Shown: positions 1 to 64,000 of the stretch, in pieces | Layout: the number at the start of each line of letters is the position of its first letter | How positions within the stretch are numbered: the stretch's first letter is position 1 | NCBI GenBank assembly: GCA_963662465.1 | Contig: OY759599.1 | Coordinates: 1,152,001 to 1,216,000, forward strand | Direction of reading: 5' to 3' | Length of the DNA stretch: 64,000 nt | Origin: Desulfatiglandales bacterium | GTDB taxonomy: Bacteria > Desulfobacterota > DSM-4660 > Desulfatiglandales > Desulfatiglandaceae | The notes under the pieces: model-generated | What the model saw: the letters and a program-made list of their open reading frames with translations, nothing else | Databases searched by the model: none | What the model was told of the DNA's origin: nothing | Translations under genes and position numbers: made by a program

Positions 1-2
1 CA

Positions 3-521
3 GAGGGTTCCTTTGAGTTCCAGGCCACCAGAGCGCCCATTCAACAGATTCTCAATTCAATAGAATTCCTCGCAAAGAATCTCGCCATATCGAACGGCTT
101 GAGCGCAGCATCCATGAGCGTTAAACCGACGCAGGAATCCGGTTTGAGCCGTATCAGTGGCAGCACAGAATTGACGGAATTACGAAAAGACCAGATCAGC
201 CTTTTTGGGCGCTATGAAAGACAGCTTTTCGCCATGTTCAAAACGGTATGGAATGCGCACAATCCCACCAAAAAGATAACCGAAAACGCCAGGCTTAAGA
301 TTGACTTTTTTGATCCGCGTCCGGTGATGAGCCCAGATAAACAGGCAGAGCTATGGGCGGCAGAATTAGAGATGGGCACCATATCAAGGACGGACATCCT
401 AATGCTCAAGAATCCAGATTTGAGCAAGGAAGACGCAATAGAAAAACTGGCTGAAATCCAGGCAGAAAACAAAACCTATAACACCTCGTCTCCTGAGACG
501 TTAAACCAGCCGGAGGAATAA
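3..521 (+). CDS. Phage portal-like protein, C-terminal part (5' end outside window)
   Basis: Frame of ORF 99..521 is open from base 3 (EGSFEFQATRAPIQQILNSIEFLAKNLAISNGL...). ESG..R motif and acidic helical tail resemble portal C-termini; directly upstream of scaffold and capsid. Confidence 0.55.
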   Translation, partial: EGSFEFQATRAPIQQILNSIEFLAKNLAISNGLSAASMSVKPTQESGLSRISGSTELTELRKDQISLFGRYERQLFAMFKTVWNAHNPTKKITENARLKIDFFDPRPVMSPDKQAELWAAELEMGTISRTDILMLKNPDLSKEDAIEKLAEIQAENKTYNTSSPETLNQPEE

Positions 522-524
522 ATT

Positions 525-905
525 ATGGCAGATGAAACCGTCAACACGGACGTAAACAGTGGAAATGAAACAACCCAGACCGACACGGGAAACACACCCG
601 AAAAAAGTGAAACGATGATCCCTAAAAGCAGATTCGACCAGATCAATCAGCAAAAACGAGAGGCGATTGACGCTCTTAAATCTGTGGCTGATCTTATGAC
701 GCAGGACGTGCCGGAAGCCTATCAAAGCCTGGTGCCGGAATTACCGCCAGCACAAAAGATTGAATGGATTAGACAGGCGCAAAAATCAGGGATTTTCAAT
801 CAGCAAAAAGAAAACGGTCTGGACAGTAAAAGACCAGCAGGCAAACCGCCTCTGGATACAAGTAAAATGCAGCCAATGGAAATGATGGTCCATGGCTACA
901 AATAA
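525..905 (+). CDS. Capsid scaffold-like protein
   Basis: Acidic low-complexity N-terminus, IPKSRFDQIN motif typical of phage scaffolds, position between portal and capsid. Confidence 0.6.
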   Translation: MADETVNTDVNSGNETTQTDTGNTPEKSETMIPKSRFDQINQQKREAIDALKSVADLMTQDVPEAYQSLVPELPPAQKIEWIRQAQKSGIFNQQKENGLDSKRPAGKPPLDTSKMQPMEMMVHGYK

Positions 906-920
906 CGAGGAATAAATATC

Positions 921-1856
921 ATGGCAATTTCACTAATTGAGGCGAGCAAGCTTAAAAACGATCCCCTGGCAAAAGGGATAATTATGTGTTTCCCGCAGGC
1001 ATCTCCGGTGCTTGAAATGATTCCATTTCTATCTGTGGCCAGCGACAGCTACAAATACAACAGAGCCGACACGCTGCCCAGATCAGATTTCAGGGCGCTC
1101 AATGAGAACTACACAGAAGGGACCAGTTCCCTCGATCACGTAACCGAATCCCTCACTATTTCTGGCGGTTTCTCTGACGTTGACAGAGCGCTTGTGAAGA
1201 CACAGGGTAATATTAATGATCTGCGGGCAATTCATGACGCACTTAAAGCCAGATCCTGCGCCTTGAAATGGGAAAAGACTTTTTTCAAGGGCGATTGTGA
1301 GTCAGATTCTAAGGAATTCGATGGGCTCCAGACTCGCCTAATCGGTGACCAACTGATTGACGCAGGTTCCAGCGCAGGAGGCGATGCTCTTTCCCTGGCG
1401 AAACTCGATCAGCTCCTGGACCAAATCGATGGAAGCCCAGACGCGCTTTTTATGAACAAAACCATGAGAAGGAGATTGACGGTTGCGGCAAGAACCACAT
1501 CGGTGGGCGGTGACATCAACTATACGCTGGATCAATTCGGACGCCGAGTCACTACCTATAACGATGTGCCGATCAGAATCGTTGAGGAGGATGAAGAGAA
1601 TAACGATATTCTCGGATTTGATGAGGCCTGTGCCTCCGGAAGTTCTGTCGGCACAAGCATCTATGCGGTGAAATTCTCACTGGGAACTCACTGTTTTGGC
1701 CTGCAATGTGGCGAGCTTGAAGTGCTCGATATGGGCCTGTATTCGGGCGGTGTGAAGTATCGAACTCTCATTGAGTGGATCAGCGGATTTACTCTGGCAC
1801 ATAATAAATCAGCGGCAAGACTGCGCTATATTAAGGACGCTGCGGTTGTCGCTTAA
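921..1856 (+). CDS. Major capsid protein (HK97-fold type)
   Basis: 311 aa, RBS GAGG; SPVLEMIPF, FRALNE, DVDRALV, FDGLQTRL, FGRRVTTYNDVPI segments resemble phage major capsids. Confidence 0.8.
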   Translation: MAISLIEASKLKNDPLAKGIIMCFPQASPVLEMIPFLSVASDSYKYNRADTLPRSDFRALNENYTEGTSSLDHVTESLTISGGFSDVDRALVKTQGNINDLRAIHDALKARSCALKWEKTFFKGDCESDSKEFDGLQTRLIGDQLIDAGSSAGGDALSLAKLDQLLDQIDGSPDALFMNKTMRRRLTVAARTTSVGGDINYTLDQFGRRVTTYNDVPIRIVEEDEENNDILGFDEACASGSSVGTSIYAVKFSLGTHCFGLQCGELEVLDMGLYSGGVKYRTLIEWISGFTLAHNKSAARLRYIKDAAVVA

Positions 1857-1867
1857 ACGATAAATTA

Positions 1868-2050
1868 GGCCACCTGGTCCGAGCTGACACCATGATAAAC
1901 GAGGGTTTTTATCCTTTTTCTTCCTTCAAATATTTTTATCATGATTGTGGCCATAAAAGCTCGGACTCGCACCCTGCGGAGTGCGTCAAGGAATCTTAAC
2001 AGATTTTCTGCCGTTAAAGCCATGGGCGGTGGGGTTGTCCCACCGCCTAT
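1868..2050 (+). ncRNA. Putative structured RNA with pseudoknot potential downstream of capsid gene
   Basis: Complementary pairs GGCCAC/GTGGCC (1868/1947), GTCCGAGCT/AGCTCGGAC (1877/1958), CATGATAAA/TTTATCATG (1891/1935), then hairpins at ~1968-1985 and ~2025-2048. Confidence 0.35.
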
Positions 2051-2053
2051 CTT

Positions 2054-2443
2054 ATGATCAGTTTCCCTTTCATCAAGCTGGAGGGATTTTATGGTGGGCA
2101 GCTTGCCCCAAAACCTGCTGCCCATCATTATAAAATCACAATGCAAAAACGCCAGATCGAAAAAATAACATATCGTGATCATAGATGTGCCGGTTACGAA
2201 AAGTGCCTCAAGACGGCAGCGATTATGGATTATCCCATGGATTGCCGGGACTGCCCAAACCGACGCCACAAGATACCTCGCCCTTCTCCTATTCACAATG
2301 AAATGATAACGGAAGAAGCCGAAAACTGCACAAGGCTCCTTCAAGCGATTTTCCATCCAGAGCGATATTACCACAAACACGACGTCCGGCAATGGGTCGA
2401 ACCGCCAGCGGATGCACCTTTGGCAAGGGTTGAATGGCTTTAA
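2054..2443 (+). CDS. Hypothetical Cys-rich phage protein (start may be 2141)
   Basis: RCAGYEKC...CRDC, possible metal binding. Confidence 0.45.
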   Translation: MISFPFIKLEGFYGGQLAPKPAAHHYKITMQKRQIEKITYRDHRCAGYEKCLKTAAIMDYPMDCRDCPNRRHKIPRPSPIHNEMITEEAENCTRLLQAIFHPERYYHKHDVRQWVEPPADAPLARVEWL

Positions 2444-2569
2444 TTCAAGGATTGATTGAGGTGGGATTTAGATTCCTGATCCCCATGAATGAGGACCAGG
2501 AATTTCGGAACTCCTCCGCATAACGTTTTCATAATTTCACCATGTAGAAAAAAGGTGGGGTTTAGGCGG

Positions 2570-2758
2570 TTATTCTATTGTTAATTGTTCTCCCGTTTCA
2601 TTATCAAACCACAGCATGGTATCTCCCTCTTCAATATCCTGTGTTGTGATAATTTTATCCTGCCGGATATCTTTTGGTAACTCGTCGCCAGAACATTTTA
2701 CTATCGAATCATCATCTTTGAAATAGCCACGGACAGCCTCTTTCATCATTGTTGTCAT
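2570..2758 (-). CDS. Small hypothetical phage protein
   Basis: 62 aa, AAGGAG RBS, start overlaps stop of 2755..2955. Confidence 0.45.
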   Translation of the reverse strand: MTTMMKEAVRGYFKDDDSIVKCSGDELPKDIRQDKIITTQDIEEGDTMLWFDNETGEQLTIE

Positions 2759-2955
2759 ATAAGGCTCCTTTCTTCTGTAGAAATTTCTAATTTTTCGCTG
2801 ACATCGTTAAATATCTGGAGCGCTTCATCCAATGACCCTTGAACATATCCAGAATATTCATTCAATTCATCCTGAAAAGAATATGCAGTTTTCAGGTGCT
2901 GCCCCATTTGTGTTAATTGTTTTCTAACCTCATCCATCATTTCACTTTCAATCAT
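2755..2955 (-). CDS. Small helical hypothetical phage protein
   Basis: 66 aa, GGAG RBS, coupled to next ORF. Confidence 0.5.
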   Translation of the reverse strand: MIESEMMDEVRKQLTQMGQHLKTAYSFQDELNEYSGYVQGSLDEALQIFNDVSEKLEISTEERSLI

Positions 2956-3399
2956 TTCAATATCTCCATTAGGGTTGACGTTAAACTGCTATCCGTTACC
3001 ATTTCATTCTGTGTTTTCACCTCCTTTAATAGTTATTTTCGATCAGCTTTTAAAAACCATTATAGCATATTTTCAAGTTTTTCTTTAAAAAATATTCAAA
3101 AAAATTACAGTGCCGGACCCGTCTCCTTTCTCAATCATTTCCTTATTATACCATTTTCTTAACGTTTTTTTACGGTTTTCTTTCCTGGTTCAAAAATAAA
3201 TATCTCACTATAAACTTGCTGTCAGCGGCACGAGATTAAACGCCAGATTGACCTATACAATCATATTAACCACCTCCCGAACGTTGAACCTGGGCAATCC
3301 TGCAAGGCCACATTTTCGCCCAGACGCCTATCTTTTCTTAATCTGCGCCCTAATCCACATAAATACTGGATATTTCTCGATTAATCACCGGAATAAAGC

Positions 3400-3432
3400 T
3401 TGACATCAATATAACTCATCTTTACTGTGTCA
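3400..3432 (+). promoter_or_regulatory. Sigma70 promoter of RHH-integrase unit with possible operator
   Basis: TTGACA (3400-3405), 17 nt, TACTGT (3423-3428); inverted TGACA (3401) / TGTCA (3428) half-sites. Confidence 0.6.
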
Positions 3433-3464
3433 GACAGATTCAAACACAAAGGAGGAGAATAACG

Positions 3465-3650
3465 ATGAGCGAAAAATTGATGAGTTTCAGGGTTGATGAA
3501 TTTTTAAGGGATGAATTCAAAATGGCGGCAGCGTTTCGTCGGAAGACCATGGCGCAGGTGCTTAATGACAAGATTGTTGAGTTTGTGGAAGAAACCATGG
3601 CGGCAATGAATGACGCACAAGATAAACGTAAAAAAACGTCTAAAAAATGA
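3465..3650 (+). CDS. Ribbon-helix-helix DNA-binding protein
   Basis: KLMSFRVDE beta-strand plus two helices; GGAGGAG RBS; directly upstream of integrase. Confidence 0.65.
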   Translation: MSEKLMSFRVDEFLRDEFKMAAAFRRKTMAQVLNDKIVEFVEETMAAMNDAQDKRKKTSKK

Positions 3651-3679
3651 TATAATAGAAAGTAAAAAGGAGAATTAAC

Positions 3680-4840
3680 ATGGGCGTGAATGTAAGGGAG
3701 AAACCGACAGGCAGCGGGATTTGGTGGGTATTTGCTAACCACAAAGGAGAAAGGAAGTCTTTAAAAGTAGGCAGAGATAAAAAAACGGCTTTAAAAATTG
3801 CAAAGGTTACAGAAGCAAGACTGGTTCTCGGGGATCTGGATATAGATGATTTCAACAAAAAGGTTCCCACGCTGAAAAAGTATGCAGAGAAATGGTTCTC
3901 CCTGCCGCACAAGACCGGCAAGGGCACCATGCACACCTATAAAAGGAATCTCGAATTGCATGTTTATCCGGTATTAGGGAACCGTCCGCTTGACCAGCTT
4001 AAACGAAAAGATTTTAAGGATATGTTTAATGACCTTCTCACAAAGGGTATGGCAGAGAGTAATTTTCAAAACATCAAATCACCTCTGAGTAGGATATTTC
4101 ATGAAGCCATGGATGACCAGTTGGTTCAAGTCAATCCTTTGGCTGGATTGTCATATTCAAAGGCCAGCAAAATTGACATCAAGCCATTGACCGAGGAGGA
4201 GGTTTTCACCTTTCTGGATGCCGCAAAAGAATATGAGGGAGGAAGATATTATCCAATTTTCTTGACCTTGCTACGCACGGGAATGAGGATAGGCGAGGCA
4301 TTAGGGTTGCAATGGCAGGATATTGATTTCAAATGGGACCCTAAAAAAAAGGAGGGACGCCAAATCCACATTCAAAGGCACATGGTAAAAAATGTGGCAA
4401 AACCAGGGACGAAAAACGGCAAGACCAGAACGGTTGACATGACACCGGTTTTGAGCGACACTCTGCGAGCGCTCAAACGTGAGAAACAGAAGGAAGCATT
4501 AAAAACCGGAAGGCCTTTTTGCCAGTATTGTTTCGCCATGGGAGACAAAACCGAGCCGGTCAGTTCTCAATGGATGGGAATAACCATGCCGGAAATATTG
4601 AAACTTGCCGGTTTGCCGAAAATGAGGATTCATGACCTGCGGCATACATACGCAACCATCAGGATAATGAATAGCCACAACATCGCAGACGTTTCTTATC
4701 AGATGGGACACAGTTCTATAAAAATTACGATTGACACCTACACGCACTGGAAACCGGGGAGATTTAAGAGTGAGGTTGATAAGTTAGACCTGCAACCAGA
4801 CGCAACCCAGACGCAACCACAGGAAAATGAAAATGGATAA
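3680..4840 (+). CDS. int: Tyrosine recombinase / phage integrase
   Basis: RTGMRIGEALGL, HDLRHTYA, MGHSSIKITIDTY catalytic motifs; N-terminal arm-binding-like domain. Confidence 0.95.
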   Translation: MGVNVREKPTGSGIWWVFANHKGERKSLKVGRDKKTALKIAKVTEARLVLGDLDIDDFNKKVPTLKKYAEKWFSLPHKTGKGTMHTYKRNLELHVYPVLGNRPLDQLKRKDFKDMFNDLLTKGMAESNFQNIKSPLSRIFHEAMDDQLVQVNPLAGLSYSKASKIDIKPLTEEEVFTFLDAAKEYEGGRYYPIFLTLLRTGMRIGEALGLQWQDIDFKWDPKKKEGRQIHIQRHMVKNVAKPGTKNGKTRTVDMTPVLSDTLRALKREKQKEALKTGRPFCQYCFAMGDKTEPVSSQWMGITMPEILKLAGLPKMRIHDLRHTYATIRIMNSHNIADVSYQMGHSSIKITIDTYTHWKPGRFKSEVDKLDLQPDATQTQPQENENG

Positions 4841-4862
4841 AATTAACAGTTTCAAGGAGTTG
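4792..4862. other. Probable att-proximal arm-type repeats and IHF-like site
   Basis: GCAACC x3 in GCAACCAGACGCAACCCAGACGCAACC (4792-4818); TTTCAAGGAGTTG (4850-4862) is one mismatch from IHF consensus WATCAANNNNTTR. Confidence 0.4.
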
Positions 4863-4878
4863 GTCAAGCAGTTTTCCC

Positions 4879-4907
4879 TTGACATGAAAGTTCCGGCTAA
4901 TTATATC
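4879..4907 (+). promoter_or_regulatory. Putative sigma70 promoter for fabH
   Basis: TTGACA-17 nt-TATATC. Confidence 0.45.
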
Positions 4908-5035
4908 AAACATATTATTTTGGGTAGAGATGGTTTAAGTTATGTATTTCAAACAGGATATGATCTGTTGAATCATTGTGGGGTTGTAGCGCGACATTAC
5001 AATGGGTAAGTTTGATTTGGAAGGATGACTTTAAA

Positions 5036-6037
5036 ATGGCAATGATGCCAAGAGGAAGGATTGTTGGAACCGGTTCAGCGGCGCCGAAAAGGATATTGTC
5101 CAACGTGGAACTCGAGAGCATTGTGGACACCAACAATGAGTGGATTGTGCGGCGAAGCGGTATCGAAGAACGGCGTATTGCATCAAAAGACCGGGATGAG
5201 ACCACCACGGATCTGGCGACGGATGCTTCTCGGAAAGCCCTGGAGATGGCGGGAATTTCCCCTGATAACCTGGATATGATCGTGACGGGAACCGTTACGC
5301 CGGATCGACAGTTTCCATCGGCCGCCTGCATGGTACAGGAGGCCCTGGACGCCTCAAATGCAACGGCTTTTGATGTTTCAGCCGGATGTTCGGGGTTTTT
5401 GTATGCCCTTGCAATGGCCAACAACGCCATTCAATGCGGGACCTGCAAAACGGCCCTGGTCATGGGGGTGGAGCGACTGTCCACCATTTTGAACTGGGAC
5501 GACCGCGGCACCTGCGTCCTCCTTGGGGACGGGGCCGGGGCTGTCGTGTTGACCGCGGAAAAAGGCGATGAGGGGATATTGTCCACCCATTTGAAGTCCG
5601 ACGGCAGGCTTGGGGATCTTCTCTATTCATCCGACGGAAAATCAAGGCTTCCGGAAATTTTGAGTTGCGTTGACCAAAAATCTTATCATCTCAGGATGGA
5701 AGGCAATCGCCTTTTCAAACGGGCCATCAACTGTTTGACATCCATTGCTCAAGAAGCCCTCGATCACAATCATATGAGTGAAGCGGACGTTGACCATATG
5801 ATCCCCCATCAGGCTAATCTCAGGATTATTCAGGCTACGGCCAAAAATCTAAAAATTCCTATGGATAGGGTCTATACCAATATTCAGCGGTATGGGAACA
5901 CCTCCTCAGCCTCTATTCCCATTGCCATGGATGAGGCCAATCGAGAGGGGTGTCTGGCAACCGGCGCCAATGTCCTTTTGGTGAGTTTTGGCGCGGGGCT
6001 TACATGGGGGTCTTCCCTGTTGAAGTGGGCCTTATGA
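5036..6037 (+). CDS. fabH: 3-oxoacyl-ACP synthase III
   Basis: AGCSGF (Cys), PHQAN (His), GNTSSAS (Asn) catalytic motifs; start moved to ATG 5036 after AAGGA. Confidence 0.95.
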   Translation: MAMMPRGRIVGTGSAAPKRILSNVELESIVDTNNEWIVRRSGIEERRIASKDRDETTTDLATDASRKALEMAGISPDNLDMIVTGTVTPDRQFPSAACMVQEALDASNATAFDVSAGCSGFLYALAMANNAIQCGTCKTALVMGVERLSTILNWDDRGTCVLLGDGAGAVVLTAEKGDEGILSTHLKSDGRLGDLLYSSDGKSRLPEILSCVDQKSYHLRMEGNRLFKRAINCLTSIAQEALDHNHMSEADVDHMIPHQANLRIIQATAKNLKIPMDRVYTNIQRYGNTSSASIPIAMDEANREGCLATGANVLLVSFGAGLTWGSSLLKWAL

Positions 6038-7450
6038 CTTTTTCCTTTTGATGGACAAGAGTGCAAAAATCATGGCGCCAAGGGTCAGGAACACGGATAT
6101 GAGGAGTACTTCCTGATAGGCGGGAGGGATGGAACGTCTGAGGGCCTGTGTTTCATTCCACCCTTCGAGGCGTAGTCCCGCCTGATACAGGGTTTGTCGG
6201 GCGGAAAAAATGGCGCCTGAAAATGCCATCCCCAGTGAAATGCCCACCTGTCGTTCCGTGGCGATCAGGGCGGATGCCGAACCGAGTCGTTTTCGCTCCA
6301 CGGCGCCCATGATGGTGCTGTTGTTGGGAGGCTGAAAGGCGCCTACGCCCAGACCCAGCAGGATCAGGATCAGGATGATGGTCGTGATTTCCGTTTGAAG
6401 ATCAAATCCAAGCATGCAGGAAAAGGCGGTGGTAACGGCGCCCGCTCCAAATATCGAGGGCCACACGGGTCCGAAACGGTCGGACAGTGCCCCGCTGATG
6501 GGACTGGCGATCATGGTGATCATGGAGACCACGGCCATGAGTAGGCCTGATTCCAAAGGGGAGAGGTTGATGCCTTCCATGAGGTAAAAGGGCATGATGA
6601 GGATGTAGGGCGGGACGGCCAAAAAAAAGAAAAACAAACTTGCCATGGCATAGGAAAAAGTGCGATTTTTAAACAGGTCCAGGTCGATGATGGGGTCTGT
6701 GGCGCGACGTTCCAACACGACGAAGAGCAGGATCATGATGATGCCGCACCCCAGGAAAAGGAGAACCGGGAGTGATGTGGGTCCGTATCGTTTAATTTGG
6801 CCCATGCCGAAAATCAGGCAGAAAAGCCCAGCCGAGGAAGTGAGGGCGCCCATGACATCCAGGGTCATTTTTTCCGAGCGCCCCTTGTCTTTTTCAAGCA
6901 GGATCAGCGACATGCAAAAGGTGATGATGCCGATGGGCGCCCGGGCATAAAACAGGGATCGCCAGTCCAGCCATTCCAGTAGAAATCCGCCGATAATGGG
7001 TCCCAGAATAAAGCCCGCAGACACGGACATGCTGAGCATTCCCAGCCCTTTTCCGATTTCACCCGCAGGAAAAGCTTCCGTGACGATGGCCGTGCCGCAG
7101 GCAATGGACATGGCCGCTCCCATGGCTTGAATAATTCTGAAGATAATGATCTGTTCCACGTTCTGGGCCAGGGCGCAGGCGGCCATGCCAATGGTAAAAA
7201 CCGCCATGCCGATGGTGTAAATTCGGGTTCTCCCGATGAAATCGCTGATTTTTCCAAAAATGAGCATCAAACTGCTGCTCGCCAGAATGTAGGCTACGGC
7301 TACCCACATGACCGTGGCAAGATCGGTGTGAAACACCCGTGTCAGTTCGGGAAAGGCAATGGTGGTGATGCTGGCGTCCATGGTGGCCATCATGGTGCCC
7401 ATGGCCACTGTGAGCAAGGCTTTCCATTTGTAGGGCAGGGCGGCGGGCAT
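6032..7450 (-). CDS. MFS drug:H+ antiporter (EmrB/QacA, DHA2)
   Basis: Multi-TM protein, GKISDFIGR motif A, GPIIGG motif C. Confidence 0.9.
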   Translation of the reverse strand: MPAALPYKWKALLTVAMGTMMATMDASITTIAFPELTRVFHTDLATVMWVAVAYILASSSLMLIFGKISDFIGRTRIYTIGMAVFTIGMAACALAQNVEQIIIFRIIQAMGAAMSIACGTAIVTEAFPAGEIGKGLGMLSMSVSAGFILGPIIGGFLLEWLDWRSLFYARAPIGIITFCMSLILLEKDKGRSEKMTLDVMGALTSSAGLFCLIFGMGQIKRYGPTSLPVLLFLGCGIIMILLFVVLERRATDPIIDLDLFKNRTFSYAMASLFFFFLAVPPYILIMPFYLMEGINLSPLESGLLMAVVSMITMIASPISGALSDRFGPVWPSIFGAGAVTTAFSCMLGFDLQTEITTIILILILLGLGVGAFQPPNNSTIMGAVERKRLGSASALIATERQVGISLGMAFSGAIFSARQTLYQAGLRLEGWNETQALRRSIPPAYQEVLLISVFLTLGAMIFALLSIKRKKS

Positions 7451-7567
7451 AGGGCCTCTCAGGGTTTTCGGATGGCATTGTCGCTTGCCTGTTTACCTTT
7501 CGACATTACCGTATCTTTCCGGGAAAAGTCAATGGACTGCGCCGGTTGCTTTTGTAAGGAGGTTTTG

Positions 7568-8401
7568 ATGGGAACGGAAAATCTGCTGGGGGACGCCTAC
7601 CGCTTGACGGCGCATATCCAGGAAGTGTTGCAGGAAAGCAGTCTTGGGAAAGCCTTTCCCAGAGGGGTATCCGGGTCCATGGGGGCTTCCGCGGTTCTTT
7701 TTCCCCTCAGTCGGAAATGCCCGAATTCCCGTTTTGCGGATGATCCCTGCCTGGTTCTCAATAAGCGCTCTCAGCTGATCAAACAGCCTGGAGACCTGTG
7801 TTTTCCGGGCGGCGCCATCGCCCATTGGTTGGACCCGAATCTGGCCCGGGTTATGAGGCTTCCCTTTTTTCCCCTGTCGCGTTGGCCCTACTGGCGGAAA
7901 TGGCAAAGTGAAAGGCCCAGGCAGGCCAGGCGATTGTCGCTGCTTTTTGCCACCAGCATCCGGGAGAGTTTTGAGGAAATGGGATTAAATCCGTTCGGTG
8001 TTCAATTTCTGGGTCCTTTGCCCCCTCAGCGCCTGGTGATGTTTCGGCGGGAGATCTTTCCCTTTGTGGGCTGGATCCGCAACCAGGGGCGGTTTTTCAT
8101 CAACCGGGAAGTTGAGAAAATTGTTCACATCCCTTTGAGGGAACTGCTGAACGTGGACAATTACGCGCAATACAGCCTGCTTTTCAATGTACACAAAGGG
8201 CCGGTCAAAAACGGGGAGTCGCGACATTTCCCCTGTTTCCTGCATCAGACCATGATGGGAACCGAAGTCCTGTGGGGCGCCACTTACCGGATCGTAATGG
8301 TTTTCCTGGATTTGATATTCGGGTTTAAACCGCCCCATATGGATGGGTTACAGGTGGTAAAAGGGGTGATCGATGAAAAGTATTATCGGAACGGTTCTTA
8401 A
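7568..8401 (+). CDS. Nudix hydrolase, CoA pyrophosphatase-like
   Basis: LNKRS..QPGDLCFPGG, RESFEEMG, LWGAT; RBS AAGGAGG before ATG 7568. Confidence 0.8.
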   Translation: MGTENLLGDAYRLTAHIQEVLQESSLGKAFPRGVSGSMGASAVLFPLSRKCPNSRFADDPCLVLNKRSQLIKQPGDLCFPGGAIAHWLDPNLARVMRLPFFPLSRWPYWRKWQSERPRQARRLSLLFATSIRESFEEMGLNPFGVQFLGPLPPQRLVMFRREIFPFVGWIRNQGRFFINREVEKIVHIPLRELLNVDNYAQYSLLFNVHKGPVKNGESRHFPCFLHQTMMGTEVLWGATYRIVMVFLDLIFGFKPPHMDGLQVVKGVIDEKYYRNGS

Positions 8402-8535
8402 AATCTGATTTCCACCTGCCCCAAAAAAAGTTGACGGAGGGTTTCAGGCGGGATATCCTACCTTTTAAGGGGATTTCAAAGAGCTTTTATCACGGTGGAA
8501 CAGAAGCATATCCTATGTCACGGGAGTCCATATCA

Positions 8536-9120
8536 ATGGCGGAAGCAATAGAGAAAAATAATAGGCATTATACGTTTGCAGACTATATTGCCTGGCCTGA
8601 TGATAACCGTTGTGAGATAATCGGAGGCTTGGTTTTCAGCATGGCGCCGGGCGCCAGTGAGGTACATCAGTCCGTCTCCGTGGATTTGATTTATCAATTC
8701 AGGGCATCTCTCAAAGACAAAAAATGTAAGATTTTCCATGCGCCCTTTGATGTACTTCTGCCGGAAAAAGGGGAACTGTTTGAAAACAGCAGCAATATCG
8801 TACAGCCTGACATCCTTGTGGTTTGTGATAAAGACAAAATAAAACAGAGAGGTTGCTATGGTCCGCCTGATCTCGTCATAGAAATTCTTTCCCCTTCAAC
8901 AGCCAAAAGAGACCTTAAGGATAAACGGAGACTATATCAACACGTCGGTGTCAGGGAATACTGGATTGTAGATCCCGTGAATCGGGCGGTTCATATCTAT
9001 AAGCTGGGAGAAAACGGAACATATGGGTTTCCGGAGATATTTGCGGAAGATGAGAAGATCAATGTCAATTTACTTGACGATGAATTGGAAATAGATTTGG
9101 GTATCGTTTTCAGCGAATAG
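8536..9120 (+). CDS. Uma2 family endonuclease
   Basis: VQPDILVVCD, PDLVIEILSPST, GVREYWIVDP. Confidence 0.9.
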   Translation: MAEAIEKNNRHYTFADYIAWPDDNRCEIIGGLVFSMAPGASEVHQSVSVDLIYQFRASLKDKKCKIFHAPFDVLLPEKGELFENSSNIVQPDILVVCDKDKIKQRGCYGPPDLVIEILSPSTAKRDLKDKRRLYQHVGVREYWIVDPVNRAVHIYKLGENGTYGFPEIFAEDEKINVNLLDDELEIDLGIVFSE

Positions 9121-9199
9121 GGGCGCATAATGATAGATCGCATCCGGTGGATAGATCTTGTGGACCGCTTTGGCGTCAGTTCTTCCAAACAGAATCTAG

Positions 9200-11168
9200 C
9201 GTGAGTTTACGAAATAACCGCACCTTAATCAAATAAATCGTGTATTTTTTGATAGTTACAGATTTAAAGTGTACCCCCTAACTTTAATGAACCATGAAAT
9301 GCAGGTATAGCTTGACATAAACGTGTTTTTTGTGATATTTGTACCCCCTAATAATGCATTCTTTGAGGGGGAATACATGTTTTATGGCATATATTACTCG
9401 CAAACAGATCAAAGGCATCACCTATTATTACGCTGAGGAAAGTGAGCGGGTAGATGGGAAGCCTCGACGAAAATGGCAAAAATATTTAGGATCTTTACCG
9501 AAAATAATTGCAGCCGTAGAGGGAATACCTCCAAAACCGACATATGCAGAGATATTTCAGCTTGGTGGTCCCGCAGCCTATTTAAACATTGCTGAAGAAA
9601 TCAATATGATCTCGATTCTTGATAGTGTTTTATCTAAACGAAATCAAGGATTATCTGTTGGGTTCTATTTGACTTTGGCTGCGATAAACCGTGGAATAGA
9701 GGCTGTTAGTAAACGTTCTATGTGGAAATGGTTTCAGGATACTATTCTTTTTCGAGTATTTCCTGAAGCGGATAAAACGTCTCTGAGTTCCCAACGTTTT
9801 TGGGATAACATGTCTTCCATTAAGGAGGATAAAATAATAATAACATGGTTAAAACTTGTAAATTCAATCTTGGATCGAGAAGATATTGATTTGTCTTGCG
9901 CATCTTATGATGGAACTAATTTCTATTCTTTCATTGGATCTTTCAATACACGTTGCTCTCTTGCAAAAAGAGGAAAAAATAAACAGGGGCGCGGTAACCT
10001 CAGACAAATCAATTATGCATTGTTTTGCACACGCAAGGACCATTTTCCATTATACTTTGATGTGTTTGAAGGCAACACGCATGATTCGAAAGAGTTTGGA
10101 ATAGTAATTGAAAACTTTTTCCGTGCCTTTAAAGATAGGAAACCAAATAACGATGGCTTAACAATCGTATTTGATAAAGGCAATAACTCTCAAGAAAACC
10201 TAAATAAATTCGTAGGGGACTCCGGTTTTCATTTTGTCGGTTCAGTCAAGCCGGATGATCATAAGGATTTAGCTTTAATTTCCAATAACGATAAATGTCT
10301 TGTTCCCCTCTCACATCCCAAATTGGATCAGGTTAAGGCATTTCGCACACAGAAAAAAATATATGGAAAAGACCTGACTGTTGTGGTTTCCTTCAACAAC
10401 AATCTTTATACTTCACAAATAAAATCCATTAATAATGAAATAAATAAATGTCTTGGCAAACTTTTAGTTATTTCTACCAAATTAGAAGACCGTGTTGCGG
10501 GAAGAATCACCAAAGGAAAAACACCGACCAAGGAATCCATAAAAAAACAAGTAGCATCAACTCTTTCCGGTCAACATATGAAGACTTTAATCAAAACAAC
10601 TGTTACTGAACATAATGGTATTCCGGTTCTTGCCTATAATTTAGACACCAACTCTTATGCTGAGCTTTCCGATACATATTTGGGGAAAAATATCATCATA
10701 ACAGACAACCATAGCTGGTCGACAGAAGATATTATAGTTACTTATCGAAGCCAGTATGTTATTGAGAACGTTTTTAAACAAATGAAAGACAGAAAAACTG
10801 GAACCTGGTGGCCCATGTTTCATTGGACAGACCAGAAGATAAAGGTTCATGGACTATATTGTTCATTATCCTTGCTTCTTCGAGCCTTGATAATGAAAAG
10901 GACTCAGGAAGCATCAATGCCTATGTCCATAAATAGACTACATAATAAACTTTTCGGAATACGAGAAGTTCTCAATGTATTTCCGAAACGAAAAAATAAA
11001 CAGCCAGCGCAATCGGTTGTTTCCAAGATGGATGAAGTCCAAAAACGGCTTTTCGATCTATTCAAAATGGAACAATATTTGCTAAGTTAGGGGGTACAAA
11101 TGGTGGTGAAATTTTTTAGACATAACAGCAAGTTACAAGATTGACTTTTGCTAATTCGTAAACTCAGG
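9200..11168 (+). mobile_element. IS1634-family-like insertion sequence
   Basis: Terminal IR C(G/C)TGAGTTTACGAA at both ends, CTAG on both flanks (9196-9199, 11169-11172), AT-rich interior. Confidence 0.85.
9384..11090 (+). CDS. tnp: IS1634-family DDE transposase
   Basis: SYDGTNFY, RGKNKQGR, VFDKGN, YRSQYVIENVFKQMK motifs. Confidence 0.9.
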   Translation: MAYITRKQIKGITYYYAEESERVDGKPRRKWQKYLGSLPKIIAAVEGIPPKPTYAEIFQLGGPAAYLNIAEEINMISILDSVLSKRNQGLSVGFYLTLAAINRGIEAVSKRSMWKWFQDTILFRVFPEADKTSLSSQRFWDNMSSIKEDKIIITWLKLVNSILDREDIDLSCASYDGTNFYSFIGSFNTRCSLAKRGKNKQGRGNLRQINYALFCTRKDHFPLYFDVFEGNTHDSKEFGIVIENFFRAFKDRKPNNDGLTIVFDKGNNSQENLNKFVGDSGFHFVGSVKPDDHKDLALISNNDKCLVPLSHPKLDQVKAFRTQKKIYGKDLTVVVSFNNNLYTSQIKSINNEINKCLGKLLVISTKLEDRVAGRITKGKTPTKESIKKQVASTLSGQHMKTLIKTTVTEHNGIPVLAYNLDTNSYAELSDTYLGKNIIITDNHSWSTEDIIVTYRSQYVIENVFKQMKDRKTGTWWPMFHWTDQKIKVHGLYCSLSLLLRALIMKRTQEASMPMSINRLHNKLFGIREVLNVFPKRKNKQPAQSVVSKMDEVQKRLFDLFKMEQYLLS

Positions 11169-11176
11169 CTAGGTTC

Positions 11177-12748
11177 CTAAACCCTTATTTCCACCTCTCT
11201 TTTCAGCTCGGTTTTCACCTGCCCGATGAGTACTTCTTTCCGATGAAAGATTCCGGCGGCCAGGGCTGATTCGGCCTGAGTTTTGGTGAAAACATCGAGG
11301 AAATGTTCCGCGCACCCGGCGCCGCTGGAGGCAATCACGGGGATGGAGACCGCCCCTTTGACCGCGTTGATGAATTCCAGATCAAACCCCTGGCCCGTGC
11401 CGTCCCGGTCGATGCAATTGAGCAGGATCTCCCCGGCCCCCAACTTTTCACAGACTTGCGCCAGGGTTACCGCGTCAAGGTCTCGACCCTCTCTGCCCCC
11501 CTTGATGGTGCATTGATACCAGCAATAGGATTCGCCATTGGGGCCCGGGATTTTGGTCTTGATGACGTGGTGTTTGACCGCTTCAGGCGTTTTCACATAT
11601 ACGCGCCTGGGATCGACGGATATCACCACGGCCTGGTTTCCATAGACCCGGGCGATTTCTTCAATGGCGCTTCGGCCGGTTTTAACGCCGGTTTTAAGAT
11701 ACGCTTCAGCAATCAGGACGGCATCGCCGCCGATGGATATCTTATCCGCGCCGGATCTGAAATATTTTGCGGCGACCTCCAGTGATGTATAGGTTTTGCC
11801 GTCCTTGTCCGTGTAGTCCCGAATGCCGCCGCCGATGGTGAGGGGGACAAAGACATTTTCGGATGTTTTCCGGAGTACTTCCAGCATGGGCATATCTTCC
11901 AGGGGGAAATCCCTGAAACCGGTGATGTTGAGGAAGGTGATTTCGTCGGCGCCCTCCTCGTAGTACCTGCGGGCCAGGTTCACTGGTTTTCCCAGATTGC
12001 GGACATCTCCGTTTTCTCTCACATCATATCGGTCCCCCTTGGTCACCACCAGATCTCCCCGGTCGTTGGTGCGAACGTCCAGACAGGCAATGATGCGTTT
12101 GGCCAGACGGGTTGATTTCGATATTTGTGGGGGTATGGCTGTTTCAACGTCAGCCTTAAGGAAGTTTTTTAAAAGAGAAAGTCCGGATTTGCCGCTTTTT
12201 TCCGGGTGAAACTGGGTGGCGGCAACACGCCCTTTCTGAATGGCGCTGACGAACCGATAACCGTAGTCGGTTGTGGTTAGCACAAAATCATCCGTATCTG
12301 GGCGTACGTGGTAGGAATGAACGAAATAAAACTTCTCGTTTCCCTCAAGTCCGGCAAACAACCTGGATGGCTGATGGATATTCAGACCGTTCCACCCGAT
12401 GTGGGGGACGGAAAGGTCGATGTTAAACCGCTTCACGGTCCCCGGGATGAAGCCCAGACCCGGGATGTTTGGGGCTTCCTCGCTCTTTTCAAAGAGCGCC
12501 TGGAGGCCCAGGCAGATGCCCAGGAAGGGGCGATCGGCTTCGAGATAGGCTTTTAGAGGTGCAACGAATTGCTTTTCATTCAGGATTTTCATCATATTGC
12601 CAAAAGCCCCTACACCGGGGAAAACCAGCTTTTCGGCGGAAATAATGTCTTCTCCCCTTTTGACAAGTTGTACCCGTTCACCAAGATGTTCGATGGCGTT
12701 GATGACGCTTCTGACGTTTCCTGCACCGTAATCCAGCAAGGTGATCAT
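11177..12748 (-). CDS. hisHF: Bifunctional imidazole glycerol phosphate synthase (HisH-HisF fusion)
   Basis: N-terminal class I GATase (GICLG, QFHPEKS) fused to HisF barrel (RIIACLDV, IPVIASSGAG). Confidence 0.95.
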   Translation of the reverse strand: MITLLDYGAGNVRSVINAIEHLGERVQLVKRGEDIISAEKLVFPGVGAFGNMMKILNEKQFVAPLKAYLEADRPFLGICLGLQALFEKSEEAPNIPGLGFIPGTVKRFNIDLSVPHIGWNGLNIHQPSRLFAGLEGNEKFYFVHSYHVRPDTDDFVLTTTDYGYRFVSAIQKGRVAATQFHPEKSGKSGLSLLKNFLKADVETAIPPQISKSTRLAKRIIACLDVRTNDRGDLVVTKGDRYDVRENGDVRNLGKPVNLARRYYEEGADEITFLNITGFRDFPLEDMPMLEVLRKTSENVFVPLTIGGGIRDYTDKDGKTYTSLEVAAKYFRSGADKISIGGDAVLIAEAYLKTGVKTGRSAIEEIARVYGNQAVVISVDPRRVYVKTPEAVKHHVIKTKIPGPNGESYCWYQCTIKGGREGRDLDAVTLAQVCEKLGAGEILLNCIDRDGTGQGFDLEFINAVKGAVSIPVIASSGAGCAEHFLDVFTKTQAESALAAGIFHRKEVLIGQVKTELKREVEIRV

Positions 12749-12926
12749 GTGTTGTTTCCTATTCCGTTCGGATTTTTTGTTCCCCTATTTTCAAGGGTAA
12801 GATATGGAGGTTGCTTAACAGCCAGGATTTGGGTTATACAAAATACCGGCCTGATTGTAAAGTTTCAGTCAGGACTGAAACGCGTCTTTTCGCACGGATT
12901 GGCTTTTTTGAAAGGGAAAAGTACTC

Positions 12927-13694
12927 ATGCGTGTCACCAGCATCCAGATGGAAATAAAGGACAGATCTAAGGAAAAAAATCTCGGAGCCGCATTAGCCCT
13001 GGTGGACCAGGCGCCGCCAAGCGACTTGATACTGCTTCCGGAGTTGTGGCCCAGTGGTTATTTTTCATTTCATCGTTATGCAAGCGACAGTGAGCCCATC
13101 GATGGTCCAACGGTTTCAGCCTTGCGGAAAAAAGCGTCGGAATTGGGAACCCATCTTTTAATGGGAAGCCTGGTGCTGAGAGAAGACGATGATCTGTTCA
13201 ACGCGGCGCTTCTTCTGGGGCCTGATGGCGAGATTATCGCCCAGTACCGAAAAATTCATCTTTTCGGATACCAGTCGGAAGAGCGAAAACTGTTGCAGCC
13301 CGGTAAAAAACCGGTGGTAGCGGACCTGCCATGGGGCAAGATGGGGATTACCACCTGCTATGATCTGCGATTTCCGGAGCTTTACAGGTTGATGGTGGAT
13401 CAGGGCGCGGGGTTTTTTCTGGCGCCGTCTGCCTGGCCCATGGCTCGCTTGGACGCGTGGCGGTTGTTCAACCGGGCGCGGGCGCACGAAAATCTGGCCT
13501 ATCTGTTTTCCTGTAATTGTGCAGGCAGGGGAGAAGGCATTCCCTTCGCCGGTCATAGCATGATCGTTGATCCGAGTGGGGCCGTGCTGGCGGAAGGTGG
13601 GGAAGGTGGGTGCTTTGTTTCAGCGGAAATTGATCCCGATCGTGTTTCGAAAGTGCGTGGAGAATTCTCCGCCCTGCATGACCGGGTGTTGTGA
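12927..13694 (+). CDS. Carbon-nitrogen hydrolase (nitrilase family)
   Basis: LPELW, YRKIHLF, TCYDLRFPE triad. Confidence 0.92.
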   Translation: MRVTSIQMEIKDRSKEKNLGAALALVDQAPPSDLILLPELWPSGYFSFHRYASDSEPIDGPTVSALRKKASELGTHLLMGSLVLREDDDLFNAALLLGPDGEIIAQYRKIHLFGYQSEERKLLQPGKKPVVADLPWGKMGITTCYDLRFPELYRLMVDQGAGFFLAPSAWPMARLDAWRLFNRARAHENLAYLFSCNCAGRGEGIPFAGHSMIVDPSGAVLAEGGEGGCFVSAEIDPDRVSKVRGEFSALHDRVL

Positions 13695-13735
13695 TCAATT
13701 GGGGGTTTTTACTTCCATTAAAAAGGGGTGTCAAA

Positions 13736-14950
13736 ATGGTTCGAAGCTATGATATCGGTTTGAAACAAGCCCTTTCCTTAACCCTTGGGGCCGTGAAAAC
13801 CCTGCCTGCGGTGTCGATGCCCGTGCATGAGGTATGTGACCGGGTGGCGGCTGAGGATCTAACGGCGGTGGTGGATTGCCCCTCGGCTACGTCTTCTATG
13901 CGGGACGGGTATGCGGTGGTTTCCTCGGATATTGCCAAGGCTTCCCCCGGAAATGGTATTCCACTCAGGATTTCCGGGACCCTGGCCGCGGGAGATGCCG
14001 CAAAAAAAACCGTTCAATCCGGGTATGCCATCAATGTACTGACGGGCGCCGTGATTCCAAAAGGGGCCGATGCCGTGGTGTCCGTGGAGTTTACGGAAAT
14101 GCAGGGTGAAAGGGTCATTTGTCATCGGGATGCGCCGCCGGGATGCAATCTTCTTTCCCGTGGCAGCGATGTTTCGGTTGGAGGATCCATCGTGAGTCGG
14201 GGCCAGATGTTGACGCCTGCGTTGACCGGGCTGCTGGCAGCTGGCGGCGTACACCATGTCAAGGTATTCCCTTCCCCCCGGGTGGCGGTTGCGGCCACGG
14301 GTGACGAGGTGATCGCGCCGGGGCATCCCCTCAGGTCCGGCCAGTTATATGCCAGCAATGTGGTGACCCTCTATTCGTGGCTGCGTCATTTCGGCATGCC
14401 GGGAGAAACCGTCGTTGCTCGGGATGACCCGGATGAACTTGAAAAGACTTTCAGCCGCTTGCTTTCGAAAAATGATGCCCTTTTGACCAGCGGCGGCGCC
14501 TGGAAAAGCGAGCGGGATCTCACCACCAAAGTTCTGGATAAAATGGGCTGGGAAATGTTTTTCCACCGTGTCCGCATCGGTCCCGGAAAGGCCGTGGCCT
14601 TGGGGATTCTGGATGGCAAACCGATCTTTTGCCTTCCCGGCGGTCCCCCGTCCAATGAGATGGCATTTTTGCAGATTGCGCTCCCCGGACTCCTTCGGAT
14701 GGCGGGAAAACCAACGGCGCCGTTTCCACTTAAAAAAGTACGGCTGGCGGAGGAGGTGAGTGGGGATGTCACATGGACCCAGTTTTTTCAGGCAACCCTT
14801 GAAAAAAGGGGAGGGGAGTGGTGGGCCATTCCCCATCGCATGAAAAGTCGGATTCAGTCCCAGGCCCGGGCCCAGGTCCTGATCAAGATTCCGGAAGGGG
14901 TGGCGTGTCTGGCGGCCGGAAACATCATCGAGGTGCAGGTGTTTTTTTGA
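13736..14950 (+). CDS. moeA: Molybdopterin molybdotransferase
   Basis: SMRDGYAV, TGAVIPKGADAV, TGDEV, TSGG, LPGGP. Confidence 0.92.
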   Translation: MVRSYDIGLKQALSLTLGAVKTLPAVSMPVHEVCDRVAAEDLTAVVDCPSATSSMRDGYAVVSSDIAKASPGNGIPLRISGTLAAGDAAKKTVQSGYAINVLTGAVIPKGADAVVSVEFTEMQGERVICHRDAPPGCNLLSRGSDVSVGGSIVSRGQMLTPALTGLLAAGGVHHVKVFPSPRVAVAATGDEVIAPGHPLRSGQLYASNVVTLYSWLRHFGMPGETVVARDDPDELEKTFSRLLSKNDALLTSGGAWKSERDLTTKVLDKMGWEMFFHRVRIGPGKAVALGILDGKPIFCLPGGPPSNEMAFLQIALPGLLRMAGKPTAPFPLKKVRLAEEVSGDVTWTQFFQATLEKRGGEWWAIPHRMKSRIQSQARAQVLIKIPEGVACLAAGNIIEVQVFF

Positions 14951-14954
14951 GGAT
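14771..14954 (+). repeat. moeA 3' end, copy 1 of direct repeat
   Basis: Matches 31846..32026 (e.g. GGGGAGGGGAGTGGTGGGCCAT, CTGATCAAGATTCCGGAAGGGG). Confidence 0.9.
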
Positions 14955-15905
14955 GACAAAACACTATGAACAGTGGGCATTCTTCATTTCTCGGTTTACA
15001 CTTTTGTTCCCATGTGAGTAAGCAGGTAATACAAACCCCATAAATCCTTTGCCATCGCCCACGGGCTGGAATGAGAGATGCAATATGGACTTGATCAAAC
15101 ATGTCAGCATTGAAGGTTTCAAATCCATCAAGACCCTTGATCGGCTGGAACTGGGTGCGATCAATGTGATGATAGGCCCCAATGGATCCGGCAAATCCAA
15201 TTTCATCAGCTTTTTCCAGTTGCTCAATTATGCCATGACGGAATCGCTGCAGGATTACATCAAAAAAAGAGGATTTGCCGAAAGCTTTTTGTGTCTGGGC
15301 TCAAAAACCACTTCTCGGATACGGGGCGAATTGGAGTTCGGCACGGAGAATGGGACAAACCGGTATCGGTTTACACTTGTTGCCGCTGCCGGGGACATTC
15401 TGATATTTTCGGAAGAAAGCATTTTCTTTCAAGCCAATGGCCATCCACGGCTTATCGAAAACACCCTGGATCCGGGAGGCAGGGAAAGCGCCTTGCCGAA
15501 GGCAACAATCCCGCCACTCAATCATGCTGAAATGGCCACGGCCCGAGCCATCTCGAACCAGCTTTCGAGAAAGCGCGTTTACCAATTCCACGACACCTCC
15601 ATGGAATCGCGACTTAGAAAGGCAACCTTTCTGGATGACAATCGCTATCTCCGGTCCGACGGCGGAAACCTCCCCGCTGTCCTTTTTCGATTGCAGCAAG
15701 ACAGGTCCGATTATTACCGAAGAATCATCAGAGTTCCTGGTAAATGACCTTTACGCAACTTAACTGTTTGAAATCGTTATACTGGAGCTTCTCATAATTT
15801 CGTGTGCATTTCAGATTTTAGTGCAGCGTAACTAGCTGAAAATATTAGGTGGGGCAAAATATTTTTTTTATTGACAAATGAAAACTGAAAAATTATCTTC
15901 AGACC

Positions 15906-18173
15906 ATGATTGTCAAAACAGAAAAAATTAGCGACCTATCCATATGGACCGAGCGGGATTGGAAGGAAAAAATCACTGTTACGGTTTATCATGAGTATCG
16001 TCCTGTCGTCAGTTTCGATCCTGGGAAGATAAATGATAGGAGACTCGCTGCCGTACAACTTGTCGAGCTTGGTTATTGTAAAAACCGGGTTGCCGGTAAA
16101 ATCTGTGGGTTTCACCGCAATACGGTTGGCAAACTGCTTCGCACCAAAAGACTTTTAGGTGTTGAGGCCATATTTGAGGACAACCGTGGTCCCAAGGCTC
16201 CCTGGAAATATATTGGCAGCATTCGCAAAACCATCAAAAAACTTATCCGCGAGAATCCTGACTGGACTGACCAGCAGATTGCAAATGCCGCGGAAAAGCA
16301 AACTGAAACGACTATTTCGAGAAGTGCTGTAGCTCGTATCAGAACCGCGGACCAAGATGCAGAAACTGAAAAGCCTACAAAGCATGACTTGGAGCAACTG
16401 GCTAAAATTGCGGATAGTATTGATTTGAAGCAACACGACGAGCGACAGCTTTCTTTCAACTTTGAGGCTGATTCTGAGTTCAAAAAGAAGGTAGATGAAT
16501 TTGCTGATGAGGATACACCCAAGCCACAAACCGATACAGATAAAGTATTCCTGGATTATCTTCAACAGGGACAACGCAATGTCTTTGCCGGCATGCTTCT
16601 TCACCATCTGTTTTTAGATCATATCAACTTCCCAAATGCCTTTGATTTGCCTTCTTATTCCAATAATATGTATGATAATTATGAAGTGATGGAAACTGTC
16701 CTTTTCGGGTTGAACATCGGGTTGCCATCTATCGAATCCCATAAGCTGGTCAACAGTAGGGACATGGGGCTTTTGCTGGGACGAACCAGTTCCCCCGATG
16801 AGACCACTATTCGGTTGCGTTTAAAACAGATGGCCGAGTTCAAGCCCTCAGAGAGCCTGATAGATTATTTCGCAAACCTGTTTCTATCGTTGGGGTTCAT
16901 CAACCCAGAGGTGTTTTTTATCGATGGGCACTTCCTTCCCTATTATGGACTGAAAGTTCTATCCAAAGGCTACCATACCGTGAGACGAATTGTCATGAAA
17001 GGAAACGAGATTTATGTTGTCAGCGACCTTGACGGGAAGCCTTTCTTTTCAATTACCGAAGGGTGTGATATCGATTTCAGGCCGATCATCATAAGAGCGG
17101 CCGACAAGATAATCAGCCTGGGTGTCGACCGCCCCATTGTGGTTTTTGATCGCGGTGGTTATGGTGTTCACTTTTTCAGTCAATTATCGAAAAGGGCTGA
17201 CTTTATTACGTGGGCCAGGTATGTGAAAAAAGATGAATTGAAAGACTTGGAATATACGAGCTGCTTGATGTTTAATGGGAAAAGATATCTCATTGCCGAG
17301 AAAACAAAACTGATTCGTGAATCGATTTCTACAGCTGCCAAAGAAGGCCGAACAGAGGCAACTTCGACAGAAGTACGTATGGTTGTTTTCAAGGAATTGG
17401 ACAAGGATAGACCTGTGGCAATATATACCAGCAATCATCAAAAGCCTGCTCCTGATATTGCCGCATATATGCTTTCACGATGGGGAGAGTCTGAAAACTT
17501 TTTCAAAGAGATGATGTCCCTGTACAACTTCAATTATCATCCCGGTTATGATCTTAAAGAACTTGAAGAACAGCCTCTTGTAGATAATCCTGAGGTAAAA
17601 ACAATCAAAAAAACGATCAAGGGAATTAAACAAAAGATGGGGCAATTGGCGCTTGCAAAACAACAAACAGAGTCCAAAATAGAAGCACGAAAAGATCTTC
17701 GTCTTAAAAAAAAGCTAAACACGCTCCAGGAAGAGATAGAGAAATACGACAAAGAGCTTGACGGTTTTCAGGCAGCCTTAAAAGAAATGCCTGACAAAGT
17801 ATCGATAATTGAAGTGCTGAAAGGCAGACCAATGAACAAGGCAGATCTGGAGAAAAAGAAGCTCTACGACCTGATACAAATGATTGCCTTTCACTCACGC
17901 GAGCATCTGGTTGGCCTGTTCCGTTCATGTTATGATGATCCGCGGGATGTGAAACAGATCCTGACAAAGGTCACAAAACTCCCTGGTTATGTGAAATTAG
18001 TCGGGAAAACACTTGTTGTGCTTTTAGATTGGATAGAGGACAAAAAGCATCGGAAGGCAGCAACAAGATTTTGCCATCTGATAAACACTATGTCGCCCAA
18101 ATTGAGAGGTCGCATGGAGTTCGACCTTTATTTTCGCATCTCCTCAATCCCTCAAGTGGGTTATTGCTGTTAA
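15906..18173 (+). CDS. tnp: Large DDE transposase (755 aa) with N-terminal HTH
   Basis: FFIDGH, VVFDRGG, RWGESENFFK motifs; coiled-coil insertion. Confidence 0.85.
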   Translation: MIVKTEKISDLSIWTERDWKEKITVTVYHEYRPVVSFDPGKINDRRLAAVQLVELGYCKNRVAGKICGFHRNTVGKLLRTKRLLGVEAIFEDNRGPKAPWKYIGSIRKTIKKLIRENPDWTDQQIANAAEKQTETTISRSAVARIRTADQDAETEKPTKHDLEQLAKIADSIDLKQHDERQLSFNFEADSEFKKKVDEFADEDTPKPQTDTDKVFLDYLQQGQRNVFAGMLLHHLFLDHINFPNAFDLPSYSNNMYDNYEVMETVLFGLNIGLPSIESHKLVNSRDMGLLLGRTSSPDETTIRLRLKQMAEFKPSESLIDYFANLFLSLGFINPEVFFIDGHFLPYYGLKVLSKGYHTVRRIVMKGNEIYVVSDLDGKPFFSITEGCDIDFRPIIIRAADKIISLGVDRPIVVFDRGGYGVHFFSQLSKRADFITWARYVKKDELKDLEYTSCLMFNGKRYLIAEKTKLIRESISTAAKEGRTEATSTEVRMVVFKELDKDRPVAIYTSNHQKPAPDIAAYMLSRWGESENFFKEMMSLYNFNYHPGYDLKELEEQPLVDNPEVKTIKKTIKGIKQKMGQLALAKQQTESKIEARKDLRLKKKLNTLQEEIEKYDKELDGFQAALKEMPDKVSIIEVLKGRPMNKADLEKKKLYDLIQMIAFHSREHLVGLFRSCYDDPRDVKQILTKVTKLPGYVKLVGKTLVVLLDWIEDKKHRKAATRFCHLINTMSPKLRGRMEFDLYFRISSIPQVGYCC

Positions 18174-18227
18174 AGCCTTGCTCATCGTTTCAGCCATCCT
18201 ACGCAGGGTATCGTGTTTCGACCACAT

Positions 18228-18253
18228 GTAGGGGCGAAAAATCTTTCGCCCTA
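18228..18253. repeat. GTAG-type REP-like palindrome inside IS right end
   Basis: GTAGGGGCGAAAAATCTTTCGCCCTA; GGGCGAAA/TTTCGCCC stem after GTAG. Confidence 0.55.
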
Positions 18254-18807
18254 ATGGCCGAAACAATGATCAAGGCCGCTGTTGAACTAAATGCACAATT
18301 TGAATTGAGAAAAAACGTCATTTACTATGATGTCTGAATCATATTGCAGTTGCGACGGATGATTCCGGGGTTTCGGGCTTTTGTGCTGGAACCGGAAAAC
18401 GACCACATTTTGCTTCGATGGCGTGGCCATGATCCGGAGTATATTTTCGGTTCCCATCAGCTTTCTGACGGCAGCCTTCGCTTGATGGCATTAACGACCC
18501 TGTTCCTCCAGCCTCCGGAAGACCTACAGGATATGATCATCGTGGATGAACCTGAACTCGGTCTTCACCCCCAGGCGGAAGCCTTGCTGGCGGGTTTGAT
18601 TCGGTCGGCTTCTTCCAGGTGTCAAGTTCTACTGGCCACACAATCGGCCAGTTTTGTGGACAATTTCGAACCTGAAGATGTCATCGTTTGCGAAATGGAG
18701 GATACGGAAAGCAAGTTCCAAAGGCCGATGCGGAGTGAATTGGCTGGATGGTTGGAGGATTATTCCCTTGGCGAGGTCTGGCGGAAGAATGTCATGGGAG
18801 GCCAGCC

Positions 18808-19230
18808 ATGAGCCGTCAGGTTATCTTTTACGTGGAAGGCTACACGGAACTTGAGTTCGTCAACGAGATAATCGGTCCTCACCTGGGTGACCTTGGGATC
18901 ATCTGGCACAAGCCTATACTGGTGTCCAACAGTGTGCGCAAAGACCGAACAGCACGAGGCGGAGTCCGTAAGTACGACCCTATCCGAAAAGACCTGCGGC
19001 GACTATTGGCCCAATACCATGGGGCGGATTTCACCTTTACAACGATTCTGGATTATTATGGATTGCCCGAAGATTTCCCTTTGAGGAACGTTCCGCTTCC
19101 CGGCGTGGTCACGCCTTTGGACAAGGTTCAGGCCATTGAAAACGCTTGGAAAAATGATATTAACAGGACCTGGACCTCGCTGAAACCACGATATTGCAGT
19201 ACACTTTCCAGAACTGGAAAAATGGGTTAG
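18808..19230 (+). pseudogene. DUF4276-like (TOPRIM-like) protein, C-terminally truncated
   Basis: FYVEGYTE, GGV, TTILDYYGLP motifs; start overlaps ATPase stop; family-like sequence ends after AWKNDIN (~19163). Confidence 0.7.
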
Positions 19231-19534
19231 AGAAGCGGCCCCCGGAGGGATTACGGGACGAACACCAACGCCATATTTATAAGGGTAAGTTTGCGTTGGA
19301 TGGAACTGGATGAGACGGGGGATTTAAGCACAAGTGTTGCAATTTCAGTTAACACTAAAGTGAAAACGGGAGAAGTCCTTCACGATCTTCTCAAAATAGA
19401 CCAGCAGATGAAAGGCCGTCTTGTAAATGGGAAGATGTTCATATTGTACCAAAAAACGGCCCTGGAAAAAATGTCGCGAACAGGCCCCCCCCTGTGCCCC
19501 CTCGTTTAAATAATCAAAAGATCAAATGACCAAA

Positions 19535-20458
19535 TCACCCATCGTTTCGGGAACGTACTGCAAAAGCCCTGCTGCTGAAGGAGTAGTCACGGATGCCGGA
19601 GGACCTGCGGCCGACGCTGAAGCCGAAGATCCTCGCCTTCGATGAACCTTCAGTTTCTCCCGACCAAACCCACCAGCCTGTGGTCTTCAAGAAAGACGCC
19701 ATATTACGGTCGCCTGTGCCTTTCTTGTAAAGACCGTTCAGTTCATCTATGGTGGGCATTCTCCATCCACCACCGTCAAGATTAAGGCTTTGGACCCAGG
19801 ACCTGGCTTCATTCCAGTTTGTATTTTCATCAGGACCCGCCTTCCACTCAAGGCCCGTGTTTGTGTCTTTTATGATCCCCTTGGAGTAGAGTACGTATTG
19901 TCCATGCCGTTCAATTACATTATTTGAAGGTGGTGCTGGTTTAGGGTAAGAAGGTTTCTGAGGAACGCTGGCCACCTCAACCCATTGGTTCTTGGATTCC
20001 TTTCGGGAACTTACCGCAAAAGCCCTTCCAGAGTAAGAGAAACCACTGATGCCCCAAGCCCTGCGGCCGCTGTAGAAGGAGAAGATCCTCGCCTTCGACG
20101 AACCTTCAGCTTTTCCTGACCAAACCCACCAGCCTGTGGTTTTCAAGAGAGACGTCATATTACGGTCGCCTGTGCCTTTCTTGTAAAGACCGCTTAGCTC
20201 ATCTATGGTGGGCATCCTCCATCCACCACCGTCAAGATTAAGGTTTTGGACCCAGGACCTGGCTTCATTCCAGGGTGTGTCCTTGTCCGGTCCCGAGACC
20301 CACTTAAGGCCTGTACTGGTGTCCTTGACAATCCCATTGTCATAGACCACATACACTCCGTCCCGACCAATTTCATTGGAAGCGGCAAAGCAAAGGCATC
20401 CTCCCAACAGAAATACTAAAAGAGCGATGCTAAGTGCAATTTTTTTAATGGTAATCAT
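19535..20458 (-). CDS. Secreted protein with two tandem Lcl/DUF1566 (C-type lectin fold) domains
   Basis: Signal peptide; two copies of DT.TGL.W...WNEA...WRMPTIDEL...WVWS...RAFAV. Confidence 0.85.
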   Translation of the reverse strand: MITIKKIALSIALLVFLLGGCLCFAASNEIGRDGVYVVYDNGIVKDTSTGLKWVSGPDKDTPWNEARSWVQNLNLDGGGWRMPTIDELSGLYKKGTGDRNMTSLLKTTGWWVWSGKAEGSSKARIFSFYSGRRAWGISGFSYSGRAFAVSSRKESKNQWVEVASVPQKPSYPKPAPPSNNVIERHGQYVLYSKGIIKDTNTGLEWKAGPDENTNWNEARSWVQSLNLDGGGWRMPTIDELNGLYKKGTGDRNMASFLKTTGWWVWSGETEGSSKARIFGFSVGRRSSGIRDYSFSSRAFAVRSRNDG

Positions 20459-20605
20459 ATTCTTCCTTTTTCCTCAATCAATCTGCTTTCTGCCTTTTAC
20501 TTCTTTTACGGCAACGACTCGTGAGCGAAAGGCAAGATTTATGTTTTGGGAAAGAAATTATAACTTGGAGAGTTTGGCAAATTATACATTAGCATCAGAG
20601 CATTA

Positions 20606-23600
20606 CTAATCTTTCCTTAAGCGTACAGCAAAAACTCTTTCGACCGTAACACTTATATTTCTATGCGAAACTAACCCTCCATTCTCAAGATCAAAAACCC
20701 ACACATTCGCTGAATCCGCTCCTTCGTAAGACCACACATACAAACCTGTGGTTTTAAAAATCGCTGGTAGAGGATTCCATTTATTACAAATTGTTTTTAG
20801 CTCATTGTTGGTGGGTATTCTCCACAGACTACGAGTTGAATGTCCATTTTTCTTGGCCAGCCATTGCTTTGCTTCAGAAAATGAGGTTCCTTCATCAGGC
20901 CCAACAATCCACTCAAGTCTGGTACGTGTATCCCAGACTGCCCCGTTGTTAAAAACAAACCTGCGGCGTGGTTTTTCCTCCGTTGCATCCTTGACAGTTT
21001 TCGATACCGGGGGTGCGGCATCCTTTTTAGTGATCGAAACGTCTGAATTTTTGAGCGGATTTGCTATAAGATGAATTTTAAGGGTTTCCTTTTTCCCTGC
21101 TTCCAGGTTTGCCCATGTCTTTTTTGTTTTGCAACCCTCCCGTGAAACCTCGACATGGTAACGTCCGGGTTTAAGGAGTATCCCCTGGTGAAATTCTTGT
21201 TTTATGTTAAGGAGTCGAACATGCGCATCTGCTGGTTTAGCTTCTACAAATAACTGGCTGATGACCCATTCAAGATGAAATTGTACCGTTTCACTTTTTT
21301 CTGCTGTGAGGGTTACCCAGCCTTGCTTTGTTTTACAACCGTCCCGTGAAACCTCGACATGGTAATGTCCGGGTTTAAGGAACATCCCCTGGTGAAATTC
21401 CTTCTCAGTATTGAGGAGTCGCACAGTTGCATCTTTTGGCTCAATTTCCACAAATAACCGGCTGACAATCCATTCAAGATGGACCTGCAATTCCTGGTCT
21501 TTTTCTGCGATGAGGGTTACCCAACCTTGCTTTGTTTTATAACCGTCATGTGAAACCTCAACATGGTAATTTCCGGGTTTAAGGACCATCCCCTGATGAA
21601 ATTCCTTCTCAGTATTGAGGAGTCGCACAAGTGAATCTTTCGGTTCAGTTTTTACGAAGAGTTTGCTTTCTCCTATGATTCTCGGTTTAAGGTGTTTTCT
21701 CTGTGCATTGGATTGGGCGCCCTTATTTCCTGGAATACCGTCCTCGGAGGTGTTATCGGTTTCGCTTGCCATTCTAGCCGGATTGAAATTTTTACTTTGT
21801 GGTTTTGCATTCTCAGAAATCAAGCCAAGCACCAGAAAAAAAGAAAACATACCTAGCGCAACTCCTGCGGCGATCAACACCTTGGCTCGTCTTTTCTTTC
21901 TCACGGCATTGGAAACAGGGGCTTTTCTAAGACGAAATTCAAGTTCTGTGGGCGTCCCCGAATCGACCCCAACCTCCTGGGTTGCAGTTTTGAACCCGTC
22001 AAGGGTCAGCCCCAGTTTATATCTCCCGACCGGCAACTCTATACTCGCATCTGTTTTTTCTCCCGTATCCCGACCGTCTATCCATATTGAAGCACCATTC
22101 GGCAAACTGGCAATAGTCAATTCAGCGAGCGGTTCAGGGGACGCCATGTCCCTGACAAGCCGAAATCCCCAACTGTGATCTTTATATTCAGGCCAGTTGC
22201 ACCAGCGACAAGTTGTTCGGCATTTCATCGCATCGCTCTTCCAACTCCCGCCTCGTAGCACCCGCTGTGTGCCCATAGACGGGGCCGGGGGATTATCGGC
22301 CGCAACTGATGGATAATCCGCGAACCAGTCCTGGCACCACTCCCAAACATTACCGGACATATCATGCAGGCCCAGCCCATTGGGGGCCTTCTCCCCTACC
22401 GAATGCGTGGTATTTCCACTGTTTTGGTCATACCAGGCAACGGCGTCAATATGGTCTCCGCCGGCATACGTCTCTTTTTCACCCCCGCTTCTCGCGGCAT
22501 ATTCCCATTCCGCTTCGGTAGGAAGCCGAAATTGATATTTTCTGTCATTTTCCGCTGTCAGTTTTTCTATGAAATCCTGTGCATTGTCCCATGAGACCAT
22601 TTCCACGGGATAGTTGTCTCCCCTTCCACACTTGGAAGGATTTGTTCCCATAAGACTTTTCCACTGACCGCAGGTTACAGGATATTTCCCAATATAAAAG
22701 CCATCAAGGGCAACTTCATGCGCCTTTTCTTCCGCTTCATCCTCATGTTCAATTGCCCTCCCCATCATGAATTTCCCGGCATGGACGTAGACGAACGCTA
22801 TTCCGGTAACAGGGTCCATAAATACCGGTTCGGGCGGCTCATGAGACGGACCTTGCTCCCCTTTTTCAAGATCTTCCGGGGCGTTGACATCGCCGGGGCC
22901 GTCTTTCTGATCCCTCTGACGGTCACAGGCCTCCACATACTCCAGAAACTCCCCGCACCCATTGAATCGGTCATCCGGAGACTTTTCGAGGGCTTTCATG
23001 ACAATCCCCGTCAGTTCATCGGAAATATCGGGATTGATCGCCTTCATGTCGGGCGGTGCTTCCCGGACATGTTTGTCTTTCACCGCATAATCAGTTTCGC
23101 CGTCAAAAGGCGTCTGCCCCGTCAGCATCTCAAACAACACGACGCCGATGGAATAGACATCGCTTCGATGGTCGACCCCCTTGGGATTGACCACCTGTTC
23201 CGGGCTAACATACCAGGCAGTGCCGATATCCACGCCTGTTTTGGTCAGGCGATGATTATCGCCCGCACGGAGCGCGATGCCGAAATCCATGATTTTGGCT
23301 CTACCGGACTTGTCAATCAAAATATTTGAGGGCTTGATATCTCGATGGATGATTCCTCGGCTGTGGGCAAAATTCACACCGGCCAGGATATCCTTCAGAA
23401 TCGGCAGGGCTTTGTTTTCACTGAGTTTACCCTCATCTTCAATCATGTCCTCAAGGGAACAGCCATCCACATATTCCATCACAAGGTAGTACAGGCCGTT
23501 GTGTTCAAAAAAATCATTCACCTGTACAATGTTTGGATGGTCCAGTCCGGCCTGGGCCATGGCTTCTTTCTCAAAGCGTTCTTTGAACTGAGGACTGTTT

Positions 23601-23740
23601 GAAAGTTCAGAACTCAAACATTTCACGGCAAATTGTTTTCCCAGAATCACATGCTCGGCAAGAAAAACGACCCCCATGCCTCCTTCTCCGATCTCAGAGA
23701 GAATATTGAGGTTTCCGATCTGGGTTCCTATGATGTCCAT
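20606..23740 (-). CDS. Ser/Thr kinase + FGE-sulfatase domain + PEGA + TM + 3 PEGA-like repeats + Lcl domain
   Basis: GEGGMG, HRDIKPSN, DFG; RLPTEAEWEYAAR and DMSGNVWEW; three ~68-aa repeats; WRIPTNNEL...VFAVR. Confidence 0.92.
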   Translation of the reverse strand: MDIIGTQIGNLNILSEIGEGGMGVVFLAEHVILGKQFAVKCLSSELSNSPQFKERFEKEAMAQAGLDHPNIVQVNDFFEHNGLYYLVMEYVDGCSLEDMIEDEGKLSENKALPILKDILAGVNFAHSRGIIHRDIKPSNILIDKSGRAKIMDFGIALRAGDNHRLTKTGVDIGTAWYVSPEQVVNPKGVDHRSDVYSIGVVLFEMLTGQTPFDGETDYAVKDKHVREAPPDMKAINPDISDELTGIVMKALEKSPDDRFNGCGEFLEYVEACDRQRDQKDGPGDVNAPEDLEKGEQGPSHEPPEPVFMDPVTGIAFVYVHAGKFMMGRAIEHEDEAEEKAHEVALDGFYIGKYPVTCGQWKSLMGTNPSKCGRGDNYPVEMVSWDNAQDFIEKLTAENDRKYQFRLPTEAEWEYAARSGGEKETYAGGDHIDAVAWYDQNSGNTTHSVGEKAPNGLGLHDMSGNVWEWCQDWFADYPSVAADNPPAPSMGTQRVLRGGSWKSDAMKCRTTCRWCNWPEYKDHSWGFRLVRDMASPEPLAELTIASLPNGASIWIDGRDTGEKTDASIELPVGRYKLGLTLDGFKTATQEVGVDSGTPTELEFRLRKAPVSNAVRKKRRAKVLIAAGVALGMFSFFLVLGLISENAKPQSKNFNPARMASETDNTSEDGIPGNKGAQSNAQRKHLKPRIIGESKLFVKTEPKDSLVRLLNTEKEFHQGMVLKPGNYHVEVSHDGYKTKQGWVTLIAEKDQELQVHLEWIVSRLFVEIEPKDATVRLLNTEKEFHQGMFLKPGHYHVEVSRDGCKTKQGWVTLTAEKSETVQFHLEWVISQLFVEAKPADAHVRLLNIKQEFHQGILLKPGRYHVEVSREGCKTKKTWANLEAGKKETLKIHLIANPLKNSDVSITKKDAAPPVSKTVKDATEEKPRRRFVFNNGAVWDTRTRLEWIVGPDEGTSFSEAKQWLAKKNGHSTRSLWRIPTNNELKTICNKWNPLPAIFKTTGLYVWSYEGADSANVWVFDLENGGLVSHRNISVTVERVFAVRLRKD

Positions 23741-23815
23741 TTCTTTAAACTTTACCCATGTCCGATAATCCTGCTTTATTTTGATTGTTCAACCGGGAGT
23801 TCTCCATATTTTGCC

Positions 23816-25087
23816 TCACATCTTTTCCACAAACATGGGAACTTTGCTTTCAAAATTCCATTTTCCCACGTATAACCTGCCCATTGGATAGGCCTTTTGA
23901 AGTTTGATAATATGGTTTTTCAACAGGCAACACCTTTTCTGATATTTCGGATGCGTGTTTAAAACATTTTCCATTTCATCCGTTATTGTGCCGATTATAT
24001 CCTTAAGAAGTCCTCGATCAGATTTTGTTTTTGTAATTTCTCCTTCTTTTTCCATTCGCTTTTCCCAGAAATTGACGATCTGGTATGGTGAGTAGCCAAA
24101 GGCATAGATCAATTCCAGGGCCCTTCGATCGGCCTCTGCTTCCACCCGGGTGTTATAAGGGTGCTTTACAAATTTACTTATAATTGCCGCTGGATTATGC
24201 ATAACCCCCGGAAGCTTTTCAATAATCTGATACGTGGCAATACAATGTCTGAGATCCACATGTTTGATTTCGTGCGCCAAAACGTGAGCGAGTTGCGCTT
24301 CATTTTCAATATTCTCCAAAAGTCCCGTGTAAATGTAGATTCCCCCGCCTGGAATGGCAAAAGCATTGACATCATCGCTTCGGATAGTGTGAAAATGGTA
24401 AGCAATCCCTTTGCGGTCTACGTTGGAAAGCAGAGATTCTCCCAGGGATTGAACGTAGGCAAGCCACTCCTTGTCAATATCGATTTTCCCCTTATGTTGC
24501 TTTTCCATTTGTTGCGAAAGTTCCCTGCCGAGACTGTTTTCGGTTTCTTCGGATATCTCGGTTGCTTTTATGATTTCAGTTTCAATCGAATGGGCGACCT
24601 GCTGAGCCACATCCGAGAAAAGAACGTTGCAGTCCTGATGGATATAATGATAGCGCCGGGACTCCTCCACATCTTTCAACCCCTTTTTCAAAGGAGTTGG
24701 TTGACCCGGTATTGTACCCAGTTCCTGATCCGAGCCGAAAATCCGATCCGCTGTTTTTGAAGCGGTTTTTTGAATTTCTGAGATTTCCCGCTTTATTCTT
24801 TGGGATTTTTCAGCGGGGGGAACACCTATATCGCCGGTATCGGCAGGGGAATCCTTAGGCCGGGTTGAATCGGCGTTGGGCCATAGTTCCACATTTCCCA
24901 GATACAGGGCTGTCGCGCCTGCTGCAAGCAGTAAAACCAGACTGACAATCAACCCCGGCCACCGGCCTTTTTTCCGGCGCTTCGCCATGGAAGGCGGAGC
25001 CTCGGAATAGGTCAGTTCATGGCCACAGTTATTGCAATACCTGGCGTCATCGTCATTCTGAAAGCCGCATCGCGTACAAAACGGCAT
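23816..25087 (-). CDS. Zinc-ribbon + TM + M48 metallopeptidase
   Basis: CTRC...CNNC; NAFAIPGG, LAHEIKH, EAEAD. Confidence 0.88.
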   Translation of the reverse strand: MPFCTRCGFQNDDDARYCNNCGHELTYSEAPPSMAKRRKKGRWPGLIVSLVLLLAAGATALYLGNVELWPNADSTRPKDSPADTGDIGVPPAEKSQRIKREISEIQKTASKTADRIFGSDQELGTIPGQPTPLKKGLKDVEESRRYHYIHQDCNVLFSDVAQQVAHSIETEIIKATEISEETENSLGRELSQQMEKQHKGKIDIDKEWLAYVQSLGESLLSNVDRKGIAYHFHTIRSDDVNAFAIPGGGIYIYTGLLENIENEAQLAHVLAHEIKHVDLRHCIATYQIIEKLPGVMHNPAAIISKFVKHPYNTRVEAEADRRALELIYAFGYSPYQIVNFWEKRMEKEGEITKTKSDRGLLKDIIGTITDEMENVLNTHPKYQKRCCLLKNHIIKLQKAYPMGRLYVGKWNFESKVPMFVEKM

Positions 25088-25105
25088 ATGTAGCTCCTTG
25101 TCCCC

Positions 25106-25996
25106 TTAAAAATACCACCAGATCCCGGCCCCGAGCAGCGCCGCAAGGATAAGAAAAAACGAAATGGATGCTACTGATTTGATATTGACGGCTGTCACTG
25201 TCGGCTTGACTTCCAACTCGGGTTTCGCTAAAGGCGCTTGCTGGTCCCCAAGCCGTACAATCTGTACAACCTGTACCGTAACATTGTCATAACCACCCTG
25301 GTTCAGGGCGGCGGAAACAAGGTTGTCGCAAAGCACTTCGGCCGACCCTCCCCAGCGAAAAATATTTGCAATCTCATGGTCCCCGACCAGCCCGGAAAGC
25401 CCGTCCGTACATAGCAGAAAATGGTCGTCGGGCAGGACCGAAAACGGTTCCTCCCTCACTTCCGGATCAACTTTGGGCTTTGCTCCCAATGCCCGGTAGA
25501 TGATATTGGCGTCGGGATGATCTTCCGCCTCTGCAAGGGAGATGATGCCATCATCCACCATCTGCTGAATTCGAGAATGGTCTTTTGTCATGGGTTTGAG
25601 TTTTGAGTTCCGGTAAAGGTAAATTCTGCTGTCCCCCACATGAGCCATATAGGCTTGATTATGGCTGACAACCAGAACAACCACCGTGGTTCCCATTTTA
25701 CGATATTGCAAGTCACCGGAAGTTCCCTTTTCATGGATACGGCGATTCGCCAGAGTAATAGATGACTTGAGAAGATCCGGAACAGAATCTCCTCCTTTTT
25801 CAAAGCATTGTTTGATGGTAGAAATGGCCAATCTGGCCGCTTCCCTGCCGCCAGCCTCCCCTCCCATTCCATCGGCGACGATAAACACCTCGCCTACGGG
25901 AAAACTGAACCAGCCCATGTCGTCTTGATTATCTTTCCGCTCAAGACCCACGTCCGTTTTCTGCGCAATCATCATCTTCATAGGCCACCCCCGCAT
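25106..25996 (-). CDS. PP2C-family Ser/Thr phosphatase with C-terminal TM
   Basis: RKDNQD, ADGMGG, HVGDSR, CTDGL, DNVT. Confidence 0.93.
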   Translation of the reverse strand: MRGWPMKMMIAQKTDVGLERKDNQDDMGWFSFPVGEVFIVADGMGGEAGGREAARLAISTIKQCFEKGGDSVPDLLKSSITLANRRIHEKGTSGDLQYRKMGTTVVVLVVSHNQAYMAHVGDSRIYLYRNSKLKPMTKDHSRIQQMVDDGIISLAEAEDHPDANIIYRALGAKPKVDPEVREEPFSVLPDDHFLLCTDGLSGLVGDHEIANIFRWGGSAEVLCDNLVSAALNQGGYDNVTVQVVQIVRLGDQQAPLAKPELEVKPTVTAVNIKSVASISFFLILAALLGAGIWWYF

Positions 25997-26000
25997 CCTG

Positions 26001-26666
26001 TTACAGTGGAACCGTGATCCCCTTCACATCAAAAGGACACTTGATCTTCCAGAACAGAAATTCGGCAACGATTCGACCCCGGATGCCGTATCGCAAAAGC
26101 CCGGAAACAATTATTTTTCCCGCACTCTTTAAAAACGGCATCGGATAGAGGGTCAGTGGACACTTGAACGTCTTACTTTCAAATGCATGGACAAGAATGC
26201 TTTTATCACCCAGCAGATTCCCCCTGCCGACCTGCCGTGCGTTGATCAAGAATTCAAATTCCAGTGAAGTGATTTTCACCGGGATGATCGTATTATTTTT
26301 CACTTCAAGCAGCAGCATGAAATCCTGCTGTTTATGTTCAGCGGGCTTACGCTTCCCACCGGTAATGACATCCACAAAATCTTCAAGTATTTCAAGAGTC
26401 TGTCGACCAAGCTCTCCCGAAATCGAATCCTTTTCATAGGAAATTCCCACCAGTGAAACTTGGAAATTGGACGCTGCCCATTTCAGGATATAGGGAAACC
26501 CGCTAACGAACATGAAACCGAGTACGGCAACGGCAAATGCCAGGGCAAGCACTGCTTTCCTCATTGTCCCACCGGTTTCAGGCAGTGAGTTGAGGTTTGA
26601 ACCGTCTGCGGAGCAAAAGGAATCCGTGTTCGGATAGGTTTTCCCGCATGCGGGACATTGTTTCAT
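26001..26666 (-). CDS. Zinc-ribbon + TM + LEA_2-like beta-sandwich protein
   Basis: CPAC...FCSADG; LEVKNNT.IPV.I..LEF...INA..VG.G pattern. Confidence 0.65.
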   Translation of the reverse strand: MKQCPACGKTYPNTDSFCSADGSNLNSLPETGGTMRKAVLALAFAVAVLGFMFVSGFPYILKWAASNFQVSLVGISYEKDSISGELGRQTLEILEDFVDVITGGKRKPAEHKQQDFMLLLEVKNNTIIPVKITSLEFEFLINARQVGRGNLLGDKSILVHAFESKTFKCPLTLYPMPFLKSAGKIIVSGLLRYGIRGRIVAEFLFWKIKCPFDVKGITVPL

Positions 26667-26698
26667 GAAAATCGCCTTTTTTGATCAACCATTAGGGT

Positions 26699-27400
26699 CT
26701 ATTGAGGATTTTTCTTCGAAGGCTCGATCATAATAAGCGTGAACTCGGTATCCCCCATTGTGATCTTATCGTAGTTATTGAGACTGACATCCCCTGTAAT
26801 TTCCTCCCCGTTTACAAAAGTTCCGTTGGTTGAAAGATTGTCCCGCATCCAAAAAAGTCCGCGTCTAAACAACAGAATGGCGTGTTCTGAAGACATATTT
26901 TTATCGCTTTTTACCGCGATGTCCATACCGTTTCCCGCGCCGATCACATGCCGTCCCTCCCGGATCTCGTAATATGCTCCTGACGGCTCATGGGAGTAGG
27001 TGACCAAAAAACCCACCATTCGAGGTCTTACAATGGCATCATTTTTTGGGCCATTTTTGTCCGGTGAAATAACAACGGTTTTTCGCCTGGCCTTTTTTGC
27101 GCCGGCAGAAACCCTCTCGGGCACGGGGCCTTCCACTTTTGTTTTCCGGCGTGGACCACCGGAGACCTTGAGCGAAGCATTTCCAGACTGCATCAGGGTT
27201 TTTTCACGGGATGGGGTTCTTGCCCCTTGTCCACTCCCTGTGTCAGCCCGGCAGATTGGACAGACTTTCCAGGTGGGATCCATGATGTGCCCATTGGGGC
27301 AACGTATCTTTCCATCTATGTTCGGTATGGGGGCGCGGCATGCTTTGCAAAATCTGGCGCCGTCAGGATTGGTCGTCCGGCATTTTGGGCATTGAATCAT
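26699..27400 (-). CDS. Double zinc-ribbon + FHA domain protein
   Basis: CPKC/CKAC, CPNGH/CPIC; MSSEHA, DNLSTNGTFVNG. Confidence 0.85.
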   Translation of the reverse strand: MIQCPKCRTTNPDGARFCKACRAPIPNIDGKIRCPNGHIMDPTWKVCPICRADTGSGQGARTPSREKTLMQSGNASLKVSGGPRRKTKVEGPVPERVSAGAKKARRKTVVISPDKNGPKNDAIVRPRMVGFLVTYSHEPSGAYYEIREGRHVIGAGNGMDIAVKSDKNMSSEHAILLFRRGLFWMRDNLSTNGTFVNGEEITGDVSLNNYDKITMGDTEFTLIMIEPSKKNPQ

Positions 27401-27455
27401 CTGGAATCCTCCTCGGAATAAAGCGCCACTCTGGTGGGTGGCTCTGAATTCTGTT

Positions 27456-28952
27456 TTATTCGACTGCTTGACTATTTTTTTCCGATTTCACAACAATTTC
27501 AATCGGTCCGATCCGGATCACATCGCCTTCTTTGATGAAAACCGTCTCTTTGATATATTCACCATTCAACCGGGTGCCATTGGTGCTTCCGAGGTCTTTA
27601 AGCACCCATTGGTTGCCGTCGCCGGATATTTCCGAGTGGTAACCGGAAACCGTGTCCCCTTCAAGAACAATGGCACAGTCCGGATAAGCGCCGATTGTCA
27701 TAGGTTCCGGTTTAAGCGGAATTTCTATGCCTTTGTCGGATATCGAAAGGATCAAAGGATTTGGATTAGTGGGCGTCATGGGCTTTTCTTCAGACAATGA
27801 CGCCGGTTCCGCCCCCGTCACTTCGGAAGGCTTGGTTTCATGCGCATTGTCGCGCATTGTCTTTCTTTTTCTTTTGTTCAACACAAGAATCCCCAAAACG
27901 AGAATCGCTACGGCAACGGCGCCCAAACAAACAACTACAAGAATGTTTGGCATGTTGCCGATCACTTCAACCACCGGCACTCGGGATCTGCTTTCTGTTT
28001 CTAAATCTTCACTGGATGGTTTCTTGGCAACCTCCTTGAACAGGGGCGCTAGAAAATCAATTTCTCCCTTACAGATTTCGCCTCCCGGGTCAGCATATTG
28101 AACCTCCAGGTGGTGTTTCAACCCATCCCCCCTGAAATCGGCTTCAAGCTCAAGTACCTGCTGATCAAGAATATTGCCGGTGATGGCGGCGTAGGCCTCA
28201 TAAAGACCACTGCTTCCAGATACTTTCCGGTATTCTCCGCCGGTCATTTTTGCAAGACGCACCATATTATCCAAAAATTTTGCATCGGCCCTGCCGGCAA
28301 AACCGATGGTATAAATCGGAACATTGAACTTCCTGGCATTTGCTATGGCATCATCAAGGGTAAACCCGACGCCTTCATCTTTGCCGTCAGACAGCACCAC
28401 GAGATATCTCAGACGCGGAAGATCCGGACTTGCCAGCATTTCAAGGCCTGTGAAAACCGCCTTGAACAGAACGGTACTCTTTCCCCGGCAGTGAAGCGCA
28501 TTGAGCTTCTTCAGAAAAATGTCCGCATTTTCGGTAAAATCACAATCCTCAAAAACGTCGTCGTTAAAGCTCAGCAGTCCGACAAGATCTTGCGGCGCTT
28601 TCTGTTCCATCAGCTTTTTGATGGCCCCTTTTATGGCTGAAATCTGTTTTTTCTTCATGGAGCCGCTGGTATCGACGGCAAGCAGCAACACAATGTTTTC
28701 ACCGGACTTTTTAAGGGAGGAAACCTGTTTCACTGCTAACGCTTCTTTATCTTCCATGGCAGCCTTGAACTGTGGCAGAATTGCGGATTTGATTGCTGCG
28801 CCGTCCTTTTCAACAGTCAAAAAGATTCTTATTGAGGGGAATTGAGAGACGTCGTAGCTGTGAATTTTAAGCGTGAGTCCCGCAGCCGCGTTCTGTTGAG
28901 TCACCAGAACTAAGAAAACAATCAAAATATATGCTTTAAATTGTCCTTTCAT
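27456..28952 (-). CDS. Signal peptide + vWA + TM + FHA protein
   Basis: MIDAS DTSGSM, LSDG; TM; VSGYHS, DLGSTNGT. Confidence 0.88.
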   Translation of the reverse strand: MKGQFKAYILIVFLVLVTQQNAAAGLTLKIHSYDVSQFPSIRIFLTVEKDGAAIKSAILPQFKAAMEDKEALAVKQVSSLKKSGENIVLLLAVDTSGSMKKKQISAIKGAIKKLMEQKAPQDLVGLLSFNDDVFEDCDFTENADIFLKKLNALHCRGKSTVLFKAVFTGLEMLASPDLPRLRYLVVLSDGKDEGVGFTLDDAIANARKFNVPIYTIGFAGRADAKFLDNMVRLAKMTGGEYRKVSGSSGLYEAYAAITGNILDQQVLELEADFRGDGLKHHLEVQYADPGGEICKGEIDFLAPLFKEVAKKPSSEDLETESRSRVPVVEVIGNMPNILVVVCLGAVAVAILVLGILVLNKRKRKTMRDNAHETKPSEVTGAEPASLSEEKPMTPTNPNPLILSISDKGIEIPLKPEPMTIGAYPDCAIVLEGDTVSGYHSEISGDGNQWVLKDLGSTNGTRLNGEYIKETVFIKEGDVIRIGPIEIVVKSEKNSQAVE

Positions 28953-29058
28953 GATTTCTCCTTGAGCAGTTCAGCACTTCAGAAATTACATGTTCTCCAT
29001 TGGTTCAAACCTTGATGAACTCGTAAAAAAGTCGAATTCATAACGTTTTAAGAGAGCT

Positions 29059-31494
29059 TTAAACCTTGTCCCGCAGTCTAAGGGCGAGCATTGTCATGGC
29101 GACAAAACTGAAAATATAGATCCCAATCACCAGAAACAGAACGGATTCCTTTTCCATTGAACGATCGCCAAAAAACCGACTGCTGTAGGGATTCGAATGG
29201 CGTACGGAAGCTGAAGTTTGATCAGCACTGTTTGAGATTTTCGTTTGTTTATTGGTTTCCTCACTTTCTTTTCCTGAGTCCTCAATCCGGATGACATGCT
29301 CAAAAGCCCACCGGGAAGGAACAAAGCGAGAGAGAAAATGGGCCGAATCACCCATGTCTTTTACGGACAGCATGGCGCCGCCCAATATCACCATGGGCAG
29401 CAAAACCAGGGGGACAATGGCAATTGCCGCCTGTTGAGTTCTGGTGACGGACGATAGGAAAAGGCCAATGCTCAGGCCGGCAAGGGATGCCAGGAAGGTA
29501 ACCCACAGCATCCCGGAAAAAGATCCTTTAAGCTGAACCGACGGATGGATAATGCCCACCAGGACAGCACACTGAAAAAGGCAAAAACACCCCAGCACCA
29601 TATATTTTGAAAGAACATAAGCGGATATCTTCAGATTCACCATCCGTTCCCTCGTATATATGGCTTTTTCCGCAACAACCTCACGGACGGAATTTGATAT
29701 TCCGAACCAGAGGGCCGCGATAACGACCAAAAAAAGTGGGATCGCTGCTTGGTTGTTATCTCCTTTTCCGTGAAAAACAACTGAAACCAGGATTGCAATT
29801 ACGGGCGCTTGTAAAAGAAGAATCCCCGTATTGACATGGTCTTTTCGTTTGACGGTGAAAAACCGGGATGTGAGGGTCCACCATTGTTTTATCAAAAAAT
29901 CAAATGAGATCGGCTGCTTGCTGTTTTCGGGTCTCCGGGAAGCGGCAACATAGTCCTTCCGATCCTCAACATACTGCTTGAAATAGATGGAATTATGGTA
30001 TTCCGCCGCCCATTCCCGCTCATGGCGCAAAGACAACCCCTTCAAGGTATTGTCCGCATTTTCAACTATTTTTTCATGCGGTTGACCGGGATTAAAGAAG
30101 GTGATGGAATCTGGATAGGCTGGTCCGTAGTACATGAGCCTCCCACAGGAAAGAATAATTAAATTATCTAATTTTTTATAGATTTCAAGGCTCGGTTGAT
30201 GGATCACCAGGATGATTGTCTTTCCCTTATTGGCCAAACCGCGAAGGACGTCCATTACGTTAACGGCGTCCTCTGATGAAAGTCCCGATGTCGGTTCATC
30301 GAGAAAAAGCAGGCTCGGATCGGTCAAAAGCTCCATGGCCAGATTCAGCCGCTTCCGTTGCCCGCCGCTGATTCCCTTTGTTTCAGCGGAGCCGATGATG
30401 ACATTTCTAATATCGATGTTTCTTTTGGCATCCATCAGGCCGAGCTGCGTCAGGACGCTAACAATGCGAACACGGATTTCTTTTTCGGTTGTATCGATTG
30501 GAAGACGAAGCTTTGCAGTATAATAAAGAGCTTCAAAAACAGTCAGTTCCGGGTGGAGAATATCATCCTGGGGCACATAGCCGATACAGGTCCTGAACGT
30601 ATTATAGCTGGCGTAAAGAGACTGTCCGTTGACAAGAGAACGACCTGATTGCGGTGGCAGATATCCGTTCAGGGCAAGGAGCAGGGTCGTTTTTCCTGAT
30701 CCGGAAGGTCCCATCAAACCGACAAATTCGGAAGGATAAACGGTGAAGGATACCCCGCCCAGAAGCTTTTTGGCGGCACGAGCCTTCTTGTCGTAGACCT
30801 CGACGGTTATATCGTCGGCAGTCAGACGAATATCTCTGCGATAATCCCTTTTTTCAATCCGGTTGTTTGGGGTTAATGTGAAAGAGAAAGAGCTGATGGA
30901 AATTGTATCTCGTTCGGTTACAGAGCATGCGTTTATTCTAAGGCCATTCAGATATGTTCCGTTGGTGCTGGCAAGATCCTCAAGAAAAAAAACACCTTCC
31001 TTGATAATGAGCCTTGCATGATGCCAGGAAACCTGCGGGTAATCCAGACATATCGTGCAAGCGGGATCTCTTCCAATAATCGTTTCCCGCTCTAATATAC
31101 TTATAGCTTGAGGATCACTGGCACCGACAGGAGCGCCCGTTCCCGTTCCTATAATACGATTCAAATCAAGTGCTAGTTGATGGGTGCCCAGATGGATCGC
31201 ATCTCCAGGATTAAGCGGGAGCTTCTTAAAAGGGGGAATTCTGCCGCGGTTCAGATAGGTACCGTTGGTGCTTTCTAAATCCTCGATAAACAGATTGCCG
31301 CCCAGCAAAACAATGCGACAGTGTTGCGCTGAAACCATGGGATAATCTTCGACAATGTCGTTATGGAAGTCCCGTCCTATATTCCAAATTCGACCATTGC
31401 CCTTACGTATTGGTTTAGATCCGCAATAGCTGCAAAAGGTTGAATCGGGGTCAATTTGTTTCCCACACGTTGAACAGATCATTTCAAATTCCAA
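29059..31494 (-). CDS. Zinc-ribbon + 2xFHA + ABC ATPase + ABC2 permease (Rv1747-like architecture)
   Basis: Two FHA (GR...S..H...STNGT), GPSGSGKT, ISGGQRKR, LDEPT, C-terminal TMs. Confidence 0.92.
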   Translation of the reverse strand: MEFEMICSTCGKQIDPDSTFCSYCGSKPIRKGNGRIWNIGRDFHNDIVEDYPMVSAQHCRIVLLGGNLFIEDLESTNGTYLNRGRIPPFKKLPLNPGDAIHLGTHQLALDLNRIIGTGTGAPVGASDPQAISILERETIIGRDPACTICLDYPQVSWHHARLIIKEGVFFLEDLASTNGTYLNGLRINACSVTERDTISISSFSFTLTPNNRIEKRDYRRDIRLTADDITVEVYDKKARAAKKLLGGVSFTVYPSEFVGLMGPSGSGKTTLLLALNGYLPPQSGRSLVNGQSLYASYNTFRTCIGYVPQDDILHPELTVFEALYYTAKLRLPIDTTEKEIRVRIVSVLTQLGLMDAKRNIDIRNVIIGSAETKGISGGQRKRLNLAMELLTDPSLLFLDEPTSGLSSEDAVNVMDVLRGLANKGKTIILVIHQPSLEIYKKLDNLIILSCGRLMYYGPAYPDSITFFNPGQPHEKIVENADNTLKGLSLRHEREWAAEYHNSIYFKQYVEDRKDYVAASRRPENSKQPISFDFLIKQWWTLTSRFFTVKRKDHVNTGILLLQAPVIAILVSVVFHGKGDNNQAAIPLFLVVIAALWFGISNSVREVVAEKAIYTRERMVNLKISAYVLSKYMVLGCFCLFQCAVLVGIIHPSVQLKGSFSGMLWVTFLASLAGLSIGLFLSSVTRTQQAAIAIVPLVLLPMVILGGAMLSVKDMGDSAHFLSRFVPSRWAFEHVIRIEDSGKESEETNKQTKISNSADQTSASVRHSNPYSSRFFGDRSMEKESVLFLVIGIYIFSFVAMTMLALRLRDKV

Positions 31495-31845
31495 CGAAGG
31501 CGAAGAAAGTGTACGATAAATTTGTTTTAACCAGAAATGCCCGTTAATTTAGAATATTTTTATTATGTCTTTACAATAACTATTTTATATTAAAGGTTTT
31601 TTTGTGCAAGTTACCAGCGGATTAAAACAGTCATCTTTCTTCCAATGAGTCCAATAGCTTGGGCAAAAGAATAAATTCATCGTGGAAGAAAGCGAATTTT
31701 AGTTGATTTCTCACTAGGTAATTAATATGAATAAATACTATTGTCAAACGGGAAGTGCTACGTCGCACATTATTTGACCGAAAAAGTATCGAAATAAGTG
31801 ACCTTATTTTGTCCCTATAGGGCGGTAAATATTCGGCTTAGGCCT

Positions 31846-32026
31846 ACATGATTCAATTTTTCAACAATGCTCAAAAAAAGGGGAGGGGAGTGGTGGGCCA
31901 TCCCGCACCGCATGAAAAGCAGGATTCAATCCCAGGCTCGGGCTCAGGCCCTGATCAAGATTCCGGAAGGGGAGGAATGCTTCGCGCCCGGAAATATCAT
32001 CGAGGTACAGGTGTTTTTTTAAGGAT
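31846..32026 (+). pseudogene. moeA: Displaced moeA 3' fragment (copy 2 of direct repeat)
   Basis: Encodes KRGGEWWAIPHRMKSRIQSQARAQALIKIPEGEECFAPGNIIEVQVFF*, matching the MoeA C-terminus; 5' edge degraded. Confidence 0.88.
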
Positions 32027-32035
32027 ACGAAGACC

Positions 32036-33058
32036 ATGAACACTAACTGTAAAATATCGACTCGTCAGGAAACCGGCCTCATACAGGTTTACACAATCCC
32101 TTCAAAAAAACCCAATTATGCCCCCTTTGGTCTGGCCCTTCGCGCCTCAGGCTATGGGCTTCGTACGCTCATTACACGCTTTGCTCCCCATGACCTTATG
32201 GGTGGAGAAGAACAGGCCTGTGCGGTTCTTGCTCCAAACCTGGTGATTGACGCCACAGCCCTGGAGGGTTTCGATATTATAGAAGGAAGGGCAAAGGTTG
32301 CCTTTCAAAAAGCCGGAACCATCGCTGTGTCCGGCGCCTATGACATCGTGGTCCTGGACGGTGTCCTTGATTTGGTTTCAAGAGGCGTGGTTTCGTTGTA
32401 TGAGATCCTTGGGTTGATGCGGGAAAAAGCGGCCCACGTGGAGTTGGTGCTGACGGGATCTGAAGCTGCGGGTGAGATCATGGAGGGGGCTCATCTGGTC
32501 ACGGAAATGACGGTGCGGACGCCGGCCCGGGATGAAAATCCAGGCCCCATCGAAGTGGTGACAGGCAAGGGAAAAGGAAAGACCACCTACTGCCTGGGAA
32601 AGGCGCTTCTCATGAGCAGTATGAATGTGCCCTCCTTTATCCTTCAGGTTATCAAGTCTCCCAAGCCCTATGGAGAGGTCATGGCTATTAAAAATCTGCC
32701 CGCACTTGAGATTGAGACCATGGGAAAGGGGTTTGTAAACAAAGAAAATCCCGGTGCGGACCCCACCCATGAGGAAGCGGCGCGGGAAGCGTGGGAGCGG
32801 GGAAAAGAAATCATATTGTCTTCCCGCTACGGGCTGGTGGTTCTGGATGAAATCAATATTGCCGTAAATTATGGTTTTATTCACCCCCAAGAGGTTCAGG
32901 ATTTGCTCCTCAAGAAACCGAAGGCCGTGCATCTGCTGCTGGGTGGACGATATGCCCATCCCGACGTGATGGACGTTGCAACTGTGGTTATGGAAATGAA
33001 AGAGATCAAGCATCCCTTCAAGAATGGCGTTAAGGCGAGAAGGGGAATCGAATACTGA
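32036..33058 (+). CDS. cobO: Cob(I)yrinic acid a,c-diamide adenosyltransferase-like, tandem domains
   Basis: C-terminal domain TGKGKGKTT, LVVLDEI, KHPF..G..ARRGIEY; N-terminal degenerate copy. Confidence 0.8.
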   Translation: MNTNCKISTRQETGLIQVYTIPSKKPNYAPFGLALRASGYGLRTLITRFAPHDLMGGEEQACAVLAPNLVIDATALEGFDIIEGRAKVAFQKAGTIAVSGAYDIVVLDGVLDLVSRGVVSLYEILGLMREKAAHVELVLTGSEAAGEIMEGAHLVTEMTVRTPARDENPGPIEVVTGKGKGKTTYCLGKALLMSSMNVPSFILQVIKSPKPYGEVMAIKNLPALEIETMGKGFVNKENPGADPTHEEAAREAWERGKEIILSSRYGLVVLDEINIAVNYGFIHPQEVQDLLLKKPKAVHLLLGGRYAHPDVMDVATVVMEMKEIKHPFKNGVKARRGIEY

Positions 33059-33090
33059 GTTAAATATGAAGATTGGTGGGGGCTTTTAAA

Positions 33091-33426
33091 GTGCGAGAGT
33101 TGATTTCTATTGTGTCTTTTCTTATGGCCGTAATTGGCGGATTATCAACCATGTTTCATGAGGATAGAGACAAACAGACAATGGGTTCAATTGTCGCGGG
33201 TGTGTTTTTGCTCTCTTTTTTCATAAACGTCAGACAAGAACCTGTACTTATTCTCCAAATAGCCTGTATGGCGGCATTTGCAATGGCGGTAACAGGCGGG
33301 ATCGTCACGATCTTCAGTAACGATGAGAACAGACGAACAGGCGCCATTGGAACGGGGGTCGTCTCTTTGGGAACAACGCTGATAATCCTCTTTATGTACT
33401 TGGAATTCGGTCCAATTTTATTTTAG
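33091..33426 (+). CDS. Small 4-TM membrane protein
   Basis: Four hydrophobic segments with internal two-fold similarity. Confidence 0.6.
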   Translation: MRELISIVSFLMAVIGGLSTMFHEDRDKQTMGSIVAGVFLLSFFINVRQEPVLILQIACMAAFAMAVTGGIVTIFSNDENRRTGAIGTGVVSLGTTLIILFMYLEFGPILF

Positions 33427-33690
33427 CAACCCTTTTCCCGACAATAGATGGGGAACGCAAGGGCGTGGTGGATATCCGTTGGATGGCTTTATGAAACCGG
33501 AAATTATAAGAAAAAATGCCTAAAAAAAATAAATAGCTTGCTTTCTCAATATAAAGTGTTACCATTGGAAGATCAATACGGACCCACCTGCAGTTTGTGG
33601 GGTGGTTTTTTCTGAAGGAACAGATTATTTTTCAGTGTCATATCCTCCAGTCTAAAATATTGAGCAATTTATAGAAAGGAGGATATTACT

Positions 33691-33891
33691 ATGAGTAACG
33701 GAACAGTGAAGTGGTTTAACGACCAAAAAGGATTCGGCTTTATCGAGCAGGAAAATGGACCCGATGTGTTTGTTCATCATTCAGCGATCAATGCAAGCGG
33801 CTTTAAAAGTCTCAGCGAAGGTGATAGGGTTACCTTTGACATTGAACAAGGGCAAAAAGGCCCTTCCGCGGCAAATGTCACGGTAAGCTAG
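33691..33891 (+). CDS. csp: Cold-shock protein
   Basis: GTVKWFN, KGFGFI (RNP1), VFVHHS (RNP2); AGGAGG RBS. Confidence 0.97.
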
Positions 33892-33918
33892 ATTTAGCAA
33901 TACCTGTAAAGAGTAAAG

Positions 33919-33956
33919 AAAGGGCATGCTCCCAAGCTTGGGAGCATGCCCTTTTT
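33919..33956. terminator. Intrinsic terminator, perfect 36-bp palindrome
   Basis: AAAGGGCATGCTCCCAAG|CTTGGGAGCATGCCCTTT between convergent genes. Confidence 0.8.
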
Positions 33957-34030
33957 GCTGTTTTAGGCATTCGCAAAACCGCCCATTAAAAGACGTGCGT
34001 CCGACATGGTGTTGATCTCCCAAAAAGAGT

Positions 34031-34520
34031 TTACATTGAGAAAAATGGGTTTACGATAAAATACAGTCCCATACATCCGATGAGACCCCCAGCCCCTTTT
34101 CGAAACCAGTTGCCGGCCCCCTGCCAGCGGTTGTTTTCCAACACCCGCTGGACCGCTGCGGTGGAACTTCCCGCCGCCACAATGGAAAGACAGTGCCCGA
34201 CGGCAAAGAGCAGGATTAACATCATGCCCGTGGCCACCTTCTCCTGAACCGTGACAATGGCCAGGATGGGGGCGATGAATCCGAAGGTGCAGGAGCCGGA
34301 CAGGATTCCGTAGGCCAGACCCAGCACCAGTGCCCCCAACATGCCGCGAAGTTTAACCCTGGAGAGGAGATTTCCGGACATGACGCATTTTTCAACGCCG
34401 AGCATGCCCAGTGCTACCCAGACCAGGACCAGACCCAGCAGGATCTGGCAGTAGTTGCCCACGTCTCCCAGCATCCTCCCCAGCAAGGCGCAGATGATGC
34501 CGATGAACGCGATGGAGGGG
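34031..34520 (-). pseudogene. ccdA: CcdA/DsbD-type disulfide transporter, N-terminus deleted
   Basis: Retains SGSCTFGF (second Cys); reading frame begins mid-TM (SIAFIGIIC) just after the thioredoxin stop; no start or first PC motif. Confidence 0.7.
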
Positions 34521-34526
34521 TATCCT

Positions 34527-34943
34527 TCAACTGATCCCCATCTTTTTCAACTGGGAAACAATCTCCGCTTCTCCCATGAACCCGGTATGGCGGTAGACTT
34601 CCCTGCCGTTTTTATCAAAAAATATCTGGGTGGGGATAGCGCTGATGCCGAAACGTTTGGCCGGTTCCTTGTCCTTCCAGACATCGATGAATACGATAGC
34701 CGCCTTTCCTCGATAGACTTTTTCGAGCCTGGTGATGATGGGCATCATCATTTTGCAGGGAATGCAGGCGTCCGCGCCCAGATCCACCAGGGTCGCCATC
34801 CCCTTGACCGGAACAACGCCGGTGGGTTGCGGATGGGATACCTGGGGTTCCTCGGATGAGCAGCCGTAAGACAAAAGGCCCATGAACCCCAGAAGCAGCA
34901 AGCGGTACAATTTTTTTTTGATATTACCCTTCACCGTATTCAC
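34527..34943 (-). CDS. Thioredoxin-family lipoprotein
   Basis: Lipobox-like SYGC, CIPC active site, cis-Pro IPT. Confidence 0.88.
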   Translation of the reverse strand: MNTVKGNIKKKLYRLLLLGFMGLLSYGCSSEEPQVSHPQPTGVVPVKGMATLVDLGADACIPCKMMMPIITRLEKVYRGKAAIVFIDVWKDKEPAKRFGISAIPTQIFFDKNGREVYRHTGFMGEAEIVSQLKKMGIS

Positions 34944-34974
34944 CCTCTTTCATAAATTGTTCAATGACCTTTGT

Positions 34975-35208
34975 TTATTTGCTGATCCATCCCTTGATGT
35001 CATCCTTTGAAGGGACCTTGCCAACGCATTTAACCTCCCCGTCCACCACCACGGCGGGGGTCATGAAAACGCCATGTTTGGCAATTTCCATGACGTTTTT
35101 GACCTTGATCACGGAGGCCTCTACATTTAACGTCTGTATCACTTCTTTGACCCGTGTTTCCGTTTGCTCGCATTTGGGGCATCCCGGTCCCAGCACTTTG
35201 ATTTCCAT
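34975..35208 (-). CDS. Small redox-active disulfide protein (thioredoxin-like)
   Basis: IKVLGPGCPKC, TPAVVVDG. Confidence 0.9.
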   Translation of the reverse strand: MEIKVLGPGCPKCEQTETRVKEVIQTLNVEASVIKVKNVMEIAKHGVFMTPAVVVDGEVKCVGKVPSKDDIKGWISK

Positions 35209-35250
35209 AATTGTATTCCTTTCTTTCCGTGATTTAGAAATTTTAAAGAT

Positions 35251-36423
35251 TTAACCCGCGATTGCGCCATAAATCATTCCCGCAATGGTACTCAAAATAA
35301 CGATGATCGTGCAGAAAACCGCCGTCTTTTTAGCCCCCATGACGCCTCCGATGACCAGCATGTTGGGCAGGGAGAGGGCTGGCCCCGCCAGCAAAAGGGA
35401 GAGGGCCGGGCCCTTTCCCATGCCCGCGCCCAGAAGCCCTTGAAGGATGGGCACTTCCGTGAGGGTGGCAAAGTACATGAGTGCGCCGGAGACTGCGGCA
35501 AAAAGGTTCGCCCACAGGGAGTTTCCGCCCACAAGGTTCTCGATATACTGATCGGGGATCAGGGCCGGATGTCCGGGCCTGCCCAGCATGAATCCCGCCA
35601 CCAGGACCCCGGCACCCAGAAGGGGAAAGATCTGTTTCATAAAGCCCCAGGTGGACTGGACCCAGATGACGCGTTCTTCCTTGATGAACCAGGCTTTAAG
35701 CATAAACCCCAAAATGACCAGGAGCCCAGCGGTAATGACCCATTTGGCGGCGAAGATAGCAGGCCATAAGCCAGTGGACCCTTCGGCCGGTCTGGCAAAG
35801 GCGGCAAAGATTAAAATCAGCACCATGGTGAGCATGAAAAGGGCATCCTGGGCAAGGGTTCGTCCGGTTCCCTCGTCATCGGGCAAAAATATTTCTCCCT
35901 TGGCTCTGGCTGCGTCGTCTTTTCGAAAGATAAAAGCCATCAGCAGACCGGTGATGACGGCAAAGAGGACCGCGCCGATGGCTCGGGCCAGTCCCAGTTG
36001 CCAGCCCAGGATCCGGGCCGTGAGTACGATAGCCAGCACGTTAATGGCCGGACCCGAATAGAGAAAGGCCGTTGCGGGACCGATGCCGGCGCCGCGTGAA
36101 TAAATCCCCGCAAAAAGAGGGAGTACGGTGCAGGAACAGACCGCAAGCACCGTTCCCGAAACAGAGGCCACCGAATAGGAGAGAATTTTCCTGGCGGTGG
36201 CGCCGAAGTATTTGAGGACGGATGCCTGACTTACGAATACTGCGATTCCACCCGCGATGAAGAATGCGGGGATAAGACAGGTAAGTACATGTTGACGGGC
36301 GTATTCCTGGAGCATCATGAAGGCCTCCAGGCCGGACCGGCGAATGACGGGGCTTGCCCAGGGCACGTAGTAGGCGGCGCCGAAGATCAATATAATCAAG
36401 AGCAGTTTCCATTTTTCCTTCAT
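35251..36423 (-). CDS. ArsP/DUF318-type permease
   Basis: VCSCTVLP, YFATLTEVP, GPALSLP. Confidence 0.88.
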   Translation of the reverse strand: MKEKWKLLLIILIFGAAYYVPWASPVIRRSGLEAFMMLQEYARQHVLTCLIPAFFIAGGIAVFVSQASVLKYFGATARKILSYSVASVSGTVLAVCSCTVLPLFAGIYSRGAGIGPATAFLYSGPAINVLAIVLTARILGWQLGLARAIGAVLFAVITGLLMAFIFRKDDAARAKGEIFLPDDEGTGRTLAQDALFMLTMVLILIFAAFARPAEGSTGLWPAIFAAKWVITAGLLVILGFMLKAWFIKEERVIWVQSTWGFMKQIFPLLGAGVLVAGFMLGRPGHPALIPDQYIENLVGGNSLWANLFAAVSGALMYFATLTEVPILQGLLGAGMGKGPALSLLLAGPALSLPNMLVIGGVMGAKKTAVFCTIIVILSTIAGMIYGAIAG

Positions 36424-36519
36424 GACGCTTCCTCCCGATGCTGTTTAATAATCTTGGAATAGGTTTTTTTAATGCGTAAATAACAATTTAGTAATATTTA
36501 AACCCCAAAAAAAAACAGG

Positions 36520-36833
36520 CTACCGTTTGCAGATATCCACCCTGTTGATAAACGGGAGCCGATCCACCAGGCGGGAAACCTCATCATCTGTTTCCATCCA
36601 GTGACGAAGGTGCTGCCATCCGTAAGAAAGTAATCCACCCACAAACCGTCCTTCTTATAATCAACTAACCCGGCCCTTTCCAGAATCTTGAGATGCTTGC
36701 TGACGGTGGGCTGGGAAACCTGGAGGGCTTCCCGCAGTTCGCAGACGCACATGGAGCGGTGTTGAAGTATTTTTACGATCTTGACCCGATTGGGATCGGA
36801 AAGGGCTTTCATTACCTCGGTAAATCTTTTCAT
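36520..36833 (-). pseudogene. arsR: ArsR/SmtB regulator with frameshift near 36611
   Basis: KALSDPNR, MCVCEL, SQPTVSKHL; plausible C-terminus (LRHWMETDDEV...NRVDICKR*) is in another frame. Confidence 0.75.
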
Positions 36834-37006
36834 GTTGAACTCCTGAATTCTTTTTTTGGAATATAGTATCTGATGATCCGGCTGTCAAGATTTTTTTACC
36901 GGGATCTCGGCCATTTAAAAAAAAGGCCTAAAACAAATGGCCGGACCTTGCGGAACTGTCTCTTACTGTGATAGATTTAGAAAAGGGTGCAGTTGTTAAA
37001 CGTTAT

Positions 37007-37540
37007 TCAGGGCAGAAAAATGTTTTTACGGTAGTAGATCAGTTCGTCGATGGATTCCCGGATGTCGCTTAATGCCAGGTGTGTTTTTTTCTTTTCAAAC
37101 CGAGGAAGACAGGGATACCATCGTTTGAACAGTTCTTTGATGGCACTGACGTCGATGTTGCGGTAATGGAAGAAATTCTCCAACGTCGGCATGTGTTTCA
37201 CCAGAAAGCGGCGGTCCTGGCCGATGGAATTGCCGCAGAGAGGGGAATCGCCCTTTTTACAGTATTGGGAAAGGAACGAAAGGGTCTCCGTTTCGGCCTG
37301 GGCACAATTATAAGGGGAGGCCTTGATGCGATCCGTCAGCCCCGAGGCCTGGTGGTGTTCAAGACTCCAGGGTTCCATGGCGGACAGGACAGCATCGGGA
37401 TGGTTGATGGCGATGTCCGGTCCCTCGGCTACCACGTTGAGCTGGTCATCAGTTATAATGGATGCGATTTCTACGATCACGTAGGTTTCAGGATCCAGGC
37501 CGGTCATTTCCAGGTCGATCCAGATGAGATGTTTTGTCAC
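37007..37540 (-). CDS. orn: Oligoribonuclease
   Basis: WIDLEMTGL, CGNSIGQDRRFL, HLALSDIRES; GTG start after AGGAGG. Confidence 0.96.
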   Translation of the reverse strand: MTKHLIWIDLEMTGLDPETYVIVEIASIITDDQLNVVAEGPDIAINHPDAVLSAMEPWSLEHHQASGLTDRIKASPYNCAQAETETLSFLSQYCKKGDSPLCGNSIGQDRRFLVKHMPTLENFFHYRNIDVSAIKELFKRWYPCLPRFEKKKTHLALSDIRESIDELIYYRKNIFLP

Positions 37541-37554
37541 GGTTGCCTCCTGCG

Positions 37555-37607
37555 CTGTATAGTTTAAAAGTGAAAAGTGGACCACTTTTCACTTTTAAAC
37601 TATACAG
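37555..37607. repeat. 53-bp palindrome (26-bp perfect arms, 1-nt spacer), MITE-like
   Basis: CTGTATAGTTTAAAAGTGAAAAGTGG-A-CCACTTTTCACTTTTAAACTATACAG. Confidence 0.9.
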
Positions 37608-37663
37608 GTTCTTCGTGCCGGGGGCCAGAGATATTTAAAAAATGGGAAAGGAAGGAAATCGCT

Positions 37664-38059
37664 ATGAGCGAATCAAACCGGAAAGTTGAAGGTCTTAAGA
37701 AAGTCACCCTGCTTCTTGAGGCGGGGACCCATGAAAAGAAAATGGATTTGACGCCGGAGCCGGTCTCCTTCAGGCTTGTGGTGGGTGTTGGGCCCGAGGG
37801 ATATACGACCTTTGAATATGAGTTGTTGGGCAAGAAAGTGGGCGATATCCTTCGTTTTGAAATTCGGGGTTGGCGTTTTGATGAGATGTTCGGACGTCTG
37901 GCGATTCCCCTGCCTGAAAAGGTCAGGCATATGGACGTTTTTTTCATGAAAGCGACGGTCTATAACATTGAAGATGCGGATCAATCCGAGATTGTCCGGG
38001 CCATGGCCGGCCGCGTGACGGATTGCGGCGGTGGCGGCGGTTGTTGCGGCAAGCATTAA
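37664..38059 (+). CDS. Hypothetical protein, weakly SlyD/FKBP-like, Cys/Gly tail
   Basis: FEYELLGKKVGD segment; ends DCGGGGGCCGKH. Confidence 0.6.
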   Translation: MSESNRKVEGLKKVTLLLEAGTHEKKMDLTPEPVSFRLVVGVGPEGYTTFEYELLGKKVGDILRFEIRGWRFDEMFGRLAIPLPEKVRHMDVFFMKATVYNIEDADQSEIVRAMAGRVTDCGGGGGCCGKH

Positions 38060-38073
38060 CCATAAGGATCCTT

Positions 38074-38184
38074 GTAAACCCTCATGACAAGGGGATTTGC
38101 CACCCCCGCGGATGAAAATAACATCTACCGCTTTTAAGCTAACGGCTAATAGCTAACTGCTAACGGCTGTATTTTCATGGTAAA
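38074..38184 (+). repeat. ~110-bp intergenic repeat element, copy A
   Basis: Inverted homologue at 62708..62812; ATGAAAAT/ATTTTCAT inner IR; GCTAACN-like heptamers. Confidence 0.8.
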
Positions 38185-38186
38185 TT

Positions 38187-39161
38187 ATGACACCCGATGA
38201 AGAAAAACTGATTTCAGATTGGCATAGGGCGCTTTTCACTAAAATTCCCATTACGTGTGTTGTTTCAGATGATGATCGAAGCGGCATGTTCAGGACCTTT
38301 TGTGAGCAACTGTCGTTGTTGGCGCCAAATGTTGTGGCGACATACCGGAAAGGGGATGACGCAAAACAACCGCCGTCCCTTGAGATCCATCACGGTCTCA
38401 TTTATCACGCCGTTCCTCTGGGTCCCGAGCTGGGGCCGTTCCTGGATGTCCTTTCGTGGTCCGGCAAGGCGCCGCCGTCTGTTTCCGAAAGTGCCGCCGC
38501 CCAATTGGAACGTCTGAAAATCCCATGTTTTTTGAAACTGTTTATCGCGTCTGAGTGTCCCCATTGTCCCAAAATGGTTCAGGAACTGGCGCCCTTGGTC
38601 CTGGTAAACGAGTGGGTGAAGCTTACCATTGTCGACGGTTTGCTCTTTCCGGAAATGGCGGAACCGCTGGGCATTAAATCGGCGCCCACCCTTCTTTTTG
38701 ACGAACGCATGCGCTGGACGGGTCAAGTGCCCTTGAAGGAAATTCTGGACGTTGTTTTGAACCAGGACCCTTCTCTGATCAGTGCGTTATCCATTGAAAG
38801 CCTGCTGGGGGAAGGACAGGCTGGTCTGTTAGCCCATATGATGATGGAACAGGGAACGATTTTCCCCAGCTTTTATGAACTGCTGACCTCTGAGAAATGG
38901 TCTGTTCGATTGGGCGCCATGGTGGTCATTGAAGAAATCATTGAACAGGACAAACCCTTGGCCGAGCAATGCGTGGAGCCTCTCTGGGAAAGATTTCCTA
39001 CGCTTAATGAGCAGGTTAGAGGGGACGTGGTTTATATCCTCGGGGAAGCGGGAAACCGGGATACCATTCTCAAGCTGGAAACGGTTTTGTCAGGACCCTA
39101 CAGCCGTGAAACCCGGGAAGCGGCGGAAGAAGCGCTGGAAACCATCACCCGAAAGGTATGA
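38187..39161 (+). CDS. Thioredoxin-fold (AhpF N-terminal-like) + HEAT-repeat protein
   Basis: CPHC, SAPT; C-terminal helical repeats. Confidence 0.75.
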   Translation: MTPDEEKLISDWHRALFTKIPITCVVSDDDRSGMFRTFCEQLSLLAPNVVATYRKGDDAKQPPSLEIHHGLIYHAVPLGPELGPFLDVLSWSGKAPPSVSESAAAQLERLKIPCFLKLFIASECPHCPKMVQELAPLVLVNEWVKLTIVDGLLFPEMAEPLGIKSAPTLLFDERMRWTGQVPLKEILDVVLNQDPSLISALSIESLLGEGQAGLLAHMMMEQGTIFPSFYELLTSEKWSVRLGAMVVIEEIIEQDKPLAEQCVEPLWERFPTLNEQVRGDVVYILGEAGNRDTILKLETVLSGPYSRETREAAEEALETITRKV

Positions 39162-39231
39162 ATGTCTTGTAATCGTCAAGAGGCTTGGGATGTTCTCAGC
39201 TGCTAAATTTCACCTGGAAACCGATAATGCC

Positions 39232-41574
39232 ATGAAAAGAAAAATTGAATTACTGGCGCCAGGTGGCGATATTGATGCTATCAAAGCGGCAATTGCAGCA
39301 GGGGCGGATGCCATATACTGTGGCCTGAGTAAATTCAATGCCAGGGACAGGGCAACCAATATCAATTTTGAAGATTTAAATGGGATTTTAAATCTTGCTC
39401 ATAGAAATAATTGCAAAGTCTTTTTAACCCTTAATATCATTATCGTTGAAGGTGAAATCAGAGCCCTTATAAACTTATTGAACAAACTGATTAATACCAG
39501 TATCGATGGCGTAATTGTTCAGGATTTAGGACTGTTTTATCTATTGTCCAAATATTTCAAAGGTCTTAAAATACATGCATCTACTCAACTTACGACTCAT
39601 AATGAAGGTCAGATAAAGTTTTTAAGTAAACTAACGGCTACCCAGGTTAATCTCTCAAGAGAGTTAAATATTAATGAGATAAAAGACTTAACGTTGGTTG
39701 GACATGAAAACAATATTTTAACTGAAATTTTTGTCCATGGTTCCTACTGTATCTCTTTTTCAGGCATTTGTTATATGAGTTCTGTTCTTGGCGGGAAGTC
39801 GGGAAATCGCGGTAGATGTAGTCAACCCTGTCGAGATAGATATTTAACGACGCCCAAAGGTAAAAATTTCCCCCTTAATCTTAAAGATAACTCAGCATAT
39901 TTTGATCTGAATGAAATATATGATGCAGGCGTTGCCTCACTAAAAATAGAAGGAAGAATGAAGAAGTTTGAATACGTATATACGGTTGTGAATTGCTGGA
40001 AAAAACAACTTCTTAGTTTTTATAATCAAAATATTCTAAATACTGATAATAGAGATCTTTATACGGTGTTTAACCGAGATTTTTCAAATTCCTATCTGAA
40101 GGGAGATATCGATAACGATATGTTTATTGATAATCCCATGGATAATTCAATTAAACATCTCTCTGGAATTGGTCATTATGCTACGAATAATAAAACGGTA
40201 AATGATCCAACAGAATTTTATGAAGAAAAATCAGACATTACAATTAACGTTAAAAATATAATAAGACAATTAAGTATCGCTAAAGTTCCTTTAATATTAA
40301 GTATTTCAGGGGAATTTGGCGTTCCTTTAAAAGTATCTGTAAAAACGCCGGACGCTTCATTTATCGTGCTTTCAGAAACTAATCTTGAAAATGCCGGTAC
40401 ATACGCTCTAAACCGGCATAGTTCGAACCAAGGGGATGAGGCAAAAACAATACTGCCAGGCCGTAAAAATCTTCCCCAAAAAAACAAGAAAGGCAGTACT
40501 AAGTGCTTAAATTACGATATGTTGTTTGAAAGGTTTAAAGCCTTAAATAACACGGAATATTACATTAAGCATCTAGGATTGGAAAATCTTCAAAGTGATC
40601 TTTTTGTACCTTTTAAAGAACTCACTTCAATAAAAAAAAGAATTTTGTTTGTTTTAAATGGTTCAAAAGAAATTGTTGATCCAATTGATTTTCCATTCTT
40701 AAAAAAAACAATTACATTAAAAACGAAACCCGATCTTGCGGTATTAATCTCCTCAAAAAAAGATTTAAACTTGTATCATAATACATCCGCAAATATATTT
40801 TTTGAAATTCCAAATTGTTCTAAAGATGAACATCATGAATTGATAGATCTTTTTTTAAAAAATAAAAAATTAATGCCATGGTTCCCATCTATTTTAATAG
40901 GGGAAAACAATAATGCCGCAGTGGAATTTCTTAAAAAGGTAGAACCCAAACTGATTGTAACAAACAATACCGGAATCGCCTATGAAGCTTGTCAAAAAGG
41001 AATTCCCTGGATAGCGGGACCCTATCTTAATATTGTTAATTCCTTTAGTCTTTTATGTTTAAAAGAAAATTTTAACTGTTATGGGTCATTTATTTCAAAT
41101 GAAATAAGTAAAAAACAGATAAGAATTATCAAAAACCCTGACAGCGTCAAACTATACTATAGCATATACCATCCTATTTTACTTCTCAGCAGCAGGCAAT
41201 GTTTGTTTTCTCAGGTGATTGGGTGTGAAAAAAACAGAATTGATGAGGCATGTATTCAAAACTGTCATAGATCTTCATCCATTACAAATTTAGAAAAGGT
41301 TTCTCTTTTTATTGAAAAAACAAAGGGAAACTATCCTTGTATTTATAATAATCATAATTTCTTGAATACAGATATCGTTACTGATTTACCGGATATGTTT
41401 TCCAGTTTTTTTATCGATTTAAGGGATATAAAAACCGAAACTAAAATAGAGATGAATAAAACCGGAATCGTAACGCTTTTTCAAAATCTTCTAAATGGAA
41501 ATCCCGATTCAAAAAAGGAACTTAAAAAAATTATTCATCCCTCAACCAACGTCCAATATGTTAAAGGAATCTAA
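39232..41574 (+). CDS. U32 peptidase-family protein (RNA hydroxylation, RlhA-like)
   Basis: ELLAPGG, GADAIY, CISFSGICY, NRGRCSQPCR, LKIEGR; markedly AT-rich. Confidence 0.88.
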   Translation: MKRKIELLAPGGDIDAIKAAIAAGADAIYCGLSKFNARDRATNINFEDLNGILNLAHRNNCKVFLTLNIIIVEGEIRALINLLNKLINTSIDGVIVQDLGLFYLLSKYFKGLKIHASTQLTTHNEGQIKFLSKLTATQVNLSRELNINEIKDLTLVGHENNILTEIFVHGSYCISFSGICYMSSVLGGKSGNRGRCSQPCRDRYLTTPKGKNFPLNLKDNSAYFDLNEIYDAGVASLKIEGRMKKFEYVYTVVNCWKKQLLSFYNQNILNTDNRDLYTVFNRDFSNSYLKGDIDNDMFIDNPMDNSIKHLSGIGHYATNNKTVNDPTEFYEEKSDITINVKNIIRQLSIAKVPLILSISGEFGVPLKVSVKTPDASFIVLSETNLENAGTYALNRHSSNQGDEAKTILPGRKNLPQKNKKGSTKCLNYDMLFERFKALNNTEYYIKHLGLENLQSDLFVPFKELTSIKKRILFVLNGSKEIVDPIDFPFLKKTITLKTKPDLAVLISSKKDLNLYHNTSANIFFEIPNCSKDEHHELIDLFLKNKKLMPWFPSILIGENNNAAVEFLKKVEPKLIVTNNTGIAYEACQKGIPWIAGPYLNIVNSFSLLCLKENFNCYGSFISNEISKKQIRIIKNPDSVKLYYSIYHPILLLSSRQCLFSQVIGCEKNRIDEACIQNCHRSSSITNLEKVSLFIEKTKGNYPCIYNNHNFLNTDIVTDLPDMFSSFFIDLRDIKTETKIEMNKTGIVTLFQNLLNGNPDSKKELKKIIHPSTNVQYVKGI

Positions 41575-41611
41575 ACCGTGCCTGAACGAAAAAGCCGTTC
41601 AGGCACGGTTT
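41573..41611. terminator. 16-bp perfect stem-loop after U32 gene
   Basis: AAACCGTGCCTGAACG-7 nt-CGTTCAGGCACGGTTT. Confidence 0.7.
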
Positions 41612-41622
41612 TAGGTTTTAAG

Positions 41623-43205
41623 GGGCGACCTGCAGCCCCAGTTTTCTAAGTGACAGTGATAGTCTGTCTATGCTGTACCGCAAAATGGCATAAGGTCAAC
41701 ATTAGGATTATCTCTCCGGAGGCAAAGTTTCCGTCGTGCCCATCGAACGGGAACGCCGGAGGTAAGTGACTCACTACGCCGTAAGGCGGGTGGGAGAAGG
41801 GCTTGAGACCGATGCTCAGATCCGATTTCAGATGCCTAAGCGACGGCCGGCATTTGATTAGACCGAGGTGGCGTGGCCGTGGGACGAGGGTACCTTAAAG
41901 CCTGTAGTCCGGCCCGTTGGGGGAAAAGACGGGATCAAAGTCGAGGCATATTGCGGATAGCCTTGCTGGAAACGGTTATAAGTGATTAGGTTTGGAGAGG
42001 AGCAGAATAGAGAACTGGGGTGACCGGGTGAGATCTTGTGGAAGTCTCGCAGAATGCGAGTAGGGAACTGGGAACCTGATGCGACCATGAGAAGTCAGCG
42101 CCGTCATATTAGGCACATGGGGTCAACCTGTGCCGAAGGACGACACCGTGAAAGGTAGGTAAAGGGATATTGCGCGGGCAGGGGTACGTTCCAAGCGAAA
42201 ACGGCCCGGAACTGGCAGACAGTACCGCCGTGGTATACAGACCTATCTGGTGTAGGATGGTATCAATTGGCTAAGATTTTACACAGTGTCATAGACAAAG
42301 TTTACAACTGGGTCAACCTGGAAAAGGCATCGGCCAAGGTAATTGCCAACCGAGGCAGTGCCGGTGTTGACGGCATGGATGTGAAGGCATGGAGAGGCAA
42401 ACTTAAGGAACACCTGAGCACTTTACGGCACAGACTGATGAACGACACCTATCGGAGCAAGGCGGTCAAGCGGACTTACATTGACAAGCCTGGCAGCCGG
42501 AAGAAGCGCCCACTGGGTATTCCGGTGGTAGTGGATCGCGTGTGTCAGCAAGCTGTGCATGCGCAGCTGAGCCCTGTGTTTGAAGAATACTTCCACCCAA
42601 ACAGCTATGGTTTCCGTCCGGGGCGCAGTACACATACTGCTGCCGTCCAGGTTCAGGAGTTGAGAGGCAAAGGATATGGCTATGTGGTAGATCTTGACAT
42701 CAGAGGTTTCTTTGACCATGTGGATCATGAAATCCTGATGAAGTTGGTCGGCAAGGTGGTGAAGGATCGACGGGTCCTGGGCCTGATACGCGGCTGGCTG
42801 ACGGCTGGAGTAATGGAGGAGGGCAATATACGCTTTCAGGTCTCCGGCACACCGCAGGGTGGGGTAATCAGTCCTTTACTGAGTAACATTTACCTCACAG
42901 TGCTGGATAATGCGTTGGCGGCAAAAGGACATCCATTTGTCCGATATGCCGATGACGTGGTAATTTTCTGCCACGGGCGCGAGCAAGCAGACCAAATACT
43001 TGTCTATGTACGCCAGGTACTCAGCGAGCTCAAGCTGGAGCTTAACGATGAAAAGACCTGCGTGCGGTCATTTTCCGAAGGATTTGATTTTCTTGGATTC
43101 CATTTCAATACGCGTGGGATGAAGGTCGGGACCAAATCGCTCAAAGGCCTGTACCGTAAGGTGCGGGAGGTAACCCGACGGCAACAAGGTGATCTACCTG
43201 TGGAA
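41623..43205 (+). mobile_element. Group II intron, 3'-truncated
   Basis: GGGCGAC 5'-end-like sequence (variant of GTGCG), ~640 nt non-coding leader with GAAGTCAGC...GAAGGACG segment, then RT ORF; no D5/D6 after the IS. Confidence 0.75.
42267..43205 (+). pseudogene. ltrA: Group II intron reverse transcriptase/maturase, truncated by IS
   Basis: SAGVDG, RPLGIP, SYGFRPGR, GTPQGGVISPLLSNIYL, RYADD, FDFLGF; cut at start of the X/thumb domain. Confidence 0.9.
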
Positions 43206-45211
43206 CGCATAAGTCTAAATGTTGTGGGGTTTACTCTAACATATTGAAATTATTTCATCTGTTAAACGGTTCAGAATCAATATCCTAATCAAAGCGCATT
43301 TCGTGAGGCCAAACATTTTTTCCTGAATTCGCCTTAGCGGAAAAAAGTTAGGGACTTTTTTTGATAAGTGTGCATAATCATAGTGCAACAGTCTATGTTA
43401 AATTAGAGAGGTTGCACATGATTAATAATATTAAGAGAGCTTTGACAATGTTGGACAAAGCTCAAAACAGACTTGCAAGACAATGTTATTACGATCCAAA
43501 ACAGTATCCTGAGATTTTCTTTGAAATTGAGAAATGCATTAATGCCATCAGATCATGGATCAATGAAAGGGAGATGTTTCAATCATTGCAATATTTTTAT
43601 GTAACATTGTCTGCTCTTATTGATGAACTTGGTAGGTTAATAAGTCAATTATGGGATATTTGTAAGCCAATAAAAGGGAAAAAAAGCATTCCAAAAACAC
43701 AACGGGATCGACAGAAAATTAGAATCTTTTATTCAATTCGTTCAATGATAAGTAATATTACTAAAAAATTGAATAATGTAAAAAGTCGTGATAGTACAAT
43801 CAGTATTGCATTTGAGATAGGGATGTTAAAATCTTTTGATAAATCCATAATCGAAAATGTAAAAAAGAAAATGGAAGACCTTGTTTCTAAACGAGGAAAT
43901 CAAACATATATCTTTCCTTATAATAACACCGAAAGCTATCATGCTCTCGTAAAAGATAGTAAGAAGTTTCGCATTGAAGTATTAGATAAACTCGATAAAT
44001 ATGATCACCACACAGGCCATAATTCAACATGTTCTGGACCTAAAGAATATATTTTATCTGGTTTCCGCGGGAATCCTCGAAAAACAATAATGAATGGAGG
44101 AGAACAACAGACATTCCCAATCCGCATGATACAATGCCGGAAGTGCAAACAAAAGTTCTCTCTTGTTCCCAGCTTTCTCCCAAGGGAAAAGAATTTTGGT
44201 ATAGAGATTATTGGGCACGTATTTCGGAATATGTACCGTTTTAATGCGAGCATTCAAGGAGCCATCGAAAGCCTTAAAATTATTGGCAAAAAAAGTGTCA
44301 AAAGCAAACAGACCATCTTGAACTGGAATCGATGGGCAGGAACACTTCATCCTGCAACAATACTAACAAGAGCAGGAGTGAAAGGCTCAGGATATCTACA
44401 GGAAGATGAGGGCTTTGAAAAAGAACCAAATTTAAGAACTTATTCTGTAGTTATGGTCGATCCTGAAAATTTATTAGTATGGCACTCCGATTATGTTGAT
44501 CATGTTGATGAAGAAAACCTGTGCGGTTCATTTGAGGATTTTTTGCAAAAAATCGACTTCAAAATCCTTGGTGTAACAAAAGATAAGTGGAAAGCCTCAA
44601 CCAATGCTATCAAGACCGTATTCCATAACATTTGGGTCGGATATTGCCATCGTCATTGTTTGAAAAACTTCTACGATGCACTATCAAAATATCAAAAAGA
44701 ATCAAAATGTACCGACCAAGAAGTGGACAAGCTTTATAAAAAATTTAAGAAAGTTTTGAAAACATCCACATCTAAAGTTAACTTGGAAGTAAAGATTAAG
44801 GCATTAGATGACGATGCATTTTCTCATCCATTACTAAAAAAGAGGGTAGTAGAATTAAAAGAAAATGCCACTCATTATACCTCTCATAAAAATAGAAATG
44901 GGATAAAACAAACAACCTCCATTGTTGACAATTATTTAAAAGGAATCAAACGTAAACTAAAACAAATTGAGAGTTTTCGAGATAAGAAATGGGCAAGTCT
45001 TTTTTTTCGAGCACATGCGACTATCAGGAATTTTGTCCCATTTTTACCTGGCGCAAAAAATGCTCATAAAAGTCCCTTTGAATTAGCCAACGGCCAAACA
45101 TTTGACTTACCTTGGATTCAAGTTATGAATGTTCATAATGCATTCTTGTTTACCGAAAACGCCTTTTAATTTTGATGGGTTATACAACCCCACAACATTT
45201 AGACTTATGCG
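43206..45211 (+). mobile_element. Insertion sequence with 26-bp perfect terminal IR, family unclear
   Basis: CGCATAAGTCTAAATGTTGTGGGGTT at 43206-43231 and inverted at 45186-45211. Confidence 0.88.
43418..45169 (+). CDS. tnp: Putative transposase (RNase H-fold, CxxH motif)
   Basis: Sole long ORF between IRs; CRKC knuckle, LQEDEG, TKDKW, YCHRHC, TTSIVDNY. Confidence 0.72.
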   Translation: MINNIKRALTMLDKAQNRLARQCYYDPKQYPEIFFEIEKCINAIRSWINEREMFQSLQYFYVTLSALIDELGRLISQLWDICKPIKGKKSIPKTQRDRQKIRIFYSIRSMISNITKKLNNVKSRDSTISIAFEIGMLKSFDKSIIENVKKKMEDLVSKRGNQTYIFPYNNTESYHALVKDSKKFRIEVLDKLDKYDHHTGHNSTCSGPKEYILSGFRGNPRKTIMNGGEQQTFPIRMIQCRKCKQKFSLVPSFLPREKNFGIEIIGHVFRNMYRFNASIQGAIESLKIIGKKSVKSKQTILNWNRWAGTLHPATILTRAGVKGSGYLQEDEGFEKEPNLRTYSVVMVDPENLLVWHSDYVDHVDEENLCGSFEDFLQKIDFKILGVTKDKWKASTNAIKTVFHNIWVGYCHRHCLKNFYDALSKYQKESKCTDQEVDKLYKKFKKVLKTSTSKVNLEVKIKALDDDAFSHPLLKKRVVELKENATHYTSHKNRNGIKQTTSIVDNYLKGIKRKLKQIESFRDKKWASLFFRAHATIRNFVPFLPGAKNAHKSPFELANGQTFDLPWIQVMNVHNAFLFTENAF

Positions 45212-45322
45212 GCTCATAGATTCGAGTTCCTTTGGATGCGCTGTATTTTGCAAAAGGAATAGAATAGAAAATGAAAGAATGATAGCTATTATTGCTTTTG
45301 GCAGTTTCTCTGTTTTAGTCAC
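45212..45322 (-). pseudogene. 5' stub of a signal-peptide gene cut by the IS
   Basis: GAGAGG RBS, MTKTEKLPKAIIAIILSFSILFLLQ..., runs into the IS IR. Confidence 0.45.
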
Positions 45323-45360
45323 AAATACACCTCTCTCATAATTGATTTTTTGTTAGTTCA

Positions 45361-46619
45361 CTGAAGTTTCACCGAAATGTTCATTGTATTTTCATGCGGC
45401 CATGTGCAGCAGCGCGGTCACAAAAGATTTTCGTGAGAGTTTCTCTTGTTTGTGGCAAACGCTATCAAAATCTTCGCTCAAAGCGGCCTTCGCAATGATG
45501 TGCCTCAGATCAGAGAAGGCGAAACTGTTTCTGCCTTTGACTTTGTGGCGACGTTCGGGAGTATTTTCCAGCCGAGCGCCATAGATCCAGGTAACGGTAG
45601 CAGCCATCATAGAGAAGTTAATGTGGTTGATGACAGCATGGGCGTTGCGAGCTTGGGCTTTGCTGCTGCCAATATCCTGTTTAAGTTCTCTCGTAACGGC
45701 CTGGACTTCGCGGTAATGTCCATAGAGAAAGACGCTATAGCATGAGGCCTGAGATCTGAGCTGGGCAGCCATTTCAGCGAATAAGCCCAGACGGTTTCCG
45801 TACTTACGGGTTGCACCGCGTTGTCCCTTTTTCCGCTTCGATGGTATTGCGTAGAGAACAGTGTTGGAACGTAATCTGGAAAGCAAATTAAACAAAATGC
45901 CGAGATGCTTGTGTAGGGGCTTGAACAGGCCGTTGTTTCCAAACCAGCTATCGCAAACAATTGTTATCGGAACATTAACAAAATGCTTTGCTAATTCGAC
46001 CACCATTTCGACAGCCTGTTGTAATTTTGTTTGAAATTCTGTGGTTTCTCCAGGGACCTCCATGTTCGGTTTTTTTGCCGCAAGTGCTTTTTTTGGCAGA
46101 TAGAATCGATAGGCAAGGGGGATACAAGCCCAGCGACCTTTGATGCGCTTGAGCAAACCAACGAGAACTACGTTTTGGGCCCATGGGTATTTGGACTGGT
46201 TGGCCTTGGCGGCATGGTCGAAGATATGAGCGCAACCAAAGATCTTTCTACCTGTCTTGGGATTGATAAAATCATCAAGGGCGAGCAATAATCGCCCATC
46301 ATCCGTTAGAGGGTTGGGAATCGCGCTCCACAATTTGCGCCAGAGGTTGCTCCATGGAATTTTGTTGGATGCCATGAATATGTAAAACCGACGTTTGTTC
46401 ACATTCAAGCCAAAAAGCGTATTGATACATCGAAAAACGTTTTTTTACCATGAAAAGGAATGTAGCTCAAGAAAAAAATAACATAAGCACTCGAAAATAT
46501 TGACATAAAAATTGAAAAATTTTTCAAAATCCATGCCGGATTTTTAAATTTCAAACAAAATAACCGTTCGAAATTGCACGGCCAAAGGAAAAAGACCTCA
46601 AAAAACTGTGAAACTTCAG
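45361..46619 (-). mobile_element. Degraded IS701/IS4-like element
   Basis: IR CTGAAGTTTCAC (45361) / GTGAAACTTCAG (46608-46619). Transposase remnant 45392..46408 (LALDD, VCDSWFG) lacks its N-terminus and the segment before RELKQDIG. Confidence 0.8.
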
Positions 46620-46756
46620 CCGCCAAAGGCCATAAGGCCACATTATTATTCTCTACCACACATCAGGTAGAGCCAGTAAATACCCAACCCTTCAAAAGAG
46701 CTGGTTTCCAGAATTCAAATACGACATTTGCTTAAGTTGATAACCTCAAAATGGAC

Positions 46757-46822
46757 GAGTACGTGCATTAAGTCAGCATCCCACGTCCGCCCAATCCGTG
46801 CAAGGCTGCCAGATCAATCTTG
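46757..46822. repeat. Degenerate intergenic repeat, copy 1 (right half)
   Basis: GAGTACGTGCATTA...CGTGCAAGGCTGCCAGATCAATCTT. Confidence 0.7.
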
Positions 46823-46983
46823 CAAAATACTTCCGGAAAATCCAAAATGTAGATGATGGTAACCTCGTGCCAGGGCTACCTGACGATTTCATATAATCTC
46901 GACGACGGGTCAATCCTGCCTACAAAATTATGTGCCATCCGCCATCCCTCTCCGCAAATTACCTACTTTCAAAATTTTCTTAT

Positions 46984-48489
46984 CTACTGATTCGTCACAG
47001 AGACCGCAGAGCCATTTTCCGCATGGAATCCAGGGCTCACATGTACCATCGGCGCCTTGAATATGACCGTTGCGCCAGTCTGAACAGTAACGTCGGTGCC
47101 GATTGTGATAGAGATGGTGCCAACACATTCGCAGTTGCTGTCTGGGGCAAAGCTTTCGTTGGTCAGGACGACCGTGTCGCCCGAACACGCGGGACAAGCG
47201 ACAGTAGGATATTCGTAGGCGCCGATATCATAGGCCACACCCTGGGGCCGGCTGGTTCCATCAAGATCCGTGGTGACCTCAGAGAGGGCGGTTCCCCCGT
47301 CTTTTGCCAGCGTGGTATTCAGGAGATGATAATTGCTGCCGGGCGCCACAAATGTCTGAGGCGCCGTTTGACTGAATGACTGAGCATCTTGGGAATAGGT
47401 GGACTGCCACATTGAGAGGCTAATACTGGTTTCATCCACACTAATCTGGCCCAGGATGTTGTAGTTGCTGAAAAACCCGGTAAGGCTGGATGTGTCTATT
47501 TCAATGCCACCCCTTGCTGAATTTTCATGGATCAGAATGTTATTATAAACTTTAGACTCGCTACTGCCGTTTTTCAGGTTGATGGCCCATCGACCGTCTG
47601 TGGGCATGTGAACTGTATTATTGTAATACTTGTTGTTTTTACTGCCCCACTGATTGCCCTGACCATCGTCCCACGCTGCGATACCGCCTGCATGGTTATT
47701 GTAAATCAAGTTATTTGCAAAAAGACTATCGCGAACAGATGCCAGATTGATGGCTGCACCGCCATCTGTGCCGTTCTCATGCAAAATATTGTGGGTAACA
47801 ATACAATTGCTGCTGATTCCGTCTCCTCCCATGGAGGGGTCCGCATTGATCTGAATGCCACACCCTGCGTTATGGTGACAGACGTTGTGTTGGATAACTG
47901 CATAATCACCACTGTTGCTGTGATAGATGCCGTGCTCTTGCGTCGAGTAGGTACACTGATTGAACCGTGCGGTGAAATAATCGGAAAATGCGGTAAAAAT
48001 GCCCCACTTCTGGTTGTGATGACAGTGGCAGTATTCGACCGTAACATGACTCGTCAACCGTATATCGATTCCCGCATTGCCGGGTGCACCGGTAACTTCC
48101 AGGCCGTAAAGAATCCACCAGTCATATCCTTCTATTTCAATTATGCTGCCTTTTTTTCCATCTAAACTAACAGTATTTACCAAAACGGAAGCGCCTTCTT
48201 CAGCCTTGAATGTGATCGGCTGACCGTTTGCACCGCCGGAGGTTGCCCTAAATCCTGCATAGGTCCCGCTCCTGATAAGTACATTATCGCCTGCAATGAC
48301 GATGTCCGCCGCGTGCTGAAGTGTTCGCCAGGGATCGCCTGAAGAGCCGATACCTTCATCGCTACCTGATAACGAAACAAAGTAAGTTGCCGCAAAAACA
48401 GGCGTAGATACTAAAAGATAAAGACCACAAAGTAGCAGTGCCCCTGCAAAAAAACCCAAGTTACTGGAGATTAATAGTTTGGCCCTCAT
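46984..48489 (-). CDS. Secreted right-handed beta-helix protein with Cys-containing C-terminal domain
   Basis: Signal peptide, G.D...GS..DPWRT, PbH-like repeats, DLDG..RPQG..YDIGAYE. Confidence 0.85.
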   Translation of the reverse strand: MRAKLLISSNLGFFAGALLLCGLYLLVSTPVFAATYFVSLSGSDEGIGSSGDPWRTLQHAADIVIAGDNVLIRSGTYAGFRATSGGANGQPITFKAEEGASVLVNTVSLDGKKGSIIEIEGYDWWILYGLEVTGAPGNAGIDIRLTSHVTVEYCHCHHNQKWGIFTAFSDYFTARFNQCTYSTQEHGIYHSNSGDYAVIQHNVCHHNAGCGIQINADPSMGGDGISSNCIVTHNILHENGTDGGAAINLASVRDSLFANNLIYNNHAGGIAAWDDGQGNQWGSKNNKYYNNTVHMPTDGRWAINLKNGSSESKVYNNILIHENSARGGIEIDTSSLTGFFSNYNILGQISVDETSISLSMWQSTYSQDAQSFSQTAPQTFVAPGSNYHLLNTTLAKDGGTALSEVTTDLDGTSRPQGVAYDIGAYEYPTVACPACSGDTVVLTNESFAPDSNCECVGTISITIGTDVTVQTGATVIFKAPMVHVSPGFHAENGSAVSVTNQ

Positions 48490-48629
48490 GATTCCTCTAT
48501 TCTTACGAATTTAGACCCCCAATTCTGTATTTAGGAAAGGGGCCTTAAGGGATTCTATTGTAGTTTGATGCTTCCAGGGGCATAGATGCAGGAATACTCA
48601 GAGTGATGCCTCCAGAGGAATCTGAGATG

Positions 48630-48711
48630 ACAGATATTGTGGCCCATCCGAATCCGATCTTAAATGAGAAAGATTCTGCCAAATTTTAACAAGACTGCCA
48701 AAACAATACTT
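48630..48711. repeat. Degenerate intergenic repeat, copy 2 (internally deleted)
   Basis: CAGATATTGTGG...CAAGACTGCCAAAACAATACTT. Confidence 0.5.
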
Positions 48712-48882
48712 GAAAAGTGTTTGCTGTAGGATACATATTTAATTGTTGCCAAATCAGACGACCTTAAAACAGAACCTTGCTTGCATTAATCCTCTTAATT
48801 GGCAACAGGCCAATCCTGCCGTCAAAAAGACCGTGTAATCGGCAATCGTCCCTCTCGATAAATTCCCTCTCCTGAAATATCC

Positions 48883-50389
48883 TCATTTATTGACGATAGA
48901 GACTATAGACCCATTTTCTGCACGGAATCCGGGATTCACATGCACTATCGGCGCCTTAAAAGTTACCGTTGCGCCACTTTTGATGCTTACCTCAATCCCG
49001 ATGGTAATTGAGGTAGTATCACTGCATTCACAGGAAGTTCCTGAATTAAAAGTGACATTGGTGAGGATCACTGGGCTGGTGGAACATTCAGAACACGGCG
49101 GCATTGGCGACGTACCCGCTACCCCTTCATAGGCCCCCATATCCACCGTCCCTGTTTGGATGCGGGCCTGCCCGGCAATATCGGTGGTGAGCGTTGCCGG
49201 AACAGTCGCGTTCGACCCTTTATTCATGGAGGGGCTCCCCGCAGTCAAATGGAGACCGTCATCAAGGGTCGCGTATACGCCGTCCGTGCCGGGCGGATTA
49301 GACGCGTTAAAGAAAACAGGGTCGGCATCTATGCACCCTGTCCCGAAATACGGCTCGCTGCTGCCCCCATCTATGTTGGAATAGGTCGCCTGGACAGGGC
49401 CAGCGCCGAAGACGGCTATCGAATTAGGGGTGTTGCCCCAATACACTTCATTATAAAGTGATGCAATGTTTGCAGCGACTTCCGCATAAAAGCTCATTCC
49501 TTCGGCATCGTCGGCGGTGTTGTTGTAGAAAGTGTTGTTGATCAAATTGACATGGGAGTTTGAACTGATGGAAATGCCGCCGGCGGAGCCGTCGGATTCC
49601 CCCACCCCCGCCTGATTGTTGACGAAGAGGTTGTTGGCGATGACGGCGCTGGTGACGCCGCTGCCTGGATTAACCACTGCCCCGCCGTCGAGGCCCGCGT
49701 TCTGGTTGCCGACAAAGACATTGTCGGTCATCAGCAAGGTACCGGTCGGCAGGTTGTCCAGGCAGAGCCCGGCGCCTATTCCAAAGGGATCCAGGTTTCG
49801 GTTGTTTAGGAACTGGTTGTTGGTGAGGGTCACATCTCCACCATCTAAATATACGTGTATTCCTCCACCAAAGATCTGGATCGGCACCCCTGAGGGGAGA
49901 GGGCCGGCGGTGTTTTCCGAAAAAGTGTTTCCCGACAAAGTCACCGTCGCCTCCTGGTGGAGGATATGAAGCGATGCTCCGCAGCTCCTTCATACGATAG
50001 GTTATTGCTAATTGTGTTATCATCCAATGTTATGGACGGCGCGGCCCCCGAAGTTCCCAGATAGTAAATCATTAGCCCACCGCCGTCACAGTTGCCCACA
50101 GGCGATGGGTTGGTGTTTAAGGTATTGTAGCTGATGTTATTGTTGCGGAGAATGGCATTGCCGGTGGCCGCTGCGGTGTCGAAATAAAGATAGAGGCCGC
50201 AACCGTCGTCCGCAGTGCCGTCGTCGCAGGAATTGTGCGTAAAAGAAGAATTGGTCACTGTGATGTCGCCATGGATGGCGCCGAGCCAGGCGCCGCCGGT
50301 GAGTTTACATTAAAGGTTGCAGCTTGAACTCCAGACGAAAGATAGCATACCGATACCACGATCAACATTCCAATCAGCCGTTTTCCCAT
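48883..50389 (-). pseudogene. Second secreted beta-helix protein, frameshifted
   Basis: Start MGKRLIGMLIVVSVCYLSSGVQAATFNV at 50389 (GGAGG RBS); frame breaks near 50300 and ~49960-49990; same C-terminal domain as 46984..48489. Confidence 0.75.
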
Positions 50390-50558
50390 GGTGCCCTCCA
50401 GTTCTGCCGGTGACGAGCCCATCCTTTATCCGGTATTTCGATGTGTTGATTCTTATGTTCCCTTCAGCCAAGCCTACAGAATGCATGCAGGGAAGAAAGC
50501 CGTTCACGGGTTGGGGGTTTCCCGTTGTTGCAGGATTCAGGGTTTGGACCTAAACCAT

Positions 50559-50686
50559 AAAATCCTACCACCACAACATATTGTGGTCAATTCGGTTTCC
50601 GCTTATCCGGTTACGGAAAAGCATTGCGTGCATAAGTCTTAACCCTGACACCGTAAAATCCATGCAAGACTGCCAGATCAATACTT
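50559..50686. repeat. Degenerate intergenic repeat, copy 3 (full)
   Basis: AAAATCCTACCACCACAACATATTGTGGTCAAT...CGTGCAT...TGCAAGACTGCCAGATCAATACTT. Confidence 0.8.
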
Positions 50687-50779
50687 CACGTTTTCCTGTG
50701 AATAGCTCTTGATAGTATGTAACCAAAGCTGTTTGGACGATACCAGATAGGGTAAACTTTCGCCTATACCTGAGAACTC

Positions 50780-51646
50780 CTAAGAGTCGATTTTCTCAAC
50801 AAATTCCGGATAAAGCTTTTCCATGCATTCTGGGCATATGCCATGGCTAAATTCTGCTTCAGAGTGGTCCCGGATATATGTTTCTATCTGGTTCCAGAGT
50901 CCTTGATCATCCCTTATTTTCTTACAGGATGAACAGATGGGAATAATCCCTCTTAGTGTTTTAACCTCCGCCATTGCAGCCGATAAATCAAACTCAACTC
51001 TTTGAAAATTGAGTACAATTAGACCAATTATGATAAATATATTTCCACTGAAGAAAACCATTACAGTTATCCCGTGAAAGGCTGGCGCGTTCATAAAATC
51101 AACTATGGAGCTTTCAATAAATGCTGTTTGAATAATTCGTAATACGACCCAGATAGCTTGGACGTAGAAAACAACCGCTAGAAATCTGTTTTGACCATCG
51201 ATCAATCGTGGAACATACTTGTGGACAATATATCCGGAGTATCCATAAATTATTGCAATAATAGTCGAAACAATAACTATGCGCGCACTTACATCTGGAG
51301 AGTAATACGTGAAATATAAAAATAATATGAGCATTGATATGGTAAGCGATACAAACAACCACCTTCTCCTGGTACTATTTGTAAAAAGCTCTAACCCGTA
51401 TGCGATAAATCCGTTACCTGCAATGATAAGTGTGTTTGCAAGAATAATTGAAATGAAGTCGGGCAGGATGTTTCTAAGGCTCATGAATGCCAGAGCGAAA
51501 CTGTATAGAATGGAGGCGATTGTCCATTGCGAAAACCCGTTGTATGTCTTCCGGGTTTGAGAAACATAGACCATACAAATACAGAGAATCAGGCTGATGA
51601 TACTTGAAATAATTGATAGTGTCCTTACATCAAATAAATAAAGCAT
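50780..51646 (-). CDS. 7-TM membrane sensor with C-terminal Cys-rich domain
   Basis: Seven TM segments, then TLRGIIPICSSCKKIRDD...FSHGICPEC. Confidence 0.8.
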   Translation of the reverse strand: MLYLFDVRTLSIISSIISLILCICMVYVSQTRKTYNGFSQWTIASILYSFALAFMSLRNILPDFISIILANTLIIAGNGFIAYGLELFTNSTRRRWLFVSLTISMLILFLYFTYYSPDVSARIVIVSTIIAIIYGYSGYIVHKYVPRLIDGQNRFLAVVFYVQAIWVVLRIIQTAFIESSIVDFMNAPAFHGITVMVFFSGNIFIIIGLIVLNFQRVEFDLSAAMAEVKTLRGIIPICSSCKKIRDDQGLWNQIETYIRDHSEAEFSHGICPECMEKLYPEFVEKIDS

Positions 51647-51661
51647 ATATTGATTTTCCCA

Positions 51662-51770
51662 ATCGAGTAGCCAAAGGACGTTGCCATCTCCCCCTGGAAC
51701 CGTGAGTTTTTCACATCACACGGTCAAACCTCCAGTAAGGTTTCCCTTGTTGGGATTCCCGCAGATTTAC
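51662..51770 (-). mobile_element. Group II intron 3'-end remnant (degenerate D5/D6)
   Basis: Minus strand TTGACCGTGTGATGTGAAAAACTCACGGTTCCAGGGGGAG...GGCAAC...CTACTCGAT. Confidence 0.65.
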
Positions 51771-51951
51771 ATTTTCTTCGCGTTAACAATTTGAACGTCA
51801 TGGTCTGAACCGGATACCACATATTGTGTGTCGCTTTTCAGCTGTTAAAAATGGGATACATTGAGATAATCCAAAGAATTCAACACCCTCAAAAACTTGT
51901 GAGATTGCTTACATCTCTGTAAGTACCCTCAGATTCCAGATTCTTAATCGG

Positions 51952-52078
51952 AAAATCTTACTACCACAACATATAAGGGTCAATCCATTTTCTGCCTATT
52001 CTGTTACAGGAAAAGAGTACGTGCATTAGCCCTCATACCGCTCTGCCCAAAATCGTGCGACACTGACAGAACAATCTT
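51952..52078. repeat. Degenerate intergenic repeat, copy 4 (full)
   Basis: AAAATCTTACTACCACAACATATAAGGGTCAAT...GAGTACGTGCATTA...ACTGACAGAACAATCTT. Confidence 0.8.
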
Positions 52079-52513
52079 ACACTATTTTTCAGCCAAATCA
52101 AAGAAATGTTGCATATAGGAATCCCTCAACCGAGTTCGAGACCGGAAACGCTTGTTTTCCAATTCCTTCTAAACAGCAACCCGTAACTCTCCAATAACCG
52201 GTCAAGTTTATACAGCCCTCTTGCTAATCAACGATCAGATTAACCTCCTTTCATGATTTAATCCCCTTAAAGGCAGCGTCTTATCCCGGGCTCTGCTAAA
52301 ACCCTCTTCGGATTAGTACAACATGTCGTTCTCAAGGTTCAGTTGATCTCTTTCTTCTGTATTCCCAGATAATTTCGCCATAAAAAAACAGATGCGATGC
52401 GTATTCAGACATGACCGTCGAGATGCGTGAAGATTTCTCATAAGCGTAATTCTTAATGTTTTCCATCATTCGGTTATCCCTCGATAAAATCCCTTCGGCA
52501 AATTATGGATTTC

Positions 52514-52990
52514 CTATTTTTCGCTGAACCAACTATCCGCGATGACTTTTGACATTAGAAGGGAAACCAGGCCATCTGGGTCATCGGTTCCAATGAGTGT
52601 ACTTTTCGCGCCCGTCTCGATACGTACGCAATCAAATCCGCCTATATTCCAGAGCCACCCCTTTCGAGTCAGCTGGATTCCTCACCCGGAAAGGAAATGG
52701 GAGTGGTCTTTCTCCACGGCGGTGATTTCCGAATAAGGAATGGATTTTCTGAAAAGAGGAACTGGTCCAAAGTGTACAGAGAGACAATCGCCTTCATCCC
52801 GGACGGCCAGGTGACCGAATACGAGGGACAAAACAATACAGGCAATTGCCGCGGCGATAAATATGATCATGTATGGTGGCGTGTGTTTCGTGAAAAATGC
52901 AATGCCAAGGCAAATCACCACCAAAGTCACAAGAATTGGCGGGAGAACGCCTTTCTGAATGTGATCGTACTCAGACATCGTGTGTTTCAT
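52514..52990 (-). pseudogene. 2-TM + PH-like membrane protein with internal TGA
   Basis: ...HFLSG*GIQLTRKGWLWNIGGFDCVRI...GTDDP stays in frame past TGA at 52682-52684. Confidence 0.65.
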
Positions 52991-53333
52991 AACGGGGTGT
53001 CCTTTCCGATCTCCTGCGACCAAGACCGGTGATAGCCAAAGCAAGAATCGCCGCAACACCGGGACTCCCTCCGTAAATAATTAACCGGTTTAAAGAGAAC
53101 ATGATCATACACCCCAAGATATTCACTCTGATCAGTTGCTTAAACCTATGCTCAAAAAAGAGCGTTGACAGCTATCGCCACGCTCAAGTAACATGATGAA
53201 AAATAATAAATACTGCCATCCTTATTGATTCTAATTGTTAACACAAATTACCTGCAAAGACAAAAATATAGCCATAGTGGCTCCGGAATTTTATAAAATT
53301 CAAATAAAAAAATTGTCTCAACAGGGCGCTGTA

Positions 53334-54137
53334 ATGACAAAAAATGGGGTTAAAACGGTTTTCGTTGTTGCGGCTTTGAGTATCCTCATATTAGCCATAG
53401 ATAGCTTTAGCGGGCAAGAGTATCATGAGTTTGCGCTTGGAACGCATGCAATAGACGGAAATAAAATAGCGTTTACATTCCCCATGCCCCCGCCCGGTAA
53501 AACTTTTTACCTTTTCAGTAATCAATGGAAATTAAATTACCCCTGTAAAAGGGCAAGACTGGAGGTCAACCTGTACAATAAAACCAAGGATCTGATCGGC
53601 GCCGGAGAAAGTATGTGGACAAACATGCAAAACGATTCAACGCCTTTCGGCCATATGACCTTCGGCTCTGCGGTCATCAAAGGCGTTTCACCGGACAACA
53701 TTAATGATATCGCCTACTTTTCAGTTTATTTGCAGGAACCCCCTGGAAAAAACCTGACCGTTTTGAACGACAGCCGGCCTGAAGTAAGATTTGCCGGAAA
53801 AGTCATAGCCGCGGTTATGCAGGGTAAAGAGGCTTACCTCATCCTTTTCGCGGGTCAGCCTCTGTCGCTTGGACAAAAAAAAGCGGCGGAAGCAGAACAT
53901 GAAATGATGAGAAACGCTCTAAGAGAAAACCCCGATATTGCCACTGTCCTCCCTATGAAACCGAGCGATGCCGTTGGCATTCGGTATTCTTGTCCGGCGC
54001 CATTTGATATGACATTTGGACCACGATATGAACACAACGAAACCGCACCGGACGGCGGAATAACATCCCTTTCAATAACCCTGTCGTTGCCGATCGGCAA
54101 AGTCAACGGGAAGTGGCGGCTGCTCCTCCCGGAATAA
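53334..54137 (+). CDS. Hypothetical secreted protein
   Basis: Signal-peptide-like N-terminus; no family recognised. Confidence 0.6.
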   Translation: MTKNGVKTVFVVAALSILILAIDSFSGQEYHEFALGTHAIDGNKIAFTFPMPPPGKTFYLFSNQWKLNYPCKRARLEVNLYNKTKDLIGAGESMWTNMQNDSTPFGHMTFGSAVIKGVSPDNINDIAYFSVYLQEPPGKNLTVLNDSRPEVRFAGKVIAAVMQGKEAYLILFAGQPLSLGQKKAAEAEHEMMRNALRENPDIATVLPMKPSDAVGIRYSCPAPFDMTFGPRYEHNETAPDGGITSLSITLSLPIGKVNGKWRLLLPE

Positions 54138-54451
54138 TCAACGGCTTTCACAATGGAAACGATGACACATGGCAAAGTCCCATGAAAAGGAGGTGCATAT
54201 CCGTTCCTGCGACTTTCATTGCTTCATCAGCAGATGCCGCCGGTTCAGCGATATTTTTGAGATAATGCGCCTGGCGGAAAGCGTGTCGGGCCTCAGGGAA
54301 AATTTCCTGAAACGCCGGCAGCAAACCGCGCCGTTTATTGCTGAAAACAAAGAATCGTATCTGTTCTTGACTCTTATGGATGTGTTTATTATTTATTTAA
54401 AATCATCATGATTCGCTGGTAGTCGTTTCATGAAAATCAATATCATAGCGC

Positions 54452-57001
54452 ATGACTGGAAAAAAACCGATGACGTCCACACCGATAATAAACCATGAAT
54501 TGGCGTTGGCCGGGGACTTTGTTCGATACACGGGCAGCCATATTTTTTTAACGGGAAAAGCCGGTACCGGTAAAACCACCTTTCTGCATAACCTGAAAGG
54601 CAATACGGCAAAACGAATGATTGTCACGGCCCCAACCGGGGTTGCGGCCATTAACGCCGGCGGGGTCACCCTCCATTCATTTTTTCAGTTGCCGTTCGGA
54701 CCTTTCCTTCCGGGCAGCGAGGCCAATGAACAGTACCGGCAGCGCGTATTCCGATTCAGCAAGGAAAAGAAACGGATTATCAAAAGCCTGGATTTGCTGG
54801 TGATTGACGAGATCAGTATGGTGCGGGCCGATCTGCTCGATGCCGTGGATGCGGTCCTGCGGCAACACCGCCGCAATGATCAACCGTTCGGCGGCGTGCA
54901 GCTGCTCATGATCGGGGATTTGCACCAACTCTCTCCCGTGGCAAAGCAGGAGGAGTGGCAGCTTCTGCAGCCCCATTATCCATCGGTGTATTTTTTCAGC
55001 AGTCATGCCCTTGGGCGGACGGAACTGTTGACCATTGAATTAAAGCATATTTACCGTCAGTCGGATGTCCGATTTATCGAGTTGCTGAACCGGGTCCGGG
55101 ACAATCGGCTGGACGGCGCCGCCATTGGGGAACTGAACAAGCGGTATATTGAAAATTATACCCCCGAGGAAGACCGGGGTTATATCACCCTGACCACCCA
55201 TAACCGCAATGCCGACGCCATCAACAATCGCAGGCTTATGGCATTGGCGGGAAAAGAATATCGTTTTAAAGCAGAGATTTCCGGAGAGTTTCCCGAACAT
55301 ACTTATCCGACCCCGGGGGTTCTGGTATTGAAGGAGGGGGCCCAAGTGATGTTCCTTCGTAATGATGCTTCCCCTGAAAAACGCTATTTCAACGGTAAAA
55401 TCGGCAAAATCAAGAGCATTTCCCAACAGAAAATTCGCATCCTGTGTCCTGATGAGTCCGAGACAATCGTGGTTGAACCCGTGGAATGGGAAAACATCAA
55501 ATATACGGTAAACGAAGAAAGTAAGGAAATCCAAGAGGATGTCATCGGTAAATTTAAACAATTTCCCCTGAAACCGGCATGGGCCATTACCATCCATAAA
55601 AGCCAGGGACTGACCTTCGAGAAGGCCGTCATCGATGCCAAATCCGCTTTTGCCCATGGCCAGGTTTATGTGGCGCTAAGTCGCTGTAAAACCTTTGAGG
55701 GGATGGTCCTCAGCTCTCCCGTCCCATCCCGGGGTATTGGAACGGATGAGGTGGTCCTGAGCTTCGATGATACGGTCAGCCGGAACCCGCCATCCGAAAA
55801 TGGGCTTCAGGCAGCCAAAATCGGCTACCAGCAGCAATTGCTGCTGGAGTGTTTCGATTTAGAATCCCTGCGCAACCGGCTCAATTATCTTCTCCGCCTT
55901 TTATTGGGGAATGCCGGCCTGGTCCAGGTATCCGGCGTGTCGGACATGGGCCGTTTGCGGGAAATGGCCAATGAGCATATTTTCACGGTCAGTGAAAAAT
56001 TTAAAAATCAATTGCGAGCCATTTTTACAGAGGAAGCCCTGCCCGAATCCGATGCCCATATCCTGGAACGAATCGGCAAGGCATCCACATGGTTTCAGGA
56101 TAAATTTTCTCTGATTTTTAATGATTTTGCGCAGCGCTTCCAGGTGGAAACGGACAATCGTGAACTCGGCAAACAGATCAATAATGCGGTGAATAACCTC
56201 AAACAGGAGATTGTTGTGAAGCTTGCGGGCATCAAATCCTGTGAGAAGGGCTTTACGCCTTCGGATTATCTACGGTCCGTATCAATCGCCGAAATCGACT
56301 TTTTCCCTGAAAAAGGAAAAACCCCGCAACCCCAATTCTACGGCGAATCAGACATCGAACACCCGGAATTGTTCCAGCAGCTCAAGGAGTGGCGGTCCCA
56401 CAAGGCCAGGGAACAGGGCCTGCCCCATTTTCAGATTCTCCATCAACGGATATTGATTCAGATCGCCGTCAATTTACCCGGCAATGGGACGGATTTGAAA
56501 AATATCAAAGGGGTGGGTAAGAAGACCTTTCAAAAATATGGTAAAGAACTTTTGGATCTGGTGGCGAGTTATCGCAAAAAACACGGGATCAACACGGTGA
56601 CATTGCCGAAGTTAAAAGATGTGATGGAAAAAGAAAAATCCTCTGAAAAAGCGACGTTGGCCTCGGACACCCAACAGATCAGTTTTGATATGTTCCATAA
56701 GGGATTGACCGTTGCTCGTATCGCGGAAGAAAGGGGCCTGGTGAAATCCACCATCCAGGGGCACCTCTGCTTTTTTATCGAAACGGGCAGCCTGGATATC
56801 GACAGGGTTCTCTCACCTGAAAAACAAGCCGCCATTGAAGCCGCTCTGGGGCACGTTCCCAATGATTCCATGAAAGCCGTCAAAAATGAATTGGGCGATA
56901 ATTTTTCCTATGGCGACATCAAGCTGGTGGTGGCCCATCAGAGGCATCTGTCGGCAAAATTAAACAATGATTCAATTGAAGGAGCGAAACAACATGCCTG
57001 A
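54452..57001 (+). CDS. PIF1/RecD-like helicase with HRDC and C-terminal HTH
   Basis: GKAGTGKT, DEISM, TIHKSQG, YVALSR; LFQQLKEWR...GVGKK HRDC. Confidence 0.9.
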   Translation: MTGKKPMTSTPIINHELALAGDFVRYTGSHIFLTGKAGTGKTTFLHNLKGNTAKRMIVTAPTGVAAINAGGVTLHSFFQLPFGPFLPGSEANEQYRQRVFRFSKEKKRIIKSLDLLVIDEISMVRADLLDAVDAVLRQHRRNDQPFGGVQLLMIGDLHQLSPVAKQEEWQLLQPHYPSVYFFSSHALGRTELLTIELKHIYRQSDVRFIELLNRVRDNRLDGAAIGELNKRYIENYTPEEDRGYITLTTHNRNADAINNRRLMALAGKEYRFKAEISGEFPEHTYPTPGVLVLKEGAQVMFLRNDASPEKRYFNGKIGKIKSISQQKIRILCPDESETIVVEPVEWENIKYTVNEESKEIQEDVIGKFKQFPLKPAWAITIHKSQGLTFEKAVIDAKSAFAHGQVYVALSRCKTFEGMVLSSPVPSRGIGTDEVVLSFDDTVSRNPPSENGLQAAKIGYQQQLLLECFDLESLRNRLNYLLRLLLGNAGLVQVSGVSDMGRLREMANEHIFTVSEKFKNQLRAIFTEEALPESDAHILERIGKASTWFQDKFSLIFNDFAQRFQVETDNRELGKQINNAVNNLKQEIVVKLAGIKSCEKGFTPSDYLRSVSIAEIDFFPEKGKTPQPQFYGESDIEHPELFQQLKEWRSHKAREQGLPHFQILHQRILIQIAVNLPGNGTDLKNIKGVGKKTFQKYGKELLDLVASYRKKHGINTVTLPKLKDVMEKEKSSEKATLASDTQQISFDMFHKGLTVARIAEERGLVKSTIQGHLCFFIETGSLDIDRVLSPEKQAAIEAALGHVPNDSMKAVKNELGDNFSYGDIKLVVAHQRHLSAKLNNDSIEGAKQHA

Positions 57002-57710
57002 AACACGCATCAACAAAGAGGTTTTTGACAAATTTCCCGGCTTCAGACGGGGCATCGTGTTTGCCCGAAAGATGGACAATCAGGGTTCCTCCGAGGAACT
57101 GGAGACGCTTTTAAAGGAGGCTCTGGCGGGCGCGGCGGCCGCTCCCATCGATCTGAAAACGGATCCGAGGACGGCGGTCTGGAACGAAACCTACCGGGAA
57201 CTGGGATGTAATCCCAACAAGTTTCCCCCCGCACACCTGGCCCTCTTGAAGCGGGTTCAAAAACCCGGCGTCTCCATTCCATTCATTAACAAGGCCGTGG
57301 CCATTATGAACGACAATTCCATTCGGGGGGTCCTGCCCGTAGGCGGAGATGACTTACTTCGGGCGGGGCAAACGCTCGAACTTCGATACGCGGAAGGAAG
57401 TGAACTGTTTACGCCCCTCAACAACCCCGACAAAACGGAATCCCCCGATCCTGGGGAGATTATTTATATGGTCGCGGAAACCCGTGAGGTCATGTGCCGA
57501 CGGTGGAATTGGCGAAACGGTTTTCAAACCCGAATTACCGAGGAAACAAACGCCATGGTCATGAACATTGATGGACTGGGTGAGGACGCGCTAAAACGGA
57601 CCGTTTCCGTACGCGATCGAGTGGCCCGAATGCTTGAACGGTACTGCGGCGCCGAGGTTGAGACCGCGCTATTAACCCCGTCCGAACCTTCCTTTTCGTT
57701 TGGTCTATAG
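56994..57710 (+). CDS. B3/B4 (PheT-related) tRNA-editing domain protein
   Basis: PFINKAV, LPVGGDD, CRRWNWR. Confidence 0.85.
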   Translation: MPETRINKEVFDKFPGFRRGIVFARKMDNQGSSEELETLLKEALAGAAAAPIDLKTDPRTAVWNETYRELGCNPNKFPPAHLALLKRVQKPGVSIPFINKAVAIMNDNSIRGVLPVGGDDLLRAGQTLELRYAEGSELFTPLNNPDKTESPDPGEIIYMVAETREVMCRRWNWRNGFQTRITEETNAMVMNIDGLGEDALKRTVSVRDRVARMLERYCGAEVETALLTPSEPSFSFGL

Positions 57711-57760
57711 GCCTTCTTCTGGAATCATGGCGTTTTTAATTTTGAGGCATCTCTATCCCC

Positions 57761-58767
57761 ATGGGAAATCTTTCTTCAGTGCTGCGTTTTTTAGGCTCCG
57801 GCAATCCCTATATCTTTATTCTCTTACTTGCTTTCGCGGTGATGCTGGCCTGGATCGCTCCCGAAGCGGGGGCCGGCGGCGGGTGGCTTTATCCAAAGGT
57901 TACCACCAAGGCAGCTATTTTTATCATATTCATTCTTCAAGGTCTTTCCCTGCCCACCCATGAAATTAAAAATGGTCTTCAACAATACAGAATTCACATT
58001 TCCATTCAGTCCTTTATCTTCATTTTCATACCGGCCCTGGTATGGTTCTGGATGCTTTTCGTCGGGAAATTCTTTACCGTTGATTTACGAATGGCGTTTC
58101 TTTTTTTAGCCGTTGTTCCCACCACCATCTCTTCCTCGGTGGTGTTTACCGCCCAGGCAGGGGGGGCTGCAACCATTGCGCTTTTCAATGCTTCGACCGC
58201 CAACGTCCTGGGGGTGTTTCTGGTGCCCCTTTGGGTCTCCTGGCAAATGGGGCAAAGCGTGGCGCTTCCGCCCGTGGGCGACCTTATTCTGAAAATCGTC
58301 TGGATTGTGCTGATACCCCTCATCATCGGCCAGGCGGCCAGGCGGTGGGTGGTGGAATGGTCGGATCGGCATCGGAAAAAGATGTCCAATATTAGCATGG
58401 GATTGATCCTCTTTATCGTCTATGCCGCCTTCTGTAATTCGGTCAAAAGCCATACCTGGAAAAACCTCGGCGCGGATGAGCTTACCCTTACCTTTGCAGC
58501 GGTTTTGATGCTGCTCCTCATGGTCATGGCATGTGGGGCATTTTGTTTGCGGATCGGGGGCTTCAAGCGGGAGGACGGCATTGCTTCTTCTTTTCCGCAA
58601 CGCAAAAGGCCCTTTCCACGGGAATCCCCATGGCCCATGCCATATTCGGCTCGACCGGGCTGGATCTTGCGCTTATCGTGGTCCCACTGATGTTCTATCA
58701 TCCGTTGCAGCTATTGATTGGCAGTTTTATTGTTGGAAAGTTCGCGAGGGCTGGGAAAAGACTGTGA
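57761..58767 (+). pseudogene. Bile acid:sodium symporter family protein, frameshift near 58585
   Basis: PTTISSSVVFT; C-terminus SATQKALSTGIPMA...YHPLQL is in another frame (could be a sequencing error). Confidence 0.75.
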
Positions 58768-59438
58768 TCCCCTGGGAAAAGATCGACCGGGCGGAGGTCC
58801 CGGGACATGTTGGAGACGTCATTCTGCTGAAACGAGGCACGGAGTTCTCCATCCGAACGGCGGGCGTAGAGCTGATGAACAGCCGCCGTCACGGTTCCGA
58901 GGATGCCCTGGCTGAGTTCACCTGCCGCCGACTGAAACGAAAATCCGGTCTGAGGATACTCATCGGCGGCCTCGGAATGGGATACACATTGGCGGCGGCA
59001 CTTGAACAATCGGCGCCGGATACCGCCATTACCGTATCCGAACTGATCCCGGCCGTGGTTAGATGGAACCGGAAATACCTGGGGTATCTTGCCGGAATGC
59101 CACTGGATGACCCCCGGGTATTTGTTGCGGAAGAGGATGTGGGGGAAATCATCCGGAAAGAAAAATCCGCCTGGGACGCCATCATTCTGGATGTGGATAA
59201 TGGTCCTGAGGGGCTTACCCGAAAAGCCAATGACCGCCTCTACGGCGCCTCGGGGCTTGAAATGTCCTTTTCCGCCCTCCGCTCCGGAGGGATTCTGGCC
59301 GTTTGGTCCTGTGGTGCAAACGAGGCATTCAACCGTCGCCTGAAGCAGTGTGGATTTCGGACGGAAACCGTAATTGTCCGCGCCCGCAAACCCGGAAAAG
59401 GCGCCCGGCACACCATCTGGCTTGCCGAAAAACCCTGA
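58764..59438 (+). CDS. Spermidine synthase-like SAM-dependent methyltransferase
   Basis: ELMNSR, IGGLGMGYT, LDVDNGP; GTG start overlaps upstream stop. Confidence 0.85.
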   Translation: MIPWEKIDRAEVPGHVGDVILLKRGTEFSIRTAGVELMNSRRHGSEDALAEFTCRRLKRKSGLRILIGGLGMGYTLAAALEQSAPDTAITVSELIPAVVRWNRKYLGYLAGMPLDDPRVFVAEEDVGEIIRKEKSAWDAIILDVDNGPEGLTRKANDRLYGASGLEMSFSALRSGGILAVWSCGANEAFNRRLKQCGFRTETVIVRARKPGKGARHTIWLAEKP

Positions 59439-59500
59439 TCGCATTATCTCCTAACGTTAACGATCATCTTGCCTCAAGAGGCTGGAGGAAAAACATAAAA

Positions 59501-59710
59501 ATGAAAGAAGAGCGTCTGGTAAAAATTGAAACTAAAATCGCGTTTCAGGAAAAAACCATCAAAGACCTGAATGATGTGCTTTACGAACAGCAGCGGGAGA
59601 TCGAAAGGCTTGGCGCTATCTGTGGCGACCTGGTCAAACGGGTTAAAGAGCTCTCGGATTTCATTCAGGGAAGCGATGCGCCTGCAAATGAAAAGCCGCC
59701 TCATTATTAA
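59501..59710 (+). CDS. slyX: SlyX family protein
   Basis: ETKIAFQE, C-terminal EKPPHY. Confidence 0.92.
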   Translation: MKEERLVKIETKIAFQEKTIKDLNDVLYEQQREIERLGAICGDLVKRVKELSDFIQGSDAPANEKPPHY

Positions 59711-59892
59711 CAATGCGGATTCCGTAATGTATTTTTTGAAAGAGGCGTGGTTAAGCGGAAAAATGGGAATTTGTTTGTATGTGTTATTTATACCCTTACT
59801 TTTAACAATTCTTTAGTTGAAAATGCCTTGACTTTTGACTTTTCGACGCATACGCTTAACCGGCGTTAAAGGATTTTAAAGAGGGTAGGGGA

Positions 59893-61260
59893 ATGATCAA
59901 CAGAGATTCACTAAGCTATTTAAAAGAATGGTCTTACAGAAGTAAACGTAAGCCCATGTTAATCCGCGGTGCACGTCAGGTCGGCAAAACCACCCTGGTG
60001 CGGATGTTTGCGGAGCAGCAGAATTTTCAGTTGGTTGAACTCAATATGGAGAAACCCTGGAGGTTTATCCCAACACTGAATGATTTGAATCCTCACAGGA
60101 CGATTGAGGCCATTGAGTTCGAACTCCATGTCGATATCGATCCCAAACGATCTGTTATTTTCTTTGATGAAGTACAGTCTTGCCCGCCTGTTCTATCTCT
60201 TCTTCGGTATTTCTACGAGGAGGCGCCGGAATACAGAATAATCGCGACCGGATCACTTCTGGAATTTGTGTTGGCTGAACCGAAATTTTCCATTCCGGTG
60301 GGACGCATTGAACTTTTTTATCTCGGTCCCCTGACCTTTCAAGAATTTCTGTCGGCAACGGGAGAGGACAAAGCCATCGCGAAATTAGAGCGCTACAAAT
60401 TTGGCGACATAATCCAGGAACCGGTTCATGAAAAACTGAACCATCTGGTACGCATATTCAATGTCGTGGGCGGGATGCCTGAGGCCATCAGTTGTTTTGC
60501 CCGGAACCGCAGTTTTAAAGAAGTCGAAAGGGTCAAATCGGAGATTGTCGAGACATTTCGCTTGGATTTCAATAAATATCACGGCAAGGCAAATCCACAA
60601 CTCCTCACGATGGTTTTTGATGCAATGCCTCGGTTGATGGGGAAAAAACTCATCTACTCTCACTTGACGCCGAACTACCGGTCCAATGACTTGGCAAAGG
60701 CGGTTCAACAACTGTGTCTGGCCCGGATCATCACAAAGGTTTTTCATAGCCACGCCAATGGAACGCCGTTGGCAGCGGAGAAGAACGAACGATTTTTCAA
60801 GATGATGCTCCTTGACGTTGGGCTATTGCTGACGCAATTGAATCTCATACCCACTGAAATTGAACAGGTCGGAGAGTTGAACCTGGTGAATAACGGAACT
60901 TTGGCGGAGCAATTTATCGGCCAGCATCTTTATCAAGCGCAGCCGCATTACAGGACGCCCGAGCTTTTCTACTGGGCGCGAGAGAGAAAATCTTCATCGG
61001 CTGAGGTGGACTATGTGATCACCGATGGTTTTAATAATGTCGTTCCTGTTGAGATTAAGGCCGGCAGTACCGGAAGTCTGCGATCTCTGCAAATCATGGT
61101 CCTGGAAAAATCATTGTCCCGCGCCGTCAGATTTTGTTCAGCGCAACCGACCCTATTCACTGAAAGAAGAAAAACAGCAAAGGGGACGGTGGATTTCAAG
61201 TTGATTTCTTTACCGCATTATCTGGTGCAGCAGCTTCAACGGTTACTTTCCGAGTTTTAA
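59893..61260 (+). CDS. AAA_14 ATPase with DUF4143 domain
   Basis: GARQVGKT, FFDEVQ, GGMPE, EVDY...PVEIKAG. Confidence 0.88.
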   Translation: MINRDSLSYLKEWSYRSKRKPMLIRGARQVGKTTLVRMFAEQQNFQLVELNMEKPWRFIPTLNDLNPHRTIEAIEFELHVDIDPKRSVIFFDEVQSCPPVLSLLRYFYEEAPEYRIIATGSLLEFVLAEPKFSIPVGRIELFYLGPLTFQEFLSATGEDKAIAKLERYKFGDIIQEPVHEKLNHLVRIFNVVGGMPEAISCFARNRSFKEVERVKSEIVETFRLDFNKYHGKANPQLLTMVFDAMPRLMGKKLIYSHLTPNYRSNDLAKAVQQLCLARIITKVFHSHANGTPLAAEKNERFFKMMLLDVGLLLTQLNLIPTEIEQVGELNLVNNGTLAEQFIGQHLYQAQPHYRTPELFYWARERKSSSAEVDYVITDGFNNVVPVEIKAGSTGSLRSLQIMVLEKSLSRAVRFCSAQPTLFTERRKTAKGTVDFKLISLPHYLVQQLQRLLSEF

Positions 61261-61342
61261 ATTAAGCGCTTGGCCTTTAACCGCTTTTGTGGCTTAAGGC
61301 CCGAAATTTTAAGGAGTCTGTGAAACGATATTGGAGAAAGAC

Positions 61343-62701
61343 ATGAAAAGCATCAATCCGGCAACAAATGAAGTGATAAAAGAGTACACGGAATATACAC
61401 CGACGGAAGTTCAAAATATTATTCAAGCCGTTGAGACCGATTGGCGAATCTGGAAAACCTTTTCCTTCGCTGACCGCGCCAGGCTCATGAAAAATGTCGC
61501 TCAAATTCTCAAAAAAGAGCGAGATGAGTGCGCTGCCATGATGACCGCCGAGATGGGCAAAGTGATTCAGGAGTCGCGAACGGAAATCGAAAAATGTGCT
61601 TGTGTTTGTGAATACTATGCGGAAAACGCTGAAAAATTTCTCGAAGATGAAGTGGTCAAAACCACCTGTTTAAAAAGTTTTGTCGCCTTTCAACCCTTAG
61701 GGCCGATTTTGGCGGTGATGCCCTGGAATTACCCGTTTTCCCAGGTTTTCCGATTTATCGCTCCCGCTCTGATGGCTGGGAATGCCGGTGTCTTGAAGCA
61801 TGCTTCCAACGTGATGGGATGCGCGCTTAAAATCGAAGAGATTGTGCGAAAAGCCGGTTTCCCTGAAAATCTGTTCAGATCCCTGGTTGTTTCATCCGGG
61901 CAGGTTGCGGATGTGATCAGGCATCCGGCGATCAAAGCGGTAACGTTTACCGGAAGTGAGGCTGCCGGCAGTAACGTGGCTGAAGCTGCCGGTAAGGCGC
62001 TTAAAAAGACGGTTTTAGAATTGGGTGGCTCAAATCCGTTTGTAGTGCTGGAAGATGCGGATCTGGAAGAATGCGCTAAAACAGCGGTGATTGCTAGAAA
62101 CTGGAATGCCGGTCAGGTTTGTATTGCGGCGAAGCGGTTTATCATCGTTGCGTCCGTAGCTGAAAAATTCGAAGCGATTCAGAAAGAGGCCACTGAAGCC
62201 CTGGTTGTGGGAGATCCTGCGGATGAAAGTACCCAGCTGGCGCCCATGTCTCGATGGGATCTGCTGGAAAATTTGCACGTCCAGGTTGAAAAAAGCATCG
62301 CAATGGGCGCCAGGCTGGTGACCGGTGGTAAAAAGTTGGATCGCCCGGGGAATTTCTATGCGGCGACCATCCTTTCAAATGTCGGAAAAGGGATGCCGGT
62401 TTATGAAGAAGAGACCTTCGGACCCGTTGCCGCCAACATTATTGTCAAGGATGAAGTGGAAGCCATTAAGGTTGCCAATGATACGCAATTCGGCCTCGGC
62501 GCCAGTGTTTGGACAAAGGATCACGCCAGGGGCGAACGCGTCGCCCGCGAAATCGAATCCGGAATGGTATTTGTCAACAGCAAGGTTGCTTCCATGCCGC
62601 AGATGCCCTTTGGCGGTGTAAAACGCTCCGGATATGGTCGGGAACTCTCCCCCTATGGCATCAAGGAGTTCGTTAATATCAAAAGTATTTGCATCCGATA
62701 A
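61343..62701 (+). CDS. NAD(P)-dependent aldehyde dehydrogenase (succinate-semialdehyde DH family)
   Basis: PWNYP, FTGS, LELGG, GQVC, EETFGP, PFGGVKRSG. Confidence 0.92.
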   Translation: MKSINPATNEVIKEYTEYTPTEVQNIIQAVETDWRIWKTFSFADRARLMKNVAQILKKERDECAAMMTAEMGKVIQESRTEIEKCACVCEYYAENAEKFLEDEVVKTTCLKSFVAFQPLGPILAVMPWNYPFSQVFRFIAPALMAGNAGVLKHASNVMGCALKIEEIVRKAGFPENLFRSLVVSSGQVADVIRHPAIKAVTFTGSEAAGSNVAEAAGKALKKTVLELGGSNPFVVLEDADLEECAKTAVIARNWNAGQVCIAAKRFIIVASVAEKFEAIQKEATEALVVGDPADESTQLAPMSRWDLLENLHVQVEKSIAMGARLVTGGKKLDRPGNFYAATILSNVGKGMPVYEEETFGPVAANIIVKDEVEAIKVANDTQFGLGASVWTKDHARGERVAREIESGMVFVNSKVASMPQMPFGGVKRSGYGRELSPYGIKEFVNIKSICIR

Positions 62702-62707
62702 TATGCG

Positions 62708-62812
62708 TTTACCATGAAAATGCAGCGGTTAGCTGTTAGCTGTTAGCTTAAAAGCGGTAGATGGCATTTTCATGTTTGGGGGTGAATACCCGTATGATTC
62801 ATGAGCGTTTAC
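62708..62812 (-). repeat. ~110-bp intergenic repeat element, copy B
   Basis: Reverse complement matches 38074..38184. Confidence 0.8.
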
Positions 62813-62821
62813 TTGGTTCAC

Positions 62822-63922
62822 CTAGAGCGGCGTGTAGGGCAACCCAAGGCTTTCGGCCACGGCCTTGTAGACCACATTCCCCTTGATCACATTCATCCCC
62901 CGGGCAATCCGGGGGTTTTCCCACATGGCTTTTTCATACCCCGAATTGGCGATTTCCAGCGCGTAAGGCAGGGTGGCGTTGGTGAGCGCCATGGTGGATG
63001 TTCGGGGCACGGCGCCGGGCATGTTGTTGACGCAATAATGGACGATGCCCTCTTCCACGAAGGTGGGATCTTCGTGGGTGGTGGGGCGGCTGGTCTCGCA
63101 GGCCCCGCCCTGATCGATGGAAATATCCACGATGGCGGCCCCGGGTTTCATTTTCTTGAGCAGGTCCCGGGAGATGAGCTTGGGCGCGCAGGCGCCTGGG
63201 ATGAGAACCGAACAGATGACGAGATCTGCTTTCATGACCTCCTCTTCCAGCATGCCCTCATTGCTCATGAGGGTGGTCACGCTCCCCCGCATGACATCGT
63301 TGATGTAGTCCAGCCGTTCCTGGTTGATATCCAGGATGGTGACCCGGGCCCCGGCGCCCACGGCGCTGAAACAGGCATGCAGGCCGGAAACCCCGGCCCC
63401 GATGATGACCACATAGGCCGGCCGAACCCCCGGGACGCCGCTCAGCAGTACCCCCATCCCGCCGGATTTGGCTTCAAGGCAATAGGCGCCGGCCTGAATG
63501 GATAATCGTCCCGCAACGGCGCTCATGGGCGCCAGGAGGGGAAGGGTCCCCTTCTCGGTTTGAATGGTTTCGTAGGCAATGCCCACCACTTTCTTTTCAA
63601 TCATTTTTTCAGCCAGGCCTTTGGCCGCCGCCAGGTGAAGGTAGGTAAAAATGATCTGCCCCTCTCTCATCAGATCATATTCAATGGGAAGGGGCTCTTT
63701 GACCTTCATGATCATATGAGCCGATGCCCATATGTTTTTCTGCTGAACAATGATTTGTGCGCCGGCCTGAATATATTGTTCATTGGGAAAACCGCTGCCG
63801 AAGCCGGCATTGGATTGGATTAGGACCGTGTGGCCGTTCTGAACGAGGGTCCTGACACCCGAAGGGGTGACGGCCACGCGTTTTTCAGCGACTTTGACTT
63901 CTGTTGGGATACCGATGATCAT
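62822..63922 (-). CDS. ald: Alanine dehydrogenase
   Basis: KVKEP, FTYLHLA, IDQGG, NMPGAVPRTST. Confidence 0.95.
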   Translation of the reverse strand: MIIGIPTEVKVAEKRVAVTPSGVRTLVQNGHTVLIQSNAGFGSGFPNEQYIQAGAQIIVQQKNIWASAHMIMKVKEPLPIEYDLMREGQIIFTYLHLAAAKGLAEKMIEKKVVGIAYETIQTEKGTLPLLAPMSAVAGRLSIQAGAYCLEAKSGGMGVLLSGVPGVRPAYVVIIGAGVSGLHACFSAVGAGARVTILDINQERLDYINDVMRGSVTTLMSNEGMLEEEVMKADLVICSVLIPGACAPKLISRDLLKKMKPGAAIVDISIDQGGACETSRPTTHEDPTFVEEGIVHYCVNNMPGAVPRTSTMALTNATLPYALEIANSGYEKAMWENPRIARGMNVIKGNVVYKAVAESLGLPYTPL

Positions 63923-64000
63923 AACGTTAATCTCCTTTTATAAAAGTTGTGCCCCCTGCCCCCTGACAACTGCCCCCTTCTCATATATAAATTTTAGGCA

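Follow-up and report, generated by a model that had tools for sequence, protein, structure and literature searches.

A frozen DGR target with two variable regions and a truncated avd behind it in a Desulfatiglandales genome

The window, the whole 64,000-nt stretch of Desulfatiglandales DNA that was analysed, carries on its minus strand a target gene (19535–20458) whose 307-aa product is formed by a hydrophobic N-terminus, a putative signal peptide, and two tandem Lcl_C domains (DUF1566, PF07603; C-type-lectin fold). No sequence relative of the protein was found in the PDB, and its full-length model is poor (pLDDT 56.6, no Foldseek matches at E ≤ 0.001). The model of domain 2 (pLDDT 83.5) is a C-type-lectin fold, with structural matches to Bd2740 (Z 13.1, RMSD 2.6, 104 aligned), Legionella Lcl (Z 11.5), TvpA (Z 9.4, RMSD 3.1, 118 aligned) and Mtd (Z 8.9); TvpA and Mtd are targets of diversity-generating retroelements (DGRs). 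The gene ends a run of same-strand FHA/vWA/PP2C/M48 and Ser/Thr kinase genes, with a Ser/Thr kinase–FGE–PEGA–Lcl gene (20606–23740, minus strand) upstream, and a promoter and terminator scan stayed at chance level. Homologues of this Lcl subfamily number 1098, many of them fused to caspase-type domains (PF00656).

DGRs mutate adenines of AAC-rich templates, giving NNC codons at the C-terminus of C-type-lectin folds. The original prediction saw such a signature here, and its counts proved exact on recomputation: 18 of 20 codons end in C in the C-terminal variable region (VR; 19571–19630, minus strand) and 12 of 20 in the internal VR (20027–20086, minus strand), against a proportion of 0.31 over the whole gene (binomial p 7e-8 for 18/20 in a single 20-codon segment), and the two domains are identical at 56 of 62 residues upstream of the VR segment and at 10 of 20 within it. 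The PF07603 match and the structural matches of domain 2 place the VR at the C-terminus of the fold. Open frames of at least 250 codons that reach 18/20 NNC number eight in the 8.16-Mb genome (the target, three polyproline frames, one His-rich repeat and three others), and the Lcl domain at the end of the kinase 1 kb upstream, our negative control, lacks the signature (1/20).

A template pattern, inferred from the aligned VRs of the family and then searched in the genome collection and in metagenomes, identified one locus in the former and five in the latter. All six have avd and then a template (TR); a reverse transcriptase (RT) follows in five, the contig of L083 ending before it, and an Lcl target lies on the contig in four, with L084 holding the target's last bases only and L087 beginning at avd. 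Full target–avd–TR–RT cassettes of the target's Lcl subfamily are present at L082, L085 and L086. The last of these, on a metagenome contig, has domain, linker, flank, avd and post-RT segment in common with our locus but, unlike it, is intact, with full avd, TR and 497-aa RT, and its targets are caspase-type fusions.

Against the L084/L086 template, the C-terminal VR differs at 19 of 27 adenines and at 2 of 33 other bases (p 1.5e-7); the internal VR is more decayed (20/27 and 5/33), and all 12 VR–template pairs (two VRs against six templates) are significant for adenine bias. Part of the template was fixed by the search pattern itself, so the 14 free codons outside it were tested separately, giving 11/17 adenine against 3/25 non-adenine mismatches (p 6e-4), and the bias holds within codon positions 1–2 (18/26 against 1/14). 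The mismatches thus fall at template adenines, as had been anticipated, in comparisons with templates from other organisms; the exact parent template of the target VRs was not found. One VR codon, TCC against template TGG, holds two non-adenine changes unexplained by adenine mutagenesis, and L086's own targets show 0 and 1 non-adenine mismatches to their TR. Over 66 distinct family VRs, columns at template-Asn positions have an entropy of 3.1–3.7 bits, against less than 0.8 for Phe, Gly and terminal Arg columns, so the family has diversified, though the target allele itself has not. The 3' end common to target and TR is constant (19547–19570, minus strand, aligned to six TRs) and is presumably IMH-like in role. 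Because a cognate template family exists and the mismatches are adenine-specific, the comparisons support a real signature and a target gene that is a past DGR product.

The two VRs have residues in common at 5 of 11 variable positions (expected 1.15, p 0.003), and the differences between them lean to template adenines (14/27 against 7/33, p 0.014), a pattern that would fit a duplicate partly rewritten afterwards. At the DNA level, identity between the domains is 92% over 180 nt that stop five codons short of the VR (19646–19825 against 20102–20281) and 64% over the 90 nt before that, a step that makes gene conversion an alternative source of the shared residues; such conversion between the domains is likely over this stretch, in which orthologues carry polymorphisms common to both domains. 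The idea that the internal copy is an older variant frozen by domain duplication stays plausible: its non-adenine mismatches (5/33 against 2/33) and the 5/11 shared residues speak for it, but gene conversion offers another route and leaves the case weak, and the extra decay is too small for dating. Among the VRs of its subfamily in the genome, the C-terminal one is the freshest.

The genome (one contig, 100% complete) holds four AAC-rich templates, Lcl-type at 404243 and 3604985 and FGE-type at 1134296 and 2625062, none of them cognate. They have their own targets, some remote (591989 for TR1, 7469359 for TR3), they do not fit the window VRs, and those VRs are absent from the best matches of TR1–TR4. 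Adenine-tolerant and blastn template searches of the genome recovered paralogous VRs only (the best adenine-tolerant matches having at least 17 non-adenine mismatches per 100 nt), as did a search with the cognate (L084/L086-type) templates, of which there is no copy. Neither TR nor DGR RT lies at the target locus. The genome has 47 RT matches and two intact-looking DGR RT frames; the RT closest to the cognate one is 53% identical and has its own TR, and the DGR-type RT nearest to the target lies at 1133289, at a distance of about 37 kb, and is paired with an FGE-type TR of its own. A bAvd Pfam match at 7112935 was set aside as a four-helix-bundle ORF among unrelated genes; the same Pfam search missed the avd remnant described below. 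A TR motif search in 11 genomes of the genus gave the other Lcl TR type only, viral contigs gave 0 matches for two TR patterns and the junction pattern (with two weak partial protein matches), and plasmids gave three short RT matches only. A cognate TR with A-to-N differences only, the criterion for a remote target in the available text of Wu et al. (2018, PMC5758913), was not found elsewhere in the genome.

Six orthologous proteins (92–96% identity) vary at 6 of 40 VR columns against 40 of 267 elsewhere, and their VR changes are single substitutions of non-DGR type, one of them to Met (I to M). With no cognate template left, both VRs are, to judge from the sequences, fixed and the allele frozen.

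Behind the stop codon, where no local DGR machinery had been expected, remains of it follow on the minus strand. A post-VR G/C hairpin (19475–19504) has lost 7 nt from its loop and 3' arm, seen as a gap against L086, and the hairpin flank folds without the stem at -5.3 kcal/mol, against -11.9 in L086. An 86-nt avd 5' stump with a TTG start (19367–19452) begins 82 nt past the stop codon and retains about 29 of 122 avd codons; stump and flank match L086 at 81% over 178 nt, and the stump protein at 77% (E 1.4e-9). It is fused directly to a non-coding segment (19266–19366) which in intact L086 follows the RT (L086:6679–6777, just 3' of the RT stop; nhmmer E 2.4e-9 for a profile built from three junction copies, L086 left out). 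L086 is the only intact cassette showing this segment behind its RT, where L082 does not have it, so the internal deletion is read against one reference. The segment also recurs as a dispersed repeat: six genomes carry 10 more copies of it behind unrelated genes, which weakens its candidacy as a dedicated cassette end; five loci of the right-hand segment gave no Rfam match. As an observation on the repeat itself, copies at L116, L123–L126, L128–L132 and L134 are non-coding, about 100–350 nt long and variable at their 5' ends, without Rfam match in the four loci scanned, and three weak copies lie in the target's genome. No convincing direct repeat beyond about 4 nt was seen by eye at the junction. 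The junction and both VRs are covered, with 0 differing letters, by contigs assembled from two runs of the organism's one sample, which supports the assembly; rare variants may exist, as contigs drop them. Of 22 runs considered, the 20 with small word shares were set aside as evidence.

Searching 209 genomes of the class, most of them incomplete drafts, with the L086 avd gave 15 matches and no intact cognate cassette. Nine are 5' stumps of 30–69 codons (63–92% identity) and six are near full length but at most 56% identical, a split that is partly biased because identity is inherently higher for N-terminal pieces; a search with the other avd type gave 11 matches, of which the three at 87% identity or more are all full length. 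Stumps follow a VR of the target's subfamily in the target's own genome (G000, twice), G003, G100, G109 and G128, with a shorter one in G016, and other VR types in G102, G103 and G152; the one in G013 has no VR. Separately, the G013 stump (L094:1501–1608) ends at a palindrome that, we presume, resembles an integron attC site. The other locus of G000 (C1:483949–487521) is a second relic of the cassette type: a kinase gene with two Lcl VRs, followed by a hairpin and by 43 codons of avd that run up to a palindromic repeat.

A junction at avd nt ~86 is common to G000, G100, G109 and G103 (four genomes, three genera, two VR classes), whereas the deletions in G102 and G128 differ from it. In three of the junction stumps, 5 of 50 sites are polymorphic at codon positions 1/2 against 9 of 25 at position 3 (p 0.009), with 19 of 45 in the right flank; adding G103 gives 8/50 against 11/25. 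This low polymorphism at positions 1/2 indicates that the stumps diverged as coding avd rather than as a single long-dead fragment, a hint that the same site was cut more than once. The VRs beside these stumps retain 47 of 48 template C's, although their genes differ at 13/40 to 24/44 synonymous sites; coding-type stump divergence and retained C's would agree with separate intact cassettes having been cut independently and fairly recently. Recombination may instead have refreshed one old junction. No recombination signal was found, and a tree of hairpin and stump (11 rows, 175 columns; L083, L085, L087, G013 and G152 left out) has nine unresolved rows and so does not distinguish a single origin from multiple ones. 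Stump-bearing terminal VRs are fresher, at 2, 3, 3 and 5 non-adenine mismatches against 3–14 in 14 without one (p 0.01, kin not being independent). At the far end of decay is an eight-genome clade (G000:C1:3628718–3629305; L035, L038–L042, L075) with one old VR, near-fixed in protein and with decaying NNC codons, which is a domesticated DGR product.

The target was in our view probably the cis target of a cassette that has since lost the end of avd, the TR and the RT to a deletion. Such a DGR, of the CLec/DUF1566 class, would have had the order target–hairpin–avd–TR–RT; following established DGR biology, its RT would have misread adenines while copying the AAC-rich template, and the resulting cDNA would have replaced the ligand-binding end of the lectin domain; a domain duplication may have given the second, internal VR. 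A deletion, deduced from L086 and the observed junction, would then have joined avd nt ~86 to sequence after the RT stop, removing most of avd, the TR and the RT.

The original prediction had instead proposed a remote target in trans. As a description of the present state this is very improbable, even with the freshest VR of its subfamily and two intact-looking DGR RT frames in the genome: the complete, one-contig sequence has no cognate TR or RT, the hairpin is damaged, the orthologues are frozen with changes such as I to M, and the organism's own contigs carry no VR variant, though rare ones would be dropped. The avd stump instead points to a gene that once headed a cassette. A past version, in which a cassette elsewhere was the source of a copied 3' end, hairpin and avd start, the gene was for a time rewritten in trans and the donor was later lost, is unlikely but deserves more weight. 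Other DGRs of this genome have real remote targets (those of TR1 and TR3, above), and flanks can be copied along with targets, as the second L086 target carries a flank copy up to 8 nt before the avd start. The four junction copies also share junction-adjacent letters, and their right sides are more alike among themselves (69–80%) than to L086 (59–71%), as expected from one old junction spread by copying. Against it stand the sparse polymorphism at stump positions 1/2 relative to position 3 and the retained post-RT segment. That no DGR was ever involved, the NNC codons reflecting codon bias and ordinary positive selection on a binding loop, is hardly tenable at all. Third-position C/(C+T) is 0.56 genome-wide, and L040, from the long-frozen clade, still has 15/16 third-position C, so that NNC can persist in old frozen alleles; but the adenine-specific fit to independent templates within codon positions 1–2, the adjoining avd stump and the bare Lcl domain next door speak against this reading, which the cognate cassettes already refute.

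The target, then, is a genuine DGR target, now frozen, that still shows its deletion scar, and the recurrent junction is the part worth following. We offer as speculation, and a doubtful one, that the DGRs of this lineage are 'hit-and-run' editors, whose avd–TR–RT engine would, once a chromosomal lectin sensor has been diversified, be removed at a preferred site (avd nt ~86 joined to the post-RT segment) by a sequence-directed route that locks the selected variant. It is comparably improbable that the identical junction in four genomes, three genera and two VR classes, with stumps that diverged as coding sequence, is the scar of repeated directed excision and not of random decay. Were the shared junction to reflect directed excision, it would supply the missing off-switch that has been proposed for DGRs, and the suggestion from a study of cyanobacterial CLec paralogues that machinery is removed once a good variant has been selected (Vallota-Eastman et al. 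2020, PMC7517822, in its available portion) would become testable.

Since frozen DGR targets have been described before, the locus by itself is of modest weight. In the available text of Nimkulrat et al. (2016, PMC4891356), leftover target genes persist in Treponema denticola strains that have no core DGR; as here, the VR differs, mostly at adenines, from a TR present in other genomes only, and the genome may, as in strain SP32, hold a different, non-cognate DGR. Our case differs from those leftovers in its DUF1566/Lcl target, its two VRs and a visible loss junction (the avd stump) that recurs across genera. The CLec2/DUF1566 class, exemplified by the Legionella DGR, as far as the accessible part of Wu et al. 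(PMC5758913) describes it, similarly has PF07603, a C-terminal VR, a chromosomal location and known remote targets; the link of our target to the class is the DUF1566/Lcl_C match. Ours is a short subfamily that ends in GWWVWS...RAFAVRS and has a TR type of its own. Thiohalocapsa PB-PSB1 (Dore et al. 2024, PMC10907252, partial text) likewise has loci missing machinery, tandem VR-bearing CLec domains and a vWA/kinase/caspase context, but there several degenerate loci remain variable and matched to a TR in trans, as none does here, and no MoxR/VMAP gene is present among the 11 genes scanned around our target. The cyanobacterial CLec paralogues with remnant TR–VR homology resemble it in their kinase- and caspase-fused lectins dispersed in the genome; they belong to another phylum and lectin class, and the removal scar itself is visible here (PMC7517822, portion available). 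A literature search whose coverage excluded most subscription journals turned up no description of a deletion junction that recurs inside avd, and nothing relevant on orphan or truncated avd, or on DGR loss, excision or internal deletion.

The locus contributes three things: a family of templates cognate to a large Lcl subfamily, a scar that physically records the loss of the engine, and a series of increasing decay that runs from active VRs (0 non-adenine mismatches) through stump-bearing ones (2–5) to long-domesticated ones (up to 14). The target probably persists as an exported two-headed binding protein at the end of its kinase/FHA/phosphatase gene run, and by analogy it is likely to sense a ligand for signalling or defence, similar roles having been proposed for other DGR lectins in the accessible parts of two of these studies (PMC10907252, PMC7517822).

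The genome has further DGR loci in various states. A separate Lcl-type DGR (G000:C1:402403–410789, 591520–592131) has an avd interrupted by a stop codon, a remote target at 591989, and a 1091-aa protein whose VR lies close to the N-terminus. A DGR RT with an FGE-type TR lies at 1133289–1134440 with no local target seen; the best VR for this TR (1134296) is at 7469359, 6.3 Mb off, with 11/104 non-adenine mismatches, four of them in the last 10 nt. Two more DGRs, at 3601300–3606200 and 2625000–2626300, are broken (truncated TR; RT with stops). Within the window, a truncated reverse transcriptase beside transposase-like ORFs (42267–43247) is probably of group II intron type, and its Pfam score equals that of three other genomic copies. 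An AAA_21 ATPase gene is split by a 755-aa transposase (PF21804) at 15049–18811, and its DUF4276 partner gene (18748–19230) seems 3'-truncated near the DGR scar. A 162-nt repeat (86%) occurs at 14793–14954 and 31865–32026, 17 kb apart, and is presumably the end of a moeA-like gene.
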